This document shows, piece by piece, positions 1 to 18,236 of a stretch of 18,236 nt of DNA (the first letter of the stretch is position 1; the number at the start of each line of letters is the position of its first letter). The notes beneath the pieces are model-generated. The model had not been told where the DNA came from. It worked only from the letters and a program-made list of their open reading frames with translations, and ran no database searches. The stretch comes from a virus. Its lineage: Duplodnaviria; Heunggongvirae; Uroviricota; Caudoviricetes. The stretch covers positions 1-18,236 of IMG/VR virus record IMGVR_UViG_2695420732_000030; one strand, written 5' to 3'. Position numbers and translations under genes: made by a program.

Positions 1-1236
1 CTATGATAACCGCGCATTCAACATGGCTATCTGTTCGTCGTTCATGTCATCAATCCACATACCGTAAATTTCATACACCATCTGCGCAGTTTCATGCCCC
101 ATTTGGCTGGCTATAAATGCCGGGTTCGCTCCTGCCGTCAACAGCCAGCAGGCAAAAGTATGCCGCGTATGGTACGGATTACGGCGGCGAATACCAGCAC
201 GTTTTACTGCTGCATTCCACCTTGCCCCCAAACTGCTTACCGAGTAATAAGGTTTTTGTTTTCCGTTACACACCCTGGGCATGAAAACAAAATGCAGTTT
301 TTGCTTTTCGGTTCTGCCGTACTCCCGATGATAAAAGGTGATTTCGCTTTTGCGATGATGCCCGGTCAGTTTGTATTGCTCCTTCAGTGCTTCAAGAGCA
401 GGCTGCAGTAGTGTTACTGTCCGGATCCCGGCATTTGTTTTTGGGGGACCGAACATATCAAGTATCGTCAGGTTTCTTCTGACATTCACTATTCCCTTTT
501 CGAGATCCACATCCTCCCACGCCAGAGCTGCCAGTTCCCCGTGACGAAGTCCTGAGTAAACTGCAAATTTCCACATGTTCTGGCTCTGTCCTTTTTCACT
601 TTCCATTAATGCATTGAATTCTGTTTTAGATAACGGATCAGGCTTTATTCTGTTTCGCTGTAATTTTTTTACTCCTTCAAATGGTTTGGTTGATATAAAT
701 CCCGACTGATACGCAAAACGTAACAGCGAACAGAGCAGGGCGATATAGTTATCAACTGTGCGCACGGTTCTTCCTTTTTTGTTGGATCTTGGATTATCCA
801 GGTAAAGCGTTTCTCCATGCAGCAGTTCATTCCGGTAGTTTAAGATATCGCTATAACGAATATGTGATATCAGGGTACTTTCACAAATTATTATTCTGAG
901 TGTTTTTAATTGTGATTTCGTTTTCTTCATTGTGTTTGTTGTTAACTCTGTCTCTTTAATTTTTGTCCAGATATCACAAAGCTCTCCGAACGTTTTTATG
1001 ACTCTCGTTGTCACCATTTTTGCCCCAGTGCTGGACTGGGGAAAACGTCTTAAATACTCAAATTCACCGGAGTTTATTTCATGAACTATCAGCGCTCTTA
1101 AATTTCCGGCCTTTTTAATATTACTGTTTGTAATCTCCCAGCCTTTTAATGTTTCCCGACATCGTTTTCCTCGAAACATGAACCAGATGCGAATGTATCT
1201 ACCTCTAATCTCGACACCTGTTGGTAATTTAGACAT
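1..1236 (-). CDS. int: Tyrosine recombinase / phage integrase (Rac IntR-like), 411 aa. The stop codon lies at 1-3.
   Basis: Full-length ORF. The N-terminus MSKLPTGVEIRGRYIRIWF is typical of this integrase group. The C-terminal catalytic region contains RHGELAAL, HTRHTFACW (H-x-x-R) and a terminal Tyr in MVYEIY. It is adjacent to xis. Confidence 0.95.
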   Translation of the reverse strand: MSKLPTGVEIRGRYIRIWFMFRGKRCRETLKGWEITNSNIKKAGNLRALIVHEINSGEFEYLRRFPQSSTGAKMVTTRVIKTFGELCDIWTKIKETELTTNTMKKTKSQLKTLRIIICESTLISHIRYSDILNYRNELLHGETLYLDNPRSNKKGRTVRTVDNYIALLCSLLRFAYQSGFISTKPFEGVKKLQRNRIKPDPLSKTEFNALMESEKGQSQNMWKFAVYSGLRHGELAALAWEDVDLEKGIVNVRRNLTILDMFGPPKTNAGIRTVTLLQPALEALKEQYKLTGHHRKSEITFYHREYGRTEKQKLHFVFMPRVCNGKQKPYYSVSSLGARWNAAVKRAGIRRRNPYHTRHTFACWLLTAGANPAFIASQMGHETAQMVYEIYGMWIDDMNDEQIAMLNARLS

Positions 1237-1237
1237 A

Positions 1238-1453
1238 TCATGAGTCTTTGATAAACTGATTTATCTTTGGATAGTTGTACCAGATAATCCCTCGTTTGCT
1301 GTCTGGCTTACCTAAAGGAGATACTCGTTTGAAGTGGAAGCCCTCCACCCAACAGTTCTGGCGGTATGCTTCAATTTGTCTGGCCCCCAGACCAGTGCGA
1401 AGCATCAGGCCGTATTCAACCATCCACTCTTCATTAAAGATTACTTGTGCCAT
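1238..1453 (-). CDS. xis: Excisionase-like protein, 71 aa (XisR/YdaQ-like).
   Basis: The start is chosen at [10 protein letters not shown], with SD GAGGTG 6 nt upstream on the minus strand. It is a small basic protein lying 1 nt upstream of the int start. The sequence resembles Rac YdaQ. Confidence 0.85.
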
Positions 1454-1552
1454 CGCATCACCTCTGGCAGGCGCCAATGTTAGACTGAAATTGACGCCCG
1501 ATGTTGATTATTAATAATCAGCTATGAAGTTTTAATTTGAATACAATGCAAT

Positions 1553-1741
1553 TCACGAGGACTGAAGTTTCTCGCAATTAAAATTTATCAGTTTTACTTT
1601 CTGCTCTCTGGAAACGCCTGCTTCTTTTTTACCTGAGAGCATTTTTTCGCATTCTGATTTCGTTAGTTTAGATTTTGAATATCTTGTCCAGTTAGTAGGA
1701 GTGCCACCTTCCTTTTCAATAGTGGCGGTAATTTTATACAT
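1553..1741 (-). CDS. Small YdaC-like hypothetical protein, 62 aa.
   Basis: The start at MYKITATIEKEGG has GGAGGTG just upstream on the minus strand and overlaps the ralR stop (ATGTATAA). The longer 86-aa track ORF is probably an over-extension. Confidence 0.7.
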   Translation of the reverse strand: MYKITATIEKEGGTPTNWTRYSKSKLTKSECEKMLSGKKEAGVSREQKVKLINFNCEKLQSS

Positions 1742-1928
1742 GAACACCTCCGTTATTATTTCCAGTGGTTCGTTTATTCCATCTTTCGAGTGCTTCTTTT
1801 TCACTTCCACCATAACCGGTTCGGGATTCGCATCCGTTACACTTCGCTCGGTAATATCCTGAAATGACTTTCACCGTTACTGATGGACAACCACAAAATG
1901 GACATGGTTTAACATTGTCATATCTCAT
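1734..1928 (-). CDS. ralR: Restriction-alleviation protein Lar / RalR, 64 aa (type I toxin of the RalR-RalA pair in Rac).
   Basis: MRYDNVKPCPFCGCPSVTVK...CNGCESRTGYGGSEKEALERWNKRT is near-identical to my recollection of K-12 RalR. It has a CPFCG/CNGC zinc ribbon. The gene sits directly downstream of recT, as in Rac. Confidence 0.9.
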   Translation of the reverse strand: MRYDNVKPCPFCGCPSVTVKVISGYYRAKCNGCESRTGYGGSEKEALERWNKRTTGNNNGGVHV

Positions 1929-1984
1929 AATTTTTCTCATAAAAAATATTTCAAGTTGGCGGTGCATTACACCGCCAGGCTGAA

Positions 1985-2794
1985 TTATTCCTCTGAATTA
2001 TCGATTACACTGTATTCCCCGGTTAATACAGAGGAATCTGCAGGATCGATTGTCAGTGGTTCCTTTTCATCCATTGATACTGCACGCTGGATCTCAATTG
2101 ATACGGGCAGATATTTGAACAGGCGACGAATAGCCGTTTTCTTTGCCATTTCTTCCCAGTGAGTTACCCACGGCCCGTTATTACCAGCTTTACTCAGGCT
2201 GCGCACCAGCTCAATCTGTTTGCGCGTCATAACTTCAAACTGAGTACCTCCGTCTTTCAGTCTTGCGACAGCATAGACGTGGGTAACCGGGGCATCTTCG
2301 TTTTCTCCCGGGCGGTGTATTAACTTTTCATCAAGGCCAAATTCGAAGCTAAACTCGTCACCTTCACGGACAACACGGGCTGACAGGCTGGCGATTTGAC
2401 CAGAACGGCGAGCCAGATCAATCATGCCGCGATAGCCAATGATTAGCTGAACGTTCTTTTTACCGCTCTTTTCGTTTTTATTACCAAAAGGCAGTAAATA
2501 TGCATGACCGAGGGCGCTACCTGGCTCAAGTCCGAGCTGTGAACACTGTACGATCGCACTGACAAAACTCATAGTGTCACAGTTTCCTAACGCCGGAACT
2601 TTACTAATTTCTGTGGTGGCGATACGGATCATACGTTCAGCCGTCATATGGCGTGGAAGAGCTGCTGCCAGTTGCTCTTTCATTGCCGGGCTGTTAATCA
2701 CGCACAGCACATCCTTATCGTTAACTGCTGCTGGTGCACGGTTTCCCTGAGTTTTTTGCAGATCGGCTTTTGCGATAGGTGGTTGCTTAATCAT
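1985..2794 (-). CDS. recT: RecT single-strand annealing protein, 269 aa.
   Basis: The start at [21 protein letters not shown] matches K-12 [12 protein letters not shown]. The ATG overlaps the recE stop (AATGATTAA). The rest of the sequence matches RecT throughout. Confidence 0.95.
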
Positions 2795-5459
2795 TTGCAT
2801 ACTCCTTAGCCCAGCGGGGCAGTGATAACGTCTTAATAGCTGGCCATTCATCGGTATTTAGGCAGTCAGCCAGGGTCCGCAGATTGCGGTGATATTCCTG
2901 CTGGCCTGCCAGTTTTGCTTCTTCGCCCATCATGAAAATCTCAACCGGATAACGTCCGCATTCAACAGTTGTGCTGGCAACCAGAAAAACGAAAGTTGGC
3001 TGCACGCCAAACTGTGCTTCATAACCGTCACTGTAGAATGCATCCTGAACGTGATAGCGGTAGTCGTAATAAGCCGTTTTGAATCGTTGAATATCCGCTG
3101 TGGTTTTCACGTCCATGATCCAGTGAAATTCAGGAATAATTTTGTCCGGACGGCACCGACACAAAATTCCTGTTTCCGGATCTTCCCAGTAAATTGATGA
3201 TTCAGCGTGTCCGGCGCTTTCAACAAGCCATTGCCCCAGCGGCAAAGCCATAACGCTTTGATACATGAGTTCAATTTTCCGGCCTTCTTCCGCAGTGATA
3301 ACCGTTTTTCCTGTGCTTGCGCATTCCATCAGAAACGCTTTCTCTTCTTCTTTTCCGGCGGTTGTACGGCGGTTAAATTCAGGTGCTACGATAAAGCGGT
3401 TACTGAATTCTTCCGGTTCAAGTACCCGGCAGTGGAAAGCGGTTCCTAAATCGAGCGTTTTTGTCTTTGTAGTGTCCACGGGGGCATTTTTACGCCACAA
3501 ATACAGTGCCGGAGTATCAGCAATGTCATCGAGCTGAGACTTACTGACACCGGGACCCGCGTGGTAATTCTCATTCGAAATTCCGTAATAAATACCTGGC
3601 TCTATGTCTTCTACGATTACGGGATCTGCGACTTCGCCAGTTTCATCACTGCAATCGCGATGCGGATCGCTGCCAGCATTCTCATTGTGCGGATGTTCAG
3701 CGCCTTCCATTTCCTCCGGATCTTTTTCCTTAGCTTCAACCTGATTCTCTTCACCGAATGTTTCCTGGTATGTTGCGTCGCCCATCACCGCGCCACAATC
3801 AGGGCAGTTGCCGCCACCGCTCTGACCGCAGGCGGTGCAGACTTTTTCCGGTTCCTGTTGCGCTACTGGTTCGGATTGTTTCGTTTCTGGCTCGTTTTGT
3901 AACGCATTTGGGCTGTTTTGTTCCGCTTTTTGGTCGTTCCGTTCCGATTCATGCTGGTTCTGGTTCACAGAATCGCGAGTCTGGATCCCCTTGACCCATT
4001 TCGGATCATTAGGGTCGCTAATCCCCTCAACAAATTCACCACGCGATACAGCAAGTAACTTATCGGCGTCAGGCTGGCTGATATTGGCTGCCTGCATAAT
4101 TTTGTTTACTTCGTCAGCGGTGACTTTTACTTGGTTAGCGGAACTCACCTGCGACTGAGCATCCAGCGACTGCGCGTTCTGGCCATGTTCAGTTGTATCC
4201 GGTTCCATTGTTTCAGTTGTTGCCTGTTCACCTGCCATTGCGTCAGATGGTTGTGGTTTTTCTTCTTCTGTTTCACGCTCAGTAACCACCTCGCGGTTAA
4301 TTTCTTCCAGGATATCTTTTTCCGGTGTATGCCGGGCAGCTGTGAGAGTTTCCTTGCTGGGGTTCTCGTGATCAGTTTCCGTCAAATAGGCGTTGATATA
4401 CCCCTGAAGGCGTCCCGGGTAGTGATAAAATTCAGGGTGTGCGCTTCGGATAAGTGCAAAAATAGCGGCGCGGGAATAGTCCAGAATACCCGGGGTTGCA
4501 CGAAGTGCTGCGGACCATTCTTTGAACGGACTTTCTTTGTTCAGGACTACTTCTTTTGCGCGACGATAAACGCTGCCCGGAATTTCATAAATATTAAAAT
4601 CCATCGGAAGTGTGGCTGCTGCAATCTCCACATCCAGTGTGTCGAGGGTGTGTACTAAATTCGGATTGCGATCGGTTTTGTTCCCACCGCCAGCATTAGC
4701 ACCGGAAGCCGTGCGGGTGATGCGTGAAACACGATTTCCTTTCATCCACTCTTTTGTCAGCAGACCCCGATAAGTGTAGTCAGCGTCCAGGTATGCTTCG
4801 AAAAAAGCAGTTATTAGTCCCAGGTCTGAATTACCAGGATTAGGGAAAACTTTGTCAGTGTCACGAACCAGTTTGTGGAGGTCGCGAATCTCCAGCGAGT
4901 CGAGCAGACTGGTTTTATGCGAAATAGCCAGGGCAGTAACAGCCGGTAGTTCTTCAGCCCGTGCAATGTGTAATGCCTGGAGTTCGTCGCGTGAAACGTG
5001 CGTTACTGGTTTTTCGCTGCCGTGTTGAGCAAGCCAACGAATGGGCAGTTCCTGACCGGAGACAGGCAGAAGCATGCTCTCCTCAATCTCAGTCATGTCT
5101 TCGCCGTTGATGTTGGTATTGTCAGTGCTGGCTGGTTTATCCTGAACAGAGGGTGACGGGGCGATAAATACCATTGTGATGCCATCCTCCCCGCCTTTTT
5201 CGTATCGGTTGCAGAATTCCGTATCAAATACGCCTTCTGGTGGGAGGTCATCAACAACGGGCAAATTGACGCGAACAGGTTTTTTAAAGTCATCTTCATC
5301 GTAGCCAGCATCGTCAATCGCAACAGCACCACGGGAGATGGCAATGGATAATTTTTTCGCTTCAGCCCAGTAAAAACCGCCTTTAATACCGAGACGTTTT
5401 CTTACTTTGTCATTTTTGGCTTCGTAATACAGTGGGAAAACTTGTTTATCGGTGCTCAT
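2787..5459 (-). CDS. recE: Exodeoxyribonuclease VIII (RecE), 890 aa.
   Basis: A long ORF with an acidic, low-complexity middle region, an internal [16 protein letters not shown] motif, and a C-terminal nuclease region ([10 protein letters not shown]...DVKTT...). It is coupled to recT. Confidence 0.95.
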
Positions 5460-5527
5460 TGTTTTTTAACCTCAACTCAGATTAAAATTATTGCGAGTGA
5501 TGAATAAATGTCCCGGGTTCTTGACTC

Positions 5528-5555
5528 AGGCCTGCGCTGAGTGCAGGCCTTTTTC
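5528..5555 (+). terminator. GC-rich hairpin with a T-run only on the plus strand, lying between racC and recE.
   Basis: AGGCCTGC (5528-5535), a 7-nt loop, GCAGGCCT (5543-5550), then TTTTT. On the minus (coding) strand the tail is GAGTCAAG. Confidence 0.45.
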
Positions 5556-5559
5556 CCAT

Positions 5560-5835
5560 TCAGATTTCGCCTTTTTGTTCCATCTCAATCAGAGTTGCCA
5601 TAATCCTGTCTTTTTTCTCTGCTGGAATATTCTTTATGATGTGCACCATGCACATTTTTTTTACACCTTCGTGAAGTGTTTTAACGTTGCCTGATGGACC
5701 GTCGATATCAACCACGGTGAATGGGGTTTCTTTATTTTCTGTTTTAATCACGTAGCCAATGAGTTTTCCTTCCAGGATAACTTCGTGAACAACGTCATCA
5801 GTAGTAACAACAGTGGCTTCATAACTGGTAATCAT
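5560..5835 (-). CDS. racC: RacC-like protein, 91 aa.
   Basis: The start at MITSYEATVVTTDD has AAGGAGAAAAAC upstream on the minus strand. The sequence resembles K-12 RacC. Confidence 0.85.
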   Translation of the reverse strand: MITSYEATVVTTDDVVHEVILEGKLIGYVIKTENKETPFTVVDIDGPSGNVKTLHEGVKKMCMVHIIKNIPAEKKDRIMATLIEMEQKGEI

Positions 5836-5909
5836 GTTTTTCTCCTTAATTAAGGTTGAGCGAATCCCTGCCATTGCTGGCATAAATTCAGTTTCGGATA
5901 GTCAGTTAA

Positions 5910-6080
5910 TTAAAGTTCGTGTGCCATCTGGTCTTTTTCGGCACAGATTTCACTACAATATTTTTTCATTTCCGTCGTTGGTATAACTCCACGCATGAAA
6001 TGAAGTGGTCTTGTAATGATTTTGCTTTCTTCAATTTCTTTATTGCAAAGGTGATAAGCACATTTTATTTTCTTAGTCAT
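5910..6080 (-). CDS. ydaE: YdaE-like small zinc-binding protein, 56 aa. It is not in the supplied ORF track because it is under 60 aa.
   Basis: I translated it by hand as [56 protein letters not shown]. The start ATG shares 1 nt with the kilR stop (TAATG). Confidence 0.8.
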   Translation of the reverse strand: MTKKIKCAYHLCNKEIEESKIITRPLHFMRGVIPTTEMKKYCSEICAEKDQMAHEL

Positions 6081-6301
6081 TACCATGACTCCGCCTTTAC
6101 AGGTAAACCATCACGACCGAGGAAGACTCTAATCATGCAGTCAGAAATGCATGTTTTTGTAGTCAGGCTACGAATATAAAGTTTTCGCTTTTTAATATTG
6201 TTTGCCGAGGCGATATATGTCCGACCTTCATGAAGAACATAATCGCCAGGAGTCACACACTGACGTGGTATTTCATCAGTTCCGAAGTGATGAGCAATCA
6301 T
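6080..6301 (-). CDS. kilR: KilR (FtsZ-inhibiting Kil protein of Rac-type prophages), 73 aa.
   Basis: [46 protein letters not shown]... matches KilR. SD GGAGA lies 7 nt upstream of the ATG at 6301. Confidence 0.9.
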
Positions 6302-6362
6302 AATTATCTCCATTTTTACAAATGAATTTTGTCGATGCGGTGCCTGGTGCCTCCAGGTGACG

Positions 6363-6392
6363 TTAACCAGTTAACAATTAACGCCGGATAAT
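6363..6392 (+). promoter_or_regulatory. Candidate sigma70 promoter reading rightward, away from kilR.
   Basis: TTAACC (6363-6368), an 18-nt spacer, then GATAAT (6387-6392). It is embedded in a GTTAAC-CA-GTTAAC-AATTAAC repeat. Confidence 0.35.
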
Positions 6393-6463
6393 CCACCCAT
6401 AACACTGATGCTTTTAACTGTGCCGCGTGCGCTTAGCCGCATTCACCGCATCACAAAATTCAC

Positions 6464-6512
6464 TTTAAAAAGGCGGACATCAGTCGAACTTCAAGAAAAA
6501 ACTGATGCCGCC
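6464..6512 (-). terminator. Possible minus-strand intrinsic terminator, in a tL-like position upstream of kilR.
   Basis: On the minus strand the sequence is GGCGG-CATCAG, an 18-nt loop, CTGATG-T-CCGCC, then TTTTTAAAG. The large loop weakens the call. Confidence 0.4.
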
Positions 6513-6643
6513 AAGACTACACACAGCAGTGTTGTTAGTCACAACCGGAGGCGCACTCCCACCATTTAAATTTAACAGACAAGACCGACTCTTTATGGAT
6601 ATCGGAAATGCGCCTTCGTGTTGTGCCCGGTTTTATTTCACCA

Positions 6644-6668
6644 CCTCCGGGCTTCGGTGGTTTTCGTT
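6644..6668 (+). terminator. Plus-strand intrinsic terminator.
   Basis: CCTCCG (6644-6649), loop GGCTT, CGGTGG (6655-6660), then TTTTCGTTATT. An alternative pairing is CCCGG 6626-6630 with CCGGG 6647-6651. Confidence 0.55.
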
Positions 6669-6691
6669 ATTCCCCAACAGCGAAAATTAGG

Positions 6692-7042
6692 TTAATCTGA
6701 ATATCCCCCAACAGATGGAAGGATTTTTCTATGCTCGAAAATCAGACCTTGAAGGTTGCCTGCCCTGATTGCGGCAGTGAGATGCTCAAGCGGCCCGATG
6801 ATTTTGACTTTGACACTAATTTCGTTGGCGTTAGTTGTGCCGAATGTGGTCGAGAAATCACTAAGGACGATGTTATTAAGCAAGGAAAAAATGTAGTTCA
6901 GAAACAAGTCAATGACATGCTCCGGAACACCCTCAAAGGCAGCGGGTGGAAGTTTAAATAACCCATGTATCGCACTAAAGTGTTCCGTTACTTCTGTAGC
7001 GTCTATGGTAAGTTTGATAGGCGCTATTTTCACTCCCGTCAT
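6692..7042 (-). CDS. Alternative 116-aa ORF antisense to the zinc-ribbon ORF. It is either a shadow ORF or a genuine overlapping gene.
   Basis: SD GAGGTG lies 6 nt upstream of its ATG, about 70 nt downstream of a near-consensus promoter. However, it sits in the classic -1 shadow frame of the plus ORF and has no recognisable motifs. Confidence 0.3.
   Translation of the reverse strand: MTGVKIAPIKLTIDATEVTEHFSAIHGLFKLPPAAFEGVPEHVIDLFLNYIFSLLNNIVLSDFSTTFGTTNANEISVKVKIIGPLEHLTAAIRAGNLQGLIFEHRKILPSVGGYSD
6731..6961 (+). CDS. Small zinc-ribbon protein of unknown function, 76 aa.
   Basis: SD GGAAGGA lies 8 nt upstream. Two knuckles, CPDCG (res 11-15) and CAECG (res 36-40), are 21 residues apart. 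Of its codons, 70% start with a purine. The C-terminus is charged. Confidence 0.6.
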   Translation: MLENQTLKVACPDCGSEMLKRPDDFDFDTNFVGVSCAECGREITKDDVIKQGKNVVQKQVNDMLRNTLKGSGWKFK

Positions 7043-7118
7043 ACATCACCTCAAATCTTTTCCCTTAACGCCGGGTGGCGGAACTAAAACCTACAGCGCC
7101 GTGCTGTTCTCGATAGAA

Positions 7119-7147
7119 ATATTAGTGACACGTATATTTTAAGTCAA
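7119..7147 (-). promoter_or_regulatory. Near-consensus sigma70 promoter reading leftward. It is the candidate pL for the kilR-recET-xis-int operon.
   Basis: On the minus strand: TTGACT (7147-7142), a 17-nt spacer, TAATAT (7124-7119). An A/T-rich UP-like tract lies upstream at 7148-7170. Confidence 0.6.
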
Positions 7148-7243
7148 CAGCAAGGCGTATTATATTTTTGATTTTGTAACTATGTAAATGTTTTTCAAGG
7201 GAAAAATATTAGTTATACAGCTGATTTGCAGAAGTTATGGCAC

Positions 7244-7276
7244 AAAAAAAACCGACTAAGACGTCGGTTTTTTTTT
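7244..7276. terminator. Bidirectional intrinsic terminator, ending the repressor gene on the minus strand.
   Basis: A8 (7244-7251), CCGAC (7252-7256), a 6-nt loop, GTCGG (7263-7267), then T9 (7268-7276). Confidence 0.85.
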
Positions 7277-7302
7277 GTTGTGGGTGGGGTAGTGAGCGGT
7301 GG

Positions 7303-7764
7303 CTACTGGTTACGTTTCTTTAGTGCCAGCATGTTCTCGAAGGCTTCCTCGTAGAGCTTGTTTAGTCCACGTAGCTGGTTAAGGAGTTTGGCTTTTTCTG
7401 ACGCAGGTAGAATCTCGAAGAGGTTAAGTAACTCTGCCTGTTCTTCATTGACCAGCCTCCATCCTTTGCCTGAAAAGCTATCATCATAAGTATCTGATGA
7501 TCTTACATAATTCATTAAGTCTTTAAGGTCTTCTCGAATGTCCTCTGGTTTTACCTTTAACAGAGCCGCAAATTTTAGCGCAGCGTCGGTATTTACCGGT
7601 ATCTTGCCGTTCAGATACTGGCTAACGGTGCCTTGAGATTCGAATCCCAACAACTCAGCCGCCAACTCTTGAGTCAGCTTCAGCTCTTTTTTTCTTGCAT
7701 TCCATGCGGCTTTTAAATTCTTGCTCGCTTCTGGAGTTGCAATCACTTCGCGTGTTTTTTTCAT
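7303..7764 (-). CDS. Prophage repressor, HTH XRE-family, in the RacR/CI position, 153 aa. It has no S24 peptidase domain.
   Basis: The HTH is LTQELAAELLGFESQGTVSQYLNG. The gene is divergent from the cro-like gene across a 107-bp AT-rich control region. No SD precedes the ATG. Confidence 0.85.
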   Translation of the reverse strand: MKKTREVIATPEASKNLKAAWNARKKELKLTQELAAELLGFESQGTVSQYLNGKIPVNTDAALKFAALLKVKPEDIREDLKDLMNYVRSSDTYDDSFSGKGWRLVNEEQAELLNLFEILPASEKAKLLNQLRGLNKLYEEAFENMLALKKRNQ

Positions 7765-7812
7765 ACATAGAGTTTATTTGTTTTACCAATATTATCAAAG
7801 ATAGTCTGACTA

Positions 7813-7841
7813 TTGATCTTTAAAATTAGTAGGGCTAATAT
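7813..7841 (+). promoter_or_regulatory. Candidate pR for the ydaS-like/ydaT-like/replication operon.
   Basis: TTGATC (7813-7818), a 17-nt spacer, TAATAT (7836-7841). The palindrome ATAGTC-T-GACTAT lies at 7801-7813. Confidence 0.55.
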
Positions 7842-7871
7842 TTGCTCGAGGCATAACGTAGAAGGTTGGCT

Positions 7872-8147
7872 ATGAACTTAAGAGACTATTTAAAAGAGAA
7901 ACATATCACCCAGCTACAGTTTGGGAAGCTAACGGGTTTATCTCAGGTGCATGTAAGTCGAGTGCTGGGGGGCTATGAAAGATTCAGCCCTGAAAAAGCA
8001 TTACGTGTTGCTGAAGTAACGAATTTCGAGGTTACACCTCATGAACTCCGGCCTGATATCTACCCGAATCCAACCGACGGTTTACCTGTTGGATGTAAGG
8101 CTAACACACAAAATACACAGGAGTTGATTCATGAAAATCAGGCATGA
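7872..8147 (+). CDS. ydaS: YdaS-like HTH protein (Cro analogue), 91 aa.
   Basis: ATG at 7872 has GAAGG 6 nt upstream; the track's TTG start at 7866 is less likely. The HTH is ITQLQFGKLTGLSQVHVSRVLGG. The ELRPDI motif is shared with K-12 YdaS. Confidence 0.85.
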   Translation: MNLRDYLKEKHITQLQFGKLTGLSQVHVSRVLGGYERFSPEKALRVAEVTNFEVTPHELRPDIYPNPTDGLPVGCKANTQNTQELIHENQA

Positions 8148-8553
8148 GCACATCGAATCGGTGCTGTTAGCCCTGGCAGCTGAAAAAGGGCAGGCATGGG
8201 TAGCCAGTGCAATTACTGAAGAATATCTGCGCCAGGGAGGCGGCGAATTGCCCCTGGTACCAGGCAAGGACTGGAATAATCAGCAGAACATCTATCACCG
8301 TTGGTTAAAAGGTGAAACGAAAGCGCAAAGGGAAAAAATTCAGAAACTGATCCCTGCGGTTCTGGCAATTCTTCCGCGCGAGCTGCGTCACCGACTCTGC
8401 ATCTTCGATACCCTGGAACGCCGTGCATTACTGGCGGCGCAGGAAGCGTTGAGTACGGCAATTGATGCGCATGATGATGCAGTCCAGGCCGTTTACCGGA
8501 AAGCACATTTCAGCGGTGGTGGGTCGCCCGGCGATTCTGTCGTAGTGCATTGA
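8131..8553 (+). CDS. ydaT: YdaT-like protein (CII functional analogue, formerly called a toxin), 140 aa.
   Basis: MKIRHEHIESVLLALAAEKGQAWVASAITEEYLRQGGGELPLVPGKDWN... is near-identical to my recollection of K-12 YdaT. It overlaps the ydaS-like gene by 17 nt. Confidence 0.9.
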   Translation: MKIRHEHIESVLLALAAEKGQAWVASAITEEYLRQGGGELPLVPGKDWNNQQNIYHRWLKGETKAQREKIQKLIPAVLAILPRELRHRLCIFDTLERRALLAAQEALSTAIDAHDDAVQAVYRKAHFSGGGSPGDSVVVH

Positions 8554-8597
8554 TTGAAATTAATCGTGCCGGATTGTTTTGTTCGGTATCAGTTAAA

Positions 8598-9039
8598 TGT
8601 AACGCTGCGAGCGTTACAAGGTGAAAACAAATGGCTTCAAACTGGATAAAGCTCGAGGTTATTACGCCGGATAAGCCGGAAATATTCAGGCTTGCTGAGA
8701 TTCTGAATATTGATCCAGATGCCGCATTAGGGAAGGTTATTCGCTTCTGGGCATGGGCGGATCAACAAATGATAGACGGTAATGCAGATTGTAACGCTCG
8801 CGGCGTTACAAAAAGTGCAATAGATCGCATCACTTTTATGGCTGGTTTTGCTGATGCGTTAATTCAGGTTGGATGGCTGGTCGAAAATGACGGTGGGCTT
8901 TCTCTACCTAACTTTGAACGTCATAACGGGAAAAGCTCTAAAAAACGGGCGGTTACAAACGAGCGAGTTACAAAAATACGCGAACTGAAACGAAAAGGTA
9001 ACGCTGGCAGCGTTACACAAACGGATCAAAAAGCGTTAC
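8598..9039. repeat. Putative origin iterons: repeated GCGTTACA / TGTAACGC palindromes.
   Basis: TGTAACGC-N5-GCGTTACA occurs at 8598-8618 and 8790-8810, both perfect. GTAACGC-N5-GCGTTAC occurs at 8998-9016. Direct GTTACAAA half-sites occur at 8952-8959 and 8967-8974. GCGTTAC occurs at 9033-9039. Confidence 0.6.
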
Positions 9040-9425
9040 CAGAGGAAGAGGAAGAGGAAGAGGAAGATATAAATACTGATCTCCCCCTAAATCCCCCTCG
9101 CCAAAAACGAGCGTCTAAAAAATTCGAGCCGGAGGCTATCGAGCTACCTGACTGGTTGCCGGAAACACTCTGGCATGAGTGGGTTCAGTTCAGGCAGGCA
9201 TTGCGAAAACCGATTCGAACGGAGCAGGGCGCTAACGGGGCGATACGGGAACTGGAAAAATTCCGTCAGCAGGGTTTTACACCTGAGCAGGTGATTCGAC
9301 ACAGCATCGCCAATGAATACCAGGGCTTGTTCGTACCGAAAGGTGTTCGGCATGAGACGTTGCTCCGACAGGTTAACACCGTCTCGTTGCCGGACAGTGC
9401 GATCCCGCCAGGCTTCAGGGGGTAA
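8631..9425 (+). CDS. Replication initiator (lambda O-like / YdaU-position protein), 264 aa.
   Basis: It lies immediately upstream of the DnaC-like loader. It contains internal iterons and a poly-Glu linker. SD AAGGTGA is present. Confidence 0.75.
   Translation: MASNWIKLEVITPDKPEIFRLAEILNIDPDAALGKVIRFWAWADQQMIDGNADCNARGVTKSAIDRITFMAGFADALIQVGWLVENDGGLSLPNFERHNGKSSKKRAVTNERVTKIRELKRKGNAGSVTQTDQKALPEEEEEEEEDINTDLPLNPPRQKRASKKFEPEAIELPDWLPETLWHEWVQFRQALRKPIRTEQGANGAIRELEKFRQQGFTPEQVIRHSIANEYQGLFVPKGVRHETLLRQVNTVSLPDSAIPPGFRG
9043..9066 (+). repeat. Tandem hexanucleotide repeat (AGGAAG)x4 encoding the EEEEEEEE linker.
   Basis: Read directly from the sequence. An AT-rich ATATAAATACTGATC follows. 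Confidence 0.9.
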
Positions 9426-9431
9426 CAGACC

Positions 9432-10172
9432 ATGAAAAATATTGCGACAGGCGGCGTTCTGGAGCGTATCCGCAGACTGACCCCACCACATGTAACCGCC
9501 CCATTCAGAACGGTTGCGGAGTGGCGTGAGTGGCAACTTACTGAAGGCCAGAAACGTTGCGAGGAGATCAACCGTCTGAATCGTCAGTTGCGGGTGGAAA
9601 AAATTCTGAATCGCTCTGGCATCCAGCCGTTGCACCGTAAATGCTCGTTTGCGAATTACCAGGTGCAGAACGACGGCCAGCGATACGCGTTAAGCCAGGC
9701 GAAATCCATCGCCGATGAACTGATGACCGGGTATACAAATTTTGCGTTCAGCGGAAAACCTGGTACCGGGAAGAATCACTTAGCGGCAGCTATCGGGAAT
9801 CGCCTGTTGAAAGACGGTCAGACAGTGATTGTGGTTACCGTGGCTGATGTTATGAGCGCCCTGCACGCCAGCTATGACGACGGGCAGTCAGGCGAAAAAT
9901 TTTTGCGTGAACTGTGCGAAGTGGACCTCCTGGTTCTTGACGAAATTGGCATCCAGCGTGAGACGAAAAACGAGCAGGTGGTACTGCACCAGATTGTTGA
10001 CCGCCGGACGGCATCACTGCGCAGTGTCGGGATGCTGACAAACCTGAATCATGCCGCAATGAGCACGCTTCTTGGTGAGAGGATTATGGACCGGATGACC
10101 ATGAACGGTGGTCGTTGGGTGAATTTTAACTGGGAGAGCTGGCGGTCAAACGTTGGACGTCAGGGTATGTGA
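9432..10172 (+). CDS. DnaC-like helicase loader, an IstB-like AAA+ ATPase (YdaV / lambda P position), 246 aa.
   Basis: Walker A is GKPGTGKNHLAAAIG and Walker B is LLVLDEIG. It lies downstream of the initiator gene. Confidence 0.9.
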   Translation: MKNIATGGVLERIRRLTPPHVTAPFRTVAEWREWQLTEGQKRCEEINRLNRQLRVEKILNRSGIQPLHRKCSFANYQVQNDGQRYALSQAKSIADELMTGYTNFAFSGKPGTGKNHLAAAIGNRLLKDGQTVIVVTVADVMSALHASYDDGQSGEKFLRELCEVDLLVLDEIGIQRETKNEQVVLHQIVDRRTASLRSVGMLTNLNHAAMSTLLGERIMDRMTMNGGRWVNFNWESWRSNVGRQGM

Positions 10173-10197
10173 GAATTTTTAACGAGGTGAATTTTCG

Positions 10198-10968
10198 ATG
10201 GAAACCGTATTACATGCACTGAAAGCGATGGGAAAAGCCAATTCTGTTGAACTGGCGGCACGAATTGATATCAGCCGTGAAGAAGTTATCAACGAACTGT
10301 GGGAGCTCAAAAAAAATGGCGTTGTTGATAAAACGGGTCACACCTGGTTTCTGGCTGTCGAAGGTGAATCCCGGGTAACCGAAGAGCGGCCAGTAAAATC
10401 TGAAACACAGGATATGCTGACCGAAGAGGTCGCTCCAAAAGTTAGCGCTAACATGATGATTGAGTTTATCGCTCAGGAGGGGGCTAAAACCTGTGAAGAA
10501 ATAGCGGGTAAGTTCGGTGTCAGTACTCGCAAGGTTGCTTCCACGCTGGCGGTGGTAACCGCAACGGGGCGGCTGGCACGCGTTAATCAGAACGGTAGAT
10601 TTCGTTACTGCATGCCGGGCGATAATTTACCAGCAGAGCCGAAAGCCGCGCTGGTAACGGAAAGTGATGGTAAGGCCTTTCCTCAGCCAGCAGGTGCTGC
10701 GTTACCAGTCCGGGAAGCCGCAACACAGGAAGAAATTAAAACAGAAACTGTGGCGGACATTGTGCAGCCGTTGCCATCGTTTACCGAAACGCAAGCAGAT
10801 GAGCTGATTTTTCCGTCCCTTCGCAGGGCAAACCTGGCGCTGCGCAGGGCGAAAAGTGATGTTCAGAAGTGGGAGCGAGTCTGCGCCGCGCTGCGGGAGC
10901 TGAACAAGCACCGGGATATTGTTCGGCAGATTGTCGATTCATCCGGTCGTATTGTGTCGGAAAAGTGA
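10198..10968 (+). CDS. Hypothetical protein with two wHTH-like segments, 256 aa. It is DUF1627-like, from memory.
   Basis: SD GAGGTGA is present. The wHTH-like segments are SVELAARIDISREEVINELWELKKNG and CEEIAGKFGVSTRKVASTLAV. Confidence 0.7.
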   Translation: METVLHALKAMGKANSVELAARIDISREEVINELWELKKNGVVDKTGHTWFLAVEGESRVTEERPVKSETQDMLTEEVAPKVSANMMIEFIAQEGAKTCEEIAGKFGVSTRKVASTLAVVTATGRLARVNQNGRFRYCMPGDNLPAEPKAALVTESDGKAFPQPAGAALPVREAATQEEIKTETVADIVQPLPSFTETQADELIFPSLRRANLALRRAKSDVQKWERVCAALRELNKHRDIVRQIVDSSGRIVSEK

Positions 10969-10983
10969 TTGCCGGAGGCGCTT

Positions 10984-11376
10984 ATGGCAAAAGTATTTAC
11001 ACCAGAAGAGCGGGAAGAAGTGAGGGCGCGCATTGTGGAATTCGTGCGCCTGAGCGGACGAGAAACTTTTCGACAACTGGCAGATAAAACGGGTGTCAGT
11101 AAGACCGCTATTCGTCGTTTATCTGGTGCGCTTGCGGCCAGTGGTGATGTCTGGCTCTCTGGTTGCGGGGTATTTCTATCAGAGCAGGCGTATCGCGTAT
11201 GGCGTAAGACACCGGAGAAGGCTGCTGACCCGACACTGATTCGAAAGTTACCTGACGGAGAAATACGTCGTTACAACAGACGGCAGAACATAATTTGTCG
11301 TGAGTGCCGCCAGAGCGAAGTTATGCAGCGTGTGCTGGCGTTCTATCGGGGTAATTTTCAGGAGGTGATGGAGTGA
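10984..11376 (+). CDS. Hypothetical wHTH-like protein, 130 aa.
   Basis: ATG at 10984 has GGAGG 5 nt upstream, which is preferred over the track's TTG at 10969. It contains FRQLADKTGVSKTAIRRLSGAL. Confidence 0.65.
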   Translation: MAKVFTPEEREEVRARIVEFVRLSGRETFRQLADKTGVSKTAIRRLSGALAASGDVWLSGCGVFLSEQAYRVWRKTPEKAADPTLIRKLPDGEIRRYNRRQNIICRECRQSEVMQRVLAFYRGNFQEVME

Positions 11377-11669
11377 GGGTGAGGGTTTATATCGCCGGTC
11401 CGATGACCGGGTATAAAAATTTCAACCGTGAGGCGTTCCACAAGGCGGAAGAGGAACTGAAACGGGAAGGGCATACAGTCTTAAACCCGGCAGTACTTCC
11501 GGACGGGCTGACACAGCCGCACTACATGGATATTTGCATGGCAATGATTCGTTGCGTGGATGCGATTTACATGCTGAATGGCTGGCAGCGGTCAGCGGGC
11601 GCTAAGGCAGAGCTGGCACTGGCGGAGAAACTGGGACATACGGTGATTTATCAGGAGGTGGCTCAATGA
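11373..11669 (+). CDS. DUF4406-like protein (nucleoside 2-deoxyribosyltransferase-like fold), 98 aa.
   Basis: The GTG start lies 7 nt after GGAGG and overlaps the upstream stop. VYIAGPMTG...NFNREAF is typical of the family. Confidence 0.75.
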   Translation: MRVRVYIAGPMTGYKNFNREAFHKAEEELKREGHTVLNPAVLPDGLTQPHYMDICMAMIRCVDAIYMLNGWQRSAGAKAELALAEKLGHTVIYQEVAQ

Positions 11670-12385
11670 GAGAGGTTAACTATGAGGCGCTTCGTGAAGC
11701 AGCAGAGAAAGCAACTAAAGGATGCTACATCGTAGGGCATACATCGGGCAATCAGCATGGGAATATAACAGGAGTTTTTGTTTGTCAAAAATGGAAAGGA
11801 GAACCCGGTGGCGTAATTGCAGAATGTCATGTTAACTGCCTGGTTGAAACAGATGCTCAGGCTTACGCAAACGCTGAATTTATTGCTGCCTTTAATCCAA
11901 ATGTTGCGCTGGCACTACTGGATGAACGGGAAAGAAACCAGCAATACATCAAATCACGCGACCAGGAGAACGAGGAGATTGCGCTTACGGAAGGGAAGCT
12001 GCTAATCGAAAACGGCCGGCTTGTTGCCGATACGCTACGCCACTTAGCTGATAACGAAATCGACTCTGATTATTTTGCTATCACCTCAACGAATGAGAAC
12101 GGTACTGAAATTGATCATGAGATGGCTATTACCGATTACGCACTGCAAGCTGCCGGAACTGTAGACGAATTGGTTGCGGCGTTGGAATCCGCAGAGAAGC
12201 GCATTGCAGAACTGGAAGCACGGGAAATATCGCTCCCAGAACGTAGCAGCATGCTTCATCGAACAGATTTTCACGATGATTACCAAACGGTAATGGCATA
12301 CAAAGTTTCTGAAGTCATCGCTGCAATCCGCGCCGCTGGCATTCGCATCAAAGGAGAGGAGCATGGAAATAAAACCAGAAGATGA
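11666..12385 (+). CDS. Ead/Ea22-like family protein, 239 aa.
   Basis: An ATGA overlap joins it to the upstream gene. It contains EALREAAEKAT, FIAAFNPNVALALLDE and a C-terminal coiled-coil ESAEKRIAELEA. Confidence 0.8.
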   Translation: MREVNYEALREAAEKATKGCYIVGHTSGNQHGNITGVFVCQKWKGEPGGVIAECHVNCLVETDAQAYANAEFIAAFNPNVALALLDERERNQQYIKSRDQENEEIALTEGKLLIENGRLVADTLRHLADNEIDSDYFAITSTNENGTEIDHEMAITDYALQAAGTVDELVAALESAEKRIAELEAREISLPERSSMLHRTDFHDDYQTVMAYKVSEVIAAIRAAGIRIKGEEHGNKTRR

Positions 12386-12719
12386 GTTAAGCAATATCGT
12401 TTTATTTCCGGTAAAAGAGGATGACCCACGTAATCAGGTTAATTTTCTCTATGAGCCATCGGAAAGACCATATTGCCATCACGCCTCTGTCCGGGTTGAC
12501 GAAAAAGAGCGTCAGGTCCGCTGTAAAATCTGCGGTGCAGTTGTGGAGCCATTTGACTGGATGCTCTCTGTGGCGAAAAGAGAAACCAGACTGGCAGATG
12601 ATGTAAGGATCTTGCGCCAGGAGGAACGGGAAAGGCGGAGAAATATAGAAAAGCTAATTCAGATTGAGCGTAACGTGAAAGCGCGGATACGCAGGGTGAC
12701 AAAATCCAGAACTGAATAA
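12363..12719 (+). CDS. Hypothetical protein, 118 aa, with a possible C-H-H...CxxC metal site and a basic coiled-coil tail.
   Basis: SD GGAGAGGAG is present. It overlaps the upstream gene by 23 nt. It contains CHH...CKIC. Confidence 0.65.
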   Translation: MEIKPEDELSNIVLFPVKEDDPRNQVNFLYEPSERPYCHHASVRVDEKERQVRCKICGAVVEPFDWMLSVAKRETRLADDVRILRQEERERRRNIEKLIQIERNVKARIRRVTKSRTE

Positions 12720-12767
12720 TTAAATTTAGCTCTGTTAAAAATTTAATCCTTAACCGGAGGTATATCA

Positions 12768-12980
12768 ATGTCAAACGCACAGAAAGTTATTAACGCTGAA
12801 AAATATAACGAGTGGGTGAAAAAGTTCTCAGAGCAGATTTTTAAAATTACTGGCGACGAGAATGCGGCAAAAAATGAATTAGAGCCGTGGACACCTGAAG
12901 GTGTCGACCCAAATTATTGCTGGTGGGATGTTGATCCAGTTGATGCTGCAAATGAAGCTATGAGTTATCACAACGATTAA
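12768..12980 (+). CDS. Hypothetical acidic protein, 70 aa.
   Basis: SD GGAGG lies 8 nt upstream of the ATG. Confidence 0.6.
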   Translation: MSNAQKVINAEKYNEWVKKFSEQIFKITGDENAAKNELEPWTPEGVDPNYCWWDVDPVDAANEAMSYHND

Positions 12981-13015
12981 TGTCAGGAGGCCGCCCGAAA
13001 GGGCGGTAATGAAAA

Positions 13016-13894
13016 GTGACTGAATTAACCAAAGAGAAATTAATCGAAGAAGCCAAATTAAAAATAGCGATTGCGAAATGCTACCCCAATTCAGGGATGG
13101 CACGGGTATAGGGCGAGTTATTCAAAATTGCACTGGCATAGCTGGAAGCAGATCCAGTTAAACGAGTTAACTCAGATCAGATGCACCGAGTCTGCTTAGA
13201 AGCTAATCGCTATTTAGATAAATATGACGCGATGGCGAAAGAGGTAAATAAGTTGCTTGGACGCATCGCCCCGCCAGCGCCAGTATTTAACGGCGAATAC
13301 GGTGACGCATATCAGGGCGCTCGTGAAGACCTGTCCATCTGGAAACGGCGAGCGCTTGAAGCTGATGAGCACGTTCGGCGACTGGAGCAAATCAATGACC
13401 ACATGGTGAAAGAGGCGCAGGGAGAATCACGCATGGGCGAGCCTGTAATACGTGAGCCAGCACCGGTAGTGCCTGAAGAAGCAACTCCGGAAAACGTAGA
13501 AATGCTCTCTGGCTATGTTTCAACGTACAAATTAACCGATAGCGAGCGCGATATTGCTGCCGAAATATGGAACGCCTGCCGCGCCGCCATGCTTCAGGCT
13601 GGAAACTTTCGGGAAAATAAGGGTTCGTCAACCAATAATTTTCGGGAAATCTCGGAAACGTCAACCAACTATCCGGTAACTCCGGATGGTTGGATAAGCT
13701 GTAGTGAGCGAATGCCGGATGATGGTCAGCACGTAATTATTTTATGTGATGGCGCATTCGTTCTTTATGCGCAATATCGAGACGGTGAGTTTTTTGATGT
13801 AGTCCGTAATGGTGATGAATTTTTCGAAACACAGAGCCGCAATGTAACCGACTGGATGCCGCTACCAGAACCGCCGCAGGAGGTGCGCCAATGA
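13016..13894 (+). pseudogene. Ea22-like N-terminus fused to a DUF551 C-terminus. The frame is interrupted by two in-frame TAG codons. The longest intact piece is 13181-13894 (237 aa).
   Basis: One frame is open from 13016 to 13894 except for TAG at 13109-13111 and 13139-13141. The C-terminus WISCSERMPDDGQHVII...WMPLPEPP is a classic DUF551. There is no SD before ATG 13181. Confidence 0.5.
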
Positions 13895-13974
13895 TCTGGC
13901 CTGAAGCCTTTGCAATTACAGGCGTTGCTATAGCTATTGATTTTTTAGTATATGTTATTTGTCGGTGGGGGTAA
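13891..13974 (+). CDS. Tiny hydrophobic peptide, 27 aa (MIWPEAFAITGVAIAIDFLVYVICRWG).
   Basis: An ATGA overlap joins it to the upstream stop. It has a single predicted TM helix. I translated it by hand; it is below the track cutoff. Confidence 0.4.
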   Translation: MIWPEAFAITGVAIAIDFLVYVICRWG

Positions 13975-14009
13975 AAACGTTCGCCGGGATTCACACCAAA
14001 GGAGGGAAT

Positions 14010-14114
14010 ATGTCGGATGATATTTCACTGGCAATGGAAGGTGCGCTGGCTGTTATTGCTGTTGTGGGCGTTTACTGCCTGGTTGTGTTTTTGATGGATC
14101 GACTAGGGAACTGA
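14010..14114 (+). CDS. Tiny membrane peptide, 34 aa (MSDDISLAMEGALAVIAVVGVYCLVVFLMDRLGN).
   Basis: A strong SD, AAGGAGGG, lies 4 nt upstream. It has a single TM helix. I translated it by hand. Confidence 0.55.
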   Translation: MSDDISLAMEGALAVIAVVGVYCLVVFLMDRLGN

Positions 14115-14122
14115 ATTCATTA

Positions 14123-14144
14123 CGATATGGGAATTCCCATATCG
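14123..14144. repeat. Perfect 22-bp palindrome CGATATGGGAATTCCCATATCG.
   Basis: Read directly from the sequence. It lies between the small peptide gene and the hok promoter. No T-run is present on either side. Confidence 0.9.
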
Positions 14145-14156
14145 GGTAAAAACGGT

Positions 14157-14184
14157 TTGCGGTAAAGCGAGAGTTAAGTAGAAT
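14157..14184 (+). promoter_or_regulatory. Candidate hok mRNA promoter.
   Basis: TTGCGG (14157-14162), a 16-nt spacer, TAGAAT (14179-14184). The predicted 5' end near 14191, GGGTGCTTGAGGC, resembles the hok mRNA 5' end of plasmid R1. Confidence 0.5.
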
Positions 14185-14244
14185 TGCTGCGGGTGCTTGA
14201 GGCTATCTGTCTCGGGCATGAACACCAACGGCAGATAGAGAAAA

Positions 14245-14311
14245 GCCCCAGTTAACATTACGCGTCCGGCAAGACGCTTAACATTAATCTGAGGCCATAT
14301 CTATGCTCTAC
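14245..14311 (-). ncRNA. sok: Sok-like antisense RNA. The ends are approximate.
   Basis: The minus strand carries GTAAGAGGCTAACCT (-10 TAACCT, 14323-14318), homologous to my recollection of the R1 sok promoter GTAAGAGGCTATCCT. The RNA is antisense to the mok start. A hairpin GCGTC/GACGC lies at 14262-14277. Confidence 0.5.
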
Positions 14312-14515
14312 ATACGTAGGTTAGCCTCTTACGTGCCGAAAGGCAAGGAGAAGCAGGCTATGAAGCAGCAAAAGGCGATGCTAATCGCCCTGATCGTCAT
14401 CTGTTTAACCGTCATTGTGACGGCACTGGTAACGAGGAAAGACCTCTGCGAGGTACGAATCCGAACCGGCCAGACGGAGGTCACTGTCTTCACAGCTTAC
14501 GAACCTGAGGAGTAA
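14303..14515 (+). CDS. mok: Mok-like in-frame upstream extension of hok, 70 codons.
   Basis: The ORF begins 19 codons upstream of the hok ATG in the same frame. This matches chromosomal mok/hok loci as I recall them. Confidence 0.6.
   Translation: MLYIRRLASYVPKGKEKQAMKQQKAMLIALIVICLTVIVTALVTRKDLCEVRIRTGQTEVTVFTAYEPEE
14360..14515 (+). CDS. hok: Hok/Gef family type I toxin, 51 aa.
   Basis: MKQQKAMLIALIVICLTVIVTALVTRKDLCEVRIRTGQTEVTVFTAYEPEE is a canonical Hok/Gef sequence. SD AAGGAGAAG is present. Confidence 0.92.
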   Translation: MKQQKAMLIALIVICLTVIVTALVTRKDLCEVRIRTGQTEVTVFTAYEPEE

Positions 14516-14584
14516 GAGACCAGGCGAGGGAGAAATCCCTCGCCACCTCTCATGTGTCAGGCATCTTCAACGCACCCGCACTTA

Positions 14585-14612
14585 ACCCGCTTCGGCGGGT
14601 TTTTGTTTTTAT
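14585..14612 (+). terminator. Intrinsic terminator of the hok mRNA.
   Basis: ACCCGC-TTCG-GCGGGT followed by TTTTGTTTTTATTTT. Confidence 0.85.
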
Positions 14613-14735
14613 TTTCAATACGTTTGAAGTTATGGACGATGCCGGAATAGAATCAAAAATACTTAAGTAGCGCGCAGGGAGAAGAGGGATGGACCCCGAA
14701 CAGGGGGGTGCTATTTATCTGGAAGGATTCTGTTG

Positions 14736-14909
14736 ATGAAAATTGAAGAATTACGTGAAATTTTTAGTGAAAATGGCCTCTTTGCTGTGCGCGTTGAGAA
14801 TGGGGAAGTTATCTACGCAACGTTAATCCCTGATAATCATGTAATTTTATCTATCGAGGCATTCATTGAATATCTTGAAAGGCTCGGTTTCAAGGTGATT
14901 CGGGAATGA
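14736..14909 (+). CDS. Hypothetical protein, 57 aa (MKIEELREIFSENGLFAVRVENGEVIYATLIPDNHVILSIEAFIEYLERLGFKVIRE).
   Basis: I translated it by hand; it is below the track cutoff. GGAAGGA lies 8 nt upstream. The start overlaps the stop of a 15-codon uORF (TGATG). Confidence 0.5.
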   Translation: MKIEELREIFSENGLFAVRVENGEVIYATLIPDNHVILSIEAFIEYLERLGFKVIRE

Positions 14910-14968
14910 GTTATAATTCGTAAGCCAGCCTGAACAACTGGCAACCTACAGCGCCATTGGAGACAGCA

Positions 14969-15568
14969 ATGGCGCATATACAACTGGTCAAACAAACCTC
15001 TTCCGGATTACTTCTCCCGGCGACGCCGGAGAGTTGCGATTTTTTGCATCAAATCAAAATAGGTGAGTGGATACACGCGGACTTTAAGCGAGTGCGTAAC
15101 TACGCGTTCCACAAGCGTTTTTTCAAACTCCTGCAACTGGGATTCGATTACTGGACTCCGAACGGTGGGGCGATCACGCCTCGCGAACGAGAACTGGTGT
15201 CCGGTTTCGTTGATTTCCTGTGCGAATCAGTAGGTCGGGAACATACGCCAGCCCTGAGTGATGCCGCAGAGCAATACCTTAACACCGTTACGACTTGCAG
15301 AACCCGGGATACGGCCTTACTCAAGTCCTTTGACGCTTTTCGCGAATGGGTAACCATTCAGGCCGGATTTTACACCGAACATTTTTATCCGGACGGTAGT
15401 CGTGGGCGCAGGGCAAAATCTATCGCATTTGCGAACATGGACGAAACCGAGTTTCAGCAGGTTTATAAATCTGTACTGAATGTGCTGTGGAACTGGATCC
15501 TGTTCCGTAAATTTTCCTCTCCGGAGGAAGTCGAAAATGTGGCCGCGCAGTTACTGGAGTTTGCGTAA
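14969..15568 (+). CDS. DUF1367-like phage protein, 199 aa.
   Basis: ATG at 14969 has GGAG 6 nt upstream, which is preferred over the track's TTG at 14957. The MAHIQLVKQTSSGLLLPATPES N-terminus and its position before the DUF1364 gene and Q are typical. Confidence 0.8.
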   Translation: MAHIQLVKQTSSGLLLPATPESCDFLHQIKIGEWIHADFKRVRNYAFHKRFFKLLQLGFDYWTPNGGAITPRERELVSGFVDFLCESVGREHTPALSDAAEQYLNTVTTCRTRDTALLKSFDAFREWVTIQAGFYTEHFYPDGSRGRRAKSIAFANMDETEFQQVYKSVLNVLWNWILFRKFSSPEEVENVAAQLLEFA

Positions 15569-15858
15569 TGGTGGATTTACGTAAAGCGGCGCGGGGGCAG
15601 ATGTGCACAGTCAGAATTCCTGGCTACTGCAATCACAATCCCGAAACTTCTGTGCTGGCGCATTACAGGCTGGCGGGGACGTGCGGAACAGCGACAAAAC
15701 CACACGATATGCAGGCGGCGATTGCCTGTAACTCATGCCACGATTTAATCGACGGGAGAGTAAAAACCAGCGATTACACCAAAGAAGAATTGCGCCTGAT
15801 GCATGCAGAAGGTGTTTTTCGCACACAAGAGATCTGGAGAAAGGACGGTTATTTATGA
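15568..15858 (+). CDS. DUF1364 / YbcO-like protein (putative nuclease with a Cys/His metal site), 96 aa.
   Basis: DLRKAARGQMCTVRIPGYCNHNPETSVLAHYR...ACNSCHDLIDGR resembles DLP12 YbcO. A TAATG overlap joins it to the upstream gene. Confidence 0.85.
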   Translation: MVDLRKAARGQMCTVRIPGYCNHNPETSVLAHYRLAGTCGTATKPHDMQAAIACNSCHDLIDGRVKTSDYTKEELRLMHAEGVFRTQEIWRKDGYL

Positions 15859-16409
15859 TTTACCCAACGAACACAGGAAAAAGCGGAGAGCACCTTCGTC
15901 TCACCACGCTGGAAAGTGTCTGGATTCAGGGGAAACTACGTATGTGGGGGCGCTGGTCGTATATTGGCGGCGGTAAGACGGGAAATATGTTCAACCAGTT
16001 GCTGACCTCTAAAAAGCTGACAAAAACGGCAATTAACGAGGCGCTCCGGAGGATGAAAAAAGCAGGTCTGGACAAACCTAAACTTGAGGCTTTTTTGCGG
16101 GATATGATCAACGGCAAGCAAAAAAGCTGGCTGGTGCATTGTACCGATTCAGAGGCGTTAATAATCGACAGGGTTATTGGTGAAGTACTGGCAGGTTATC
16201 CCGGGCTGCTCAATGTTCTGAGTCAGCGTTATGTGGGGCGGGGGATGACTAAGCGCAAAATGGCTGAACTGCTGAATGATGCACATCCGGAATGGAGTTT
16301 AAGAACCTGTGAAAGACGCATTGAGCATTGGCTAAAGGTGGCAGAATTTATTTTGTACAAACCAATGGTTATGGCTTTTGGTATAGAGAAAAAAGTTATT
16401 GCTTTTTGA
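15855..16409 (+). CDS. Q: Late-gene antiterminator of the Q family, 184 aa.
   Basis: The start at MIYPTNTG overlaps the upstream stop (ATGA). It is the last gene before a terminated short leader, the tRNAs and the late region. The track's 15735 start lies inside the upstream gene. Confidence 0.8.
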   Translation: MIYPTNTGKSGEHLRLTTLESVWIQGKLRMWGRWSYIGGGKTGNMFNQLLTSKKLTKTAINEALRRMKKAGLDKPKLEAFLRDMINGKQKSWLVHCTDSEALIIDRVIGEVLAGYPGLLNVLSQRYVGRGMTKRKMAELLNDAHPEWSLRTCERRIEHWLKVAEFILYKPMVMAFGIEKKVIAF

Positions 16410-16485
16410 CGTAAAAACTGCTTCAATTCCGGTAAGCTTCGCAAAGCTGTATCGCGAGGCGAACCAAACGCATGAACTTTACCAG
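16406..16485 (+). promoter_or_regulatory. Expected pR'/qut region. Only the -35 element is confidently seen.
   Basis: TTGACG at 16406-16411 overlaps the Q stop codon. No good -10 lies at 17-nt spacing (CCGGTA). A hairpin AGCTT-CGCA-AAGCT lies at 16435-16448. Confidence 0.4.
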
Positions 16486-16511
16486 AACCCGCCATTGAGC
16501 GGGTTTTTTAT
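16486..16511 (+). terminator. tR'-like intrinsic terminator.
   Basis: AACCCGC-CATTGA-GCGGGTT followed by TTTTTATT. Confidence 0.8.
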
Positions 16512-16548
16512 TGCGGAATTAATTACGGACCGTTATTATTCTGCTCCC

Positions 16549-16624
16549 GGCCCTTTAGCTCAGTGGTGAGAGCGAGCGACTCATAATCGCCAGGTCGCTG
16601 GTTCAAATCCAGCAAGGGCCACCA
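16549..16624 (+). tRNA. ileZ: tRNA with anticodon CAU, ileX/ileZ-like (tRNA-Ile2 after lysidine modification; formally Met by anticodon).
   Basis: I folded the cloverleaf by hand. The acceptor is GGCCCTT/AAGGGCC. The D arm is GCTC/GAGC. The anticodon loop is CTCATAA. The T arm is GCTGG-TTCAAAT-CCAGC. ACCA is encoded. It closely resembles E. coli ileX. Confidence 0.9.
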
Positions 16625-16633
16625 TATCACATA

Positions 16634-16710
16634 CCGCCATTAGCTCATCGGGACAGAGCGCCAGCCTTCGAAGCTGGCTGTGCGGGGTTCAAGTCCCCGA
16701 TGGCAGTCCA
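16634..16710 (+). tRNA. argN: tRNA-Arg (anticodon UCG).
   Basis: The acceptor is CCGCCAT/ATGGCAG, with a C2-A71 mismatch. The anticodon arm is CCAGC-CTTCGAA-GCTGG. The T arm is CGGGG-TTCAAGT-CCCCG. TCCA is encoded. Confidence 0.8.
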
Positions 16711-16723
16711 TTATCAGCATCAT

Positions 16724-16800
16724 GCGTTGTTAGCTCAGCCGGACAGAGCAATTGCCTTCTAAGCAATCGGTCACTGGTTCGAATCCAGTACAACGCGCCA
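16724..16800 (+). tRNA. argO: tRNA-Arg (anticodon UCU, reads AGA/AGG).
   Basis: The acceptor is GCGTTGT/ACAACGC. The anticodon arm is ATTGC-CTTCTAA-GCAAT. The T arm is ACTGG-TTCGAAT-CCAGT. GCCA is encoded. Confidence 0.9.
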
Positions 16801-17086
16801 CACCACACTTATCTGCCCTGACTCTCTTTTGCGGGCTTTTTATTACAGGAAAGACACCGGACAGTGAAATGTTAAATGCCTCACAATTCAGGTAGTTGAC
16901 TGTTGCCTGACATGCTGAGCGTTTGTTAAAAAAATCCTGCATGATGAATCCCCCTGGGCGGCGGGGCATAATGACAGATGTTTGGTTGCGTATTGTATAG
17001 GCAAGTTGCGGATTCTGTCTGGTCATTGCAGAATTCACCGGGAGGCACCCGGCATCATGCTGTATACAGAGATTAGGCATATATCC

Positions 17087-17112
17087 AGGCTCCTCATCGC
17101 AGGAGCCTTTTT
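17087..17112 (+). terminator. Plus-strand intrinsic terminator.
   Basis: AGGCTCCT-CATCGC-AGGAGCCT followed by TTTT. Confidence 0.75.
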
Positions 17113-17118
17113 ACATGC

Positions 17119-17143
17119 AAAAAAAGCCCGAGTAGGTTCGGGC
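17119..17143 (-). terminator. Minus-strand intrinsic terminator, back-to-back with the previous one.
   Basis: On the minus strand: GCCCGA-ACCTAC-TCGGGC followed by TTTTTTT. Confidence 0.65.
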
Positions 17144-17203
17144 AACAGCATGAGATACTTGCATTGTCATTTTTATCGTGTGGATTTTAACCAGGGTTTA
17201 TAA

Positions 17204-17228
17204 GGCTGCGCAACTGCGCGGCCTTTTT
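17204..17228 (+). terminator. Plus-strand intrinsic terminator.
   Basis: GGCTGCGC-AACT-GCGCGGCC, with one G-U pair, followed by TTTTT. Confidence 0.7.
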
Positions 17229-17330
17229 CGTATTGCGGGCTGTAGTCTTCCTTCTGTCATTGTCCTGTAACTTCCGGACTTCAGCCCGCCCCTTATCTGA
17301 CTCACAACATTATCCCGGCCGGGAGGATTC

Positions 17331-18236
17331 ATGGCATTTAAACACTACGATGTGGTCAGGGCGGTGTCGCCGTCAGACCTTGCTGATGCACTTGCTCAAA
17401 AAATTCGTGAAGGATGGCAACCATACGGCGGGCCGTTTTCTTCGTATACGGATGATGGCGCAGCACTTATTCAGGCGATTGTCGCAGAAGGTGATGTGAG
17501 CACACCTGTTGTGGTGAAGCCGTCGGATGGAGAAGGCACAGTAATCAGCGCCACCAGAGACCCGGAGTATTACTTTGTTGTGGTTCTGGCGGGGCAGTCA
17601 AACAGCATGGCATATGGTGAAGGCCTTCCGCTGCCGGAGACATATGACCGTCCGGACCTGCGCATTAAGCAGCTGGCGCGTCGCAGTACGGTGACACCGG
17701 GCGGTGTCGCCTGTAAATATAACGACATCATTCCGGCGGACCATTGTCTGCATGATGTGCAGGACATGAGCCGCCTTAACCATCCGAAAGCGGACCTGTC
17801 AAAGGGGCAGTACGGAACCGTGGGGCAGGGGCTGCATATCGCCAAAAAACTGCTGCCGTTTATACCGGCGAATGCGGGCATTCTGCTGGTTCCGTGCTGT
17901 CGTGGTGGTTCAGCGTTCACCACCGGAGCTGATGGCACATACAGTGACGCGAGTGGTGCCTCGGAGAATTCAACCCGCTGGGGTGTGGACAAGCCGCTGT
18001 ATAAGGACCTTATCGGTCGAACAAAAGCAGCACTGAAGAAGAACCCGAAAAATGTGCTGTTTGCCGTGGTGTGGATGCAGGGGGAATTTGATTTTGGCGG
18101 TACGCCGGCAAATCACGCAGCACAGTTTGGTGCGCTGGTTGATAAATTCCGTGCAGACCTGGCGGATATGGCAGGTCAGTGCGTCGGTGGCTCTGCTGGC
18201 GGTGTTCCCTGGATATGTGGAGATACGACGTATTTC
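17331..18236 (+). CDS. nanS-p: NanS-p-type sialate O-acetylesterase (DUF1737 N-terminal domain plus a SASA/SGNH-like esterase domain). This is a 5' partial of 302 codons that runs off the window.
   Basis: It is not in the supplied ORF track. ATG at 17331 has GGGAGG 5 nt upstream. I translated it by hand and found no stop through 18236: MAFKHYDVVRAVSPSDLADALAQKIREGWQPYGGPF...VVVLAGQSNSMAYGEG...WMQGEFD. The GQSN motif is typical of SASA esterases. Confidence 0.9.
   Translation, partial: MAFKHYDVVRAVSPSDLADALAQKIREGWQPYGGPFSSYTDDGAALIQAIVAEGDVSTPVVVKPSDGEGTVISATRDPEYYFVVVLAGQSNSMAYGEGLPLPETYDRPDLRIKQLARRSTVTPGGVACKYNDIIPADHCLHDVQDMSRLNHPKADLSKGQYGTVGQGLHIAKKLLPFIPANAGILLVPCCRGGSAFTTGADGTYSDASGASENSTRWGVDKPLYKDLIGRTKAALKKNPKNVLFAVVWMQGEFDFGGTPANHAAQFGALVDKFRADLADMAGQCVGGSAGGVPWICGDTTYF

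Follow-up and report, generated by a model that had tools for sequence, protein, structure and literature searches.

In the sieB-esc system of P22 and lambda, reportedly described by Ranade and Poteete in 1993, a prophage-expressed gene is said to read against the pL operon and to be opposed by a pL-derived antisense RNA, sas. This RNA reportedly codes for no protein in P22, where the antidote Esc is reportedly an in-frame product of the sieB strand itself.

Antisense partners that both encode proteins are another matter. Whether bacteria and phages have long antisense overlapping protein-coding genes is disputed, the majority of candidates being evolutionarily young, restricted in distribution and backed chiefly by Ribo-seq. 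For the pair formed by olg1/sie1 and the early lytic gene 10 of Pseudomonas phage Fc02, a beetrevirus, experiments have demonstrated that each strand is transcribed and that both products have exclusion activity (PMC9936078). The antisense overlapping genes of E. coli O157:H7 (ano, oloz) have support from RNA-seq, Ribo-seq and phenotypes; these short genes, for the most part young and narrowly distributed, lie within chromosomal genes, and the three EDL933 genes are stated to be outside phage regions (PMC5960689, PMC9927249, bioRxiv 10.1101/2020.11.18.388249).

Here we describe an antisense pair in an 18,236-nucleotide stretch of DNA (the window) that represents a Rac-like lambdoid prophage. 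Approximately 230 bases are shared by a zinc-ribbon ORF (the plus ORF) and an opposite-strand ORF of 116 amino acids (the minus ORF). Judged from comparative sequence analysis, this is probably a conserved dual-coding pair, in which lysogens would transcribe the plus gene from a sieB-type promoter and induction would bring expression of the minus gene from pL.

A mosaic cassette beside the immunity region

The two frames occupy a mosaic cassette of about 400 bp (about 6688-7087), with kilR on one side and the immunity region on the other (Table 1). Both open frames, each with its own translation signals, are kept in prophages of Escherichia, Klebsiella, Citrobacter, Cronobacter and Hafnia, and the same two-frame conservation was found in prophages of Yersinia, Kluyvera, Enterobacter, Edwardsiella and Xenorhabdus, giving about 25 diverged lineages in all. 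The pair is also carried by HK639, a viable laboratory phage. Remote loci of the minus family were reached through a homologous-protein search and then through the contigs encoding those proteins, and both ORFs were intact in all nine of them. Rfam searched at gathering thresholds gave no match for the antisense pair itself, a literature search on ECs2282 and PDC-M14 found nothing, and the papers on overlapping genes in EHEC do not cover the cassette locus.

Table 1. Positions of the features of the cassette and its surroundings in the window.
Feature	Position	Strand	Remarks
Interleaved GC-rich stems A and B	6625..6661	.	A, 6625-6630/6647-6652; B, 6640-6645/6656-6661
Plus promoter-like element	6670..6698	+	-35 TTCCCC 6670-6675, 17-nt spacer, -10 TAATCT 6693-6698
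Direct repeats of CCCCAACAG	6672-6680 and 6706-6714	+	34 nt apart, flanking the -10 on both sides
Antisense (minus) ORF	6692..7042	-	116 aa; heads the leftward (pL) early operon; uncharacterised family of ~100 aa
Plus Shine-Dalgarno GGAAGGA	6717..6723	+	7 nt before ATG; AGGA/GGGA motif conserved in most lineages
Zinc-ribbon (plus) ORF	6731..6961, including stop codon	+	76 aa; two CxxCG knuckles, then a C-terminal helix
Minus N-terminal extension	6962..7042	-	27 codons clear of the plus ORF; motif M..xK.AP[IL]x[LI]x[IVL]DA[ST]E...Q...L
40-codon ORF	6965..7087	+	after TAA and CCC in the plus frame; read as no gene
Minus Shine-Dalgarno GAGGTG	7047..7052	-	4 nt from hexamer end to ATG, 6 nt counted from the GAGG core
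Tandem leftward sigma-70-like promoters (pL-like)	7119..7188	-	promoter scan; adjoin the repressor gene
Terminator-like hairpin, bidirectional	7244..7277	.	A-run, CCGAC/GTCGG stem, T-run; between repressor gene and pL
Repressor gene	7303-7764		HTH_3 domain (Pfam search); adjoins the pL-like promoters

The sequence features described in the initial annotation of the window were all confirmed. The plus ORF with its Shine-Dalgarno sequence and its CPDCG and CAECG knuckles (residues 11-15 and 36-40), and the minus ORF, which covers it fully with overhangs of 81 and 39 nt, were recovered as reported, and the 6-nt spacing given for the minus Shine-Dalgarno sequence applies when counted from the GAGG core. 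Upstream of the minus start, where a promoter-like element had been noted about 70 nt away, there are two leftward promoter-like sites. One is at 7147-7119 (TTGACT-17-TAATAT), and its -10 ends 77 nt before the minus ATG; the other, at 7188-7159 (TTTACA-18-TATAAT), has 11 of 12 matches.

The promoter-like element on the plus strand was absent from the output of the simple promoter scan because its -35 is weak. All 25 zinc-ribbon lineages examined have a TANNNT hexamer at -35 to -41 relative to the plus ATG. The direct repeats recur at a constant distance in 18 of 21 lineages, the two copies co-varying in sequence within a locus, and in the window the second copy doubles as code for the tail of the minus ORF ('SVGG'). 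Stems A and B are both able to form in 14 of 14 lineages through six variants of A and ten of B, whereas only 1.5% of shuffled controls reached at least 5 bp in A together with at least 4 bp in B; these stems were scored by script, the MAFFT alignment being out of register and RNAalifold returning no consensus. Either stem could form alone, while the two at once would make a sterically strained pseudoknot. The order of two GC stems, repeat, TANNNT, repeat and Shine-Dalgarno sequence is also present upstream of sieB in a Rac-type phage. At the other end of the locus, the terminator-like hairpin, which the scan for regulatory elements did not pick up and which was found by reading the sequence, would end plus-strand transcripts too.

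The zinc-ribbon frame

The plus ORF is a full-length member of the NCBIfam family NF047912 (ECs_2282_CxxC zinc-binding family), scoring 81.6 bits against a cutoff of 37 with residues 8-66 aligned to positions 2-60 of the 60-position profile, and it also matches PHROG 4852. Zinc-ribbon families in Pfam and PDB gave many weak matches, all of them sub-threshold. An AF2 model (pLDDT 62.6) places a helix at 45-70 and short strands at the knuckles. Two further identities were considered and not adopted. The PADLOC profile PDC-M14A, of a candidate defence protein, was matched only in its N-terminal part (positions 18-89 of 152, E 9.7e-7), which is a lead and not membership; and searches of Pfam, NCBIfam and PHROG gave no SieB match, what the plus ORF has in common with sieB being its slot, its orientation and its leader architecture.

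Substitutions in the plus frame gave a pN/pS of 0.05-0.2 at a pS of 0.43-0.96, with 57 of 62 third positions variable, and the four cysteines (CPxCG...CxxCG) were invariant in 21 of 21 aligned lineages. These results indicate purifying selection on the plus frame and identify the plus ORF as a real gene. The preference of gene callers and phage annotators for the longer minus ORF (the minus protein, P0024, was called on 182 contigs and the plus protein, P0001, on 5; HK639_45 and the Klebsiella phage CDS are minus-strand calls) might suggest instead that the minus pL-operon gene alone is real and that the zinc-ribbon ORF has arisen as an artefact of annotating its complement frame, but this is very improbable. 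Such an artefact predicts the opposite of the observed concentration of substitutions at plus third positions, and it would require the plus frame to carry stops with a probability >0.9 per lineage, which it never does. Likewise, the four cysteine codons (TGY) never drift, although the opposing minus Ala/Thr codons could, and the plus ORF matches a curated family and longer homologues. Finally, a Leclercia chromosome (L006) retains the plus gene alone, outside any prophage operon, with stops in the minus frame. The initial annotation had named minus-frame stops beside a kept zinc-ribbon frame, or the reverse, as evidence against a genuine pair; the former was seen in this one lineage, and a broken plus frame beside a kept minus frame in no lineage among those compared.

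The plus frame also stays open beyond its single TAA, through CCC and the 40-codon ORF, exactly as first noted. The truncated or readthrough-extended plus protein that this had suggested was rejected: of 15 representative lineages, 11 have further stops downstream in this frame, and the plus protein has a fixed C-terminus, its end point being the same in nearly all loci. The 40-codon ORF had no family match in NCBIfam, Pfam or PHROG searches; it is a complement shadow of the N-terminus and leader of the minus ORF.

The opposite-strand frame

The two frames are exact codon complements, such that plus position 1 lies opposite minus position 3 and position 2 opposite position 2. The initial annotation had correctly pointed to this -1 complement frame as a possible trivial cause of an open minus frame, and had noted the purine-initial codons of the minus ORF (at least 62% by its count, 66% as measured here), whose RNY periodicity is another possible trivial cause. 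For a single sequence the chance of an open complement frame is indeed ~0.2, owing to the scarcity of Leu and Ser codons in the plus gene. This arithmetic, together with the shared RNY periodicity, fits an explanation with a single real gene, that of the zinc ribbon: the minus ORF would be a shadow held open by few Leu/Ser codons and an idiosyncratic codon bias, and conservation upstream of the overlap would be due to something else, such as the 3′ region of the plus gene. The retention of the plus gene without the minus ORF in Leclercia and the annotation of the plus ORF only by RefSeq/PGAP (e.g. in E. coli FDAARGOS_1287) point the same way. We nevertheless consider this explanation unlikely, beginning with the behaviour of the open frame across lineages. 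An open minus frame is kept by 25 of 26 lineages overall, by 20 of the 21 analysed in depth and by all 20 prophage lineages. In a tree-aware plus-only simulation that takes flanking-gene codon usage as the neutral equilibrium, a mean of ~14 of 20 lineages gained an antisense stop; the minimum was 4 and none of 3000 runs was lower, so that the observed absence of broken frames in 20 prophage lineages has P < 1/3000 under that model. The open minus frame is beyond chance across lineages, but not within one sequence.

Selection within the overlap was harder to detect. Among the Leu and Ser codons of the overlap, TTA, CTA or TCA occurred in 0 of 118, compared with 21% and 20% in flanking genes, and the plus gene favours codons that are all non-optimal (Leu 55% CTC, Pro 55% CCC, Arg 57% AGR); a bias toward rare CTC, CCC, AGG and AGA would not be expected from translational selection on the plus gene. 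For saturated pairs the minus-frame identity was 0.306, above the 0.269 +/- 0.008 obtained under flank codon usage, but with the family's own codon usage as the null (0.299 +/- 0.009) no site-specific minus constraint was found. Minus-frame dN/dS inside the overlap was ~1, parsimony counts of synonymous changes per site gave no overdispersion, and only one four-fold site never varies (Pro CCC, 19 of 19 lineages). The dN/dS value and the lack of site-specific constraint beyond codon bias are both what a shadow would give. On these measures, the only minus-frame signal detectable within the overlap is the unusual non-optimal codon bias of the plus gene.

Outside the overlap, the minus N-terminal extension behaves differently. 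It comprises 25-28 codons across lineages and has a minus-frame pN/pS of 0.63 (bootstrap interval 0.51-0.74; 0 of 2000 replicates >=1), and pairwise differences at minus codon positions 1, 2 and 3 numbered 1636, 1291 and 2214, a third-position excess. In-frame indels and switches between Leu, Ser and Thr codon families were also observed, and the plus frame across this region carries stops in most lineages. These patterns indicate that the extension is under purifying selection in the minus frame only, a coding-style change that the plus gene on its own does not account for. The translation start argues similarly against a shadow. The minus ATG is conserved at a fixed position, and a GAGG/GGGG-type motif lies 3-8 nt upstream of it in 14 of 16 lineages with a placeable start, within flanks that have diverged (the motif is weaker in L089 and L161).

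The position of the minus gene in its operon is a further point in its favour. Its orientation was pL-sense in every locus placed. In L166 it begins 3 nt past the N stop, a packing that a shadow would not be expected to have; in L173-L176 it follows N with short ORFs between, in L167 it precedes N, and in HK639 its homologue (gene 45) comes after the annotated pL and putL. As the first pL gene, the minus ORF was considered as a lambda N-type antiterminator, for which an arginine-rich N-terminal motif or a match to Pfam N_peptide/N36 would be expected. This was rejected: there was no Pfam match, the protein is acidic and hydrophobic (pI 5.9, GRAVY +0.37), and a separate N gene precedes the minus ORF in L166 and L173-L176.

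Profile searches of both products, a check also proposed in the initial annotation, placed the plus product in NF047912 and the minus product in PHROG 29546. The latter was matched by the window protein with E 3.2e-6 and by 16 of 22 family members (best E 7.9e-13), but membership is no proof of a minus gene because PHROG is built from gene calls. An HMM search retrieved 33 minus-family representatives with identities down to 21-39%, across which the hydrophobic pattern and a length of ~100 aa are kept. AF2 modelled the minus protein as a compact alpha/beta fold (pLDDT 78.7, pTM 0.62) from an input of only 6 sequences, three of the five models being poor (pLDDT 34-40). A confident fold is again not expected of a shadow; this one pairs an N-terminal strand with a hairpin encoded inside the overlap.

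Several of the same observations could be read to mean that the minus ORF is translated and that translation itself matters while the protein has no function, the ribosomes shielding the pL transcript from Rho-dependent termination or interfering with the plus mRNA. The clearest conservation is that of the Shine-Dalgarno sequence, the ATG and the open frame; the overlap amino-acid sequence shows no detectable constraint beyond codon bias; the C-terminal end is variable, with TCA at plus codon 2 or 4 shortening the minus ORF in Klebsiella-type and Kluyvera loci; and an intrinsic terminator lies downstream in many lineages. A protein without function would not, however, be expected to keep its N-terminal extension at the amino-acid level amid synonymous turnover, nor its hydrophobic pattern and length at such low identity, nor a fold that joins the N-terminal strand to the overlap-encoded hairpin. 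Moreover, CTC (opposite Glu) is preferred over other non-stop Leu codons, which mere openness does not need. We regard this reading as quite unlikely. The choice between a genuine pair and a shadow, which the initial annotation had left undecided, thus now favours the pair, on the strength of the Shine-Dalgarno sequence and ATG, N-terminal selection, pL synteny and the open frame.

Proposed expression of the pair and comparison with known systems

We infer translation of each frame, the timing of its expression and any function from these sequence comparisons. In the favoured dual-coding model, the plus gene would yield a 76-aa zinc-ribbon-plus-helix protein from its own weak promoter. It may be a prophage-expressed accessory gene, possibly for exclusion or defence, because its leader architecture is that found before sieB in other Rac-type phages. 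The minus gene, first or second in the pL early operon, would be translated from its conserved Shine-Dalgarno sequence and ATG only once the repressor is lifted, to give a compact alpha/beta protein of ~100-116 aa. Because transcription from pL runs towards the plus gene and is antisense to its mRNA, the two products would be mutually exclusive, one belonging to lysogeny and the other to lytic growth. Dual coding is cheap in this frame: with the codons exactly complementary, a synonymous transition in the plus gene mostly causes only a conservative change in the minus protein (I/V, A/T, K/E, F/L, N/D).

More speculatively, and doubtfully on present evidence, the pair may be functionally coupled, the plus protein acting from the sieB slot in exclusion or abortive infection, and the pL antisense protein and transcript providing escape or an antidote within the first minutes after induction or infection. 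Shared base pairs would then make effector and antidote inseparable during lambdoid mosaic recombination, and the co-varying repeats around the plus promoter could be an operator through which one protein controls the other.

Whatever their functions, the two genes offer evidence of the opposite type to that for most antisense candidates, namely deep conservation, and so make a good test case for the dispute over such genes. The exact-complement frame permits clean genetics, where one base change creates a stop in one frame and is silent in the other. The locus also exposes a conflict of annotation: RefSeq names the zinc-ribbon gene only, phage records and most gene callers name the other strand only, and both the NF047912 family definition and the RefSeq annotation are silent on an antisense partner.

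Among the known systems, sieB-esc has the same slot and orientation, with pL transcripts antisense to the plus-type gene, and the cassette leader has the architecture of that before sieB in a Rac-type phage. The cassette differs in that its zinc-ribbon protein has no SieB similarity and its antisense transcript carries a conserved ORF. The O157:H7 genes share with the cassette an embedded antisense ORF that has its own promoter and Shine-Dalgarno sequence and is proposed to be protein-coding in Escherichia; the cassette is set apart by its deep comparative conservation, by an embedded partner that is the better conserved of the two and by its location in a prophage regulatory region. Fc02, too, is a temperate phage with the pair beside its repressor/immunity switch, and in both cases a small lysogen-side gene (putatively transcribed in lysogens here) is antisense to one of the first genes of the early lytic operon, an antisense layout because of which expression would be expected to split between lysogeny and lytic growth. 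Fc02 has no sequence relationship to the cassette, is of a Mu-like phage type and infects another host, and the cassette pair was identified by sequence comparison; on the other hand, the smaller gene of the cassette is wholly embedded in an exact codon-complement frame, and the pair has been traced through ~25 diverged lineages with selection statistics. If the partition between lysogeny and lytic growth is true, the cassette would correspond, in enterobacteria, to the olg1/gene 10 module of Fc02 and would be an example of phages locking two functions together.

Position and layout of the cassette

The prophage in the window is lambdoid and Rac-like; its leftward genes are the integrase, the RalA sRNA, recT, recE, a racC-like gene, ydaE and kilR. 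The stretch 6400-7087 is also found in E. coli FDAARGOS_1287 and E. coli R1 at 99.3% identity, and these two differ from the window in the immunity region (racR). K-12-type Rac elements match the window from 6400 to ~6688 and again from 7088 on, and they carry sieB or ydaF/ydaG in between. The zinc-ribbon ORF (plus ORF) and the antisense ORF that covers it (minus ORF) therefore sit in a 400-bp mosaic cassette (~6688-7087), whose content is the minus ORF and its 45-nt leader. The slot is the sieB position of other Rac phages, and the plus ORF is oriented like sieB. Similarity to sieB-type Rac elements stops at ~6684-6688, the left cassette edge.

Both ORFs and their SDs were found where the initial annotation had placed them (see table). 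Codon by codon, the two frames are exact complements: plus position 1 lies opposite minus position 3 and position 2 opposite position 2; therefore, only the plus codons TTA, CTA or TCA can close the minus frame. For the window's single sequence, the plus protein and the local codon usage imply a chance of ~0.2 that the complement frame is open, which bears out the earlier judgement that the window alone cannot distinguish an antisense gene pair from a gene with a shadow ORF.

The DicF-like and STnc100-like matches both lie between the cassette and kilR; DicF is likewise located in the early-left operon of Qin. Elsewhere in the window the sok antitoxin adjoins a hok-type ORF; Rac and EHEC-type prophages typically carry RalA, sok, tRNAs, STnc100 and AgvB.

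Features of the cassette, other window elements and two compared loci (window coordinates unless a locus is named)
Feature	Position	Strand	Details
Plus ORF	6731-6961	+	76 aa, CPDCG and CAECG; GGAAGGA 7 nt upstream of ATG
Minus ORF	7042-6692	-	116 aa; spans plus ORF, overhangs 81 nt and 39 nt; GAGGTG before ATG
Control of minus ORF		-	pL-like promoters adjoining repressor, 70-nt leader, SD, ATG
Two leftward promoter-like sites	7147-7119 and 7188-7159	-	promoter scan
HTH repressor gene	7303-7764	-	then rightward cro-like and cII-like genes
Plus -10-like hexamer TAATCT	6693-6698	+	weak -35 TTCCCC 17 nt upstream
Conserved plus leader	6625-6714	+	stems, repeats and TANNNT
DicF-like RNA	6525-6471	- (pL sense)	41.4 bits, just below gathering score 48; E 2e-7
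STnc100-like match, weak	6484-6300	- (pL sense)	41 bits vs 47
Rfam matches at gathering thresholds	1557-1735, 14191-14365, 16549-17178		RalA antitoxin sRNA, sok, three tRNAs, STnc100, AgvB (anti-GcvB)
Leclercia adecarboxylata NCTC13032 homologue of plus ORF	L006 3001-3231		between arsC and AraC-type regulator, no prophage operon
HK639_45 and complement	L168 (HK639, NC_016158) 2495-2842		annotated GTG start two codons upstream of conserved ATG

Conservation of the two frames

The comparative data show the plus ORF to be a genuine gene. It belongs to NCBIfam NF047912 as a full-length member (81.6 bits vs a cutoff of 37), and homologues of 73-76 aa were collected from 164 loci in 17 nucleotide clusters and from 9 remote loci. 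All four Cys are invariant across 21 aligned lineages. Over 62 gapless codons in 15 representatives, plus-frame pN/pS was 0.05-0.2 at a pS of 0.43-0.96, and third codon positions were variable at 57/62. The Leclercia homologue (L006 and three near-identical loci, L102-L104) is intact at 53% identity and still has a TANNNT hexamer and an AGGAGG of its own. Further matches of the plus ORF are to the PADLOC candidate PDC-M14A and to PHROG 4852, a longer profile, in each case to the N-terminal half. In some Klebsiella prophage copies (L054; proteins P0006, P0013, P0015-P0017) a zinc-knuckle Cys is changed to Ser or Arg, or the C-terminus is frameshifted, probably through sequencing error or the decay of individual prophages; any frameshift in this gene would damage both frames simultaneously.

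Comparison across lineages indicates that the minus ORF is no ordinary shadow ORF. Across the plus gene, the complement frame stays open in 16/17 clusters and 9/9 remote loci, and in these it runs 25-28 codons beyond the plus stop, up to an ATG. A GAGG/GGGG-type SD lies 3-8 nt before this ATG in 14/16 lineages with a placeable start (weak match in two), and the sequence upstream of the SD is unrelated from lineage to lineage. Opposite this N-terminal extension the plus frame contains stops in most lineages, which refutes the suggestion that the plus protein might be extended by readthrough. The extension encodes a conserved motif, M..xK.AP[IL]x[LI]x[IVL]DA[ST]E...Q...L; its indels are in-frame, its codons switch between Leu TTG and CTN and between Ser/Thr AGY and ACN, and differences at minus codon positions 1/2/3 number 1636/1291/2214. 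Its pN/pS was 0.63 (0.51-0.74 by bootstrap over codon columns, with 0/2000 replicates >=1).

Searching 1.84 billion representatives with a profile recovered 33 minus-family proteins of ~95-110 aa that share this pattern at 21-39% mutual identity; the family corresponds to PHROG 29546, and Pfam holds no entry for it. AlphaFold2, given six sequences only, predicted a compact beta-alpha-alpha-beta-beta-alpha fold (pLDDT 78.7, pTM 0.62; 3/5 models poor), in which the N-terminal strand is encoded outside the overlap and the other two strands form a hairpin encoded inside.

At loci with context, the minus gene is always in the pL sense, with a CI-type repressor upstream of it and cIII, kil and the recombination genes downstream. 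It begins 3 nt past the N stop in L166, follows N and one or two short ORFs in L173-L176, and precedes N in L167. In the viable phage HK639 the minus gene is annotated (HK639_45) as the first CDS past the annotated pL and putL-like RNA, overlapping the end of that RNA by 10 nt as annotated, while the complement strand has an intact zinc-ribbon ORF of 73 aa that carries no annotation. RefSeq E. coli genomes present the opposite case, with the zinc-ribbon ORF alone annotated.

Tests of selection inside the overlap

Within the overlap, several measures speak against constraint on the minus frame. Minus-frame dN/dS was ~1, and synonymous changes per plus site were Poisson-like (mean 3.7 two-fold, 5.3 four-fold) with no excess constraint; the sole synonymous site that never changed was a Pro CCC (19/19 lineages). 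Minus-frame identity among synonymously saturated pairs (0.306) was not above a null that took its codon usage from the family itself (0.299 +/- 0.009); it exceeded a null built with flank codon usage (0.269 +/- 0.008). The complement frame tolerates plus-synonymous transitions because the resulting minus changes are I/V, A/T, K/E, F/L and N/D, which in our reading accounts for the lack of a sharper site-specific minus signal.

On the side of minus-frame constraint, the codon usage of the plus-ORF family is itself abnormal when set against flanking genes of the same loci, with rare codons favoured: Leu CTC (55% vs 14%), Pro CCC (55% vs 13%) and Arg AGA + AGG (57% vs 26%) are enriched, and Val GTG + GTA is depleted (12% vs 41%). 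Leu TTA + CTA occurs in 0/58 Leu codons (flanks 21%) and Ser TCA in 0/60 Ser codons (flanks 20%). In a tree-aware simulation with plus-frame selection only and synonymous turnover calibrated to the data (one version with a stop-free root), an antisense stop arose in a mean of ~14/20 lineages and in a minimum of 4 over 3000 runs; the observed count was 0/20. The minus frame is broken in one lineage only, the Leclercia gene outside a prophage, where the extension is replaced and several stops occur; this gene is a natural control for minus-frame openness. Our reading is that codon choice in the plus gene keeps the minus frame open and protein-like. Conserved minus start signals, the selected extension, synteny and frame openness thus favour the first alternative of the initial annotation, a genuine antisense pair, which we consider probable.

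Regulatory signals, proposed mechanism and known systems

A TANNNT hexamer is located -35 to -41 from the plus ATG in 25/25 zinc-ribbon lineages examined. Two direct repeats flank the plus -10 with a spacing of 33-34 nt in most lineages (the window has 34, one lineage 32), and their copies change in concert within a locus, reading CCCCAACAG, CCCCAATAG, TTCCACAGTCAA or CCAATGTCAA. Upstream of the repeats, two GC stems are interleaved and show numerous compensatory variants (14/14 lineages); beyond the stems, an intrinsic terminator in the pL sense is predicted in many lineages, with a G-U pair and the U-run on the pL-sense strand. The leader could be an operator pair plus an RNA switch; alternatively, it could belong to a sas-like antisense RNA of the pL strand, as its 3' part. 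Ahead of sieB in a Rac-type phage (L170 2025-2112) the elements have the same layout, stems-repeat-TAACAT-repeat-SD, which supports viewing the plus ORF as an occupant of the sieB slot, predicted to be expressed from the prophage. In L170 an ATG at 2112, just past the second repeat, opens the ORF MLDVFTPLLK... and is presumably the true sieB start; hence window 6596-6690 is probably leader, not coding sequence. Some phage annotations include a 31-codon plus-strand ORF from this stretch (MDIGNAPSCC...) as the N-terminal part of an over-extended SieB.

Within the pL leader is a small hairpin that has a short T-run (ACAGCACGGCGCTGT AGGTTTT; 7107-7093, minus strand). Just upstream of the minus SD is a GC hairpin motif, GTTCCGCCACCCGGCG (~7087-7072, minus strand), which recurs at loci L003, L011, L013, L014 and L019 and has no match in Rfam.

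According to the proposed mechanism, pL would be repressed in the lysogen and the plus gene transcribed from its own promoter, its transcript ending at a bidirectional terminator (~7244-7277). Upon induction or infection, pL would transcribe through the cassette and ribosomes would start at 7042 to produce the minus protein; expression of the plus gene should be shut off by the converging pL antisense transcript. The sieB slot, the sieB-type leader and a weak match to PDC-M14A make exclusion or defence our leading guess for the role of the plus protein; as a speculative corollary, the minus protein might act in escape or regulation.

A literature search found no paper on the cassette locus. 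The sieB/esc/sas system of P22 occupies the same slot and likewise uses pL antisense transcription, but there the antisense partner is non-coding. Antisense overlapping genes of EHEC rest on expression data rather than on deep conservation as for this pair, and the three EDL933 genes among them are stated to lie outside phage regions (PMC5960689, PMC9927249, bioRxiv 10.1101/2020.11.18.388249). The closest experimentally studied analogue is in Pseudomonas phage Fc02, where gene 10 of the early lytic operon is overlapped, on the opposite strand, by olg1/sie1 of the lysogenic transcript and the products of both confer exclusion (PMC9936078); the present pair is known from sequence comparison. On that basis, the cassette is a deeply conserved new instance of a rare but known arrangement.

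Follow-up and report, generated by a model that had tools for sequence, protein, structure and literature searches.

What occupies the 530 bp between the tRNA genes and the esterase gene of a lambdoid phage when the surroundings are those of a Shiga toxin locus and no toxin gene is found there? The question concerns positions 16801–17330 of the 18,236-nucleotide stretch of Caudoviricetes DNA analyzed here (IMG/VR record IMGVR_UViG_2695420732_000030; the whole stretch is called the window in the following). The original prediction, made from the sequence alone, had described this interval as hairpins and terminators without clear genes, and this description was borne out, all of the listed features being found where they had been placed. 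The interval is very probably a noncoding regulatory module with two convergent and independently terminated small RNAs of the Hfq type, a STnc100-family RNA on the plus strand and the 51–60 nt EcOnc03 on the minus strand, in a prophage at the Rac site which does not carry stx. This assignment comes from identity to experimentally verified RNAs, from synteny, from the mapped breakpoints and from conserved structures. Lambdoid prophages in pathogenic E. coli have such a module in the gap that separates nanS-p from the late promoter/tRNA block, and the pair formed by EcOnc28/STnc100 and EcOnc03 is already known and has been published as a "dyad". As far as the window is concerned, the gain lies mainly in the right label for a place where public annotation is blank, the RefSeq genomes having no annotation at all between the tRNAs and nanS-p.

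Flanks of the interval and the cargo junction

According to the best matching E. coli genomes (99.4% identity) the window comes from a lambdoid prophage integrated at ttcA, the Rac site. O55:H7 CB9615 and 2013C-4974 are examples of strains with this prophage. In these matches the gene order zntB-ynaL-dbpA-ttcA is followed by intR, xisR, ralR, recT and recE, further on by hokD and then by the Q-like gene, the tRNAs, the esterase, the holin and the lysozyme. In the window the Q-like open reading frame is located at 15735–16409 (Pfam DUF1133, and Phage_antitermQ with a score of 32.8 bits where the cut-off is 26), and a tR'-like terminator lies upstream of the tRNAs at about 16484–16512. Three phage tRNA genes resembling ileZ (CAT), argN (TCG) and argO (TCT) were identified on the plus strand at 16549–16800 by ARAGORN and Rfam tRNA matches, and in a 99.4%-identical genome PGAP labels them tRNA-Ile, tRNA-Arg and tRNA-Arg. 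These three tRNAs border the cargo site on the left. The right flank starts with the ATG at 17331 and runs off the end of the window (17331–18236, plus strand). We assign it to the 5' part of nanS-p because it has the DUF1737 (PF08410) and sialate esterase (SASA, PF03629) domains of Pfam; its counterpart in E. coli genomes is labeled DUF6645/SASA esterase.

Both flanks are common to the window and to the Shiga toxin moron site of the 933W/Sp5 type, which has the order Q, tR', ileZ argN argO, stxAB and nanS-p. The Stx2a phage LC616040 is homologous to the window from 16509 to 16841 with 91.9% identity and again from 16881 to 18236 with 84.7% identity, and the 1.34 kb between both blocks of homology contain stx2A (319 aa) and stx2B (89 aa). 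In a Stx-converting toxin locus stxA and stxB follow the late promoter/tRNA block and precede nanS-p; of such a locus only the flanks are matched, and the window has a filler of 25 nt at the junction and neither stxAB nor a remnant thereof. When the Stx1 and Stx2 subunits (tblastn) and both cassettes (sensitive blastn) were searched against the window, the best E-value was about 0.2 and no remnant was detected. The view that these are the flanks of the toxin cargo site, with neither toxin nor remnant visible, is thus confirmed by the synteny with the Stx2a phage and by these searches. No similarity to any cassette speaks for a toxin remnant or scar, and the scar of cargo loss which had been considered possible is not demonstrable. 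By eye the filler resembles the stx2A leader (ATTAC...AAAGGAACACC), a resemblance too short to count.

How much of the interval corresponds to the toxin slot can be read from the breakpoints. In the Stx2a phage stx2AB stands in place of 16842–16880 only (breakpoints 16841 and 16881), and in the Stx1 prophage Sp15 of strain Sakai the homology restarts at 16867, 40 nt past stx1B. From the stx2AB and stx1AB breakpoints the cargo junction extends from 16842 to about 16866–16880. A cargo slot had thus rightly been suspected, though it is a small one confined to the left edge of the interval. It had been proposed that all 530 bp lie where Stx phages carry stxAB; this does not hold, since about 450 of them (16881–17330) are found downstream of stxB in Stx phages too. 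As judged from the sequence, the toxin insertion point beside the small RNA pair, some 25–40 bases, is unoccupied. The filler, ACAGGAAAGACACCGGACAGTGA at 16842–16866, is not similar to the cassettes. The junction is bordered on its left by a hairpin with a T-run, a post-tRNA terminator that has degenerated (16815–16841, plus strand). This weak hairpin is present as predicted, but its fold is at chance level (−6.0 kcal/mol, z −0.04); its homologue in the Stx2a phage is a good terminator (−14.8 kcal/mol), and the hairpin of the window is a decayed homologue of this Stx2 phage terminator.

For a survey of the junction we used fetched loci having both flanks and determined the distance from the argO-like tRNA to the conserved motif TCACAATTCAG. 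Junctions of 44–46 bp (19 loci) consist of the terminator and T-run abutting AAATGT and represent the minimal empty site, and those of 74–79 bp (15 loci) are of the type found in the window with the 25-nt filler. A single locus with 103 bp (L010) resembles a deletion remnant of a 0.8-kb cassette; this cassette, with TerB (PF05099) and DUF3927, accounts for the five loci of about 800 bp. One locus each has an additional STnc100-like unit (514 bp) and stx2AB (1.3 kb). The real cargo junction is a matter of a few dozen bases just upstream of the small RNA pair, which in related phages carry nothing, filler, the TerB/DUF3927 cassette or stx2AB, and the pair itself is late-region backbone and not toxin cargo.

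The original prediction had named end-to-end alignment with ordinary non-Stx lambdoid phages as evidence against a toxin site, provided that these had no relation to the stx flanks. End-to-end alignments with non-Stx prophages were found, with Sakai Sp9 (about 99% identity from 16801 to about 17250), which is also without stx, and with the prophage of strain 2013C-4974 (99.4%); unrelated flanks were not. Because the aligned non-Stx prophages share the stx flanks, the relation to the toxin site stands. The order of tRNA, small RNA pair and nanS-p is likewise found in Sp9.

The small RNA pair

The plus-strand RNA (16910–17118) belongs to the STnc100 family (Rfam RF02076) and is the same allele as EcOnc28 of Sakai Sp9. 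The covariance model is matched over its full length (model positions 1–206 of 206, not truncated) with 175.6 bits, well above the gathering score of 47. A published CLASH read of EcOnc28 corresponds to 16977–17038 of the window, and it was by the sequence of this read that EcOnc28 was placed, since the published Sakai coordinates are those of an earlier genome version with an offset of 137 bp. The 5' end of the RNA falls, with some uncertainty, at about 16884–16941 and its length is roughly 175–235 nt; TGTTAAAAA at about 16925–16933 is a possible extended −10 element. The intrinsic terminator at 17087–17113 (−13.5 kcal/mol, z −4.1; terminator scan span 17087–17108) matches the terminal helix of the Rfam model. 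A CCGGG/CCCGG hairpin at 17040–17053 is weak by itself (z −0.6), and CCGGG/CCCGG is the most conserved STnc100 motif, with the 20-mer TCACCGGGAGGCACCCGGCA occurring in more than 120 viral contigs.

Relatives of this RNA have been described. EcOnc27, which is sRNA103, is the homologue of EcOnc28 in Sp5 (length 235/247 nt), and its overexpression raises fimZ and espA, the only effects reported. PasD is a structural relative reported directly upstream of the sialate esterase gene, a position which the copy of the window has in common with PasD. In EDL933, RNA-seq reads were found on 11 of the 11 listed STnc100 copies. In Stx2 phages the Rfam STnc100 match begins 75 nt past the stx2 operon, in agreement with the breakpoint mapping; the copy of the window comes after the tRNAs, whereas in Stx phages it comes after stxB.

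On the minus strand a 60-nt anti-sRNA of the AgvB/AsxR family and of the EcOnc03 type is located at 17178–17119, identified by Rfam AgvB and by the published EcOnc03 sequence. The 3' ends of the STnc100 match and of EcOnc03 abut at 17118/17119. From the convergent terminators one short transcript of the plus strand and another running leftward had been deduced, and the STnc100 and EcOnc03 genes fit both; the pointer to AsxR was also well chosen, the leftward RNA being a paralogue of AsxR and AgvB. It is composed of a variable 5' region CGAUAAAAAUGACAAUGCAA, the conserved core GUAUCUCAUGC and a terminator at 17143–17126 with a U-run, and the whole 60-nt RNA including the terminator folds with a z of −2.4. 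Compared with the 51 nt of EcOnc03 in Fig. S4 of Tree et al. 2014 a single base of the terminator loop differs (CCU vs CCC), and the U-tail is one base shorter than that of EcOnc03 in Sp9, whose genomic allele has one T more.

Tree et al. 2014 (PMC4104026) report Hfq-bound convergent small RNA pairs at the moron site downstream of pR' in the Sakai prophages Sp3, 4, 5, 9, 10, 11, 15 and 17, among them a class of "anti-sRNAs", 51–60 nt long, which are conserved over about 42 nt at the 3' side and vary at the 5' end. Convergent small RNA dyads at this site in at least eight Sakai prophages are likewise described in a review (PMC7873438). EcOnc03 of Sp9 gives northern bands of 56, 54 and 51 nt and is destabilized in a hfq mutant (PMC4104026); of the RNAs bound to Hfq in Sakai it is one of the most abundant. 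For its paralogues AgvB and AsxR, targets have been validated and a fitness phenotype has been reported (PMC4104026). The leftward RNA of the window has the conserved 3' region of about 42 nt ending in an intrinsic terminator, it has a class-defining variable 5' region of 14–18 nt, CGAUAAAAAUGACAAUGCAA being that of the EcOnc03 class, and its gene is one half of a convergent pair located at the moron site, past pR' and ahead of nanS-p. The interval had been recommended as a good place to look for prophage small RNAs; the RNAs are there, yet they are not new, having been described in Tree et al. 2014 (PMC4104026).

With EcOnc03 of Sp9 the window RNA has in common the 5' variable region, the convergent partner, the position between tRNA and nanS-p and the stx-negative prophage. 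The prophages themselves differ, with a DNA methylase and two tRNAs in Sp9 and a Rac-site (ttcA) prophage having three tRNAs and a DUF1133-type Q in the window. The Rfam scores are 56.2 bits for AgvB (RF02702, cut-off 56) and 44 for AsxR (RF02703, cut-off 63), and the name AgvB given to the RNA in this way is functionally misleading. AgvB (EcOnc01, anti-GcvB) and the window RNA do share the 3' part, that is core GUAUCUCAUGC and terminator, as well as the −10 element of the promoter, the position and a STnc100-type partner. However, AgvB has ACAACACAACAAUAUC where the window RNA reads AAAAAUGACAAUGCA, and the 5' mimic of the GcvB R1 target consensus, CACAACA, is absent from the latter. The Rfam label reflects the shared 3' part only, and because CACAACA is absent the window RNA is not AgvB in function; the predicted pairing with GcvB amounts to −10.9 kcal/mol compared to −19.4 kcal/mol for AgvB. 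AsxR (EcOnc02, anti-FnrS, from the Stx2 phage Sp5) is of the same family, has the same position relative to nanS-p and also forms a dyad with a STnc100-type RNA (EcOnc27). AsxR, however, follows stx2B, and its 5' region CGAUUAUUAAAACGA is complementary to the terminator loop of FnrS; the 5' region of the window RNA differs, and there is no stx in the window.

A survey of the family anchored on the third hairpin (see below) yielded 66 viral-contig loci with an anti-sRNA of the AgvB/AsxR/EcOnc03 family. By their 5' regions these loci are of the AgvB type (20), the EcOnc03 type, which is the class of the window (21), the AsxR type (9) or a fourth type with CGAUUAUAAAAAUGUAUAUCUC (16), unlike the three 5' regions printed in Tree et al. 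2014. A published small RNA partner or validated target of EcOnc03 was not found in the literature, and a full-text literature search by sequence returned no paper with a later name for it. With RNAduplex the EcOnc03 5' region was compared to 12 K-12 small RNAs (McaS, FnrS, MicC, RalA, KilS, GcvB, OmrA, OmrB, RyhB, ArcZ, MicA and MicF). GcvB (−10.9 kcal/mol) and the 3' end of ArcZ (−10.3 kcal/mol) came out best, and 77% of the shuffles were as good. The control pair AgvB–GcvB was detected by this procedure; the validated pair AsxR–FnrS scored no better than shuffles and was missed as well.

The third hairpin, a proposed EcOnc03 promoter and the nanS-p leader

For EcOnc03 we propose a leftward promoter at 17184–17213 (minus strand) with a putative −10 hexamer TAAAAT (plus-strand 17184–17189), an 18-nt spacer and a putative −35 hexamer TTGCGC (17208–17213). 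The position of this candidate promoter agrees with the start of the Rfam model at 17178. TAAAAT is found in all four 5' classes (66 loci) and in 12 of 12 loci found via the core. TTGCGC matches 3 of the 6 consensus positions and sits in the 5' arm and loop of a further hairpin. This third hairpin, AAGGCUGCGCAACUGCGCGGCCUU followed by a U-run, lies on the plus strand at 17202–17229 (−18.3 kcal/mol, z −4.35; scan span 17202–17225), and we read it as a rightward intrinsic terminator overlapping the proposed leftward −35.

The hairpin is present at 12 of 12 loci found via the small RNA core alone, and in the variant of the AgvB locus the stem is kept by G-U pairing which is possible only in the plus-strand RNA. 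Sp15 keeps this terminator though it is without an AgvB-type RNA; there another leftward small-RNA-like unit is found, for which the loop of the homologous hairpin also contains TTGCGC and a good TATTAT follows. Rfam hits of Leu_leader and SorY on the third hairpin (E-values 0.05–0.95, far under the cut-offs) were taken as chance. Three terminators were found in comparison to 1.6 ± 1.4 expected; because this count is not significant alone, the evidence for the terminators rests on fold energy and conservation.

A conserved long hairpin which had escaped the original prediction lies in the 5' leader of nanS-p (17235–17285, plus strand; −21.6 kcal/mol, z −4.47). In 21 sequences its helices are paired to 94.0% and 98.1%, and the value is 96.3% when the third hairpin is counted in with the structure tested; slid controls pair to 25–49%. 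Two pairs show compensatory changes, which like the G-U pairing of the third hairpin agree with a plus-strand RNA, and the covariation stems from about three lineages.

Alternative explanations and proposed function

Could the interval be something other than a small RNA module? There are only two open reading frames in the region, one of 116 aa on the minus strand (16730–17080) and one of 73 aa with a TTG start on the plus strand (16982–17203). Although ribosome footprints have been seen on some EDL933 STnc100 copies, the notion that one of these frames codes for a small protein is hardly credible: the minus frame runs through a tRNA gene and the plus frame crosses two terminators. In the alignment with the Stx2a phage there are gaps of 1, 6, 1 and 5 nt within the 73-aa frame and a gap of 2 nt just upstream of it, inside the 116-aa frame, and on these frame-breaking gaps a coding role of both was rejected. 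We also regard it as extremely unlikely that the interval is a mere leftover, the inert DNA of an empty or scarred toxin slot whose hairpins are incidental and which has no function of its own. The lack of an open reading frame of note, the blank annotation of the RefSeq genomes, the degenerate left hairpin and the 25-nt filler at the junction would suit such leftover DNA, but a scar is not supported by any cassette similarity, and neither the conservation of about 450 bp of the interval past stxB in Stx phages nor the match to two experimentally detected Hfq-bound RNAs would be expected of it.

The original prediction had further considered a plus-strand RNA of about 85 nt from the promoter TTTACA-17-TAGGTT, ending at 17228; such an RNA would start near 17145 and might control EcOnc03 as an antisense RNA. 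The 17202–17229 terminator is strong and conserved, and any plus transcript across 17119–17178 would be fully complementary to EcOnc03. Nevertheless we consider this third RNA very unlikely. TAGGTT lies within the terminator loop of EcOnc03 and reads TGGGTT in Sp9 and in the Stx2a phage, and with the critical A of the −10 being a G in both the RNA is unsupported; in addition, the promoter scan gave no plus-strand promoter at this place, and the available part of Table S2 of Tree et al. 2014 (PMC4104026) gives only EcOnc28 and EcOnc03 for the interval. The hairpins could finally act as insulators only, backing up tR' and keeping nanS-p and the lysis genes silent, the short RNAs being by-products without targets. 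Three more plus-strand terminator-like hairpins past tR' (the degenerate one at 16815–16841 and those at 17087–17113 and 17202–17229) would serve such a purpose, and so would the retention of the third terminator in Sp15. Pure insulation is, however, improbable, because it leaves the hypervariable 5' end with its four discrete classes unexplained; against it speak also the conserved −10 and the terminator which the minus unit has of its own, the validated targets and fitness phenotype of its paralogues and the reported abundance of EcOnc03 on Hfq.

We therefore return to the module of two small RNAs. That it is expressed in this strain, from which promoters and on which targets it acts, and the logic of lysogeny and lytic growth are what we infer. 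In the lysogen, transcription from pR' would halt at tR' (about 16484–16512), and each small RNA would be transcribed from a promoter of its own, bind Hfq and act in trans on RNAs of the host. If EcOnc03 works like AgvB and AsxR, its 5' variable region would bind a host RNA. The terminator of the third hairpin would block read-through ahead of nanS-p and the lysis genes. Upon induction the Q-modified polymerase would pass all three plus-strand terminators, and this read-through would transcribe the EcOnc03 gene in antisense.

An additional lead concerns eptB, the gene of the Kdo phosphoethanolamine transferase, which modifies the LPS core. The core GUAUCUCAUGC (minus strand, 17158 to 17148) is a perfect 11-mer complement of the eptB start region (UUUGC-AUG-AGA-UAC; −17.8 kcal/mol), and a match of this kind is to be expected by chance near any start codon with a probability of about 0.04. 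In the published RNase E-CLASH tables there are hybrids at exactly this site of eptB for AgvB1, EcOnc3 and AsxR; among the EcOnc3 hybrids ompC has 7 reads and eptB 4 reads. The tables also report an enrichment of "cation transport", covering mntH, fieF and bfr. The main text of the same paper does not mention eptB, and no paper tying eptB to the AgvB, EcOnc03 or AsxR RNAs was found in our literature search. Tentatively, the anti-sRNA family including EcOnc03 may be bifunctional, the 5' end binding a host small RNA and the core GUAUCUCAUGC serving as a shared second seed on the start-codon region of eptB. If so, the conserved half of the anti-sRNAs would gain a function, and many unrelated prophages would impose one common change of the cell envelope, in the LPS core. 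Of 5426 E. coli genomes, 5292 have the site in eptB with a conservation of 99% or more.

Conserved core, classes and naming of the anti-sRNA

The conserved core of the anti-sRNA family, GUAUCUCAUGC (window 17148–17158, minus strand), finds a perfect 11-nt complement in the start-codon region of eptB (around 1914–1926 of L238, the eptB locus). Hybrids of AgvB1, EcOnc3 and AsxR at this eptB start-codon site are listed in published CLASH tables, and our search of the literature found no paper discussing the pairing of eptB with the anti-sRNA core.

The family also comprises a fourth class of the variable 5′ region, CGAUUAUAAAAAUGUAUAUCUCAUGC, which was present in 16 of the 66 viral-contig loci carrying the family (L029 3262–3321; also L120, L135, L136, L139, L152, L155 and others) and which differs from the sequences that Tree 2014 (PMC4104026) prints for AgvB, AsxR and EcOnc03. 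Rfam names the RNA at window 17119–17178 AgvB with a score at the threshold (56.2 versus 56). AgvB has an anti-GcvB seed, however, whereas the window RNA has no such seed, and the name from automated annotation would mislead. The Sakai coordinates given for EcOnc03 and EcOnc28 in PMC4104026 and PMC5286369 are 137 bp lower than those of the current RefSeq sequence (NC_002695.2), and therefore these RNAs are misplaced when mapped by coordinate.

Cargo and small-RNA units in related phages

At the same junction where Stx2 phages carry stx2AB, other phages have a 0.8-kb cassette encoding a 143-aa TerB-domain protein and a 50-aa DUF3927 membrane peptide (L064 1005–1801, L115 11351–12148, L133 1379–2175, L196 9780–10577 and L220 3449–4246). 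A 103-bp version of it in L010 (1391–1493) looks like a deletion remnant of the full cassette.

Between its STnc100 copy and nanS-p the Stx1 prophage Sp15 contains a different leftward small-RNA-like unit (L230 approximately 3230–3340, on the minus strand of the locus, which is the late-strand orientation of Sp15). The −35 element of this unit, TTGCGC, is located in the loop of a hairpin homologous to window 17202–17225 and is followed by the −10 element TATTAT. STnc100-like units were also seen in metagenomic viral contigs as tandem arrays with a period of about 254 bp (L059 4436–4994; also L015 and L026), and every unit carries a terminator of the form GGCUGC...GCGGCC as well as the CACCGGGAGGCACCCGG hairpin.

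Further RNAs of the prophage and its attachment site

A pR′-like promoter (TTGACG ... TAAGCT) overlaps the stop codon of Q and is followed by the tR′ terminator (together window 16408–16512). The two would yield a predicted short transcript of about 65–70 nt, which by its position corresponds to lambda 6S RNA and StxS but is unrelated to StxS in sequence. Rfam matches further place two type I toxin–antitoxin RNAs together in this prophage, namely RalA, the antitoxin RNA of ralR (window 1557–1735, 225 bits), and the sok antitoxin RNA adjoining hokD (14191–14365, 108 bits).

The prophage of the window occupies an attachment site that in K-12 is about 2.8 kb away from fnrS, in the order zntB-fnrS-ynaL-dbpA-ttcA | intR (L232 9130–9251 for K-12; L231 1–3600). 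FnrS is the target of AsxR, a paralogue of the window anti-sRNA.
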